64,000 nt of DNA, taken from contig OZ024745.1 in the NCBI GenBank assembly GCA_964016885.1, positions 113,522,001 through 113,586,000 on the forward strand. Direction: 5' to 3'. The DNA is from Eledone cirrhosa (taxonomy: Eukaryota). A model generated the notes under the pieces. The model made no database searches. It had not been told where the DNA came from and saw only the letters and a list, made by a program, of their open reading frames with translations. Below, piece by piece: positions 1-64,000 of this stretch. Both the position numbers and the translations under genes were made by a program. Every line of letters starts with the position of its first letter. Positions within the stretch are counted from its first letter, which is position 1.

Positions 1-424
1 CCCAGTGCACCGTCTTTCCTCACTTAAAAAATATGCTCACGTACAGGCATTGCACGGTAGTCCCTTTACGATCTGAGTTCAAATCCCCCCGAGGTTGACT
101 TTGCCTTTCATCCTTACGGGGTCGATAAAATAAAGTACCAGTATGATTATATGCATGCGTGTGGATGTGTATTTAGGTTTGCATCTATTTGCACGAATGT
201 ATATTTTGGTTAGATATCAATATAACTGTACCTCTCTCTATATGTGGTGTGAATATATGCACTTAGCCTTGTGCCTAAAGTAGAAACAATGAATTAATAA
301 TTATTAGTAATGTTATATCGTGCAATGGCCATAGTCGATAACGAGGGGACAACCATCATGTATGTCTGTCTGAATGTATATGTGTATCAATGTTTTTTTT
401 TCCATAGTATTCAATACCTATAAA

Positions 425-784
425 TAATTGTTTCTACTTTTGGCACAAGGCCACCCCGTAAGGATGAAAGGCAAAGTTAACCTTGACGGGATTTGAACTC
501 ATACCACAACGGTCCGTAACTCTTTGCTGCAAAACATGGTGTCCGACTCTCTACCGATACTGCAAATCCACCGCCAATACCTATAAATAATAATAATTGT
601 TTCTACTTTTGGCACAAGGCCAGCAATTATCCAGTGCATTACTGGTACTTTATTTTATCGACCCCGTAAGGATGAAAGGCAAAGTTAACCTCGGCGGGAT
701 TTGAACTCAGAATGGCAAGGGCAGTAACTCTATGCGTCAAAGCATGACGTTCAACCCTCTACCGATACTGCAAATTCACCGCCC
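425..784 (-). mobile_element. Two adjacent tRNA-derived SINE copies
   Basis: Reverse complement of the SINE at 5279; caatacctataaataat repeated at ~412 and ~575 as a target-site duplication. Confidence 0.8.
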
Positions 785-1109
785 TATAAATAATCATAAT
801 ATAGTACTATCATTACTTTTTTTTAGTTTATGAGCTCTCTCCTTAATTTACTCATACTTCTATATCTATCACTCTAAATATCTGTTGAATTGAATATAAT
901 ATATGTGATATGGCTAGTATTGATTTCTCTCTTGCCTGCCATCATAAATATTCTCTTCATCCGAAGGCAGTGTTCACATAATCTGATCATATGACCTCGA
1001 TCCTATATTTATGATTATATCTGAGTAAAAAGGAATTATGAAATAGCAACATAATATACGTCTACAACAGATAGACAGCCATGTACTTGTATTATTAATA
1101 AATCTGTGA

Positions 1110-1310
1110 GGGCGGTGGGTTGTCAGTATCGGTAGAGCATCGGTCAAAATACTTTGCGGCATTTAGTTGCGTCTCTTTACATTTTGAGTTCAAATCTTGC
1201 TGAGGTTAACTTGGCCTTTCATGCTTACGAGGTCGATAAAATAAAGTATTAGTAACGCACTGGGGTCGATTTAATCGACTTTCCCCACCAAAAAATCTTG
1301 TGCTGAAATC
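1110..1310 (+). mobile_element. tRNA-derived SINE (diverged); another interrupted copy at ~47-290
   Basis: A-box-like head, gagttcaaat B-box, cctttcat..ggtcgataaaataaagta core. Confidence 0.7.
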
Positions 1311-1666
1311 AAATCTCATTATGAATAAATATGTATATAAAGAATTTCGCTTCGTTCTCATGAAGATCTGAGTTCTGTTCGACTGCAAGGTATCTAAGAC
1401 AAGTGTTATTATCCTTAACCCATAAAGAGAAGAAAACTGTATAGAAGTTCGTCCGATGACGCATGAACAGCTTGATTGAGGTATGACCTCGACGCTGACA
1501 TTTCTCTTTGACGGCGCCCCCTCACCAGATGGTCATAAATAGACTTAATAATCAACACTTGAGGGCGGCCGACAGAGGTAGAAGCTGCTAAATAGTCGGT
1601 CGTACTCTCGTCTCTGATTTTTAGCCCCATGGATTTATTATGTTATATTCCTTTGTTATATTTTGA

Positions 1667-1724
1667 ATACCTGACGATGTCACCGGATTCATAGTGAACC
1701 CGGTCATTGAAATGATTATAGTAT
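1667..1724 (+). ncRNA. Minimal hammerhead motif
   Basis: atac-CTGACGA-[accgg/ccggt stem]-GAAA-tgatt-ATA^gtat followed by aataaa. Confidence 0.55.
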
Positions 1725-1768
1725 AATAAATCTTTCAAGGATTTACACCAGTCCAGCCTCCTGTTATT

Positions 1769-1848
<80 letters not shown>

Positions 1849-2734
1849 TTAAAACGATGAAATAAATATATATATATATATAAGTTAAAACAATGAAATA
1901 AAAAATCAAGTCATTAGAGATATACTTCACTGCTTTACGATCGTTTCTAGATGGTGATAATACATTGTATCTATACTCAGTTATTGATCTATGTAAGTTT
2001 ACAAACTATCATATAGAGAGAATACTTACTTACATGCATATCACCAGCTGTTTTCAAAAGCAATAATAATTTTATTCAATAATAATTTTACTCAGAAGTA
2101 GTATCATGTCCATATTTGGAGGTAGTTGAAGAACTAATGAATCAAATTGTTTTTTTCATACGGTGTTAAGATGAAAAGTAATACACTTTAGTTGAGGTCA
2201 TGACCCTGTGAAAGGAATGGTTGAAAGGTGTTAGTAGAAAGGGCATAAAAATCTATTAGGAAGGAAGGGGATTGTCAAACTGATAGTTGAGTGTATCTTG
2301 TATAGTGAATTTAAAAGGAATGTCAAAATAAATGGTGATTAGTGTTGTATTGAGTTTTAAGGTGAATATAAATTAATGTTATGGTAGGAAAGATAGTATA
2401 TTAAAAGATGAAAATTATAATAAGATAATGAGATATAGTAATGCGATAATATACAACTTAATCAACACAATATAGTGCGATGTGGTAAATTGCACTCAGT
2501 ATAATATAACATATTATACGCTCTAAAATATTACTAAATATTACCAAATATTACTAAGTATGCATAAACAATCAAACTCAGATAAGTACATGTTGGCATA
2601 GTTAAAACAAATAAATTTCAGTCTACAAAGTGCATATATTCACACCACATATAGAGAGAGGTACAGTTATATTGATATCTAACCAAAATATACATTCGTG
2701 CAAATAGATGCAAACCTAAATACACATCCACACG

Positions 2735-2835
2735 CATGCATATAATCATATATATACATATCCATACATATCTATATCCATGCATACACATCTATACCCC
2801 CATATATACATATACATATACACATACATATACAT

Positions 2836-2879
<44 letters not shown>

Positions 2880-2977
2880 GCGCACTCATACATACATATA
2901 TATATACATGTACATACATATTCACACACACATACATACATATATACATATATACATACATATATACACACATATAC

Positions 2978-3041
<64 letters not shown>

Positions 3042-3183
3042 CACACATACACATATATATACACACACTTGTGTGAGCATATGTACACCCCTCTTACATG
3101 TGCACATACTCATATATAAACATTCATACACCTATGCTCACATATACACACACACAAACACATATATATATATATACACACAT

Positions 3184-3216
<33 letters not shown>

Positions 3217-3238
3217 CATATACACATATATATACACA

Positions 3239-3316
<78 letters not shown>

Positions 3317-3445
3317 CATACATATACATACATATACATACATACACATATACATACATACAAACATACATACACAAGCATATACACATATACACATATA
3401 CACATACATAAACATATATACATACATGTATATATATATATTATT
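2735..3445. repeat. Compound (TA)n/(CA)n/(TACA)n microsatellite field, representative of dozens in the window
   Basis: Read directly. Confidence 0.95.
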
Positions 3446-3554
3446 AGAAATATAAGCTATCGCCGTATTTTGACTAAAGAAATTAAAGAAATTATTTAGC
3501 CTGATAGTGGGGTTAAGAACCCTGGGAGAAATGGAAAAAGATGAGTATTGACGT

Positions 3555-3632
<78 letters not shown>

Positions 3633-3779
3633 AATATATACACACATAAATATATTTCCATATCATACATAGATGTTTAATTTTACTCATACCAATTACG
3701 GGTGGCTGTGTATCTTAACGCATAAATCTAAGGAAGCTAAAACATTAAAGGCAAAAATAAGCATGAAAGCATATAATTA

Positions 3780-4068
<289 letters not shown>

Positions 4069-4159
4069 TATATATTTCGTTTCTGAATTTGTTTAGCAAG
4101 ATTCTTTATCTGAAATCGTGTGTTGAAACCGATATTGTTATACTTTGGGAGGAATCCCC

Positions 4160-4204
4160 AGTCACTGAAGAGGTCACAGAGTGTGTGACGAAAGGACTAT
4201 GACT
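4160..4204 (+). ncRNA. Minimal type I hammerhead ribozyme (Penelope-type)
   Basis: agtca-CTGAAGA-g-gtcac-agagtgt-gtgac-GAAA-gga-CTA^tgact; stems I and II perfectly paired, 2-bp stem III. Confidence 0.7.
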
Positions 4205-4415
4205 ATATATAAACAACTATCTGGTTGCGGAACCAACGAACCAACCAGAAATTTATAAGTTTGTAGATTTGTAAATTTATAAATTTATAAATATATAATA
4301 AATTGAAGTGAAAGCTACTGGTGCGTGTGTTTCTTATTGGCAACATGACCCTCCCAAAGTATAACAATATATATATATATATATATAAATATATATATAT
4401 ATACATATATATATA

Positions 4416-4563
<148 letters not shown>

Positions 4564-4795
4564 TGATCTGTATATAAGCTAATATTCTATGTTAATAAGA
4601 CTCTGATGAAACCGATTTTGAGCCTATTTCTGATGTTTGAAGTATGAAATCATAATGGAACCTTGGATATAAACTCTTTCTTCTTAAGAAAATTCTAAGA
4701 TTCCTGATTTTATAATCTCATATCCTTGGGATGAATCTCTATCGGTTGAAAGATGTGTTAGTTTGGCAACATATCTACTCTTTGGTGTTTATTAA

Positions 4796-4846
<51 letters not shown>

Positions 4847-4851
<5 letters not shown>

Positions 4852-5044
4852 AACAAGTAAGACCCCGACGGCTGAGCTCAAGCCGTTTCGACGGCTAATT
4901 CTAGACTCCAGAATTAGCCGTCGAAACGGCTTGAGCTCAGCCGTCGGGGTCTTACTTGTTCCTATTACCCACTCTACTACCCTAAGTATTGAGTACTTTG
5001 GTGCGTTATGGTCCACCTGGTTCCTTACCACATTTCCTTCGGAA
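4847..5044 (+). mobile_element. Fold-back element, family B (3' half of hammerhead, GAAAC-ggct..agcc-GTC)
   Basis: Perfect ~56-bp arms 4847-4965 plus a unique 3' tail; inside (TA)n; related copies at 21975, 50553, 61031. Confidence 0.7.
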
Positions 5045-5068
5045 ATATATATATATATATATATACAC

Positions 5069-5128
<60 letters not shown>

Positions 5129-5278
5129 ATGTGGGGGAGGCGTGCGTGTATGTGTGTGTGTGTGTGTGACGGAGAGAGAGAGTACGCGGGCACCTGTGTG
5201 TGTATGTGTACACACATATGGACGGAATATCTTAGCTGACATACTCCTAAAGTTTCGTTATTACTGACACAACCAATG

Positions 5279-5664
5279 GGCGGTGGATTGGCAGTATCGG
5301 TAGAGGGTCGGACGCCATGTTTTGACGCATAGAGTTACGGCCCTTGTCATTCTGAGTTCAAATCCCGCCGAGGTTAACTTTGCCTTTCATCCTTACGGGG
5401 TTGATAAAATAAAGTACCAGTAATGTACTGGCTAATTTCTGGCCTTGTGCCAAAAGTAGTAACAATTATTTAGGGTGGTGGATTGGCAGTATCGGTAGAG
5501 GGTCGGACGCCATGCTTTGATGCATAGAGTTACGGCCCTTGCCATTCTGAGTTCAAATCCCGCCGAGGTTAACTTTGCCTTTCATCCTTACGGGGTTGAT
5601 AAAATAAAGTACCAGTAATGTACTGGTTTATTTCTGGCCTTGTGCCAAAAGTAGAAACAATTAT
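5279..5664 (+). mobile_element. Head-to-tail dimer of the ~190-bp tRNA-derived SINE
   Basis: tggcagtatcggtag A-box and gagttcaaatccc B-box twice; whole dimer flanked by ttattactgacacaacc (5258-5274 and 5661-5677). Confidence 0.85.
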
Positions 5665-5912
5665 TACTGACACAACCTTTTAGAAATTGAAAATATCTAA
5701 TATTTCTCCACTGCTTCACAATACACTGATGAATTGTTCTGATATTTAATTTCCCAGTCACCAACTGCCTATAAATTCGTAAAATTCACTAGTATGCAAA
5801 TATCTATGTTTAGAAAAAAATAATTAAGAAATTCAATAGTTAAATACGTGTCTATCCATTTAAGATTTGATATTTTAATATAATTTCGCTTGCAAAGAGA
5901 CCATTTTATGAT

Positions 5913-6011
<99 letters not shown>

Positions 6012-6208
6012 CTATGTATGTATGTGTGCGTATGTATATGTATATATATATATGTATATATGTTTGTATGTGTGGTGTGTGTATGTGTGGTGTGTGTATG
6101 TATATATATATATATATGCGAGGTCTATATATATATGCATGCATGTATGTGTGTATATATATAGTGACGAAACATAAGTCAATTGTATGAACTCATAATC
6201 CTTTATTT

Positions 6209-6264
6209 ACTGCTATATATATTTCGATGATAGCCATTGTATGGCTATGACCTCATCAGCCAGT
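6209..6264 (-). ncRNA. Minimal hammerhead motif at the 3' end of a decayed Penelope-like fragment
   Basis: - strand: actgg-CTGATGA-ggtc-atagccat-aca-atggctat-catc-GAAA-tatat-ATA^gcagt-aaataaa. Upstream on the - strand a decayed LPDGLN peptide (~6430-6450) resembles the PxGLN end of PLE GIY-YIG ORFs. Confidence 0.55.
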
Positions 6265-6683
6265 CAGTAAGTTCTTAGATATGCCAGCTCTGGGTTTTTG
6301 GTGTTGATGGTATCAGAGCCTTGGGACATATGAGCTTGTTAGGGATAATTTAATGTTGTCAGCAGGAATAATCTTAATTCTCATTGGTCATTGGTCAATT
6401 CTCAAAAAGGCTGGTGGTGTTGTGCAGTTCAAACCGTCAGGCAAGATGACAATAGTTCCACATGACTGATTTTCACAAAAAGCATTCCTGGTCAGATATA
6501 TATTCAATTGATGTTTATAGTATGAAATTCGATACTACAGGGGAATTCGATACTAAATTGAGGAATTTATGTGGGATGGTAATACTGAAAATGATGGTTA
6601 GTGTCAAATACTTAGAAAGTTTCCATATAAAAAGACTTATGTTGGTTGACTTGTATATACACTCACACCCACCCCCACAGACA

Positions 6684-6766
<83 letters not shown>

Positions 6767-7966
6767 CTACACGCACAAATCCATACAGATGTGTATATAT
6801 ATGTATGTACACACAAGTGCGTATATATATACAAAAGAGGCCCCCAAATCCAAGTATATGGCAGACATAAAATGAGGTGGGTGTTAATTTTAAAGGAAAG
6901 TAAAGTGGGTGTTTGCAAAAAAGAAAAAAATATTGTTTAGACTAGACAAAAGTAGGGTGTGATATATATCTCCACAGCAATAGCTTAGGGGCTTTGGAGC
7001 TTAGGCGAATCCCTTAGTACAGACATATACAGGTACACGCACCCACCCACACTTGTATACCCCTGGATGGGTGTGTATCTCTATATACACATGTGCATTC
7101 ATACAAGAGAGCATACACAAATATACTCTTAAGCACACACTCGAACATTTTTCAAATGCAACCTGGGGTATTAGTATTTCGTATAAGGATGAAAGGCAAA
7201 GTTATTCTTGGCGGGATTTGAACTCAGACCATAAAGGGACGTAACTCTATGCTGCAAAGCATAGTGTCCAACGCTCTACCAATACTGTCTACGGACTGAT
7301 TTGACTGAAACCTACTCGAGTTACATATCTTAAGATACAACATTTTGTATTTATTTGGAGTCATATCCCTTTCTTGTACCTGGGTGTACACAACTGCACA
7401 CGTATGCTCATAAACACTCGCTGAGTACTCCTCAAAAGAGTCATGTAGAAAGACGAGTTACATATATATATATATATATAGTAATAATAATAAATTTGAA
7501 GACTAAAATCCAAAGAGGGCTCGACAAGGATAAATATATATTAAATATATAAGAACCGTAGAGCAAATATTTATTAAAATAACAGATTAAAGTTTAAGCA
7601 AAGAATCGCTGCTTCCACCCTTAACGGGATCTTCTGAAACTAACAAAGTCAATCTGTAAACGCAGAAGTGGATATTTCAAAAAAATATCCACTTCTGCGT
7701 AAAATGAAGGCGTAAAATGAAAGTTCAAAAGTTTGAGTGAAATATGCTTGCAATCCGAATTACTTCTTTTTGCGCAAAGAGATACTAAACCCAGTTAATA
7801 TTTACAATTCCTGTCAGACAACAATAACTTTAACATTTTAATAGCTTTGAAATGTGCATAACAGGTGTTATGTAAGCCAAGGTAAATAAAGTGTAAAATG
7901 TAAATGTAAAATCGTCTCTTATTCTTACTTCATATGCATTCATATATATCTAAATATTATTTCACA

Positions 7967-8154
7967 GCGGTGGATTGGCAGTATCGGTAGAGGGTTGGAT
8001 GCCATGCTTTCCAGCATAGTTACGTCTCTTTACGATCTGAGTTCAAATCCCACCGAGGTTGACTTTGCCTTTCATCCTTACGGGGTCGATAAAATAAAGT
8101 ACCAGTAATGCACTGGGTATTTGCTGGGCTTGTGCCTAAAGTAGAAACAATTAT
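7967..8154 (+). mobile_element. tRNA-derived SINE
   Basis: Same family; partial copies also at ~7180-7290(-), 9960-10070(+), 16549-16640(-), 24700-24885(+), 37190-37295(+), 39385-39493(-), 44850-44975(+), 63475-63600(-). Confidence 0.85.
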
Positions 8155-8157
8155 TTC

Positions 8158-8370
8158 ATATAGAAATGACTTCTACAGAACTATAACTGTTCCATTCGTA
8201 TAAAATCATCAGGAAAGGGCATCCCTGATGATTCCGTATGAATGAAACAGTTCTAGTACTTTAGAAGTCATTTCTATGACATAAAAATTGCTTATACTCT
8301 CTCAATCTGCTGAATAACATTTTTATCTGTGGCTACAACATCCCTCCCCACCCTGGCACATCTCGGGAAT
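8158..8370 (+). mobile_element. Fold-back hammerhead element, family A (diverged)
   Basis: Inverted repeat 8158-8278, CTGATGA at 8225, GAAAC at 8244; similar to 52278-52470. Confidence 0.6.
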
Positions 8371-8858
8371 CTATATTATATGTATATATAGAGAGAGTGT
8401 GTATGAATATGAAGGGATTTCAAGTGTAAATAAATATACTGTATATATATTGGTGAATACATTTAAATTGAATATGAATGCTTCTGTACATATTGAAAGA
8501 CATATCATCTATTGATATGAAGCTTGCTGTCTATCAATGACGCCAATTCTTCAGAGATATGTCTGATTATTTCGAAATTACATTTGTCGATATTATGAGT
8601 CAATGGGAGATGATGAAAAATATTCTCACTCTATATTAAGATTGTACAGCTATTTTCTCTCCGTTGGTCACATAAATGCAATAACCAGGTATTTTGTGTC
8701 TGAGATTTAGAATTTATGAAACACAATTAAAGGTATGAAATATAGAGAAAGCAGATGTTCTAGGTAATTTCATTAATGGCAGTAGTCAACGTTCTTTACC
8801 ACCTATGTTGTTTGTCTGTATGCCCGACGCACTCTCTTTAGCTTCCACTCTCTCTCTC

Positions 8859-9032
<174 letters not shown>

Positions 9033-9179
9033 TGTATGTATGTATGTATGGATATATATATTTACATATATATATATGTGTGTGTGTGTGTGTGTTGGCA
9101 GAGAACAAAACAAAAACAAGGGGTTCAGTTACGAACAGTGTTGATATATATATATATTGTTATTTCTGTTTACCTTTAC

Positions 9180-9287
<108 letters not shown>

Positions 9288-10605
9288 AGTGGTTTTGTGT
9301 ATGTTTGGTAAGTGTCATTTAATATAATCTCATGTCGAGCCAAGCATTTTGAGTGAAATCGAGTTGACGTAAACTATTTGGATGCATTTTACCTACAATT
9401 CAAAGAACCAATCTTATCACATGAAGTTTCACACCTAATCCCCATGAAAATGATGTTTAGGCAATACGTGCCATTGGAAAGCTCAGCCACATAAACTTTG
9501 ATTTCATGAAAAGTTTGTTCCTTTGAATGAAGAATTGGAACACAGTCGAAAACGATTACAAAGAATTTTCAGTTTTCGAACTGTGTTGCTACAATTCAGT
9601 GAGAGCTGTATCAATTAATATCCTATATTTTGCTGTATGTTGACTGATATAATGACAATTATATGTCAAGGTCAATACAACTTTTAAACTGGTGACACAC
9701 TTTTTGGAAACCATTTTTTTTCCGCTAGACATTAGTTAGGTTTTCTTAGTGATACGAAATTATATGATAAAATATATATTCTCAAATAAATGTCAGTTCA
9801 ATGTCAGCCATCACCGATCCTAATTGTGCATGGCCAAGGTCATTTAAATACATGTATCAAATAAGAGAGGGCGCACAGGAATAGAGAAAAATAGTCCGCT
9901 AACAAAACTCGAGCCCCGTATCTCTCAATTGATAGGAGTTCATATTGTTTGTATCATTTATCCCGCCGAGGTTAACTTTGCCTTTCATCCTTACGGGGTC
10001 GATAAAATAAAGTACCAGTAATACACTGGTATAATTTCTGGTCGTGTGCCAAAAGTAGAAACAATTATTTAGAATAATGGTGGTATATTCGAAGAATTGA
10101 TAGAGCGTCACATAAAATGCCATTCTGATATTTTTTCTGGCTCGTTGTATTTGGAGTTCAACTTTGCCTTTCATAATTCCCAGATCGATAAAAATATTAC
10201 CAGTCATATAGTGGAGATGATTAAATCAGCTTGGCCCTTCCATCAACAGATTCTAACATTCTGCCTAAGTTAGAAATCAATATTATTTAGAGTAAAATCC
10301 TCGTCATTTTTGCACACACATCCGGACAGGCATACACACACGCTCGCACAGATATATAGGAATTTACAATCCGGAGCAAAGTATTCAATTAACGATCTGG
10401 ATTCTATTTATTTGAAGTCAATGAGTAAATTCTATGGTTATACTCAGGGTTCATGACTGTGCAGTTAAGAAGTTCCACATGCAACCACATTGTTTCGGAT
10501 TCTATCCTATTGCGTGACAGCATATGCTACTATATTCTACTATACCCTTGGTTTCGCCCATGTCTTCATTGTGGAATTTGGCAATGAGTAGCTGCGTAGA
10601 AGACA

Positions 10606-10711
<106 letters not shown>

Positions 10712-10826
10712 TAGATATACTGAATATAAATATATATATATATACAAACACATATAGACATACAGACACAGACAGACACACACACGCCCCCCCCCCCCCC
10801 CCTCCACACACACACATACACACACT

Positions 10827-10859
<33 letters not shown>

Positions 10860-10942
10860 TTCATTCGCACCGTTTCCTCCCACCCCCTTTTCGCTATATG
10901 TCTCTCCACCACTCCCTTTGAACTCTCTTCCCACACACTTCT

Positions 10943-10976
10943 CACCTGAGGAAGGGCTTATGCCCGAAACGTCGTT
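10943..10976 (+). ncRNA. Minimal hammerhead motif (Penelope-type, stem I decayed)
   Basis: CTGAGGA-a-gggc-ttat-gccc-GAAACGTC; aataaa ~40 nt downstream; element lies between microsatellites. Confidence 0.55.
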
Positions 10977-11062
10977 CCCCACCACCACCCCACTCTCCAG
11001 AGCGTGAAATTAATAAACATTCGTTGTACTGCCTCTCTGTTTTGTTCCTGTTCAAATTTTCC

Positions 11063-11105
<43 letters not shown>

Positions 11106-11252
11106 ATACTTTGGGAGGGTCATGTTGCCAATAAGAAACACACGCACCAGTTGCTTTCACTTCAATTTATTATATATTTATAAATCTATAACAATATCGG
11201 TTTCAATACACGATTTCAGATAAAGAATCTTGCTAAACAAATTCAGAAACGA

Positions 11253-11350
<98 letters not shown>

Positions 11351-11739
11351 TGTTTCTGCGTTTACGTTCACTGTTTCTGGCAAGCCCTATAATTTGACTA
11401 AATTCCTTCAGAGAGTGCCCCAGCGTGGCCACCATTCAATGGCTGTGAAAGAATTATAGAATATACAAATATATAAACATAAACATATAATTGATTTTCT
11501 GTATATGACAAAATAAGACTATGGTAAAGAACAAAATGTGCCTGCTGTAAATCTAGACATTCATTGATCTATTATATTCACCTCTCCTTCTAATATACAG
11601 AAATGATTGATCACCTCATATATTTTGGTTTAAAATCAAATTTTTGCGTACTACATTGATTTAAGTGGTTTGCTGTGTATTTTCTTTTTTTAATTCTCCA
11701 TTTCCTTTTCTGAATGCTGTACATATATATATATATACG

Positions 11740-11772
<33 letters not shown>

Positions 11773-11814
11773 TTTGTTTCTGAATTTATTGGCAACATGA
11801 CCCTCCCAAAGCAT

Positions 11815-11954
<140 letters not shown>

Positions 11955-12098
11955 TTATGGATGGATGCCTGTAGGTACTATATATGTATAGACATATTGT
12001 AGAGTTTTATATATATGTATTTTTGCATCCCTGTGTTTGAATTGATTGATTTGTTCAACTATATATATATATGCGCGCGTGTGTGTGTGTGTATTCAA

Positions 12099-12270
12099 AC
12101 TAGACATGTTTCATTCGTAAGAGAAAATCAAATCGAATTCTTACGAATGAAACAGTTCTATTCTTGTAGAAGTCACTTCTATTATAAAATAAATATGCCT
12201 ATATTCTACTAAGATATTGAGTACTTTATTTAACTGAGGTCACCTCCCAATATAAATCGGGGACCCACCT

Positions 12271-12272
<2 letters not shown>
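12099..12272 (+). mobile_element. Fold-back element, family A (truncated, 3' half of hammerhead only)
   Basis: tgtttcattcgtaaga...tcttacgaatgaaaca inverted repeat, GAAACagttctattcttGTAgaag, tattgagtac tail motif. Confidence 0.55.
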
Positions 12273-12309
<37 letters not shown>

Positions 12310-12632
12310 AAGGCTCTCCGTCGGTTACGACGACGTGTGTTCCACTTGATCGGATTAACGGAACAGCCTGCTCGTGAAATTAACGTGGAAGTGGCTGAGC
12401 ATTTCACAGACAGGTGTACCCATTACATAGTTCTCAGAGAGATTCAGTGTGACACAGTGTGTGACAAGGCTGGTCTTTTGAGCTACAGGTACAACTCATT
12501 TTTGCCAGCTGAGAGAACTGGAGTAACGTGAAATAAAATGTCTTGCTCAAGGACACAATGTGCCGCCGGGAATCGAACTCACGACCTTACGATTGTGAGC
12601 TGAATACCCTAACGACAAAGCTATGCTTCTTC

Positions 12633-12633
<1 letters not shown>
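12310..12633 (-). mobile_element. Second tRNA-derived SINE family
   Basis: - strand head with gagttcgattcc B-box and gtgtccttgagcaagaca core; related head at 30640-30925. Confidence 0.7.
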
Positions 12634-12670
<37 letters not shown>

Positions 12671-14334
12671 TAAAATTACATATACATATATGTGTAGGGG
12701 ATGTATTCAAGTGTGCCTATGTATAAGCAATAAGCATTGTTTACATTTATGCCTTATATATATTCAATAGCAGAGCATGCACGTGCATTTGTTCGTGCGG
12801 ACATATAATTCATATAAAATTTGGCGCCACAACCCATATAAAAGGCCAAATAGCTGAACTAATACGCTCAGATGTTTCATTGCTAATGTATTTACTGTTT
12901 TTATACTTAAGAAATGAAACATCGTCGGTCTGTTTGAGATATCAACTAAGATAGCTACGAAACATACACACACTCTTTCCTTCTGAATAATACAATTGAT
13001 CAATATTTATTGCGTTACATGAAATATATTATATCTTGTTTCAATGAATTCTATCAAGGATACATTATATAACTATATTCTAATAAGCAGTTGAAATCTA
13101 TAATAGAATATTAAATTCAAATGAGGTTTATAAGAAGTCATAGATTCTAAGATAGCAAACGTTTCATTGGATGTTATTCATTCTTTGATAATACTTTCTG
13201 TTGTATGTAGTATATCTTTATATCATTCTATTATTGTGTGAGCTAATTCATTCGTACATTATTGGATTTGAGAGAGTCGAGTAGTATAACTTGGTACAGC
13301 CTCACACAAAATGATTTGCCTTGCAATATTTAGTCTGGTCTCTTCACGTTTTTCATGTAAATCGAATCAATTTGTCTTTGCCATTTGTCTATGCCTAATA
13401 AAATAACTACCTCAAATATACTGGGATTTATTTAATGAACTATTCGAGTGAAAGCATTCAAATGCCTCGGCAGTCCCATTTAAGATAATGGTTGAGTTGA
13501 CCAAGAAATAACATACAGAATGAGCATATTGAGTTACACAAAACAAATTTTCATAAAATATTATTGTAAATTCGCAATATTTCTGAACGGAGAGTTTTGT
13601 GCCCGTAGTCTTGCTTCAAGCTGGTATGAAAATCATTAATTTTTCCGACAGTTTCGTGAGGATTACGCCGGACAACCCTTAAGAGGCAACATATGATTTA
13701 GCCACTCATTTGTATATAATTTCTGAAGCAGTACACTACCATATAATTACCAGAATCCCGTATATTATTTGCAGATATATAAATGTAAGCTTTGGACTTA
13801 GGATAACAATTACAATTCGAAGTTTCAACCTTACGCTCTAATAGATCTCAATATCAGAAATCGGTTAGAATATATATCTTGAACTTACATGGATTATGTA
13901 TCATTAAAGTTGAATAACTGTCAAGAGAATTGGTTATATTCCTATATTTATATGTATTAGTCTGCATCAGGAGATTTTCCAGCATATTCTCTAGAGATCA
14001 GATCTACAAAATGTCATAAATGTGATATATTTATACCTCAGAAAGGCAGAAATACATCACATTCTGCTGAACATATTAGAAAATGGAAACAAAACCGTAT
14101 CATGAATTTGACTGCCAGAAAGAATTTTTATAATTGGTTGAAGACACGCTTACGAATATCTACGTTAAAGATAATGTTAAAGTATGTTCAAATAACATCC
14201 AATGAATTATTTCACTGACTTTGAAGGACGTAATTGACATAGAGTCATATGAATAGCGATTCCCTTTGAGAATTTGAGGTCCTCTCTTAGACCTCACCAT
14301 ATATATATATATATGTGTGTGTATATATATATAT

Positions 14335-14852
14335 ATGGAAAAAATGAAATTTCATTTCTCACGCTTAGTACGGCTGATACTTAAATATGAGTATGTATAC
14401 GTACATACATATATGTATACAGACTACAGTAGTATGTATATAAATACATGCACACATATATATATATATGTAAGTATGGGTTAACCGAACATCGGTTTGT
14501 TTGTAAACAAACAGCCCGAATTAAGCCGTACAGTGTTCGGCAACCATCGTTGCCATTTTGTTCAACACTGACAAAGGAACGATGAACTAGTTTCTAGCTT
14601 ATTAGCTGTCATCAGCACCGTATACCTTCCTCTCAGTTGATTGAACGTTTGAAAGTATATACTTTCCTTATGCATATTAACGGCTGAGCAGCCTAATTTG
14701 CATATCGAGTGAATTACTCTGCTGAGCGTACCGAAAACGATAAATGGAAAAAATGAAATTTCATTTCTCACTCTTAGTACGGCTGATACTTAAATGTAAG
14801 TATGTATACGTACATACACATATGTATACAGACGTACAGTAGTATGTATATA
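14335..14852 (+). repeat. Two ~108-bp direct repeats 409 bp apart
   Basis: atggaaaaaatgaaatttcatttctcac..gtagtatgtatata at 14335-14442 and 14744-14852; inverted relative at ~63350-63392. Confidence 0.7.
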
Positions 14853-15119
14853 CACATCCAAATCTCTCTTATATATAGTCACACATCTCAACACAACCTG
14901 ATCTCAGTTTGACAATCGCCACAGACGAATGCGGGAAGGTTCTCCAACCCAAGTTAACCAGGAACCTTTAAACTTCTTCCCACCGAAGTTAACAAAGAAA
15001 TTACTAGATCTACCAACTAATAATATTATAATATTATAAAACTAAATCAATTTTTTTAACACTACAAGTGAAGTCATTCTTTTCCTTTTTTTCAGATATA
15101 TATATATATATGTATATAT

Positions 15120-15463
15120 ATAATATAAGATCAAATGAGGGTTAAAAGAATTCCAAGTATTTTATTTTGCGCATTTCAAAAACAAATATCAACATGGGAT
15201 GATATCTGCGGTTTCATCAGATAAAATAGGGATACATGATATGAAGGTTAAAAAACACTCGTGAATAGTCAAGTTTTAAATCAACATATCATATATGTTG
15301 ATTTAAAACTTGACTATTCACGAGTGTTTTTTAAGCTTCATATCATGTATCCCTATTTTATCTGATGAAAACGCAGATATCATCCCATGATGATTTTTTT
15401 TTTTTTAAATGCGCATAATAAAATACTTGGAACTCTTTTAATCATCTTTTGATCTTATATTAT
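15120..15463. repeat. Long inverted repeat (~170-bp arms), probably a Penelope-type fold-back
   Basis: Centre aaatcaacatat-cat-atatgttgattt near 15290; each arm contains a collapsed tctgatgaaa motif. Confidence 0.7.
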
Positions 15464-15555
15464 TTATACTCAAGTCCTACAAACTGTAGAGTGCTACTTA
15501 TCCGATATTTGCATTGCTTTATTGTGCTACAATAAAACTCACATCCTACACACAC

Positions 15556-15629
<74 letters not shown>

Positions 15630-15704
15630 CCAGACAGCCTCCAAAAGTAATGGTTGTATTTTAAAGGGTACGTCAAACCTATTTGTAAAACGGTTATATA
15701 TTGT

Positions 15705-15807
15705 ATTTTGTCTGATGAAGGCATACCATAATTTAATGTGGTATCCCTGAAATATGTATAATGAAATAAATATGGTTTTATAAATATAGTTTCCATTTAT
15801 TAATATC

Positions 15808-15808
<1 letters not shown>
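15705..15808 (+). mobile_element. Penelope-like 3' end with hammerhead motif
   Basis: CTGATGA(15712)-[atacca/tggtat stem]-GAAA(15749)-tatgtata..aataaa; homologous copy at 24184-24285. Confidence 0.5.
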
Positions 15809-15857
<49 letters not shown>

Positions 15858-16689
15858 GAATATATGTAAGGTTAAAATTTGTGTGAATTAATGTGCAAAC
15901 AAAATAACAAAGTATTTTGCTCTTTCTGAAGAAGTTCAATGGTTTACGTAATGCTACCGATAATGAGCATGATGATAATATGCAATCAGCGCGCGAAGAC
16001 TGGCGTTTGACTGAAACATGTTAAAGAACGGACTCTAATTGAATTTTTTCCTCATCTAACCTCTACTTCATGCCTAGTTGTTTGGTTTTCTAATACCTTT
16101 AAATTTATAATCGTCAGCATGTGTTAGCAATAATATAGATTAATTTAACCCCAAAATATAAACCTGATTAAAACTATTTGGATTACAATGTATATTATTA
16201 TGGACAAAACTTGTTGAAGTCGAGAAAAAATAAGAGGAATATATTCCAAACTAATATATAGAATATCAATGAAGAATTACAGCCCGATTTGTGCTTCTAA
16301 AATTACACAATCGAGTCTATAAACATAACAAAATGGTTATTTTGAACAATACTTGGTTTAATATACTCGTAAAGCTTCGATATATTTTTGTGCTGTTCAT
16401 TGTTAAAGTAAAATCTTTATGTGAATATAAATTATAGATATCAATCTGTAATTCGAAATAAAATATTATATAATGCTATTTATAAAATGCTCTTATTTGT
16501 AGTTGCCTGACATCAGTTCAGGTCATATAGTTGAATAATATATAATATAATTGTTTCTACTATTGGCACAAGGCCAGCAATTACCCAGTGCATTACCGGT
16601 ACTTTATTTTATCGACCCCGTAAGGATGAAAGGCAAAGTTATAATATATAATAATATATAATATAATAATAAGATTTTTCAGTTCCAAA

Positions 16690-17130
16690 TCTGATCTCCG
16701 ACATCTGGCAACTGACTTGGTAAACATCCACAAAATGATTAACCATCTTGCCATCAGCAAACCTGAGCACCTTTTTGAATTCCATATGTCTAACACACGT
16801 GGGTGTGCCTACAAAATCAGAAAACAGCACAGCTCCCATGACTTTCGGAAACATTTTTTTCACGTTCAGAGTTGCTGAAGCATGGAACAAACTACCTGCA
16901 CCAGTTGTTAGCTGCCAAGACACTGCATCCTTTAAAACTTCCATGCTTCCTGAAATTTGCCAACACTACACCTGATATTCCCTCCATTCATACGGACACG
17001 TGTATATCATGACTCATACACTGTTCACTTTCATGACATTTGTACATTATTCTATATACTATACATGCACTTTTGATGAGTTATAATGCACCTGAGTACT
17101 GTACACAATAATTTCATTATTATTATTATC
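16690..17130 (+). mobile_element. CR1-clade LINE 3' fragment
   Basis: LRHLATDLVNIHKMIN...TRGCAYKIRKQHSSHDFRKHF / FTFRVAEAWNKLPAPVV..SFK, then a 3' UTR and (ATT)n tail. Confidence 0.8.
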
Positions 17131-17138
17131 ATTACTAG

Positions 17139-17330
17139 GGCGGTGGATTGGCAGTATCAGTAGAGGGTGGGACGCCATGCTTTGACGCGAAGAGTTACGT
17201 CCCTTTACGATCTGAGTTCAAATCGCGCCGAGGTTAACTTTGCCTTTCATCCTTATGGGGTCGATAAAATAAAGTACCAGTAATGTACTGGTGAATTGCT
17301 GGCCTTGTGCCAAAAGTAGAAACAATTATT
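17139..17330 (+). mobile_element. tRNA-derived SINE inserted in the CR1 tail
   Basis: Full-length copy flanked by attattatcattacta on both sides. Confidence 0.85.
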
Positions 17331-18679
17331 ATCATTACTATTGGTATTTTCCATACATAATGCAGAAATGTGTATCCTTAACGTAATCATCATAGCAGAA
17401 TCAGCCTGGTACTTTATTACATGTCTTGTTATGTATATTCATCAGACATCTTTACAGTTTCCCTCTAAATAACTTCTCTCAGTAGGTTTTGGTTTTTCTC
17501 AATACTGTGATAGAAACAAAATTGTTTCAAGGATGTTAATATATTTAATGTAGTGTGCCAAAAAATGTTAATAATAATTAACATTTCTTGACTCATGACC
17601 TTAAGCAAATTAGTGCCCATTTTATTACTGGTTTTCACTTATCGTGTGAGAAAAGAATCTGAATGGTTAATTCTGATCAAGAAAGGTAGAAGAAACATCT
17701 ACGATCATTCATCTATGATCGAAAAAAAAAGGGTTACGTAGTAGGAACCCTAATCTTGTGATTGCAATGTGATCATATTAAGTAGAACGGTATAAACTCC
17801 ATTTCCATTATAAAGATATGTCGCTAGGGCAGTAAGAATGTTGGCTACCTTCAATTGTGCAAATATTCTTCCCACGATTCCCATTCATTCTTAAGCAAGA
17901 AAAATCGTTTTATTTGCGTCCATTTCTGTTTCAGAATTTGGCAACACGCCTATTTTTCTCTTCGTTTATTCGACTTCCTTGTCAGCATCAGTTTTCGACT
18001 GGTCATCTGCCTACAGTTTAACTATTTCATCAACGAAATGAACATCGTTGTATTGGTTCACATGTTCACCTTGTTGGTTTTGTCACGTATTTGTCAATCT
18101 TTTTTTTTTTTTTCCTTTTTAGCTTCCTGTTCGGTTAATTACTTGTTAGGTCATCTGTTTGCTAATTTGACTTTTTAACAATTTTCTCTTTGTTTCCCTC
18201 ATTGTTTGTTGAAGTTAAGCCAAACAATGGCGATGAAGCTAGCCCAAACAATAAAAGAGATAATAATCGGAACTAAACAGTCGGTGATATTATGTAGTGA
18301 AATAATATGATACGCTTTGTATCTATCTACCTTATCCTGTTGCCAGTTTCTAAAACATGGATATAACTATTTCTGTTTGTGTCCTTGTAACATTTTTTTT
18401 ATTGTTGCTTACATCCGTTTTACGATACATGCCCCTGTTCAAGCGTAGATGTTTATACACAAATAACAAGGAAAATGTTAATAAAAGATATGTAAAATAG
18501 AAAGAATAGTATTATTATTATTATTTATGTAAAAACAAACATGTAGCCACTATTTTAGAAAATATTATGAAATAAATAGTGAAAACTCATAAAAGTTTCA
18601 CTACTAACTACTAATTCATTAACTTGTTTGTGGTAACATGATAAAATCTTTAAATCTCACACAATCAATTATTAATTGC

Positions 18680-18940
18680 TTCAGTTCTTCACCGGATAGT
18701 CTTTATCTTCCTCAATGATTCTCTTTAATGTCTTGAGAGGTCTTCCGTGTTTGTGCTTTATATTAGTGGGCACCGATACTAAAGGTTTTGTAGCAGGTTC
18801 ATTGCATCTCAGGACCTGACCTACAAGCTGAAGACGCCTGACCCGGATGGTATGGTTAATGGGCGGGAGGTTGCCGTATAGAATTTTATTGGTCAAGACG
18901 TTTGATGTTTTTTTAATTCTTTTTAGCATTCTTGTGAAGT
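18680..18940 (-). mobile_element. RTE-like LINE C-terminal fragment
   Basis: LYGNLPPINHTIRVRRLQLVGQVLR...GRPLKTLKRIIEED. Confidence 0.7.
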
Positions 18941-19423
18941 ACATAACACAAAACACTAAAGAATATATTCATCTACTTTCGATGATAAATTGTAGTTGAG
19001 TTGCTTATCTCAATGTAATTTAGCAGAAAATGGTATTTCATAAAATTTCAATGTATAAGATCAATGCCCATTAATATACCTGCGATAACTCGACATATTT
19101 ATTTATCCAGTCATGCAATAAAGATATACATTTGTATTGTACTTCGTATTGCATTGTTATATATACAGCAGCCTACACCATTCCATATATACTGGATAAA
19201 AGTAGTACAAATTTGATATATTTTATAACATAGATAATAAATTATATTTGTTGTTAGATTCGTTTAACACTGAATACTTATAGTGTTATCTATTTTTTTC
19301 TTGCACATAAATACAAGCACCGCAGTTGTGCCACGTGGTTTACAGATTAAATATTCGACATTTACTGAGATGAAAAATTGTGACGCGGGTTCATTTAAAT
19401 TCTATTTATGGATTAACGTATTT

Positions 19424-19455
<32 letters not shown>

Positions 19456-19507
19456 TGTATGTATGTATGTATGTATGTATGTATGTATGTATGTATGTAT
19501 GTATGTG

Positions 19508-20130
19508 TCAGGTCACCAGTTGGTGCTACTGGTAACATGTATCCCAGTACAACCTGTCTCATGGTCGGGTCGTTGGTGACTAAACTGGCAACCCCACCAA
19601 GGTTTCTTGGTGAGGAGGGTGGCTTTGGACATCCTGCAGGACTAAAATCAAAACCTGTCAAAGGGCAAAGGGGCTCTTAAGAGTCAATAGCCATCCAAAA
19701 TCACCGGGAGAGATGACCCCTTAGCCTTTGTCAAGGCAGAATTCAAGGAGAAGGAAAACTCTGATATAACACCTGCAACCCTGATGGTATCCAATGATGT
19801 TGAATTGTTCTTCTTTTTGGTAAATATCATCTTGGTTAAGAGAGTGGGACTGGCTTTGTGCAGTGCCTTTGCTCACTATAAAAGCTTCACAGCACAGGCA
19901 TTGCTTTATATCTGGAGATCTCTCTGCACTTGTCGTCACATGGTACCATGGGCCCAGCACTGTGTGTCAATAATTGTCACAAGTGTAGTGTTTGTACCAG
20001 AGTCTTCAAGTCGCTGGCTGGACTAAAAAGTCACACTCGTTCAGCGCATCGGTAGGGGTTCTCCTACATGGATATAAAGTAGTGGCCGTATTTGAAAACG
20101 AGTTGGCAGCCACCATGTATGTATGTATGT
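19508..20130 (+). mobile_element. Dispersed ~450-600 bp non-coding repeat with (ATGT)n tail, probably a non-autonomous RTE-related retroposon
   Basis: Highly similar to 33890-34370 and 53003-53424; lies within (ATGT)n; agaaggaaaactctgatataa resembles RTE 5' UTRs. Confidence 0.7.
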
Positions 20131-20604
20131 AGTTACGTATGAACATATGTATATATTTATGCATGCATGTATGTCAAAAGACACACCATTGTTATGCCTT
20201 GATTCTATGTTTTATTGTTTGCATCATATGCATCATTTCTCTGGCCGGTTGTTCTAAGACATAGAACAATCTGCTCTAAATATTATGCTATACAACCCTT
20301 ATACCACCTTATAAATCACATTACCCAGGCGGTGGCTAAAGAGAAAGTTGAGGCCTTTGTTCATTCTTCTCACATATTTTATTTTTTTGTTTGTACCATT
20401 TATTTACTACTGCAATGCTATGCGCTCCTTCTTTGACTATATATATGTAAATATATATATTATTATTATTGTTATCATATAATTATTCGATCGACAAGAT
20501 CCCAGATCTCATTCGCTTAAAGAGTGGGATGGAACTCGTCAAATCGGACCAAGGAAATAATGTTTCAATTGGTTTTTCCATTGCTGATAGGGTTTACCGG
20601 TCGC

Positions 20605-20771
<167 letters not shown>

Positions 20772-20932
20772 CAAAATATTAATAAACGAAAAATATTTTC
20801 ATAATCAAAATGTATATTATATTATACATATTTCAAAGGTACAATGGTGTTTAAGTACGTTTTCACCAGACAAAATATAAGATTTGATATGCGACATACC
20901 GCTACGGTTTTGATTATTCAATTCCAGTAGTG

Positions 20933-21167
<235 letters not shown>

Positions 21168-21331
21168 ATATAACTGCTCTGTAGAACAACTGATGTTATT
21201 ACATTGAGCTATTTATCTTACTGGTAATAAGGTAGTAATAAATTATAACCTTCACTGCTTAGGGTTTAAAATATACATAACTATAAAAAGTTTTAGTATA
21301 TACATAACCATAAATAGTATCATTAATATTT

Positions 21332-21365
<34 letters not shown>

Positions 21366-21974
21366 TGCACTTATGTGTGTGTGTCAGGTCACTCTTGAGC
21401 ACAATTGGTCAAGTTGTTTGTGTGGTTGTTGTTTGAGTTCTAGTTAGTGGAAACCTAGAACCCGACTAAATATTTGGAGATAAACAGTTCAGCTTCCAGC
21501 TACGTAGTAGCTATACTTGCTGACTTAACTGTTACGATTGATGCTGCTTTTGCCATTGTTGTTGACGTCTTTGTTAGTGATGGTAGGGCTTCTACATTTT
21601 CTGAAGTTGTTGCTGTTGTTGTAGTATTAACAGCTATTTTCGGGATCTGGAGCCAGACCAACCGACCCCACATACATTTCACTCTATTCGTGCTAGCCCA
21701 GACTTCTGGTGATCGTGGCCCTAAGTACTCACAGTTTCTCGAAGTGTGAAATTCTAAGTACCTAGGAAGGTATACACCAGTTTTCCATGTATTTGACACA
21801 ATATAGTATGATTATCTTTATGATTACATATTGAAGGCTTTTTCTTTAGGGACTACATCCACACATTCCAGCAATAATATATATAAATACGAGTGTATAT
21901 ATATATATATATATATATATACACTCGTATTTATATATATTATTGCTGGAATGTGTGGATGTAGTCCCTAAATG

Positions 21975-22111
21975 CGTCCAGAATTAGCCGTCGAAACGGC
22001 TTGAGCTCAGCTGTCGGGGTCTTACTGGTTCCTATTACCCACTCTACTACCTCAAGTATTGAGTACTTTGGTGCGTTATGGTCCACCTGGTTCCTTACCA
22101 CATTTCCTTCG

Positions 22112-22112
<1 letters not shown>
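21975..22112 (+). mobile_element. Family B element, direct arm only
   Basis: Near-identical to 4907-5041. Confidence 0.7.
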
Positions 22113-22171
<59 letters not shown>

Positions 22172-23228
22172 GTGTGTATGTATGCATGTGTGTATGTGTG
22201 CGCGCGTGTGTGTGTGTGTGTGTGTAAATAAACAATGTAAGAAGCCGAATTACTTTCATCTTCAGCTACCCTATATATTTTTGTAAATAATTGAATACCA
22301 ATTTAATATATTGTGCTTCAGCAATTAAACTGCGTATTCAAATTCCAATTCAAATCCAAAATTGATGTATTATGTTCGGGAAAAAGCTATTTATTGAGAG
22401 AAACGAATAATGTATGAAGCATAACCACAGTGAAACCTATGAAAACATTATAATCTACTACCTTACTCTCAATTATATCCTACACTCTACTAGTACATGT
22501 CAAGAAAATGAAAGCCTATGCTTCAACTTACTCTGGTATTCTTTGTAGGTGTTTCAAAGAAGACAATAAATTTTAACTGTAACAAACAACATATGTATTA
22601 TGAGATCTCCTCAAAACACCGAATTAACTTCAAAGCTGCACTCTCTGTAGAGGAAAATAATGCAATTTGTGAAAACAAAACGTCACAGTACGGTAGGAAG
22701 TAGTCAATCAACCAGACACCACTATATAGTTCACACGACATAAAACCAGTTAAATATTTAAATCAGAGTAGGCTAATTTCCAATCAATACATTCATTTAT
22801 TTTTCCTTTGTTTTGTTTTGTACCTATTTTTCTCTCTCGCTAATTGAAATGGTAATCATTGAAAAGATTCCATTTAATTATATGAAAGGGAACTTAACTT
22901 TGCTGGCCTAGTGCCCTAGATTTGCTCACGCACAAGCAACTGTTTGTGCTGCTACATTCACAAGCCGACTGACATAAATGCACAGACATATATGCAATTA
23001 TATATATATATACTTATTTATCTGTGTCTATATATACACACACAGGCATACAGACAAGCACACACAAACATATATATCTATGAATATATATATATATAAA
23101 TTTATACATATATATATAGTAATAATAATAAATTTGAAGACTAAAATCCAAAGAGGGCTTGATAAGGATACATATTAAGGGTGAAAGCAGCGATTCTTTG
23201 CTTAAACTTTAATCTGTTATTTTAATAA

Positions 23229-23311
<83 letters not shown>

Positions 23312-23331
23312 TATATACATATATATATATA

Positions 23332-23368
<37 letters not shown>

Positions 23369-23369
23369 G

Positions 23370-23407
<38 letters not shown>

Positions 23408-24183
23408 TATTATATATCATATATATATATATATATATATACGGGTGTGTATGACTGTGTATAGAAGATTATATTAATAAAAGGAATTCCAACTTTGTCT
23501 GATTTACTCGATTTATTTAAAATCCTTTAAAATGTATAATGGTATTAGAATGAAATAGTATGGTAGAATTTTAAATGTTAAGTGTTAATTGAACAAGTAC
23601 TGTCATGCTTTCCAAATCTTCAGGGTCATATTCTGTGGTGACAGTCAAGTTTGCAATACATCCTTCGTAACTCATATTTGATATATAAACAACTAATAAT
23701 TGTAAATTATCTCTATCTCTATAATACTAATACATACGCAATTATTTTTTATCTATATAGATATTTATATACATATAACCTATCGTAATGTAATAAGATA
23801 AAAATACTTACAACCATAAAAATTCTTCAAATAATCTAATTGATTATATATACAATATTATAACTCATAATATAGGTAAATAAATTTACATTTAAACTCT
23901 GGAATCATATTCCACTTTTTCCCCCCAAATTAACTAAATGCTAGCTCTTCTTCCTTTTTCTTCTTGCCTACGCATACAATAACTTATCATAATTATTTCA
24001 ATTTTCCATAGCGTCTAAAATAACGTTTTTTTTCAGCCCTTTTACTTAAACCTCATTTGTATACTCATCTTAATGATTTGAAATATCTGACTTTTCTTCT
24101 CTCATCCCTTCACTATCCAAGGAAACCTTGAACTGTTAAGGTATATTCTCCTTGGTTATGTCAAAATTTATAAAACACACTTC

Positions 24184-24285
24184 GTATTTTATCTGATGAT
24201 AGCGTACCAAAATGTTGGTACCCTTGAAATATATATAATAGAATAAATATTGTTTTATAAATATAGTTTCCATTTTTTTAATATC
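24184..24285 (+). mobile_element. Penelope-like 3' end with hammerhead motif (same family as 15705)
   Basis: CTGATGA(24193)-[gtaccaa/ttggtac stem]-GAAA(24226)-tatatata; shared tail gttttataaatatagtttccatt. Confidence 0.5.
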
Positions 24286-27234
24286 ATTGTATATCTATAT
24301 ATATACATATATATATACGTATATAATATATATACTTGCGTTAAATATGCTGACTGAACGGGGTCGCGTATGCAAAGCATCAATCTGTAATTGCTATTCG
24401 TTTCAAGCACTCAACGTCATGTTTGTTTCTTCCAAATATGATTTGTCAGTCAGTGACTGAGAATATGTAGGATAGGGAAAATGAGAAGTCCGGTGTAGAT
24501 ATTAAAGAGTCCTTTATTAACAAAGCTATGATGTATATGTCAATGACGATCGTGACCACGTGATTGTTCAGTCAGCTAACTCGTCACGCGATATCATCAG
24601 ACAGCACCTTTATGTAATAAGGTTACGTTTCCGAGGCATTCTAAAGACAAGGGAACGGACAAATATGATGTTTTCATAGCCGAAGTCCAATATAGGATAG
24701 CACGCCTTGCCACATAGATTTATAGCCCTTTACGTTTGAGCTTAAATCCTGCCGATGTTATCTTTGCCTTTCATCCCTACGAGGTCGATATGATAAAGTA
24801 CTAGTAACCCTCTGGGGTTGTTTTAATCGCCTTTCTCCTTCCCCTCCAAATTGCTGACCTTGTGTCAAAAGTAGTAATAATTATTATACACTCCAAACTG
24901 TTCATATTGCATGCTATTCTTAAAGGTTTTCAACTAGACTTAAAGAATATCTATTGCAAACTATTTCGTCGGTTTTCATCGTCTGGGTAGTATTGAACTG
25001 TACAAATTATTCATTTGATTTATCAGGTTTAAATGTATATGATTCATCGTCAACAGAAGGGTGGTAAGCCATTTTAATGACAGGCAGTTATTTGTCAAAA
25101 AACGTGCTAAAAGAAGTTTTTCTTGTATTATTGATAAACACATTCTTTTGATAAAATAGTGCAGAAAAGAAAAAAAATTGAAACCCTTTTAAAATAATTA
25201 ATTTTGATGCTAGAAGTTCCTTTACATTTTTATGAACATTTTGGTCTTTCGAGAAATTGTAGGAAAATAAAATGAAATGTCACAAAATATTTTAGGGTAG
25301 TAGAATTATCTTTAAGCATGAAATATTCTCATCTATTGAAAATATTTTCATAAACTTCAACAAGTTGCTACTATAAATCTTGAACTAAAAATATACATAA
25401 TAAAATGTATCAAACAAATTGATCGATCAGCGTAAAGAAAAAGTTGTCACATAAGAGTAAGGCAATTTTTAATGTGTTGCGTCTATGGCTTGATCTTTGA
25501 ATTTACAACGTTTTATGAACGCGAAGATAGTTTGCAAGAACACTTTTGATTAGCTCAATAATTTTCTCTTTTATTTTAATCTCCCTAAAGATTTTTTTAT
25601 CCGACTAAATATACATTCTATACGTCTGTTAAAATTTAGCTATTGAATAATATAAGGTGTGATTAATATAAAAAATACTATTTATGTCTTCAACGCTAAT
25701 ATTATCGAAAAATAGATTCAACATATGTATTTTTTTTTTCTTTTTAGTAAATGTGAGGAACATAAAACATTTTTTTTTTCTTTTATTTGTCTGTTTGAAG
25801 GAATCGATTAATTTTGCGAAAGTAAAAGAGAAGTACACTACCCTGTCGGAAGAATTAATTGAAAGTATTAGTATGCTTAAGGTGGGGAGGAACCAAAGAG
25901 AAATGATGTATGACAAAAGATCTACATTTCTTCTTCTTCTTCTTCTTCTTCTTCTTCTTCTTCTTCTAGTTAGACAAAGCTAGAACGCTGAGACAAGTGG
26001 GGCAAGACCAAGCGAAGCCAAAGGACGTTCTAGTTAGACAAAACTAGAACGGCGAGGGGTACGGGGCAAGGCTCAGCGAACCCTTCTACATTCTTCTTCT
26101 TCTTCTTCTTCTCATCGGGTTTTGAATTTTTTTTTTGTAGGGTAATTTTGTGTTTTCTATTGTATTGGATGCACTGTATGTATTATGTGCAGTACTATTG
26201 CCTGTATCCTTATTTCTTTATTTGTCTTAGAAATGTATTTTCACTTGTATTATCGATCTTGAAACATATTCCTTCCTGGTGAACTTGACAGTAGTATCAG
26301 GTGGGCTAATCTTGATAATTCTGTCTGTTTGGATTCGTAAGTATCAGAATTCTGTCGCTTTGTGATTCTCAGTGGCCGTTTCTATAATAGTGAAGTTCCT
26401 CTGCATAATATATGTGCAATGCCTAACTGAACTGTGTTCAACCCAATGATTTCCCTTTCTTTGTATCCTCAATATTCCTACTTTTGGAGAGATTTTTCTT
26501 TAGCATGATATTCTATAGACTCTAATTCTAGTTATAAGTAGATTATTTTTTTCACAATTACGCTCGTTGCACATCCTTTCACCTTACAGCTGTCAGTTAA
26601 TTCAGTCTCTCTATTATATATGATGGCAGTCACAGAATTTTACTTGTTCGTTTTTAGCGTATTTTCTAGCTATTATACAATAATTTGTTTTGCTCTTTCT
26701 TTGCTAGGTATATTTATAGTCCTTCAGTGAATATTTTATAATAGTTTCTTCTTGTGGTTGTTGACGATAATTCTCTCCTGGTTATGTTGTTTTTAGTTTG
26801 TTGTTTTTTTTTCGACAATTTTAGGTTTCAGGTTCATCTTTATGTTCTTGAGAAGTAAGTAGCGCTGTTTTATGGAGAATTAAAATGTATTTGTATACGA
26901 TAGAAGCTTTACTTTCTTGTAGAAATGTGTAATTGTCTCTGGTTTTGTTTTAGGGTCTCGTCCTTTTAGTACAGTGTGTGTAAAATCGGATACGCTATAT
27001 CGTTGCAGGGTGATTCCTTTTGTTATGTGTCTGCTTTATGCTAAATGGGTTAGTGTTCAGTTATATTTTATCAAATACGTGATATGTGGGTTGTAATAAT
27101 TTATTAATAGTGAATATAGACATAGAATATTCGAAAATATTCTGTATGTTTATAATAAACATTTTGAAGACCTAATCGCTATAGAATAGAATACGTCACG
27201 TATTACAATTAGATTCTCGATAAAAGCAAGGGAA

Positions 27235-27277
27235 GTAATCTACGCGTTTCATTCTTGTTAGAATTCATCAGGACTAC
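27235..27277 (-). ncRNA. Type I hammerhead ribozyme core, inverted copy A
   Basis: The + strand reads gtaatctacgcgtttcattcttgttagaattcatcaggactac, the reverse complement of the core. One substitution in the distal stem (27288 G versus C at 27598). Confidence 0.88.
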
Positions 27278-27544
27278 ATATCCAGTGGTTTTATCGAGAA
27301 TGACACAGCTAGAGACTTATAGAATACTTAGCTGTGTACAGGAACTGGTTTGAAAGAGCGGTTGCCGGTCCGGCAGAAATTAGAAATTGGAATAAATGCT
27401 CTGAAATAGCGATATATATGTGAATATAGACATAGAATATTCGAAAATATTCTGTATGTTTATAATAAACATTTTGAAGACCTAATCGCTATAGAATAGA
27501 ATACGTCACGTATTACAATTAGATTCTCGATAAAAGCAAGGGAA

Positions 27545-27587
27545 GTAATCTACGCGTTTCATTCTTGTTAGAATTCATCAGGACTAC
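27545..27587 (-). ncRNA. Type I hammerhead ribozyme core, inverted copy B
   Basis: Reverse complement of the core, 310 bp from copy A. Confidence 0.88.
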
Positions 27588-27775
27588 ATATCCAGTGCTT
27601 TTATCGAGAATGACACAGCTAGAGACTTATAGAATACTTAGCTGTGTACAGGAACTGGTTTGAAAGAGCGGTTGCCGGTCCGGCAGACAATTTCTAATTT
27701 CTGCCGGACCGGCAACCGCTCTTTCAAACCAGTTCCTGTACACAGCTAAGTATTCTATAAGTCTCTAGCTGTGTC

Positions 27776-27864
27776 ATTCTCGATAAAAGCACTGGATATG
27801 TAGTCCTGATGAATTCTAACAAGAATGAAACGCGTAGATTACTTCCCTTGCTTTTATCGAGAAT
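27776..27864 (+). ncRNA. Type I hammerhead ribozyme with extended stem I, array + copy 1
   Basis: gtagtc-CTGATGA(27806-27812)-attct-aaca-agaat-GAAA(27827-27830)-cgc-GTA^gattac. Stem I gtagtc/gattac, stem II attct/agaat, minimal palindromic stem III ACGCGT. Distal stem attctcgataaaagca/tgcttttatcgagaat. Predicted cleavage after 27836. Confidence 0.9.
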
Positions 27865-28085
27865 CTAATTGTAATACGTGACGTATTCTATTCTATAGCG
27901 ATTAGGTCTTCAAAATGTTTATTATAAACATACAGAATATTTTCGAATATTCTATGTCTATATTCACATATATATCGCTATTTCAGAGCATTTATTCCAA
28001 TTTCTAATTTCTGCCGGACCGGCAACCGCTCTTTCAAACCAGTTCCTGTACACAGCTAAGTATTCTATAAGTCTCTAGCTGTGTC

Positions 28086-28174
28086 ATTCTCGATAAAAGC
28101 ACTGGATATGTAGTCCTGATGAATTCTAACAAGAATGAAACGCGTAGATTACTTCCCTTGCTTTTATCGAGAAT
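28086..28174 (+). ncRNA. Type I hammerhead ribozyme, array + copy 2
   Basis: Same sequence as 27776-27864, offset +310. Confidence 0.9.
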
Positions 28175-28395
28175 CTAATTGTAATACGTGACGTATTCTA
28201 TTCTATAGCGATTAGGTCTTCAAAATGTTTATTATAAACATACAGAATATTTTCGAATATTCTATGTCTATATTCACATATATATCGCTATTTCAGAGCA
28301 TTTATTCCAATTTCTAATTTCTGCCGGACCGGCAACCGCTCTTTCAAACCAGTTCCTGTACACAGCTAAGTATTCTATAAGTCTCTAGCTGTGTC

Positions 28396-28484
28396 ATTCT
28401 CGATAAAAGCACTGGATATGTAGTCCTGATGAATTCTAACAAGAATGAAACGCGTAGATTACTTCCCTTGCTTTTATCGAGAAT
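28396..28484 (+). ncRNA. Type I hammerhead ribozyme, array + copy 3
   Basis: Same sequence, offset +620. Confidence 0.9.
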
Positions 28485-28705
28485 CTAATTGTAATACGTG
28501 ACGTATTCTATTCTATAGCGATTAGGTCTTCAAAATGTTTATTATAAACATACAGAATATTTTCGAATATTCTATGTCTATATTCACATATATATCGCTA
28601 TTTCAGAGCATTTATTCCAATTTCTAATTTCTGCCGGACCGGCAACCGCTCTTTCAAACCAGTTCCTGTACACAGCTAAGTATTCTATAAGTCTCTAGCT
28701 GTGTC

Positions 28706-28794
28706 ATTCTCGATAAAAGCACTGGATATGTAGTCCTGATGAATTCTAACAAGAATGAAACGCGTAGATTACTTCCCTTGCTTTTATCGAGAAT
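28706..28794 (+). ncRNA. Type I hammerhead ribozyme, array + copy 4
   Basis: Same sequence, offset +930. Confidence 0.9.
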
Positions 28795-29015
28795 CTAATT
28801 GTAATACGTGACGTATTCTATTCTATAGCGATTAGGTCTTCAAAATGTTTATTATAAACATACAGAATATTTTCGAATATTCTATGTCTATATTCACATA
28901 TATATCGCTATTTCAGAGCATTTATTCCAATTTCTAATTTCTGCCGGACCGGCAACCGCTCTTTCAAACCAGTTCCTGTACACAGCTAAGTATTCTATAA
29001 GTCTCTAGCTGTGTC

Positions 29016-29104
29016 ATTCTCGATAAAAGCACTGGATATGTAGTCCTGATGAATTCTAACAAGAATGAAACGCGTAGATTACTTCCCTTGCTTTTATCGA
29101 GAAT
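29016..29104 (+). ncRNA. Type I hammerhead ribozyme, array + copy 5
   Basis: Same sequence, offset +1240. Confidence 0.9.
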
Positions 29105-30639
29105 CTAATTGTAATACGTGACGTATTCTATTCTATAGCGATTAGGTCTTCAAAATGTTTATTATAAACATACAGAATATTTTCGAATATTCTATGTCTA
29201 TATTCACATATATATCGCTATTTCAGAGCATTTATTCCAATTTCTTATTAATAGTATTTAACGGTAGCAATGACATAGTTTAGTTCATAATAGAAATGTA
29301 TTTGAAATCACAGAATATGTTTAAGAAAACTAAAAATACATGATGAATGTTTAAGGCTGTGATCATGTCACAGCTATCTTAGTACTGTGTGAGATTGCCA
29401 GACACGTATTTATGCATTTGTATCTGTATTCAGTACCGTTACTTACTCGTTATGGAGATAAGAATAAGCTATAGTTTATATACTAGTTTGCGTATGGAAT
29501 ATCGGTTAGAGATACTCATTTACATAACATATAGTGCGAGCGTGACTGGCTTGGAATTATTGGCAGTAGCAGTAATATATCGAAGTTAATTATAGAGGTG
29601 TGTACAAAGACATTTCTGTCCGATGAAGAACACGTTTATGGCGTTCACACATGACTACTGTGATAATTGCGATATGATCACAGTTGAAAACATCCATAGC
29701 ACACTTAATGTATGTTTATAATACTTAAAAATATCGAATATACCTTCATATCGCTAGACACCCTTACAACACTGCAGGGTACTGATAGAGAGCTGCAGAG
29801 ATAAAGCAAATACACAAACGGGTTGAAGCGATGAAAGCAAATTATATGTGAAACACACACTGATCCCCACTTCACATGAGAAGACGAAGTTCGTGATGTT
29901 ATGAACAAAAAACATATCTTTGAGATCCAAGTTGTACGTTTGCACGAAGTAGATTGGCAGGGAGGTTGCATTACTAAAGACAGGCAAAAGATAGGATAGA
30001 TATATGGGTGGCTCATCGATGCTACATCATCGATGCTACATCATATAAGGCAGCAATCACCAAGAAGCGATACCTGTTTTTACATGGCCAAAATAATAGA
30101 GATATGGAGGGCGAGAGAGGTGTAGGCGATAACAGTGGGAGGTCGGCTCTTCTGTGTTCAGACCTGGTGTGCAGCATCAGTTGCCTGCAGGGGGGAAGTG
30201 ATTCATATATACACACATATATAAGTATTATATTGAACTACTGCGTATATTTGATCAATCCATTATTGCCAGAAACTTAGTTATTTTATTAAATCTATTT
30301 AAATATAAACCAAAAATGCGTTTCAATAACACGACTGGAGAGCCGCCGAGTCATCTGGTCCCGTATAAACCAAAGATTTCTCATCCATTTGTAAGTGGCT
30401 TACTTAATTTGTGTTTCATATATTTTAATGATTTTTTAAATTTAAATCACATTTATTTATTGTGTTTTATATAACGTATACAAAACAACTATTCAATTCG
30501 ATTTAATAGATTATTAGTTCTTCCAAGATGTGTGACCTGTGACTATGTTATATATCGTTATGTTATTGTTCATTTTGGCATTAACATTCAGCGTAAAAGG
30601 TAAAAAATATCGTCAGTCACGAATGACCATGTACTTTGC

Positions 30640-30926
30640 ACCTAAAAAGTTCCTATACAAGACACAAGTCTGGGAAAAGTGATTTTGTGGAAAACCAGCA
30701 GTCGGCCATGCATACCAGTCCCCCCCCCCCTCATCAAGCCACCGGTGTTGTCTAAGGGAAAGACAATGGCCGATACAGCTTGGTACGAGTGACGTCGCAA
30801 CTCATTTCTATAGCTGAGTAATGTGAAATAAAGTGTCTTGCTCAACACATCACCCCGTCCGGGAATCGAACTCACAAACTCATGATTGCAAACCCAACGC
30901 ACTAACCACTAAGCCATGCATCTTCA
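30640..30926 (-). mobile_element. tRNA-derived SINE related to 12310-12633
   Basis: - strand tggcttagtggttag A-box, gagttcgattcc B-box, gagcaagacacttta core. Confidence 0.7.
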
Positions 30927-31295
30927 GAGTAATATAATATATGGGTAAAATATCACAATGACATAAAAGTTTTAAAAGAAGGAGCTGATGGTAGTTATTT
31001 CCCTGGTATACAGTTTCTCTAATCCAAAAGTCTATTCGAACTCTGAAGATTCAAAACGTATCCATTTTAGGTGAGGCCTTAATTTATTAAAGAACCAAAA
31101 GCAGTTGATTATTGAATAAACTGATACTTGCTTAATTAATTAAATATATGTTTAAATGAGAATTTGACCAAGTTTGATAGAATATGGGATATAATAGAAA
31201 CTGCAAGTCATTTTGTCAGCCGCACTAGCAGTACTCTCATACATCAACCGCACTACTACTACTGCTGCTGTTGCTACTACTACTACTGCTACTGA

Positions 31296-31327
<32 letters not shown>

Positions 31328-31389
31328 TTTTTGCTGCTGCTTCAGTGAACATAGGTGCATGCCCAACAAATTTAGGAGTTGAAAAAGAA

Positions 31390-31807
31390 GATAAAATCAA
31401 CACCAATACTTTAGTGGTACTTTAATTTATCGATACCGAAAGTCTGAAAGGCAAAGATTAGCTCGGCATGATTTGAACTCAGAATGTAAAGAGACGAAAT
31501 ATGTATCACAAACCATCTGTCCGACTCTCTAACGATTCTACGAATCAACCAACCTCTACTACTACAACTAATAATGATTTCTAGTATAAGCACAAGGCCA
31601 GTAATTTGGGGGGAGGGGAAAGTCGATTAAATCGACCCCAGTGCATTACTGGTACTTTATTTCATCGACCCCGTAATGTTGAAAGGCAAAGTTAACATCG
31701 GCGGGATTTGAACTCAGCCTGTAAAGGACCGTAACTCTATGCTGCAAAGCATCGTGTCCGACTCTACCGCTACTGCCAATCCACCACCCGACTACTACAA
31801 CAACAAC

Positions 31808-31847
<40 letters not shown>

Positions 31848-32027
31848 TGTTTCTACTTTAGGCACAAGGCCAGCAATTATCCAGTGCATTACTGGTACTT
31901 TATTTTATCGACCCGGTAAGGATGAAAGGCAAAGTCAACCTCGGCGGGATTTAAACTCAGATCGTAAAGGGACGTAACTATGCTGGAAAGCATGGTGTCC
32001 GACCCTCTACCGATACTGCCAATCCAC
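31390..32027 (-). mobile_element. Cluster of three SINE copies
   Basis: Copies at ~31390-31550, 31575-31790, 31845-32027 separated by (ACT)n and (AAT)n. Confidence 0.8.
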
Positions 32028-32149
32028 AATAATAATATCGATAATCACATAATCGCAACAGAATAATATAGATTATTTTTACTATTTCCGCCGTGAAAAG
32101 ACCGCGTGCTGGTAAGATTTTGAAATAGACTTAATATTATCATATTATA

Positions 32150-32256
32150 AAATGTTGTTGATGGTATTTATGATGATGAGGTCGACGACGAAAATGATGA
32201 TGATGTCGATGATGATGATGATTACGATGATGATGATGATGACGATAATGAAGATG

Positions 32257-32287
<31 letters not shown>

Positions 32288-32335
32288 TGTTGATGACGAT
32301 GATGAGGATGACGACGATGATGATGATGATGGTGG

Positions 32336-32387
<52 letters not shown>

Positions 32388-32412
32388 AATAGTGGTGGTG
32401 ATGGTGGTGGTT
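32150..32412. repeat. (GAT)n-type trinucleotide microsatellite
   Basis: Read directly; source of the poly-H/M/I/S ORFs. Confidence 0.95.
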
Positions 32413-32576
32413 TTGAAAAACAACACATTTTCTTACACGCTGTCTCTTAGCAATAAATCGAGAGAAATTCATCTTCCGCAATTTGGATTTCATTAATCAT
32501 CTGAAGTGTTTTGATTTGTAATAAAATAATGTGAAACACTAGTAACAATAGTGAAAATTATTGTTTATGGATATAG

Positions 32577-32628
<52 letters not shown>

Positions 32629-33604
32629 CTATTGATTTGGAGTTGTCAGAATTATTAATTTTCGTATAGCAAACATACTATAACATCATCACCAGCCTTC
32701 CCCACTTAGCTACGCCTTTCTTACTCTCAATCATTGTTCTAACAATAAAAAAGATGAGCTCCATCTACGTTTAACATTACGTAGGTTATACTGTGAACCA
32801 AATCTTCAAACACATTCATTTCATAGAAGAATATTTCGGCGCCGCTCTACTCTCTAGAGAGGAACTATTTATTTCCATGTCTTTCATCAGGATTCCACCC
32901 ATCTGTTAAATGCAACACTCCTATATTTCCGCAACCTCACTCATCTCTGTTATTGTTGATAGTCTCTACATCTGCTCATTGTGTAAATACTACCTCAGAT
33001 TTCTACATTTGTATCCATTCTCTCATTCTACTCGGACTAAAAGTGCAATGCCATCTCCAGGACTAGAATTATTTCATGTAGAAGACATTTCTACATATAA
33101 CATATATGCTTATTCTCTACTAACGTATTGAGTACCTTAATTATATATATATATATAAGTTGTGTGTGTGTATGTGTGTGTGAGAGAGTATGTGTGTGTG
33201 TGTGTGTGTGTGTTTATGAAGACGTATACATAGAGATACTATGAAAATATTAAGTGTTATAGATTTTTAATATAGTTGCAAATATTCCTCAATTCAAAAC
33301 TTTAGATAATTTCTGAAAAAAATGACATGAACTTTATACAAGCAAAATATTCTTTCAAAACGCTTATTTTAACAGCAAACTAAAATCAATTCGAATTTTT
33401 GCTTGGAGCAAAATGAATACTTTACAGACAAAAAGTAGCTATTGGATAATTCAAGCAAAAGAGAAAGATGAATAGTGACAGTTATTAAATTCAAGAAAAA
33501 AATACACATTCTTTCACTTTTTAATTGGGAAATATTCATCTGTGAATTTGAGTATTGTTAAAAATCGCATCAGCAATTTATCATTAGCTATTTAAATATT
33601 CATG

Positions 33605-33671
<67 letters not shown>

Positions 33672-33784
33672 AGAAGTACATACATGTATTGGCGCTAGCA
33701 TACTTCAGGGTTACATTATGGCAGTGGTTCGTCCCTTGCCATATAACAATATATATATATATATATAACAATATATATATATAT

Positions 33785-33854
<70 letters not shown>

Positions 33855-33889
33855 GATAGATATATAAATAGATAAATAGATACATACAT

Positions 33890-34370
33890 ACATGGTGGCT
33901 GCCAACTCGTTTTCGAGTACGGCCACTACTTTATATCCATGTAGGAGAACTCCTACTGACACGCTGAACGAGTGTGACTTTTTAGTCCAGCCAGCGACTT
34001 GAAAACTCTGGTACAAACACTACACCTGTAACAATTATTGACACATAGTGCTGGGCCCATGGTACCATGTGACGACAAGTGCAGAGAGATCTCCAGATAT
34101 AAAGCAATGCCTGTGCCGTGAAGCTTTTATAGTGAGCAAAGGCACTGCACAAAGCCAGTCCCACTCTCTTAACCAAGATGATATTTACCAAAAAGAAGAA
34201 CAATTCAACATCATTGGATACCATCAGGGTTGCAGGTGTTATATCAGCGTTTTCCTTCTCCTAGAATTCTGCCTTGACAAAGGCTAAGGGGTCTCTCTCC
34301 CGGTGATTTTGGATGGCCATTGACTCTTAAGAGCTCCTTTGCCCTTTGACATGTGTTGTTTTTAGTCCTG
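33890..34370 (-). mobile_element. Copy of the (ATGT)n-associated repeat
   Basis: Reverse complement of ~19637-20115 with small indels; (CATA)n on both sides. Confidence 0.75.
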
Positions 34371-35947
34371 CATACATACATACATACATACATACATACA
34401 TACATACATACATACATACATACATACATACATACATACATACATACATAGAAGCGTGGTGGATTGGTACAATTTTTAGAGCCAGATATTTCTCTGTATG
34501 CAAATGAGCTTCATCAGCCAATGTTCATAAGCATAAAATCTGTAAGAACTTAGCTTATTTCGTGTCATCAGGGTGCTTTCCCTTTTTTGTTAAGAATTGC
34601 AGTGGTATACCCACAGCTTTTTAAAATGTATAGCAAGGTTACAGGGGTGTTTATTTATTTGAACTTTTTGCATATGATTCGTTTATGATTCAATTTACAG
34701 CACGGTCAGTCATATGTGTGCGTATGTGTGTTTGTGTGTGTGTGTGTGTGTATGTGTGTATGTGTGTGTGTGTGTGTGTGTGTGTAGTGTGCGTGTGAGT
34801 GAGTGAGTCTGTGTGTTTGGGTGGATAGAAATGTAATTTGGATCTATCGTCGTCACATTTGCACGAAAGTACCACAACTGAATATATCTCAAGTTCATTA
34901 ATAATTTTAGTAATTTGGACACGTATTTCGATACATTACATAAAATAATATCTATTGACAGGCCTATGAAGTCTAGATTATTAGACAAACGATTTCTTCA
35001 CACTGTCAGGGAATATATTAAATGCATCTCTTCAAAGAAAGTGCAATAATAATTATTTTTGCGATCGGGAAAAATAAATATATATGCGTGTACGTATCTA
35101 CTGGTATCCATAGGAAACTGACCAATCGGTGTTAAAGGGTTAATGGTATGGCTTCGGTGCTGACAGTCAGCCAATCATCAATGACCGTTTATAATTTATT
35201 TTTAGGAATGACTATATATATGTTCAATTATTTTGTCCACTGTTCATGACTGATTGAGACATGTTAATGGGAGACAAGCCAATATTGCTAAGAAGCTTAA
35301 AGAGGAGAGAGAGTGAGACGCAAAGAAAAGCTGATATCGGTTGGTAATTTAGATGTCTTTGATCAAAGCCATTTGTATTCTTCGGTATGTCTCCGAGAGG
35401 TACGAGAATTTTCTGCTGGCCTTTGATGTGTCTGAGTTAAATTCCTAAGGAAGGACTACAATTTATAGCAGTGACACGGTAGAAATGATAGCTATAGATA
35501 AATGGAATGTAACGTGATGTTTTGGTGTAAGACAATGTTTGTACGTTATATTTGTTGTATATTTGTCGAAATATGTAGAGGCATATATTGTGGGAAATCT
35601 ATATTTCTGTGGTAATATTATATCATATGTATTGTTACTACTTTGTCAATTCGTATGTTTGAGTTTGTGAATACAAGCAAAGTGTGAGTAATGTATACTA
35701 TATTAAAACATTATGATTGCTCTCTGTTGCCAATCTGAGTTTCACATCTTCTCGCTGATCATACAACCGATATTGGAGAAACATTATGTGTATCTTCAAT
35801 GAAGTGAAACTAGAAAGAATTGTCTGCATTGTAAAGTTTAAATTGAAGATTTAAAAACATTGTCAGTTGTACCTATGTTGTAATATTAACCAGCCACATT
35901 ATATTTGTCATACTTACTGTAAGTGTGTGTGTGTGTGTGTGTGTGAA

Positions 35948-36007
<60 letters not shown>

Positions 36008-39000
36008 TTTATGTATATATATATAATATATAGTATATATATATAATATATATATAATATATATAATATATATAATATATATATAATATATAGTATATAT
36101 ATATAATAATGATAATAATATGTATATGTATATGTATATGTATAAAAAAATAAATAAATAAATAAATATATATATTAAATCAATATTTTCCTCATTCTAT
36201 TTTTTGCAATTTACTATACCACATTTTCCCGATTTTGTTTCTTTCCCTTCTCTTTTATTCTTGATTTTTCATTCTTTTTATTCTTATATACAATTAAATG
36301 TAATTTTCCATTACTCATATGTACATACATTTCATATTAATACAAAACTCCATCTCAGTCGAACAACCATTCATGTCTACATATTTTCAATTTTCTTTTT
36401 GCTACATTTCAACGGGAATCCTATGTATAAATACATATGCATTGTTAACGCAGCGCTAATAGCGGATGAACCGAAAGGGGAAATATTGAAGTCGTAGTAG
36501 TGAAATGTCAGCTGCAATCAGACATTTACATGTACACACATAGACATACATATCCATAGATATATATTTGTGTCTGTATTTATGTATGTACCAACAATGG
36601 CCAGACGCAAAAATAACTCGAGACAGCAATTTGAAAGATATATATTCAACATATGAAAAAACAATCGATACGTATACTAAGATAAAATTTTGTGTCATAA
36701 GATTACATATGAAATTATATACATGTTAATATATAAAAAAAAACGTACAAGAACTTAGCAATGAATGTTAAAAGGCTGTTATCAATTCATAACTATCTTA
36801 GTAGCGGAACGAATAACACGTAGCATATTATAACACATTCTGCGCCTAGTTGTCATATTGTGGTGTCCAAATCTAGAAAAAGCTAGCGAAAGTGAGAACA
36901 ACTACAATATGAGTTCATTCAAATTTTAGGGAAATATTTCAAAAAGGGCTGTAATATGTGGATCTGTTTTAATTTTGGTGAAAGCAACCGTCATTTCTTG
37001 ACATTGTTAGATCTACCAGATGAATTACCATCACAATATTGAAATATATCTGTTGCATTCACTAAACTGGTTCTAAGACAGGTTCCTCTGGCACCTGCAG
37101 TATTTATTTGCTTTCTACCCAATTTGGTTCAAATAATATTGTAAAAGTTCTCTTTTTGTGCGCATTTTCTATCGGATCGAATGCTTTGTGGTGTTCGTCT
37201 CGGCACTCTGCGCTCTGAGTTCAAATTCCACCAAGATCAACTTTGAATTTCATCCTTTCGAGGCCAACAAAGAAGTAAAAGTCCAGTACTGGTGGCAATT
37301 CTTCTTCTTCTTCTTCTTCTTCTTCTTCTTCTTCTTCTCCTCTCTCTCTCTCTCTCCTTCTCTCTCTCTTCATATATATATATATATATATATATAAACA
37401 TATCCTTCTGTAGACGAAATCGATTGTGTTCAGGTCTGGGGTAGGGATCGGTTCCATAAGGTTTCAAAAAGTGCCCAAGAAAAGCCGTTTATCCCAAGCT
37501 GCTCCTACGACTCAATACATACATATGTAGAGTATTCATATGAGAGAAATTGCATATATGAGCATGCGTCTAATGCATGGGCATAGCAGTGTACTATTCA
37601 CTGGATACTGGACGGGGTGAATATTTTAGATAGAATTTAGATGAATAACAGAAATGCTGAAAGAAGCAAAGAAAATGTTAGAGAAAGACAGAAAAGTCAA
37701 CACTTATTTTCGCTTTTCTCAATTTTATTTTTTTACATTGACAGTTCAAATCAACTGAGGTCAACTTCAGCCGTCTTTCAGAGGTTATACATTATTAGTT
37801 TTAATACCGAATACGAGACAGATGTTGGAAGAGAGGATCATGAATAACAAAGATCTTAAACTATAAGCGGTTGTTAAATTATATCATGTGGTGAATGATA
37901 GTTTTTATCGATGTTTAGTACATATAAAAACATTAATGTGACTAAAAATGTATAAATTAATCAGTATATAGATTGTGTTCATAATCAGATATTTATGATA
38001 ACATATATATATAAGAATGTTATTCAAGCCCATAGTAAGAAGTCTGTTTGTTAATAAATAAAATCATTTGCTTTGTTTTTTCTACGAACTACACAGATAG
38101 TGAGTATAAAGGACAGAACTATATTATCGGTATTTATTATATTCTAGTTGTGTGTTAGTACTGAAAGTCAATATAATAGATATCACCACGTTATGCAATA
38201 AAATGACCCCTGGCACCAAAATGGTCCCTAAAATGTCTAACCAAATCCCTCAAATAACACACCCCTAACGTATTAACAATTCCATATTCCGTATTATCTT
38301 AAAGAGTTAACAGTTCGGAATAACCGAGGGACAATGTCTTCAGACAGTGTATGTGAATCGCTAAGGACACCTTGAGAATATCTTTAGACACTCTTCTCTT
38401 TACGTTGCTTCTCCACTTAGTCCCTAGCTATTCTAATGGTTTTCACACATAAAACAAATCTTTTAATACTTCAGTTAACCTATAAAAGAATTGGTTGGTA
38501 TCCCAATATAATAGAGTTGTCAACGACAATATAAAAAAAGGTGAAGATATTACATACCGCTCACTTCGTCCTTAGACTCGATAGCAGTGAAGCTAAACCG
38601 TTAGTTTCGAATTATTATTATTATTGAGTCAAAATTTTGTTCAACAATAAACTTTTCGTTTTCATCTTCCTTTGATATGATTTTATAAATAATAAAATAT
38701 TATATTAAACACATTAAAGTTTTCTATGAAGAAACTTCGTTCATAAGCACTTTAATTCTGTTAAAAAATTATTATTAACTCTGTAGTATTATGATGTCAA
38801 AGGTGACTCTAACAAAAATAGTAAATTTATATATATATTTTTTCAACTATCATAAATTAATGGAAAAATAATATTAAAACCTAAAATATTAAAACCTATT
38901 TAAAAAATTCAAGCTTTAAATAAAATGCAAATTTTTATATTTATACTAGAACGTTACCCGCCATATGTAGAGTTTTGAATTAATAGGTAACAACAGATTA

Positions 39001-40054
39001 GAAATGTAAAATGTTATTTTAATTCTTTTTAGATTGTATGGTGCATACATAAATTAATAAAATGAATAACACTTTTGAGGATAAACATATCGATCTTTCG
39101 TGGGTGGTGCGGAATGTAAAAAAAAAAAAAAAAAAATTAGCATTTCCTTCCAAGGCAACCTTCGGTCATCTTCGGTGAAAGTATTCGCCGGTGAAATTAA
39201 GAGTTCCGATTATCTTCGTAATTCTTCGCTGTTAACCATAACTTGCATTTTTGTTGAGTCAAACGTTATGTTGACCCACAGACAGTAGAAACTCGTGGAA
39301 CAGAGTGAAACAAAAATATCGTGCGATACACGAGACATCGAAAACTGCTTCCAATGTCTCTGAAGTTCACAGTTGTATTAATAAGTGTTTCTACTTTTTG
39401 CACAAGGCCAGCAATTACCCAGTGTATTACTGGTACTTTATTTTATCGACCTCGTAAGGTTGAAAGGCAAAGTTAACCTCGGCGCGATTTGAATGTATTA
39501 ATAACATTACAAATTGTTTATAATTCTTACCGAATGAAAATCTAAACACAGATTATAAATACAATTAATTATTGCTTGGACCTTTACAAATATAATACAC
39601 ACAATTATATGGGCAAAGCGAGAGAAAAAGATAGTGAAAGGAGAAAAAATAAAATAACCATCAATTCACCGCCAAAGGCGATAAACGGCCGAACAGCAAA
39701 AGGGTGAGTGTAACTTAAGGAGTTAAAACGATTGATAACATCGATCTTACTAAAATACTACAAATATGATCATTATCAGCGGAAATATTCTTGCAATTTT
39801 GTCCGAGGGGTGCAGCCCAAACACCACCCACCATAACTCAGTGCCCCCCCCCCCCTCGCCTCCTTTTTTCTGTGGTCCTAGAGTCTTTCCTTTCCTCTCA
39901 TTTATGGCTTTTATAATCCTTTCCTCTACTTTCCCACGCAGCCAGATCTGCCCTTCTTTACCCCTTCCCCATTTTCTCATTACGTAATTAGGTTTTCATC
40001 TTTCAAAAAATAGGAAAAGTATCGTACATCTAAATGGGCAGCTAGTAGTTCCCC

Positions 40055-41480
40055 ATGAAACATACTTCAGGTGGTCGAAGTTGTCGACTGAAGAAGGCCA
40101 CTGACCATTGATGAATTGTTCCAAAACACCTTCAATGGTTGTATCAGAGGCATCTACTGTGAGGATGGGAATGCAGGGTTGCTTTAACTAAAGCTTCTTT
40201 TGTGGATTCAAAGGCTGAGGTCCCATTCCACCTGTTTTTTTTTTTACTTTTTCCTGATAATGCTTTCTACAGTGGTCTTATTAATTTTACTGCAGATAGG
40301 ATTTTCCACAAATTGATACAGAGCCTTACTTGTACTGGTATGTGGAAAGATAAGATAATTTTCACTTTTTCTTGTATGGGTGTAGGCCCAGTACCTTTAA
40401 TTCAATGTCTAAGAGAACCAATTTCTTTAATATCAAAGACATACTTGGTTCGAGTTGACTGCCAAACCGTATTGTTCAAGCCTATAAAAAAGAGCCATGT
40501 ACTTCTTGTGTAGTTCTACACTTTGTCTTGTAATAAGTATATCGTCCTGTAATACAAAACAAAGTTTAGACCCTGGTACATTGTGTCCATCAAGTGTTGA
40601 ATGGAATGAAAGGAATGTGCAGTGTTTTTTTAACTCAAAAGGGCTATGTAGAAAATGATAGAGTCTAGGGATATTATCATCTCCAACTCATCTTAGTCGC
40701 TTCGACCACAAACGCTAGTACCGCGGCCTGCCATGCAATGGAAAGGAAGATAAGCAAATACTGGGTATTTTCCGGCCGCTTACTCTTCGCACCGGTCGCC
40801 ATTGAGACTTCAGGCGTATTTGGACCCCGTACTGCCGAGCTCCTCCACAAGATCGGAACGTCGGTGGCCCGTCTGAGGAAGAAGCCCCTTGAGGTGGGTG
40901 TCTGTTGAAGCGGGTGTCGCTGGCCAGCGGTCTTGTCCGCTGGGCGCAACCTCATTACCTCCACGCTCTAGGCCCAGAGCCCAATCACCCTCACCCCTCC
41001 TCCTTCTTCTGTGACACTAGAGCCCTTGTCATATCTTTCTTTTTCCGTTTTTTTTTTATATTTTCTTATTTTACATTCCATTCTTTCTTTTCAATCTAAA
41101 TTTTCTTTTTTCTTTTTGTATTACATTGTATTTACATGTTATCATCTAGTACAGGCAATTGATGATAATCTCGGTTGAGGTAGCTTTTGGTGAAAATCGA
41201 GCACCCTGCTAACTGAATCGAGAAGCCTTGTATATGCAAAATGGAGTAGCAGTAGGGTGAGGTACTTTTGTTAAGACGGCGATAATCCCTGCTGGATCTC
41301 CAAGCTCTATTGGGTTTTGGCGCTTCGTGTAGAGGTGAAGACCTGGGACGGTTTGATCGATGAACGATGCCCAAAGCTTCCATATTGTCAAATTTGACTT
41401 TCACAATAGCAAATTTGTCTGGTGGTAGACGACATATACGGTTGTATACTGGAGAACTGGTGGTTGGAATGTGGTTGGAA
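40055..41480 (-). mobile_element. Ty3/Gypsy pol fragment (RT-RNase H), split by a CRE-like insertion
   Basis: 41147-41480: RLPPDKFAIVKVKFDNMEALGIVHRS..SSPLH..DYRRLNK..YHQLPV. 40055-40680: DDILIT..RLEQYGL..TVDASD..GVLEQ..AFFSRQLRP. Confidence 0.85.
40683..41138 (+). mobile_element. CRE-like (restriction-like endonuclease) non-LTR 3' fragment inserted in the Gypsy RT
   Basis: AACHAMERKISKY..FAPVAIETSGVFGPRTAELLHKIG..LLKRVSLA, then a T-rich 3' UTR; 9-bp direct repeat ttatcatct at 40674-40682 and 41139-41147. Confidence 0.7.
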
Positions 41481-41769
41481 TGTAGATAAGAATCTCGCTG
41501 ACGCGTATGAGTGTGCACATACATACTTTTATATGTATGAGTATATAACTATTATGAGTATATAACTATAATCGCGCAAACACAAACTTATAAAAATACA
41601 CTCTCACGGACATAATTCACACAAATACACATACATTCACACATACTTTCGCACAAACATACATACATTTACACAAACACACATATACAGACATGATAGC
41701 AGCGTTCGGTGAAATGTTAAACAAGTATAGCGTTTTATTTATTTATTAACTCTTTATTTATTTATTAAC

Positions 41770-42545
41770 ACTTTTTTTTAAAACTCATTTAATATAATTG
41801 TTACAGAACGAAAACACTAACAAATATAATATATACAAAGGAAAGGGAAAGGAAAAAAAAGAAAGAGAAAAATACACAAACAGGTAATACACACATTTTA
41901 GGCTACAGAACAATATACAGGCGAAAGGGGTGGACAAACGAACCGCTACCAGAGCAACAGATAACAATATAGCGAGGAGCACTGGTAAACCTCTCTAATA
42001 ATTGTTGAGACATGCCAGCACGCTCGCAGCGTTACCTGCGGTGATGGCCAGGCTGAGGTGCTGGGACAACCAAGTGCCCTCACAAGCATCACCAGTTACC
42101 TCTGTTTTGTGAGATGCCAGTGCAGATAAGAATCTCCGAGGATCATGAATCTTGAGTAATGACCAAAAGAATACAATTGCAAAGCATTACCAGTTACCTC
42201 TGTTTGGTGAGCCGCCAGTGAAGATAAGAATCTCGCTGTCAGTAGCCCGACTCCCCCAAACGTCTCGAACACCACAGTCTGGATAATGTAGTTAGCTGAC
42301 AGAACACGGTATTTTAGGATTTTGTTCCGTTCTGCTGCGGATGCTGTAGCTCTCGCCCTTACAGCCGCATCCAGAATGTGGGAAGAAGCAAAAGAGTCAC
42401 TAACTGTGACGTCCCAGGTAAGGCACCTGCCTCTTCACCAGAAGCACAGAGTAAAACCGTCAAGTCTTTTCCCATCAATTCAGGACAGCCGAAACGGTTC
42501 CAAAATTGAGGGGATGTTTGCCCGGGCCAAAGCTCTTGAGTGGTA
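41770..42545 (-). mobile_element. CRE-like non-LTR 3' fragment with PD-(D/E)xK endonuclease
   Basis: RALARANIPSILEP..DGKRLDGFTL..GRCLTWDVTVSDS..AAERNKILKY..FETFGG..TGDACEGTWLSQHLSLAITAGNAASV; A-rich tail at ~41735-41780. Confidence 0.8.
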
Positions 42546-42724
42546 ATAGGACAGTCTGTGTATGTGCGCACGCGTGAGTTTGTCGGCGCTCTTAAATTAG
42601 AGACACGTGTGTGTATGTCACTGTTTTAAGTTAGACATATATATGTATCCCTTTCCTTCCTTTTACACACACATACATTCACACAAACACACATACACAT
42701 TGTGTGATGGACGGGTGGTCAGAA

Positions 42725-43390
42725 GTCCCTCAAATTTATATAAATGTGAATGGAGTTCTACTGAAGCAGTTAGAGAAGTTAAAATATCTTCGAGCCTTGT
42801 TCATGAGAGATGGAATGCAGGAGGCTGAATTAAGTGCAAGAATTGCAAAAGCTGATGCAGTCATGCCCCTGTCTCAGCATTCAGCAATCAGAAGAAGCGG
42901 GGTAGGTGTAAAAGCCAAACTCGCTGTCTTCTTGGTATTCCTGCCAACTCTTACTGAGGATCATAATTCTTGAGTAATTACCAAAAGAATACAATTGCAA
43001 ATAAAAGTGGAAGAAATGGGATTCCTCCGAAGTGTCTTTGGAGTAACGTTACTCGATAAAGTGCATAACTCAGAGACCAGAGAGTTACTCCTGGTAGAGC
43101 CGCTACTTCTCTGAATTGAGAGATCACAACTCCGATATTATGAGTATGTGGTTAGAATGTCTCAGTAAAGAATCGCTGGACACATTTTACAGGCAAAACC
43201 AACCGACAAGAGACCCAGAGGAAGACCCTGAGCAAGATAGTTGGAAAACATCCATGAGCTTGGCTGGTCTCGCTTTGGGATCCAGCTGGATCAGTTAGAG
43301 ATGTTTGCTACTGACAGACTCGCTGGAAGGAGTGTTTGAGAAGGACTCTGCCCCCACGACTCTCTCAGAAATAATCGGGTGAAGAAGATA
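42725..43390 (+). mobile_element. RTE-clade LINE 3' fragment
   Basis: LKQLEKLKYLRALF..ELSARIAKA..KAKLAVF..PTLT..EMGFLRSVFGVTLLDKVHNSE..IERSQLRYY..KRPRGRP, with stops. Confidence 0.85.
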
Positions 43391-45923
43391 TTGTCAATTT
43401 ACTTTTCAATTTACATATATCTATATGCATATATATTTGCGTATAATACCAATATGCACACTACATATGCCAGCAGAAAACCGTCCTCGCGCGGTTTTTC
43501 TGCTAGTCTGTATGAATACAGTGTGTAACCGTGACTGCACCAACGTGTATAAATATATATACATATTTAACATGTAGGCATGTAAACATCGAAAAAAATA
43601 CGAATTTCACTGTGAATTGAAAAAAAATAATACACACCCTAATGGGTATATATAAGAGGTAGAAGGGAAAAGAAAAAGAAAAGACGGAGGGGGAAAGATG
43701 TTAAAGAGTGGTGAAGATGGGGAAAGAGAAGGAAGGGGATAAAGAGGGTAAGAAGTGGAGGGAGGAAAGACAGGTATGGGAAAGAGGAAGGGGTTTAAAG
43801 CAGGAGAAAAAGAGGGAAAGTGGTTGTGGGTAAAGTGGAAGGTAAAATGATTATTGTGGGTAAAGTGGTGGGTAAAATAATTATTCTGGGTAAAATAATT
43901 ATTGTGGGTATACAAAACGGATCCCCCCAAATAAACGGATACCCCCCAAATAAAAGACGGATCCCCCCAAATACAAACCGGCCCCCAACCCCCGCTCCCA
44001 AATAAAAAACGGATAATTATTTTACTCACCAATTTAATCACAATTTTACCCACCGTTTTACCCACCATTTATTTACACACCATTTACATTTTACCCACCA
44101 TTTTTACCCTCATTTTATCTACTTTTTATTTACCCACCATTTACATTTTACCCACCATTTATTTTACCCAAAATTTTACCCACCATTTAATAACAAAATA
44201 ACAAAATAAACAAGAAAAATGTATGCCTTTCATTATATTCACAGAAAATAAAGTATCTCTGCTTCATTGCCATTTAGTTAGCTGTGTCTGGTAGAAACAA
44301 TGTGTTTGTTCATAATAACTATTTAATTTTGTACTTATTGAATAATTTCAATCTGTAGATCAGTATTGTGTTTGTTTATATAGCCGTATCATCAGAAGCA
44401 ATTAGCACTTATTTTACCTCAGTTGCCATTTATCTGTAATTCCAAAGGACAAATATTCATATATTATTATTCATAAACGTTTAATTATTTCCCAATCGTT
44501 TGAAATGCAAAACCCTTTTCAAAGAATCTTTCAAAATGTTTCATTTTCAAACATTAATGAAATAATGTAATTATACTTATGTGTGAAATAATTGGTGTTA
44601 CATCGATGAAAAGCTCAAAAAGAAAATGGTATTTGGTTATTACATTAACCATTATTTATGTTACAACTCAGAAAATGACATTGTCCATTAACATAATCTT
44701 TTCCCTAGCTTGCAAAGCTTGTAAGAAGGAAAATATATATAATACGATATATCATCGTACGGTTGAATAATACTATTTGATTCTTCAGAAAATGTAACTT
44801 ATATAATGTTCTTGGAAACACTATGAATATAAAACCTATCAATTCCTTTAGGCGGTGAATTAGTAGAAGGTAGGAGGGAATTCCGTATAGTATTTTTCTG
44901 GCTCTCTACTCTCTGAATTCAAATCTCCCCAAAGTCTACTTTCTTTTTCATCTCGAGGTCGACAAAATGAAGTACTGTTGCTAGGAATTCGACTGGCAGA
45001 ATTATAAGGGTGATAATTGTTCTGGCGTTTTACTCGCTGAATTCGAATCAAGTTGTAGCCTATGGGGTTGGTAGTCTTACTTTATATCTTTGTTTAACAC
45101 TGTCACTTCACCCCTGGGTCATTTTTACATTATCCAGTATACCTTACATCTGAAATAGAGCAGATGGTTATATGGAATGCTTTCTAACATAAGTTTTTTT
45201 ATTAGGTCTGATCGACTTCTAAACAAGAAAAATTATACTACCTTAGATATACTTAGATATCTTTGTTTTGATATATATTTACCCACTTATTATTTTTTGA
45301 CTGCAAAGTTTCAGCACAAGTTTTCAATGCTTAGAATGAGCTCTAGGTGCAATTCCATGTTCATAAGGATTTTGTTGTATTGTATGCTTGAACAGTAGGA
45401 AGGAAGATGTTTATATACCACACCCAATGTTCTAATGCTATGTGTTTCTGAACATACTGCAGTATTTCCAGTCCTCAGTCCCCACTGATCCACCAGAGTG
45501 GCCCGTTATTATTAAGTAGCTTTCATCCATGCAGAATGCATTCATGGATTGATTTATTGTATATTCTGTTCATATTTCTTACAAGTCGAGTCACTGTTTA
45601 GATGTTTCTCCATTCTTATTGTTTTGTTTATTTAACTATTAGATTATATATTATGTGGGTTATGTTATTGTATTGAATGGTGATAGTGTTTCGTGTGCGG
45701 TGTATAATATTATAGGGAAATGATTGTGCCGAGAATGTACTGTAATTTGTAAAATACAAACATTTAAATACTCATAGAAAATAATACAAATAATGATTTC
45801 TTTTTTACTTTTCAGCTCTATGCCAAAATGGGGTAGCGAAATAAAGAAGACCGAAGACAATATGCTACATAGGATCCTTGAGGTGGGAGATTTTCCGTAG
45901 AAACCCACCAGAAAATTTTCACG

Positions 45924-46263
45924 ATGCCTTTTCCCTGTTTAAAACCCCGTCGGTCTTCCAAGGTCTTCCCTGCGCCAAATGCCAGTCTCGATGTAGATTT
46001 GGTGGAAGTTCGCAAAGGGCGGGTTTTGCGGATACAGCATATTAATCCACGCATGCGTAATAAACAACTTCCGCAAGCAAAGCAGATCAAAAATTCATCG
46101 CTTCCACCAGTAGAACTTCGTGTGCCACGCGTGAACTTCTACGGCAACAAATGTGTCGTCGCGGACCCTAATGCAAATCAAAACAACGTTCGAAATGGCT
46201 TCAAGATAGCTGCCTCCTCAAACTTCCCGGGACCTCAACATAAAAGACACATCCCATATGAAG
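45924..46263 (+). CDS. ABHD8: ABHD8-like alpha/beta hydrolase, first coding exon (exon probably starts at 45816 with 5' UTR)
   Basis: Acceptor ttttacttttcag ends 45815. In-frame TGA at 45879 precedes ATG 45924. DLVEVRKGRVLRIQH matches the ABHD8 N-terminal motif (recalled as FVEVKPGRVLRVKH). Donor G|gtagat at 46264, phase 1. Confidence 0.85.
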
Positions 46264-46362
46264 GTAGATACATTTTATTTATTTGTTTACATATATATTC
46301 ATATTCAGTGATGTATACATGTTTGCTTTGTATAATTGATCATTGCTTTACTATTATATGTA

Positions 46363-46555
46363 CGAGGGGGTGCTCAAAAGTTCCTTGTTATAAGAGTATC
46401 GCGAAGGGGTAGAGCTGTTACCTTTACAGAGAAAGTAGGACCGTTGCAATAACTGTGTGAACCAGAGCAGGGAATATGATAAATAAAATCATAATTAATG
46501 AAGCCCTTATTAATTTTCTTTTACCCAAAGCCAAGATTTTTTCAGTATCACCTCG
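46363..46555. mobile_element. Mariner-derived MITE in the ABHD8 intron after coding exon 1
   Basis: TA-cgagggggtgctcaaaag ... tttttcagtatcacctcg-TA; imperfect TIRs with TA duplication. Confidence 0.65.
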
Positions 46556-47566
46556 TAATATCGAATACTTATTTTATCAATGCTTCCTGAATAAGGTACT
46601 TCCTGGACATAATATAACATAACTATTTCATATTTCATCTGCTTCCTGAACAGCTAGCTTCACAATGATGGAGTTGTAAGTTAACAGTTTGTGGTTACTT
46701 GGCATATCATGTAAATATGATTGGGAAATCTGTAAACAAAATTTCGCATTATTCGTGTTTATGTCAACCATTTTAGCTTAGGTTATATATCAATTAGACC
46801 AAGGAAAAGTGGTAGTTATCACAATTTTTCCAATCCAACAAAATTTTCATTGACTTTGAGTCAATACTACCTTAAGCAGAAGTAGGACGAGAACAATAGA
46901 ATGAGACTTGATGCATTGGGCGATACGCATCCTCTTAGTTCAGGGTGATATGCATTATGGTAAATAATCTAACAGGGTTGACATTCTAGTGTTGATGCCG
47001 TTGTTGTTGTCCATATTATTAATCATTTATTTCAACTTATTAATTTATTGCGCTTTCAAGGCTTTTGATGCTGACTTCAAATATTGTATTATTTTATTTG
47101 TTACATTTTAAAGAATCCTGAAGCTATATTTCATTTCGACAGAGAATACTAATTAAATGAAAGTCTCAAAAGCGTAGCTGCGGGAGCATTAGCTTTGTAC
47201 TTCGATAATTAAACAAGACACCGTATAAAATATTTCTCAATATAAAATTTTCACACACTGTTTTCAGGTGAGAACCTTGCTAATTAATCAGTGGTTAATT
47301 AGATTTAGATTCGAAATCATTGACACTTCTATAATCATACTATTTCTTATAGTTATTCATCGATAACCTATTTATCATTATCGATAGAATGAAAACACGA
47401 CAGAGAAGAAAATGAGAGAGAGGGAATAAAGAGATGAGAGATGGGTCCGAAGTGAAGAGATATTATTTTTCATTAGATGCTATTTGATTATTGTATTTTG
47501 TTATTCAATTATTTATTCAACGTCACATTGTTAAATTGAAATGAATCTCGTCATTTTATATTCCAG

Positions 47567-47903
47567 GAGGCAAGGTGAGGTCGAATGTACTTTTTTCGGG
47601 GTTATCCAAAGACCAAAAGAGAATGCTCTTTAAAATGGGTATACGTTCAGCCTCAGCTTTGAAAAACATCGTTCTGTTCTTTTTTCATGGCGTCGGTGGT
47701 AGTTCCGATATTTGGCAGTCACAAATCAGTTATTTCTCCAGCCTCGGTTTCGAAATTGTAGCCCCTGATCTTATTGGTCATGGTATGAGTGAAATTCCAT
47801 TAAAAAAGAGGGCTTACCATTTCCGAGAGATTTTGGCTGATGTCCTTGCAATTTTCGATAGATATTGCAAGAAGAAAAATTTAATCATCGGGCATTCATA
47901 TGG
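47567..47903 (+). CDS. ABHD8: ABHD8-like, coding exon 2 (oxyanion HGVGG motif and nucleophile GHSYG motif)
   Basis: Acceptor ttttatattccag ends 47566 and is phase-compatible with exon 1 (G+GA). Encodes VLFFFHGVGGSSDIWQSQISYFSSLGFEIVAPDLIGHG...RYCKKKNLIIGHSYG. Donor GG|gtaagt at 47904. Confidence 0.95.
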
Positions 47904-48918
47904 GTAAGTACAAAACAATTCAATTATTTTTGAGAGTGTCAAATTAAAATCAAAATAAATCAATAAAACAATAAAACTATAAATCAATAAAACTATATTT
48001 TAAGAATGCCATTATGTGTTGTATATGTACTGTAAACACAAAATGTATTCCGTTTCATAAAGATGAATTATTAGTCCAATTTCATTAAATGTTTTAATGG
48101 GAATACTTTAAATATTCTTCGCTTTCTCAGTTAAACAGTTTGCAATTGAATTACAACACATATTCTGTTTTAAATAGCTTAGACAAGACAGACAGTGCCT
48201 ATGACATTTACCCATTCTCCTGTACATGTTATATTAATGTATAACTTAGTCTATTTTAGAATGTATCAGAGTAACATATTTCTTTTAATACACATTAGAA
48301 ACAGAACGTTTTATACCGTATCATTTTGAAAAGAAAATTATATTTTATAACCGTTGCAAAATTCTCGCCGTGTAGGTTTTATTTGTGTATTATTGTTAAC
48401 ATAATTTCCTGAATAATCAGGACAACTTAATAAGTGCAAAAAGTATATTCAATTCTTAAGAGCTGTGTACTATAGCAAACATAATTACCCACCACAAGCA
48501 ACTGATTGACAAGGATCAATTTATCTTCTATAAATCACTTTCCCAAAAGGAATTATTCAAAAAATGCTGCATGCCATAGATTATTATCATATCTGTTGGT
48601 GACATTAACGTTTCACCAGCTTAACATTTAAAAAAAACGGAGATAAACACCAACTGTGCGCATTGAGATTTGAAATCAGATTATAGGACTTAGCTAATTA
48701 TTATTATAGCAATAATTTTATTTACATCCTAGACGATCCGGTGTATAATAAAATATGATTCACCCATTAACAGATATTTATTAAGAAAAACGGAAAATTT
48801 GGATTATAACAACGGGCAGTATACTCATCTAATTTTGGTGATAATTATGTAAATCAACTACCATCCATTCTTTACGATAAAATAACATTATAACATGTGG
48901 GGAAACAATTATTTAGAA

Positions 48919-50100
48919 CTAGCAGCAGTACCCAGCGTTGCCTGCATAGGTAAAATAATATCTGCTTTGATGAAAAGGTGTTGATCTTAGCGACTGCTTC
49001 TCAATGATTCATCTATGGCCACACACAGGCCATGCGGGGGGGGGGGGGGGGGGTGATGGCCCTTTATCACTGAGAAACGCGGGTGACTGACGAAGGGGCA
49101 TGCTGGGGGAGGGAGGTAATGTCCTCTAACACTAAGCCAAATTTCCTGACGCTACTTGATTGGAAACCGATGAATTCTCAAATACACAACTAAAAGCTCA
49201 GACAACGTCAGTGGCCATCGTTTTGTCTTTGACCATCTATAAGATGTGCAATGATAGGTTCTATCGTAGTATAAAAGTTGAACTAAATAAATTGATTTAT
49301 GTGTGAGGTGGAGCCGAAGTTTCGAATTTGAACGAAATCGGTTGAAAAATGTGGGAGCTAATGATAGGTCGCTGTCCCTGAACAAAAAATGCAAAGTGTA
49401 AAGCTACTATAAGATGTGCAACGATAGGCTCTATCGTAGTATAAAAGTTGAACCAAATAAATTGATTTATGTGTGAGGTGGAGCTGAAGTTTCGAATTTG
49501 AACGAAATCGGTTGAAAAATGTGGGTGCTACAGCCGAAAAGGCGGAAATTTGAGCGAAAAGGTGGTATTTTCGAATATTTAAGCGGCTGCCACGCTGTTC
49601 CTGAGCAAAGAAATCCAAAATATAAAGCCACTTTAAGACGTGAAATAATCAGATCTATCGTAGTGTAAAATTTGAACAAAGTAGGTTGATTAATGTGGGA
49701 GCTAGAGCCGAAAAAATGGAAATTTGAGTCTAAAAGTGGTATTTATGAATATTTAAGCGGCTGCCATGCCGTCCCTGAAGAAAGAAATGCAAAATATAAA
49801 GCCATTACAGAATGTGCAATGATAAATTTTATTTTGCTTTAAAATTTGAACGAAATCGGTGGCAAAATGTGGGAGCTAGAGGCAAAAATCTAAACAAAGG
49901 TGACCCCCTCTCCCCCACTATCGATTTTTATCTGCAGAATGACCCCGGAATAAGAAAACGAAACGCTGATATATAGAAAGCACTCCCCGATGACTAATCT
50001 ATGAGCATGTAAAGTTTCATAAAAATCGGTCGTAAGATGTAGGCCCCTATAGGTAATATACAGACACACACACACATACTTAATTTTATATATATACAGA
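48919..50100 (-). mobile_element. Non-autonomous Helitron-like element with internal ~170-180 bp tandem repeats
   Basis: - strand starts TC at 50100 after an A and ends CTAG at 48919 before a T. Imperfect subterminal GC hairpin. Internal repeats (atttgaacgaaatcggttgaaaaatgtggg) across 49235-49880. Confidence 0.7.
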
Positions 50101-50415
50101 TATTAACAACATATTCACCAGATGAATATTCATAATGTATATTTGCATTATAATTCAGATCATTTTATATTGTTGTTATTTTCAAAGAAATATATGACAA
50201 TTTACTCTGGCTATAAGTAATTTAGTTATTGTACATTGATAATTGTACATTCACGTATATATATATATATATATATACATACATAGAAGCAACAATGATC
50301 ACATGCATAAGTGTGTATGTGACGTCATTAAAACATACATTTAGGTATACAAATATACATATACAAATATATGATACACACACAGATATATATATGCATA
50401 CATATATTTATATAC

Positions 50416-50448
<33 letters not shown>

Positions 50449-50505
50449 CATACATACACATATATATATATATATGTCTGTGTGTGTGTATGTATGTATA
50501 TATTG

Positions 50506-50552
<47 letters not shown>

Positions 50553-50557
<5 letters not shown>

Positions 50558-50742
50558 AAAAGAGTCAGGAACCCGACGCCTGAGTTCCAGCAGTTTCGAC
50601 AGTTAGATGTGTCTAGCTGTCGAAACGGCCGGAGTTCAGCCGTGCGGGCCCTGACTATTTTCCTATTACCCACTCTACTATCCTAAGTATTGAGTACTCT
50701 GGTGCGTTATGGTCCACCTGGTATCTTACCACACCCTTTTTG

Positions 50743-50743
<1 letters not shown>
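50553..50743 (+). mobile_element. Family B fold-back element (diverged) in ABHD8 intron
   Basis: Inverted repeat 50553-50665 and the same 3' tail ctactatcctaagtattgagtactctggtgcgttatggtcc. Confidence 0.65.
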
Positions 50744-50787
<44 letters not shown>

Positions 50788-50899
50788 CACGTTAATACCC
50801 TTTTTCTACTCTACCAAACATAAAACTAATATGTTTTTCGTTGTACTGTATCGCTTGCTTTGTTATTTCTGTTTACTTTTCACATACATACATACATAT

Positions 50900-50960
<61 letters not shown>

Positions 50961-51319
50961 ACTACTTCTCAAATCCATACGCTGATGATAATCCCGATAT
51001 CAGCGACAATAAAAAATATCAAGCACCACAAAGTTTAAGGATGAATACTTCCATGAAAAATGCCGATAGAAATAAACCAGTCTATTTAATCATAATTTGT
51101 GACTTTTCTAACTTAGCGCAACAGAAATGGGATAGCTATTTAATATAACACACGGCTACTCTAATCATATTTATCTGTTCGATAGATATTTTAAGTATTG
51201 GATACATACAGAAAAAAAGGGATCCTCAAAAGGCGCGATGTTGTTGAACGTTCTTAGATTTTGAATTTCATTATAGTTTGATATTTATCTAATACATTAT
51301 TTCTATTTCTATTTTATAG

Positions 51320-51487
51320 ATGTGCTTTCACCACAGTACTGGCTCGTGAACGTGCCAGGCGTGTATGGAGGCTTATCATGATAAGTGGTGGTGGACCAAT
51401 ACCTCTTGCACCGGAAATTGGGATTTTCGCTCTACCTTTATGGATCGTTTCATGCATCCGACCATGTCTGGATCAGGTCTTTGAAAA
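51320..51487 (+). CDS. ABHD8: ABHD8-like, coding exon 3 (absent from the ORF track)
   Basis: Acceptor ttctattttatag ends 51319. GG+A completes Gly, then CAFTTVLARERARRVWRLIMISGGGPIPLAPEIGIFALPLWIVSCIRPCLDQVFE, resembling ABHD8 (recalled as VIMINGGGPTALEP...CLSPCL). Donor AA|gtaata at 51488. Confidence 0.9.
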
Positions 51488-52011
51488 GTAATATTTTTTA
51501 TCTTTTTAATTATTCTTAAAAACTATCACTACTATATTTTTTCCCTTTTAGTATTTTGTTCTGAAGCGGTCGCATGACGATGGGGAAAAGAGCCTTTCCA
51601 AGCAGTGTAGACATAAATATTACAAATATACGCTCTATAGATAAGAGTGATAGATTGTCAGATCAACAAATCGTCTTACTCTTTCAAATGTTTTAAAACA
51701 TTTTTTTATTTAATCTATTACATATTGATTTTCCCGTACTGTTTTTCTCTATTAAACATTTAACGGCATCAATACATTGACCGATTTGGCTAAGTCCAAG
51801 ATTGTATTCACTATAAATAGCTAAATGGTAATAATCTCTCCATAGACAGCTAATCGGTAATAGTCTGAAGAAGATTAGAAACTAGTTGGGTTGAAGCTTG
51901 TATTTATTTAATTCTCACAGAGATAAAAAGATGTGGTTAAAACAATTTGTTTAATATTTGCAACGAAGATAAACTTAATTATATTTTCCACTTATATATA
52001 TATCTATAGAT

Positions 52012-52534
<523 letters not shown>

Positions 52535-53002
52535 CATGTGAATGTATATAAATTCAGATGCGTATATACATCCATATGCAAATTTGCCAATGTCGATATG
52601 TGGATACGAACATGAACATATATGTGTTAATTGTAATCTAGAAATTCTTAGACGGTGTCTTTCGTTTCAATTTATTTTCTTAATTTTGCCAAATTTCTTT
52701 ATTTGATAGCGAGAGACTGAGAGCAGTGAACCACGATTTGTCACTTTGATAATTAGATATTTTAGGTTTAGGTTTCACTTTTCAAAATAACAAGTTTTGC
52801 GATAGAAATACGATAAATATTAGTTATACACAGATAAACAGACGGGTATATCGACTAGGTGTCAGACAGATATATAAATACAAACTATAGCACATACATA
52901 CATTCACAAATACATACATACATACATACAAACATACATACATACATACATACATACATACATACATACATACATACATACATACATACATACATACATA
53001 CA

Positions 53003-53424
53003 TACATGGTGGCTGCCAACTCGTTTTCGAGTACGGCCACTACTTTATATCCATGTAGGAGAACCCCTACCGATGCGCTGAACGGGTGTGACTTTTTAGT
53101 CCAGCCAGCGACTTGAAAACTCTGGTACAGACACTATACTTGTGACAATTATTGACACATAGTGCTGGGCCCATGGTACCATGTGACGACAAGTGCAGAG
53201 AGATCTCCAGATATAAAGCAATGCCTGTGCCGTGAAGCTTTTATAGTGAGCAAAGGCACTGCACAAAGCCAGTCCCACTCTCTTAACCAAGACGATATTT
53301 ACCAAAAAGAAGAACAAGTCAACATCATTGGATACCATCAGGGTTGCAGGTGTTATATCAGCGTTTTCCTTCTCCTAGAATTCTGCCTTGACAAAGGCTA
53401 AGAGGTCATCTCTCCCGGTGATTT
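53003..53424 (-). mobile_element. Copy of the (ATGT)n-associated repeat (truncated copy at 53462-53621; diverged relatives at ~53700-53925 and ~54710-55050)
   Basis: Direct sequence similarity. Confidence 0.75.
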
Positions 53425-54120
53425 ATATATATACATATATATACAAATATATATACATACATACATGGTGGCTGCCAACTCGTTTTCGAGTACGGCCACT
53501 ACTTTATATCCATGTAGGAGAACCTCTACCGATGCGCTGAACGAGTGTGACTTTTTAGTCCAGCCAGCGACTTGAAAACTCTAGTACAAATACTACACTT
53601 GTGACAATTATTGACACAGTGCATGAGGGCTGCCCCCTCGTTAACGAGTATGGCCATTGCACGATATACCATTATTAATAATTATTAATTAATTCTATCG
53701 TGCAATGCCTGTGCGTGAAGATATTTTTTAAAGTGAGGAAAGACTGTGCACTGAGCCAATCCCACTCTCTGAGCGACAGTAACTATAACCCGAAAAAAAG
53801 AAACGATCCACATCATCGGTAACGACTAAGCCGCAGGTTTTATATCGGAGTTATCCCAGTTTCCTGAGTTGCCATCTCCTAGAAGAATGCCCTGTCAAAG
53901 GCTAGGGGTCCTTCACTCCCAGTGGTTTAACCGCGCGATCGGGTATCCAGCCTAATTATTTATATGTCCTCGCCTATACACACACATGCATACATGTTTT
54001 TACATATATACATATATATAAATATATATATATATATAAATATGCATGTGTATGTACGTATATATATATATATACATACACATGCATACATCTATATACA
54101 TATATACATACATACATATA

Positions 54121-54159
<39 letters not shown>

Positions 54160-54322
54160 GATAACAAGTTATCGTTATAGGTAATCCAGTTAGAGGTTGT
54201 GAGTACTCTGCGTCGTGGATAGTTTTAAAGTACGGCTTTGTTTGACTCAACAAGATGCTTCCATAGTTAGGCAGCGAGTTCGCGGTAATTCCTATGCAGG
54301 TTATACTTGGAGTAATAATAGT

Positions 54323-54661
<339 letters not shown>

Positions 54662-57600
54662 TCGTGTATACATACATACACATGCATACACGTATATACA
54701 TATTTACACATGATGATGGCTACAACTCGATTTCGAATAATGCTATCGCTCTATACTTAAGCATGAACATCGCGGACGTGGCTTTTTACTCCTGCTAGGG
54801 ACATGCTTATGGCCAGCCATGCCATGCATCGCAAAAGAATGTCCCATATCAGCGATGCCTGCGCTGGAAGCTTTTTTAAGTGAGGAAGGCCTTTGCACGG
54901 GGCCAGTCCCACTCTATGAACATCGAATGCATTTACACAAAAAGAAGAGCTGATCTACATCATTGGATGCAAACGAAATGGCAGGTTTTATATCAGAGTG
55001 TCTTTCTCCTTCAGAGATATCTTAATGAAGACTAAAAGACTTTCTCTCCACAAAAAAAAATAAAGATACATACATTGTCGAACAACCAAGTGGCTATGTG
55101 CATAAATAATGAAAAATGAAGTAACTAGGCAAATACTGAACTAGATGGATAAGTGGCTTGGCAATGTCAGCGCACATACGGTTCATTCTATGAAATGAAA
55201 TGACAAACAATGAATGACATCAAGTGATAGTTTAAATAGTGTTTTATTTAGATATTAAAACTATACGATATTCTGCGCAACTAATAATTTCATTATTCAA
55301 TGAAGCAAGTGATTAACGATCGTCATAGAAATAACAATTGATTATATTACTGAGCAGAAGCAAGCTAAAAAGCTAAACAATTACAACAATATATCAGTTG
55401 ATTAAATAAGATGACAGTGAAGAATTGGCTCATCATCCTATTTTTAATGGGTAAACAAAACTACTTCTATAATTATGTTGACAGATTACCAATGAGGTAC
55501 AGTCTAAAACACCGCAATTCTAGATCTGTATAGATGCCGTTACCTCCTTCTATATATCTAGTTTTTTTTTAACTAGGATTTTTTTCAACACAGTGACGCG
55601 TATGTGTATATTTGTGTGTGCGTGTGAGTTATGTGCATATGGATACATTTATATGTATGAGTATATGAATATAAACGCGCAAACAAAGACACACAAAAAT
55701 ACACATTCACAAACATACATTCCCATAAATACACATATATTCACACAAACACACACATATATTCACACAAACACACACTCACGCACACACCCAAATACAC
55801 TCATACACATACACTCATACACAGCGTAGCAAATGGAACGCCAAGGAGAGAGAAAAATAAAAATCTTTTCTATGTATAAAATTGAAGCTAACTGCATTGC
55901 AAAAACATGCTTAGATAAGAAAAACTCCAACAGAAAATGTTAAAGGGTAATATCGAAAATTGAAATAGAATAACAAAATTTACTGAAGAAAAAATACAAA
56001 ATCACTCCATTGAAAATAACTCGCAAGACTTAACAACGAAGTAAGCCTGAGTGAATGTCAAAAATAACTTCAAAGCTCTATGCTAAAACCAGAAATGATC
56101 TGACTTTATCTTTAGCTGCACATTAGTAGTGTCTAGCCAGTAAGAATTGTAAAAATTAAATAGAAACTTCAAATATCAAATGTTGACTATGCAACCAATA
56201 CGATAAAATGGTTGACCATAGCATTTCCAGTTAGTCAATATTTGACATGTCTATTTGCAATCTACTAAAACGTAATGGGATAGAACAATAACTGATCTCT
56301 TTTATAAGAAGAGAAAGAGCATACGCTTTGAACTTATTAGACAAGACTGAGTCAAGTCACAACCGTCAACTTGTAATATATAATAGAGCTGAGGTACGCA
56401 TTTGCCACCAATTTCAGACAAAGATTCCTCTCAATCCATCCCTCGGGGATATTGGCCACCTTGCTCATAAAGCCCTCTATGTCTATACTCCTTTTGGTTC
56501 AGCTGGAACCAGACTCAAAGCCAACACAAGTTTGTCGGTCCGCAGCCACATGTTGATGGCTAGTTCACATCCGAAATTACCCTCAAAGCTGGTATTTTTC
56601 GCAATAGTGGCGCTAAAATACATACCCAAAATAGGAGGGAATACACCCTTTGCAGACTGAGTATATTACTTCAAACGTTTCTGCTAGGTGGACATTATTA
56701 TAACTACCGAACAAATGCCACTGCACATTGAAACAATTCAGCCTCAGAAACCAGATTTAGATTAGTTGATTTGAGAACAGCTGTCAACCTTTCGAAAGGG
56801 TTAAGGTGATCTAAATTGGTTATAGCCAGAGAAAAGACAGATACGTTACCCACCATATTAATAATATATCACCGGAGACAGGGAATGTCATAACCAAATC
56901 TGCTGGTGTTGTGGAAATCTATGTTTCCCGACTAGATAACCACTATATATTTGGAAATAACCATAAACGTTCCCTTTATTCACGCCCTTGCCTAATAAGG
57001 CTTCAACTCTGCCGCTCAGAGAAGGGTTGCCAACTGCAATAACCATTTGCCTAAACTTCTACCCACAATTCTTTCTCGTATATGTAACACCACCCCTTGG
57101 CATACCCGGGTATATTGACAGGCACGATTGAGTCGACAAATATGCTCATTGGTATATATTACGACACTTTGAAATAGGTACAGAACAAGTCGTTGAGTAT
57201 GTTTGAGTATGTTTGACAGGATGGTCAAATGAACCAGTCCCGATATAATCATTTAGGACTGGAAATATAATGTATGTCCTATGACAGACAATGCAATCAA
57301 TTTTGGTTAAATTAAACGGAAGGTGTTGAAGGAGATGTCAAAAGACAAGGATATTGAAAACGCGAGATATGGAGCATGAATGTAAAAACAATAGCAATTA
57401 TAACTGGAGCCTTTTGCATTTAGAACATTATACAGGCTGTATTTAAAGTTTAATAACAGTGCTCACAATGTAACGCACAAGCCATATGGTGGTATTCAGT
57501 TAGACATAGCCTCCGCCAACACTGACCAAACCTATAAAATTTATCAAAGTTATGCAAGACAGATTCATTTCAATAGCACAACTGCAATTGTACATGACTG

Positions 57601-58985
57601 CCAACATCACTTACCCTAAATAATACCCACGCCTAAATACAGCGCATACTCAACCACCACTAAACGCAACACCCTTTAAAACCAGTTTCAATAAAACAAC
57701 TCATTACATAACCTAACATAATCGATAGCTGACGCTATGTTACACTCCACACATTTGCCCATACAATCAATACACTACACAATAACTGTTTGAATCTAAA
57801 ACACATAAAACCACTTTATCCAATTCAGCGTTATTCTATTTTTTTATATTTTATTTTAGTTGTTTATGAACATTTTGAAGCTAGATTCTTCAAAATATAT
57901 ATTTTGAAATTATTCTGTGCGTGTACTTTTGTCCATCTCTTTCCTTTGCTTTAATTTCTTAATATTATCCCCGCCTCATTTGAACTGGTACTCTATTTCC
58001 GCCATCATTGTTCACTTTATATTTTATGCATAACACACAGCACTGCTTTGTCTCCACTGCCATCCTGCTTAGAAATATCACTCTTTTACTTTATTCCATT
58101 GTATATTTTTGTGAGCAGAACTACAGCACATCTATATGTATTGTCGCTCGAAAAAGGACAAGACGCCAAACAGTTTGATTATTTCATATCTAACAGCAAA
58201 TCAATTCTCTGAATGCTTCCCATATGGAATTATTTTTATCTATGCAGATTCCTGCTTTTCCATTCCAAATATAAAATATGACAGCAGAAATATTCAGCAT
58301 TGAAAACAATACCAATATTCATAACAAAGGATGCAGGAAATATAAAAACAAAGGCACATAACTTACATATAAAACATAAATTAGCACTAACATCTATTGA
58401 AAGCATATTATGTTGAGTGCTCTCATTATATTAGAAACCGTAAAAACAAAACAAATGTAACACAAAGACATACAGAGCTGTGCTCAATTGCACAGTGAAA
58501 CCACAAAATGAAATGAATACCTCGAGAAAAACGACTTGTATCATATCAAATTAAAAGTCCATTTGATCGCAGGGACTCTAGTGAATATTACGGTAAATTG
58601 ACTACTCATACAATTAGCTGGAGCAGACAATATCATACTTAATACTATTACAATAAAACCTTATTATCATCAGAAACCAAATCATCTGTATTAATAGACT
58701 TAATAAATGGACATATATAACTATAGAACTGCATTCTATAATTTACTTACGATTAAGTTCTGATATTGTTCGTAATACGGCAAATAGATACACTTTCAAG
58801 ATAATAAACGAATGGCAATTCTGAGTGAATTTCACCTATTGAACCAATTGTTTTAGTGTATTCAACATACATGGACGCAGACAATCGTGGGAATAAGTAA
58901 ATCATTTTGTAAATACGTAATTTCAAGTTCGCCTCTATTGTTATTGCATAGGTTCTACGAAGACGAAAATAGTGCGTAGGCTTCG

Positions 58986-59054
<69 letters not shown>

Positions 59055-59419
59055 ATGTGTGTGTGTGTGTGTGTATATATACATATATATGTGTGTGTGT
59101 GTGTGTGCGTGTGTGTGTGCGTGTTTGTCGCTAAAAAGGGTAGAAGAGTTCCATACAAATCGACGATTATAAGTAAAAACTAAAAGTAGAAAAGCACAGA
59201 AGTATATTTAAAGATTCTATTTTTCTTTAATCCGAAAGAATAAATATTTTTTTTATATTTCTCACATCAATTGAATTCAAGTTTTATCAAATATTACCGG
59301 CGTCGATTAGTTATGTCAAGCTTATCAAAGATTGATAAATTCATATGAAAAAATTCTGTTCTCACATTTTGTGACCAGTTCAATATTTTCTTTCACCGTT
59401 TCTTCTCCTCATATATATT

Positions 59420-60114
59420 TTCTAAGTAGTATTGGACCCGATTAAATGTAACCAAAAAGTAGATGAACTGAAAAATATACTTATCCAAAGATCCTTCATA
59501 CTTGGTCTAATTACTAATGGAATAGAAAGAGGAAATAAAAAACAAAACAAAACTAAAAAAAACGTTTGGTCATATATGTCAATCTTCAATGCCAAAAATT
59601 TCGAAATGTTTGGCCACCTCCGCAAAACTTTTCCCATTCTATATGATGTTGATAAATGAAACAATTCTTTAAAAACTCTAGATCATCAAAGGTAGAAGAC
59701 AGCCCAAAGCACTGAAAAATATATTTAAAGGAGCAAAATCCCTTTGTTACAAAATGCATCAGGACAAACTGCCATACCGGCTTATACCGAACTGAAGGAC
59801 GAGAATTCAAATCTGAAGACATGAAACCTTCAAAGTAAACGGAAATTCCACATGCAACTCGGAAATCAATATATGTGATAACATACTGTGGATTCTGCAA
59901 AGTTACGTACGACACACGAGGGTGTAATTACGCAAAAGAATGACACCAGTCAAATCCCTTTAAATAGACTTATTGCAATATGCGCGGGAATGACTTCACC
60001 CAACTTTAAAATATTTCCATTTTAAAAATGCTCAGAGTCTTTTAAGTAGCAAAAGAGAGTATATATAACGAAAAACAAATTATTGACAAATATAAACAAC
60101 ACTTAAACGTGTAA
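59420..60114 (+). mobile_element. Decayed Penelope-like element ORF: RT thumb, Cys-rich linker and GIY-YIG endonuclease (Neptune-like)
   Basis: Frameshifted translation: DELKNILIQR..., RRQPKALKNIF, TKCIRTNCHT, FKVNGNSTCNSE, IYVITYCG, SYVRHT..LRKRM, FKIFPF, EKQIIDKYKQHLNV*. Confidence 0.65.
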
Positions 60115-60587
60115 CTGCTTCTCATTACTTAATAAACAATGATCTAGAGATGCGAACAACAAAATTACACACATATATAAGCAAAGATATGTATGTGCCA
60201 TCGCACACACATGAACACGCATACATACACATACCACTAGATAAAGTAAAATAAAGATTCCGTACAATGCAACAAAATGATGTCGTATGTCAGTATAATG
60301 ATTGCTGGAGTAAGGAACATATCTTAAACTTGTGAAGGTTATTCCATCATTAGAAAATAGAATGAGAGATAGAAGAAAACACAGAAGAGTAGAGGAGAAT
60401 GAGAAGAAGTGGGTGGTACGTGTGTTTAACCAGTTATATATTAATATATAAATATATTAATATATAAATATATTAATATATAAATATATTAATATATACA
60501 TATATAAATATATATATATACATGTGTGCGTATGTGTGTGTGTGTCAATGTTTATGTGTGAATGTGTGTGTTTGTATTTTTATATAT

Positions 60588-60666
60588 TGGGTCGTCGAGT
60601 AAGAAATTTATAGAAATTTGTAGAAGAAAAACAAATTTCTACAAATTTCACACTTGACGACCCATT
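60588..60666. mobile_element. Tiny Tc1/mariner-type MITE remnant
   Basis: TA-ttgggtcgtcgagt...acttgacgacccat-TA. Confidence 0.5.
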
Positions 60667-60987
60667 ATATATTTCTTCATTTATATATGTATATCTTTCA
60701 GTCTAGTTTTCAATTACTTTCGCTCTCTATCTCGATCTATCTAGTTATCTATTTATTTCATCATCTCTGTGTCTAGCTATAGGCATACACGTAACCTAAT
60801 GTAGCAGAAAAATGTGATGTCGTTAAGTGTATACTTGAGCTTCATAATGAAATCGATGCATTATATATTTAAAGTGTAAGTATATTGCATAAGTATATAA
60901 ATAAATATAAATGCATGTTCATATATACATATGTATATTTTCCTTTATATACACTTTACATACATATATATTTATTCTTATATACAT

Positions 60988-61027
<40 letters not shown>

Positions 61028-61030
61028 GCA

Positions 61031-61281
61031 AATAGGAAAGTGTTTAACCCCGACGACAGAGCTCAAGCCGTTTCGACGGCTATTTCTGGACTGAATTAGA
61101 ATTTTTAGCGTGGTAATAAATAGCCATATTTATTACCACGCTAAAAATTCTAATTCAGTCGAAACGGTTTGAGCTCTGCCGTCGGGGTTAAACACTTTCC
61201 TATTACCCACTCTACTACCCTAAGTATTGAGTACTCAGGTGCGTTATGGTCCATCTAATTCCTTACCACACTTCCTTCGTT
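61031..61281 (+). mobile_element. Family B fold-back element with an additional central palindrome
   Basis: Arms 61031-61076 and 61158-61204 enclose the palindrome gactgaattagaatttttagcgtggtaataaata-gcca-tatttattaccacgctaaaaattctaattcagtc. Confidence 0.7.
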
Positions 61282-61288
61282 ATATATG

Positions 61289-61325
<37 letters not shown>

Positions 61326-61342
61326 ATATATATGTATATATG

Positions 61343-61562
<220 letters not shown>

Positions 61563-61992
61563 TGTCCAAGGGTAAATCAAAGATTAGCCGCACTTTCAGC
61601 ATAACATAACTTCTTGGTTTGTCACACTGCCTTCTGCTCATGCGTGATTATATTTCGTACTATTGTCGTCACGTAATCGGCGTTTGCGCTTTATCATGTC
61701 CGTTTTCGTGCTGCTGTTACAGTGCAGTCCAGTAAAAGAGTAACAACAATAGGAAGGTACCTAGTCAATTCTTACTGATTCAATAAAATTGGCAAGGTAT
61801 CTTCTTATTAAAGTCATCAACGATTACTCCCAAATCTCTAGTGTTGTTGAATCTCCCGGAAGTTTCGCCCAAAGGAAGGGAACGTGGAAGTTTCAGTGCA
61901 TCCTCTTTTCCAAGTATATATATATATATACATGGTGAGTAATATTAAATATTACCCAGTTACAAGTATGAATACTCTTTGATTATTATTTA

Positions 61993-62040
<48 letters not shown>

Positions 62041-62199
62041 ACATATGTATCTACACATATATATATATATATATATATATTTATTAAATAACAGATTAAA
62101 GTTTAAGCAAAGAATCGCTACGCTTCTTATATATTTCATATATATTTATCCTTATCGAGCCCTCTTTGGATTTTAGTCTTCAAATTTATTATTATTACT

Positions 62200-62245
<46 letters not shown>

Positions 62246-62252
62246 TTGTGTG

Positions 62253-62395
<143 letters not shown>

Positions 62396-63279
62396 CTGCA
62401 AGCCTGGCTTAGTAAAGATAAAAATGACAATTGATTTTCAACGATATGCTATAGTGAAATATTATATACATGACAAACAAATTGATATATATGTAAATAC
62501 AATATATAAATTTTAAAATATATTCATAAATAATTAAAGAAATAAGTGAATACATCAATGAATATTGCATTATATTTTTCCTCCAATATGTTTCTAATGG
62601 CAGTAAGAACATAAGAATTTACACACATACGGCAACGTCTTAAGTGGGCTACAGAAAGATTAGTTTGAGAATGTTATTGATTTTGTATACCTTGTTATAA
62701 CACAGCATGTCTGTTTATGATGTAAATTGCTTATTTAATCAACAGTCAGGCGGTTAATTACCTTCTCCGAAGGAGCTTTAAATACGGAAACCGCCGAATT
62801 TAAGTTTCCAAGACAGGTTACATATCACTACGAGTTTAATAGCAGGTAAAAACCGTAGACGTAGACATGGACATGGACTCTTATACATTAGTAGCTTATG
62901 ACATAGGACGATATACGAAAGAAATCTAGCAGTGATATAATAGAATTAGCACAGTGAAAAGTACACAAAGCATACATTTCGTACGCCGCAAGAACAACCT
63001 CTATCATTATAGAATAGATGAATATGTCATTGAGAAGTTCACAAAACAAAACACCATGTATAACATTTAATGGCGAACTCCTAGCTAGAGTATATTACAA
63101 ACACACTTAAAAATGACAAAATGAATCAACTTAACCCCTGGAAAGAAACAATGCGGTTATTAATAAGAAGAGTTGAAATGAATACATGCAATATTTCACA
63201 GCTCTAGCATGACGCCTTTATATTCAGCCTATGAACTGTTCAGCCTCCCCTAGTATATATACGTGTTTGTGTGTGTGTG

Positions 63280-63327
<48 letters not shown>

Positions 63328-63391
63328 AATATAAGTATGTATAAGAGTGACTAAGAGTGAGAAATGAAATTTCGTTTCATTTTTTTCCATT

Positions 63392-63424
<33 letters not shown>

Positions 63425-63649
63425 ATATACATATATACATATATACATATATATATATATATACACACACATTGTCTTTGGCGGAATTTGAACTCAGAAA
63501 GCAGAAAGCCAAAACCGAATACCGCAACGCATACTATCCGACGTCATAATTGTTTCTGCTTTTGGCACAAGGCCAGCAATTACCCAGTACATTACTGGTA
63601 CTATCCGACGTCATAATGACTGCCAGTTCGCTGTCTAAAACAATATAAC

Positions 63650-63651
63650 AA

Positions 63652-63729
<78 letters not shown>

Positions 63730-63751
63730 GTATATATACATATATATATAC

Positions 63752-63783
<32 letters not shown>

Positions 63784-64000
63784 GTATATATATATATGTA
63801 TATATATATATATGTATATATACATATATATATACATATATATATATGTATATATATATATGTATATATACATATATATTATATGTATATATATACATAT
63901 ATATATACATATATATATATATGTATATATATATATGTATATATACATATATATTATATGTATATATATACATATATATATACATATATATGTATATATA
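63650..64000. repeat. (TA)n-rich microsatellite running off the window end
   Basis: Read directly. Confidence 0.95.

Follow-up and report, generated by a model that had tools for sequence, protein, structure and literature searches.

The window, that is, the whole 64,000-nt stretch of Eledone cirrhosa DNA analysed here, carries an insertion built from a 310-nt unit in a region with a GC content of about 0.34. The exact 310-nt period had been described in the original prediction, together with about seven units and a single substitution, at 27288; we recovered the same period, a total of about 6.9 units and that substitution as the sole one among them. The prediction read the array as successive copies of one tandem unit and thereby overlooked that it consists of two opposed arms, arranged back to back. 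The inverted arm (27110..27687, minus strand) contains 1.86 units and the direct arm (27688..29245, plus strand) contains 5.03 identical units. Numbering the unit from 27837, the base directly after the predicted ribozyme cut, we found that the two 5'-truncated arms meet bluntly and head to head at 27687..27688, the inverted arm being truncated at unit position 174 and the direct arm at 162. At the outer edges, the RNA-sense 3' end of the inverted arm lies at 27110 (minus strand), unit position 131, which we call the short end. The 3' end of the direct arm lies at unit position 169, the long or tailed end. The latter carries a one-sided tail (29208..29245, plus strand; unit 132-169) that the end of the other arm lacks. 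A stem-loop in the final copy (29157..29207, plus strand; unit ~81-131) terminates at the short-end position.

The element is bounded by target-site duplications at 27102..27109 and 29246..29253, of which 8 nt are unambiguous; counting bases shared with the element, they extend to at most 11 nt (27101-27111 on the left, 29245-29255 on the right). The limits proposed previously, 27101-29255, hold as the outer edges of this 11-nt shared flank string, but the element proper spans 27110-29245. The left flank is coding-like, decayed sequence, and contig 9 of the public run X2 matches solely from 29245 rightwards. As anticipated, no long open reading frame is present: once the unit is circularised, no ATG frame exceeds 30 codons, the length of the longest one. 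Within the window element we found no ORF for a reverse transcriptase (RT) with GIY-YIG and no terminal direct repeats besides the unit itself, and the unit showed no Pol III B box. The sense strand of the unit has two runs of four T. Candidate miRNA matches at the locus were rejected, as they arise from the perfect hairpin at the arm junction.

The hammerhead ribozyme and the fold of the unit

A type I hammerhead at 27800..27842 (plus strand) recurs at +310, +620, +930 and +1240, and the inverted arm carries the motif in its inner unit (27545..27587, minus strand) and its outer unit (27235..27277, minus strand). The core and helices are thus present in 7/7 window units, as the original prediction had stated, with the same predicted cut after 27836. 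The motif consists of a 6-bp helix I, the core, a 5-bp helix II and a helix III of the form A-CGCG-U; helix I is prolonged by a 16-bp distal stem (unit 251-266 with 11-26). The substitution at 27288 (unit 263) falls in this distal stem, just upstream of the outer minus-strand hammerhead. Calling the hammerhead complete was an overstatement, because helix III comprises one pair and a palindromic tetraloop, as in a dimer-type ribozyme. In folding calculations, helix III of a monomer does not form (0 kcal/mol), while a 6-bp duplex between two copies reaches -7.5 kcal/mol. Since helix III is a single pair with a palindromic loop, the ribozyme is predicted to cut probably only as a dimer. The Infernal search with Rfam models that had been suggested as a check gave no match at the gathering score, with Hammerhead_HH9 at 23 bits against a cut-off of 52. 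The helix III arrangement resembles that of axolotl HHR_Amex1, and the commonest variant here shares a U-U mismatch at the base of helix II with HHR_Amex2.

The whole unit folded with a z-score of -5.8 against 100 shuffles. Across older sister families, 15/21 ribozyme pairs showed two-sided changes, including a core change from C3-G8 to U3-A8. The hammerhead core contained 0/29 fixed substitutions versus 4 singletons, and at paired positions pairing was kept in 10/17 fixed versus 13/52 singleton changes (p 0.017); some of the singletons are alignment artefacts, and others may stem from errors of assembly. These substitution patterns suggest selection on the ribozyme, which we count in favour of the explanation preferred below. 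The best-conserved part of the unit in the older sister families is 59-154 (77-82% identity), which takes in the stem-loop at ~81-131. By analogy with PMC11167929, this stem-loop is a candidate recognition site for the reverse transcriptase.

Anatomy of the insertions across the genome

Copies were located with exact patterns, and summed contig depths of public runs were left out of the copy number. In the genome-wide count proposed earlier, a 24-nt tag had 16,608 exact matches, from which we estimate roughly 2,000 insertions; reversed-pattern controls gave 0 matches, which together with the fold of the unit speaks against a chance motif. The unit is also present in independent public runs. 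The dispersed tags and the covariation of the ribozyme across sister families uphold the view that this is a young, mobile, hammerhead-bearing non-LTR retrozyme. It combines tandem units of 310 bp, inside the 150-450 bp range of non-LTR retrozymes, a GC content below 50%, one type I hammerhead in each unit, dispersed insertions and a target duplication of more than 4 bp.

Two arms were present in 75/82 insertions examined, and in 19/22 of a subset picked by the ribozyme pattern alone. The outer ends occur at two fixed unit positions, ~131 and ~165, about 35 nt apart, and each of the 66/66 complete two-arm insertions tested has one short and one long end. The tail measures 34 nt (to unit 165) in most other loci and 38 nt in the window. 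That a two-armed insertion has its ends away from the ribozyme cut is the most informative feature of the element, and it had been missed. Among loci picked by ribozyme pattern, 19/21 flank pairs were (TA)n-rich, and the genome contains 980 tail-(AT)n junctions. At two non-microsatellite targets, the window (duplication 8-11 bp) and L034 (10-12 bp), the short end still lies at 130-131, which means that this end is not set by AT homology. The inverted copy, the one-sided tail and the microsatellite target are footprints of Penelope-like elements (PLEs). Together with the target duplication, such PLE-type ends support the Penelope-like machinery that had been invoked.

Across loci, the arrays range from 1 to 45 units, and the two arms have means of 3.6 and 4.8 units. 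The tail arm is longer in 41/66 insertions and the other arm in 25/66, and the lengths of paired arms correlate (rho 0.39, p 0.001). Of 72 arm junctions, 42 show microhomology, mostly of 1-6 nt, 9 are blunt and 21 contain inserted bases. Symmetric junctions were in no excess (6/73 versus 7.3 expected). The 144 inner ends are spread across the unit, with 4 near the cut versus 4.6 expected; the densest 10-nt window holds 13 of them (scan p 0.12), and a candidate cluster at unit 13-22 was rejected on this ground. No arm examined read through a donor junction.

Haplotypes, template and mechanism of insertion

The 67 insertions carry 31 haplotypes, and nearly always one haplotype fills both arms. 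Where both arms cover an index, 53 rows of non-fixed variants were confined to a single arm. One haplotype per insertion, together with inner ends that avoid no position, agrees with repeated passage of a PLE reverse transcriptase round a single circular monomer. The spread of the inner ends and the absence of donor-junction read-through speak for an endless template. We favour, with a probability of about 0.55, the reading that a PLE, through its RT/GIY-YIG protein, inserted this young non-autonomous retroelement (a non-LTR retrozyme), usually from a circular monomer, and that some loci later grew or converted in DNA. Its parts differ in strength: mobilisation by a PLE with double priming is very likely, the PLE is probably of the Neptune type, and the circular monomer as the usual template is only somewhat favoured.

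On this preferred reading, arrays would first be transcribed into multimers. Adjacent hammerheads would then pair via the palindromic helix III and excise 310-nt monomers to be ligated into circles, which a lone ribozyme would reopen poorly, as the structure and the axolotl retrozymes suggest. A PLE protein would nick the two strands of an AT-rich target at points separated by 8-12 bp, leaving the observed target duplications and (TA)n bias. Both DNA ends would prime on the same template at the internal sites ~131 and ~165; such priming is suggested by the biochemistry of PAc, and the fixed ends and the shared haplotype are observed. Each cDNA would run a variable number of rounds (on average 3.6 and 4.8 units) before head-to-head joining, and here the arm lengths and the predominant 1-6-nt microhomology are the observed basis. 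Some loci would afterwards expand or convert at the DNA level. More specifically, though at slightly worse than even odds, the insertions may record a dimeric Penelope-type enzyme that primes from both cut strands on one ribozyme-made circle and rolls round it. If so, a single molecule would be re-amplified at each insertion as a pair of concatemers lying back to back, and haplotypes would recombine when the enzyme now and then jumped from one circle to another (L116, L137). This would supply the missing evidence for the proposed retrozyme life cycle and explain the PLE tail and inverted copy by one mechanism.

The strongest alternative, which is possible but appreciably less probable, keeps the same PLE enzyme and double priming with an uncut linear multimer as template, transcribed from a small number of master arrays that are long and homogeneous; growth and homogenisation would take place in DNA, and mobility would depend little on the ribozyme. 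Three loci bear on this. In L137, counting from the 3' end, both arms contain two variant units and then reference units; L122 has one substitution at index 1 of both arms; and L116 switches haplotype inside one arm. Such ordered variants mean that a monomer circle alone is insufficient at these loci, and with the array growth in DNA they argue that the template is, at least sometimes, a linear multimer. The variant order common to both arms in L137 and L122 favours this reading, as does the L137 junction, which occurs once in the genome (accordingly, an origin of the L137 centre from another locus found no support). However, the two halves of L122 nearly mirror each other, which could reflect arm-to-arm conversion, and L137, with four single-base deletions, may be mis-assembled. 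Fixed variants that seemed private to one locus failed in both tests, the two variants proving to be subfamilies of 357 and 1,392 units; array homogeneity can hence come from a homogeneous donor. The extra base in L102, 2 nt from the cut, belongs to the 1,392-unit subfamily and was rejected as a ligation scar, and the repeated junction of this locus looks like a local duplication. Arms of 21-45 units do exist, and the variant pattern of the 45-unit arm (L125/L163) contains a 27-unit repeat, which indicates array growth in DNA. Nevertheless, the linked 81/84 marks of this longest arm occur in 0 of the other 81 insertions, a long master would be required for each of at least 31 haplotypes, and inner ends pile up neither at any start site nor at the cut, with no donor-junction read-through. 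Covariation of the ribozyme pairs likewise speaks against this alternative. Two biochemical results weigh against the preferred reading: PAc works on unprocessed RNA in vitro, where the hammerhead is dispensable for insertion and none of the reads stops at the cut site (PMC11167929), and 8/9 Xenopus retrozyme dimers showed no cleavage in vitro (bioRxiv 10.64898/2026.07.22.740005). The 340-nt contigs that close on themselves in runs X1, X3 and X6 were rejected as evidence of RNA circles, as a tandem array gives the same.

It is improbable that a single priming event sufficed and that the second arm arose either when the first cDNA folded back or primed itself, as PLE inverted repeats have been read (PMC3846280), or by copying of the first arm's DNA. 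The haplotype common to both arms would follow, and the short-end arm does not exceed the tailed arm in L137 and L122; but either arm may be the longer one, symmetric junctions are not above chance, the window and L034 have their second end at the fixed position despite a lack of AT homology, and PAc in vitro nicks the two target strands and extends each of them (PMC11167929). Spread without retrotransposition, as satellite or fold-back DNA moved by extrachromosomal circles or recombination, or an assembly artefact is very unlikely and already largely refuted: L125 shows DNA-level expansion and perfect palindromic repeats are difficult to assemble, but target duplications, two fixed ends, a tail on one side only, inner truncation at random positions, junctions peculiar to their locus in 72 cases, a conserved RNA structure and the unit's presence in independent public runs all contradict it.

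Relation to animal retrozymes and Penelope-like elements

Non-LTR retrozymes are known from animals such as coral, mussel and axolotl (PMC7229834; bioRxiv 10.64898/2026.07.22.740005). They resemble the present family in their low-GC, non-coding tandem units of ~300 nt, with one type I hammerhead per unit and a target duplication of more than 4 bp. Compared by description, theirs are head-to-tail, whereas nearly all insertions here are two-armed with fixed ends away from the cut; the word "inverted" occurs 0 times in PMC7229834 and "inversion" 0 times in 10.64898/2026.07.22.740005. Expression and circles are established there and putative in the present family. In the literature we found neither a retrozyme from a cephalopod nor retrozyme arrays with two arms described, a point on which the papers' supplements may bear. 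For re-entry into the genome, PMC7229834 proposed reverse transcription of circles into tandem cDNA, with PLEs as a strong candidate, and 10.64898/2026.07.22.740005 added homology and co-occurrence in vertebrates. Such re-entry into animal genomes has so far been a model and no result. The present family offers about 2,000 insertions that are nearly free of mutations, bear PLE footprints and are marked by many haplotypes, and its genome holds long open PLE frames. These features make the question of a circular or linear template answerable, and the way the insertions are built opens the circle-template model to testing. As a tool, too, a natural reverse transcriptase that is target-primed and rolls round circles would be of interest.

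The endonuclease-bearing PLEs Neptune and Poseidon (PMC8557442, PMC3846280, PMC11167929) share with this family the inverted 5'-truncated copy, a one-sided tail of 30-40 bp, a target duplication of 8-10 bp, the (TA)n bias and two internal RT start sites ~100-150 nt downstream of the hammerhead cut. The origin of PLE inverted copies and tails is an open question (PMC8557442). Unlike these elements, the retrozyme has no ORF, is the size of a pseudo-LTR and is repeated up to 45 times per arm. Elements such as MRC1 of the Chlamys group (PMC8557442) are likewise non-autonomous PLE derivatives with multicopy head-to-tail insertions, but Chlamys are green algal and mostly lack canonical hammerheads. 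Non-autonomous Chlamys elements also resemble autonomous partners at the 3' end, whereas no partner was found here: among 50 of the 150 listed GIY-YIG loci (10,595 candidates), we found no ORF-bearing PLE with the unit's sequence and no autonomous element with the retrozyme's terminal sequence, and the sequence upstream of 4 sister-family copies gave no match either. The genome does hold long open RT plus GIY-YIG frames with a CX2-5CxxC linker. For a PLE protein from this genome, the nearest atlas clusters were loosely molluscan.

Two-armed insertions of a young, dispersed family

Tandem Repeats Finder resolved the element in the window (27110-29245) into two period-310 arrays. The single tandem array of about seven copies in the original prediction thus stands as regards its repeat units but not its single orientation: BLAST and exact comparison revealed a plus-strand arm of five identical units and a minus-strand arm of 1.86 units. 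The predicted 310-bp period and lone substitution, at 27288 in the minus-strand arm, were borne out. The two arms abut at 27687/27688 in head-to-head orientation (unit 174 | 162, where unit position 1 is window 27837, the first base after the predicted hammerhead cut), without overlap or inserted bases, and their outer RNA-sense 3' ends lie at unit 131 (27110) and unit 169 (29245). An 8-nt string is common to both flanks, or 11 nt counting bases shared with the element. In the public sequencing run X2, a 1,941-nt contig (depth 10.5) has a match to the right flank that starts only at 29245, and it continues as other sequence. This is the pattern expected from an empty allele, although as evidence for one it is indirect. 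The insertion target, window 26140-27100 (minus strand), is an A-rich, coding-like, heavily broken stretch and probably an old retroelement remnant.

The copy-number check confirmed a dispersed family: the 3.0-Gb genome contains 16,608 occurrences of a 24-nt tag, and the tail joins (AT)n at 980 places. At about 8.4 units per insertion, we estimate roughly 2,000 insertions. We examined 82 of them: the window element, 21 on contig C1 found by ribozyme patterns, and 60 tail-junction loci, the first additional ones among 100 tail junctions listed. Two divergent arms were present in 75 (71 regions from the automatic tally, a second insertion in L101, L113, and L108 and L125 via extensions). In the remaining seven a single arm was seen, cut off by a gap in one case and probably accompanied by a stub in another. 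Among the 22 insertions not chosen by their ends, 19 were two-armed, and every one of these paired a short end with a long end. In all 66 complete two-arm cases, one end, which runs into AT, lay at about 126-131 and the other at 154-169, mostly 165. Flanks were (TA)n-rich in 19 of 21 pairs; the window element and locus L034, whose flanks are not, have duplications of 8-11 and 10-12 bp and still end at 130-131. The 72 inter-arm junctions comprised 42 with microhomology, nine blunt and 21 with inserted bases. Arms averaged 3.6 and 4.8 units, with the longest clipped by fetch size; either arm can be the longer, and their lengths correlate.

Singleton substitutions numbered at most 4.5 per 10,000 sites; therefore, the family is very young. 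In the haplotype table, three changes (276G, 259G and the insertion of one base at unit 2) each occurred on several backgrounds, which suggests template recombination or repeated selection of structure-keeping changes. The unit, with 0-1 differences and without unique flank, is also present in X1, X3 and X6, three runs whose labels name organisms different from that of X2; close relatives, carried-over traces of the present DNA, and RNA would each fit these matches.

Probable Penelope-like machinery

Judged by its sequence, the element is real: a non-LTR retrozyme, very young, bearing the insertion footprints of Penelope-like elements (PLEs). Every feature of non-LTR retrozymes that sequence can test is present, cleavage and circles being predictions; for insertions made by PLEs, every such feature is likewise present, apart from a named partner. 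Neither parent is new: PMC7229834 proposes a link between the two, and 10.64898/2026.07.22.740005 argues for it. PLE hallmarks include an inverted copy truncated at its 5' end, a bias for microsatellites and, on one side only, a tail of 30-40 bp (PMC8557442), with 8-10-bp duplications flanking inverted pseudo-LTRs (PMC3846280); our insertions match in inverted copy, one-sided tail, microsatellite target and duplication. PMC11167929 shows nicking and extension of both strands of AT-rich DNA by purified PLE protein, with reverse transcription starting at two internal sites bounding the tail. The predicted mobilization by Penelope-like machinery thus agrees with the two arms, fixed ends, one-sided tail and (TA)n target, and we put the probability that PLE double priming made these insertions at about 0.9.

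The genome encodes long open RT plus GIY-YIG frames, P0001 (938 aa) and P0002 (1,096 aa), with the CX2-5CxxC linker typical of Neptune/Nematis. Neptune-like families with long open frames lie at L071:3806-6622 (minus strand), L073:2275-5565 (plus strand), L074, L080 and L090. None of the 50 GIY-YIG loci examined, among 150 listed, has a terminal repeat of its own that consists of the unit, and no partner PLE emerged from them. The L074/L080 family has a 3'-region hammerhead with the same U-U helix II base as the commonest retrozyme variant, plus a tail, and in the L090 family the helix III of a hammerhead-like motif is palindromic. A decayed PLE remnant lies at window 59396-60061 (tblastn with P0001, 27% identity, E 3e-7).

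The literature searched, as listings and main texts, yielded no description of this family, nor of two-armed retrozyme arrays whose ends are fixed as in PLEs and whose arms share one haplotype. The main value of the family is that the circle-template question becomes testable.

The template

With ends 131 and 165 nt beyond the cut, the insertions are not simple end-to-end copies of a cut linear monomer. Repeated jumps from one free monomer to another in a mixed pool should give mosaic arrays, and these are rare (10 loci flagged, eight credible). We lean slightly towards a circular monomer as the usual template. In its favor, the 144 inner ends do not cluster at the cut or at any other position, and no arm reads through a donor junction. 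Moreover, 31 haplotypes in 67 insertions, including 308- and 311-nt length variants, each fill both arms, and a variant that is not fixed is almost always restricted to a single arm (53 rows, four of them from L116 and several artefacts). Eleven variant rows were common to both arms; two are fixed L122 variants that passed the filter, and the others come from L116, L122 and L137.

Several observations count against a circle being the sole route. In L137 and L122 the two arms carry variants in a shared order, L116 switches haplotype inside one arm, the L137 junction is unique in the genome, and the fixed variants define subfamilies. The L125 array has grown in DNA: with L163 (C1 ~97.461-97.476 Mb) it forms a 45-unit arm whose variant pattern recurs 27 units apart, with further scattered conversions, and is an insertion turning into a satellite. 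The ribozyme was dispensable in vitro for PAc, the PLE protein of PMC11167929, and 8/9 Xenopus dimers did not cleave (10.64898/2026.07.22.740005).

The hammerhead and related families

The predicted hammerhead was upheld in part. The Rfam search gave no match at gathering score (Hammerhead_HH9, 23 bits vs a cut-off of 52). The folded unit contains helices I and II, plus a 16-bp distal stem (z = -5.8). Helix III, one pair with a palindromic tetraloop, does not fold alone; two copies are predicted to pair over 6 bp (-7.5 kcal/mol). It resembles that of axolotl HHR_Amex1, a ribozyme that is inefficient in monomeric form but cuts well when dimeric, and the U-U at the base of helix II in the commonest genomic variant (8,298 matches vs 2,528 for the window form) is as in HHR_Amex2 (PMC7229834).

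When 10 sequences belonging to three families, among them older sister families from fetched loci, were aligned, two-sided changes occurred at 15 of 21 ribozyme pairs, and core pair C3-G8 became U3-A8 in three sequences. Pairing held in 87% of cells against 35-51% in slid controls, which flatter the result because we drew the structure from these same, mutually related sequences. Among young copies, the 12 core positions carried 0 of 29 fixed substitutions vs four singletons, and pairing survived 10/17 fixed vs 13/52 singleton changes at paired positions (p 0.017); 22 of the loci had, however, been chosen by ribozyme pattern, and some singletons are alignment artefacts.

An older sister family with about 5% divergence (2,706 candidates in the search; L042:2440-2870, L095:3173-3501, L086:8960-9110, L170-L173) is homologous along the unit and has the same two-arm and tail anatomy, with a longer helix III and mostly at most one unit per arm. 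A still older family has the U3-A8 core (L146:2975-3720, L157:2926-3400, L127:6771-7001). A third, short hammerhead family usually forms small palindromes, with a helix II resembling that of the window element (window ~3938-4067, 8154-8266, 12135-12196 and 52262-52406; L079:7990-8215). The window also holds short tandem repeats of period 174 (49495-49888, 2.3 copies) and period 195 (5278-5665, two copies), the latter SINE-like and reminiscent of octopus SINEs.

Follow-up and report, generated by a model that had tools for sequence, protein, structure and literature searches.

How does a non-coding tandem repeat come to lie in the genome of Eledone cirrhosa as two head-to-head arms enclosed by one short duplication? 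The question is raised by an array in the window, the stretch of 64,000 nucleotides of DNA that we analysed. The array is one recent insertion. We consider it probable that the inserted element was a non-LTR retrozyme and that it entered by two-ended Penelope priming, likely on one circular RNA monomer.

The insertion and its empty allele

The array lies between two copies of TTATTAATAGT (27101-27111 and 29245-29255), and no third copy is present on either strand of the window. Its parts are as follows, in window coordinates.

27101..27111, forward strand: left 11-bp target-site duplication, single copy in the empty allele
27110..27687, reverse strand: 'Q' arm in inverted orientation, 1.9 units long, with its RNA-sense 3' end at unit 280
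27687..27699, unstranded: head-to-head joint between 27687 and 27688 with 12-nt spacer, from the arm alignment
27688..29245, forward strand: 'P' arm of 5.0 units of 310 nt, all identical, with its RNA-sense 3' end at unit 8
29208..29245, forward strand: Penelope-type 'tail' between the two priming sites; the inverted match stops at 29207
29245..29255, forward strand: right 11-bp target-site duplication, single copy in the empty allele

Unit positions 1 to 310 are numbered from window position 27688. The P arm runs from unit 1 to 8 in mutually identical copies and is 1558 nt long including the 1 nt that it has in common with the duplication (1557 nt without it). The Q arm is the reverse complement of unit 13 to 280 with a lone substitution at 27288, and measures 578 nt including 2 nt in common with the duplication (576 nt without them). 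Positions 27110-27687 are complementary to 27700-28277, and the 12 nt that separate them can form an AATT/AATT mini-stem of 4 bp with a bulge of one base. The tail occurs at the right end of the insertion only. The initial annotation had described an 11-bp duplication around the whole array, an inverted left arm joined to a longer right arm, and a palindrome with a 12-nt spacer. Both copies of the duplication were located and are unique in the window, and the coordinates of the arms and the spacer hold. The outward-facing RNA-sense 3' ends, with 1-2 nt in common with the duplication, were recovered on recomputation, and the ends (280 and 8) and the junction (13/1) do miss the predicted ribozyme cut after unit position 149.

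The same annotation had proposed a search for the empty site, where a single 11-mer was expected. Such a site was found in another sample: in runs X1 and X2, which come from one sample, a contig fuses 27100 to 29245 and omits 2144 bases, with 11 letters that fit either side and flanks that are otherwise letter-identical. Because the empty allele has a single 11-mer, the repeated 11 bp must have arisen by target-site duplication, and the locus is polymorphic for the insertion.

Several other features of the window were recorded. The right flank (29221-29855) is repeated sequence, with a read depth well above that of the single-copy left flank, and it contains an imperfect inverted pair (29343-29384 and 29656-29697). 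The interval 59396-60061 weakly matches Penelope proteins in their C-terminal part by tblastn (27% identity, E about 1e-10), and we read it as a decayed element. A tRNA-like 195-nt repeat stands in two tandem copies at 5278-5665, and we take it to resemble an octopod SINE.

The hammerhead unit and the two-end rule of its family

The unit is 310 nt long, non-coding and tandemly repeated, and every unit contains a type I hammerhead motif. The hammerhead core occupies unit positions 113-155, and the predicted cut falls after position 149 (window 27836). Helix I pairs 113-118 with 150-155, the core starts from 119, and helix III is minimal with a palindromic loop.

27776..27864, forward strand: type I hammerhead domain with long closing stem, from motif scan and fold; activity predicted only
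27523..27611, reverse strand: inverted-arm copy of the hammerhead domain, predicted to be cut at 27551
27213..27301, reverse strand: second inverted-arm copy of this domain, predicted to be cut at 27241

The CTGATGA core of the first domain lies at 27806-27812, and the domain recurs at +310, +620, +930 and +1240. Its long closing stem has a fold z of -6.3. An Rfam scan of the window gave no match at gathering scores. Over the array, no open reading frame of at least 90 aa was found, and tblastn with five Penelope proteins gave no match. By sequence criteria the array unit is a non-LTR retrozyme, for which self-cleavage and circular RNA are predicted. The array appears to move in the manner of Penelope insertions; having no frame for reverse transcriptase (RT) and GIY-YIG endonuclease, it is not itself an autonomous Penelope-like element. 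The main texts on metazoan non-LTR retrozymes describe a similar low-GC non-coding tandem unit of 170-400 nt with a type I hammerhead, dispersed multimers, duplications of more than 4 bp, and the co-occurrence of Penelope elements.

The host genome is 3.0 Gb in size and rich in (TA)n. Families were counted by sequence patterns. The core pattern has 18,224 matches genome-wide, and we estimate the family at about 18,000 units in over 1,000 loci. The P-end pattern (end after unit position 4) has 1,112 matches and the Q-end pattern (end after 279) has 1,310, some of which are internal variants. Arrays were sampled from 92 stretches of contig C1 together with the window. The picks on this contig were 12 by the ribozyme core, 60 of 76 regions by the P end, and 20 of 31 by the Q end; sets chosen by an end pattern may be biased toward TA flanks. 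Five rows (three duplicates and two 65-nt fragments) were excluded from the counts. Locus L105 was scored as two single arms though it resembles one interrupted pair, and two single-arm rows stop at assembly gaps.

The survey of other loci for inversions, which the initial annotation had proposed, showed that the inverted two-arm layout is the rule of the family. Eighty of 92 complete arrays are head-to-head, and so are 10 of the 12 picked by the core alone. In each of the 80, one end falls at unit 265-290 and the other at 300-13, and pairs of the same kind were not found (0 of 80). This one-P-one-Q pattern was seen however the arrays were picked (54/54 by the P end, 15/15 by the Q end and 10/10 by the core, plus the window), and likewise in three arrays truncated by the edge of the locus. 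The Q site is at about unit 279 and the P site at about 314, that is, at 4-11 of the next unit, about 35 nt away. The window ends fit these sites (Q 280 vs. about 279; P 8 within the zone 4-11). A duplication beyond plain TA is present in 12 of 81 complete two-armed rows, one of them a duplicate row, and is 11-57 nt long. The targets are AT-rich or (TA)n, with 11 of the 12 core-picked loci in (TA)n. The window target is not (TA)n, and it has only 1-2 nt in common with the array ends.

The idea of circularly permuted outer ends is contradicted by these two fixed sites, and we also rejected outer ends at the ribozyme cut site, as the ends are fixed near 279 and 314. If the outer ends are fixed start sites, their failure to coincide with the cut site is no evidence for a circle. 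That part of the earlier argument does not stand, because two fixed priming sites 35 nt apart explain the observation.

The inner ends behave differently from the outer ones. They are spread flat over the unit by a chi-square test (p = 0.44) and weakly non-uniform by a KS test (p = 0.03), without an excess at the cut site (4 of 162 at unit 145-155 vs. 5.7 expected). The overlap at the joints has a mean of 2.3 nt vs. 0.76 nt in simulation; 34 of 57 joints have at least 2 nt, and 22 of 79 contain inserts. Two joints and locus L031 were left out of the joint scoring. The P arm is the longer one in 42 of 79 arrays, the lengths are roughly exponential, and 64 of 79 arrays have more than one unit in both arms.

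A single primer would give inverted arms too, if the cDNA folded back and primed itself or if fold-back reads were joined as a chimera in the assembly. The window joint is indeed a near-perfect hairpin with the 4-bp mini-stem, and the arm lengths of the window array permit self-copying. Among the pieces listed for runs X1 and X3 (same sample), none showed the filled left junction, and the RAD runs X22 and X23 miss the flank, so the filled allele is known from the assembly alone, which would suit a chimera. A chimera would not, however, yield the 11-bp duplication, the fixed Q end or the substitution between the arms. In the family, 13 of 79 arrays have arm lengths that are incompatible with self-copying in either order, and fold-back is excluded for those. 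Junctions 20 nt or less from symmetry are at chance level (12 of 81 vs. 10.7 expected), so the 12-nt spacer was rejected as a special sign of fold-back. We regard an origin from one primer, in either form, as very improbable.

The template read from variants

If both arms were copied from one RNA, they should carry the same variants. The same haplotype was found in both arms of 63 of 65 arrays, compared with a frequency of 0.127 for random pairs. A private variant, seen at no other sampled locus, fills every copy of 18 of 81 arrays; in 14 of these 18 it is present in both arms and in at least four copies, with a maximum of 24 copies. The window array has no private variant. The simplest reading is that one RNA monomer was copied many times.

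The kinds of variant differ between those that fill an array and those in a single copy. Among array-wide differences, sense-strand A>G accounts for 11 of 31 sites and T>C for 3 (p = 0.012), whereas single-copy variants include 6 A>G and 19 T>C among 93 (Fisher p = 0.0002 against the array-wide set). The T>C excess in single copies (L031-L122) would be expected if many of these are errors of the reverse transcriptase. The A>G sites 98, 115 and 169 recur on 2, 4 and 3 backgrounds, respectively, and lie in a predicted stem. They are all-or-none in each array; for site 115, there are 2 mixed arrays vs. 42 in shuffles. Coleoids are known for heavy RNA editing. We suggest that A-to-I editing is the source of the array-wide A>G variants, and recombination of haplotypes could mimic the recurrence of these sites. 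The array-wide variants may also stem from a homogeneous source locus. Since inheritance from such a source is possible, what the variants prove is a bottleneck of one unit at some point in the lineage and not at each insertion.

A cut linear monomer, from whose end the enzyme jumps to its start at the cut site in each round, would fit the monomer bottleneck equally well. Eight arrays have insertion variants at 151/152, adjoining the cut site, and 3 of 782 copies have G150>T, as such jumps might leave. Template jumps usually leave added bases, as in R2. The seam at the cut site is nearly always clean, with 18,224 intact and 14 changed copies at position 150, all 14 of them within continuing arms, and stops at the cut site are not enriched (the 4 of 162 given above). 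The clean seam favours a sealed circle over repeated end jumps, and we hold copying of a cut monomer to be most unlikely.

A clean seam is equally expected if an existing array is transcribed into an uncleaved multimer, either linear or a large circle, and this multimer is copied with the same two-ended Penelope priming. Some templates were multimeric, because the same minority variant stands at mirror positions of both arms in L069, L116 and L088, which is impossible from a monomer circle. In L088 the haplotype switches after the outer two units of both arms, a sign of a chimeric multimeric template. The weak helix III of the hammerhead also agrees with an uncleaved template, as does the purified Penelope protein from anole, whose reported main substrate is uncleaved RNA, ribozyme cleavage not being needed (PMC11167929). 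However, the mirrored events number only 3, against 71 one-arm positions (about 60 events) in the 70.8 kb that both arms cover, a count that omits L060 and L062; about 30 mirrored events are estimated if the sources were as mixed as present arrays. Moreover, the A>G sites are all-or-none, while the units of a multimer should be edited independently. As the template of the window array a multimer seems unlikely to us, and such templates probably hold for a minority of insertions.

Dual priming on separate identical circles of one source locus, with one circle for each arm, deserves similar attention; like the multimer, it would keep two-ended Penelope priming and alter the template alone. The lengths of the two arms are weakly correlated (Spearman 0.24), two enzymes on one 310-nt circle would displace each other's cDNA, and the arms of L062 differ at site 115, where the four outer P-arm units read A, and the two inner ones and the entire Q arm read G. 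The difference in L062 would be explained by a template change or by an edit made during copying, and either would order the arms in time. Against two circles, the strict one-P-one-Q pairing (80/80) points to one asymmetric complex, and the arms share their A>G variants, which would not be expected of separate molecules if the edits were made afresh. We judge this explanation improbable.

The length of the arrays could also have come later, from a short two-armed insertion that grew as a satellite by unequal crossing-over. Scattered repeated variants are found in the longest arrays (L072/L221, L219, L053, L052 and L105) and point to later unequal exchange and satellite-like growth there, and the arms of an older sister family, in the stretches seen, are mostly only one to two units long. 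In L072/L221 one arm is about 15 kb long and its variants are irregularly repeated. Overall, 202 minority variants were called in 242,296 bp, of which 60 come from one misaligned arm. Satellite growth is hard to reconcile with private variants that fill both inverted arms, with the youth and homogeneity of most arrays, and with the continuing polymorphism of the window allele, whose empty counterpart has the same flanking sequence. We therefore think that it has very little chance of being the origin of the window array. The initial annotation had concluded that the multimer arrived in one event from a circular or multimeric template and not by later expansion. The haplotype sharing, the array-filling private and A>G variants and the clean seam support a circular template, with a multimeric one in the three mirrored arrays; its denial of later growth stands for most arrays and fails for some of the longest.

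For the favoured insertion of a retrozyme from a circular monomer, we propose the following order of events. The unit transcript would self-cleave and ligate into a monomer circle, and a Penelope-type reverse transcriptase/endonuclease, probably a dimer, would bind this circle. A staggered cut would open the two DNA strands 11 bases apart. One target strand would be primed at P and the opposite strand at Q, each at its fixed site, and each enzyme would circle for a random number of rounds (here about 5 and 1.9) while displacing the strand ahead of it. Joining of the two cDNA ends via short homology, with fill-in, would complete the insertion. The parts of this scheme that we infer are transcription, self-cleavage, circularisation, the enzyme, the single template and A-to-I editing. 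A more specific version, in which one Penelope dimer clamps a single circle, both subunits roll, and host inosines become fixed in every copy, is put forward tentatively as a possibility that we find about as easy to doubt as to accept.

Penelope priming and the search for a driver

Penelope insertions have an inverted 5' piece and a tail of 30-40 nt at one end (PMC3846280, PMC8557442). The purified anole Penelope protein, a predicted dimer, makes nicks in both strands of AT-rich DNA and extends each of them, and it has two internal start sites on the RNA that bound the tail and need no homology to the target (PMC11167929). The P and Q sites fit this pattern closely, in the window array as well, with a gap of 35 nt compared to a tail of 30-40 nt. 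The Penelope link made by the initial annotation is strengthened by the fixed end pair, the one-ended tail of the 30-40-nt type, and the AT-rich or (TA)n targets. As far as the main texts describe them, endonuclease-bearing Penelope-like elements resemble our arrays in the head-to-head inverted piece, the one-ended tail, the AT-rich targets and the two start sites. Unlike them, the array has no coding frame and both of its arms are multimers of one unit. Arkhipova et al. (2013) ascribed the head-to-head form to self-priming on an antisense template (PMC3846280), whereas the retrozyme arrays point to sense-RNA priming from both target ends.

Twin priming by L1 offers another comparison. In the published account, inverted cDNAs start from two target nicks, are bounded by a duplication and are joined inside; the second primer sits at an internal position on the RNA, and each piece copies a different part of it (PMC2837659). 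The retrozyme array shares the first three features. It differs in having no poly(A), two fixed start sites, the layout as a rule and arms that repeat the same sequence. L1-type twin priming was rejected, because the second site is fixed, the 5' end of the P arm is not tied to it, and the arms overlap. The earlier reading as twin-primed reverse transcription is thus retained as one target-primed event with both strands primed, and given up in its L1 form.

We searched the genome for an element that could drive these insertions. Long RT + GIY-YIG frames were found in two families.

L153:3909-6722, reverse strand: L153 Penelope-like element with long RT + GIY-YIG frame; also in L154 and L158
L155:2275-5562, forward strand: L155 Penelope-like element with RT + GIY-YIG frame of 1096 aa

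The L153 family is autonomous by its RT and GIY-YIG domains, with an open frame of 938 aa, and is judged young from the 97% amino-acid identity among its copies. Its 3' ends fall at two TA-flanked sites about 65 nt apart, and its copies frequently form head-to-head pairs, a layout like that of the retrozyme arrays. A canonical hammerhead was looked for in the L153-family pLTR and was not found. The P end of the unit shows a likeness of only 7-8 nt to the L155 and L153 families, and none of the long-frame Penelope loci examined matched the unit significantly. No pLTR match to the unit was found in 50 GIY-YIG stretches, from 150 scored matches.

Sequences homologous to the unit did turn up in this search and proved to belong to the older sister retrozyme (L124:2442-2870, L173-L204). 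It is 68-78% alike to the unit, and one variant of its core has 98 exact matches. It retains both end sites and the head-to-head layout, with arms that are mostly short in the stretches seen, and no attached RT frame was found at 30 + 2 of its loci. Another hammerhead repeat with a similar core forms a short inverted insertion beside (TA)n (L162:8720-8905, and L158). Run X4 contains a near-identical unit.

For retrozymes, Cervera and de la Pena (2020) proposed tandem cDNA from circles, with Penelope as the candidate driver (PMC7229834). Li, Clavereau and Pollet (2026) tied retrozymes to pLTRs and discussed local satellite growth, and 8 of 9 frog retrozyme dimers were uncleaved in vitro while 1 of 9 was cleaved (10.64898/2026.07.22.740005), a result that weighs, with the minimal helix III, against the favoured scheme. 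Compared with the published non-LTR retrozymes, as their main texts present them, the two-arm layout, the fixed end pair and the variant test for a circle are additions. No description of two-armed retrozyme arrays was found in the literature compared (mostly open-access main texts). The insertion is of a known class, and its architecture and variant record are absent from that literature.

The arrays provide genomic evidence for a step that had been proposed, the reverse transcription of circles as the entry route of retrozymes, for which satellite growth is the alternative. They also bear on the origin of the inverted ends and the tail of Penelope elements. The family is very young, with over 1,000 near-identical insertions, fixed starts, a 310-nt substrate and variant markers, and therefore in vitro and pedigree tests are feasible. 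As a biochemical activity, rolling-circle copying of RNA into both ends of a DNA break would also be of interest. If the reading of a dimer on a single circle is true, the head-to-head form and tail of Penelope elements would generally reflect two-ended priming on sense RNA, and the arrays would preserve, in genomic DNA, individual RNA molecules along with the edits made to them.
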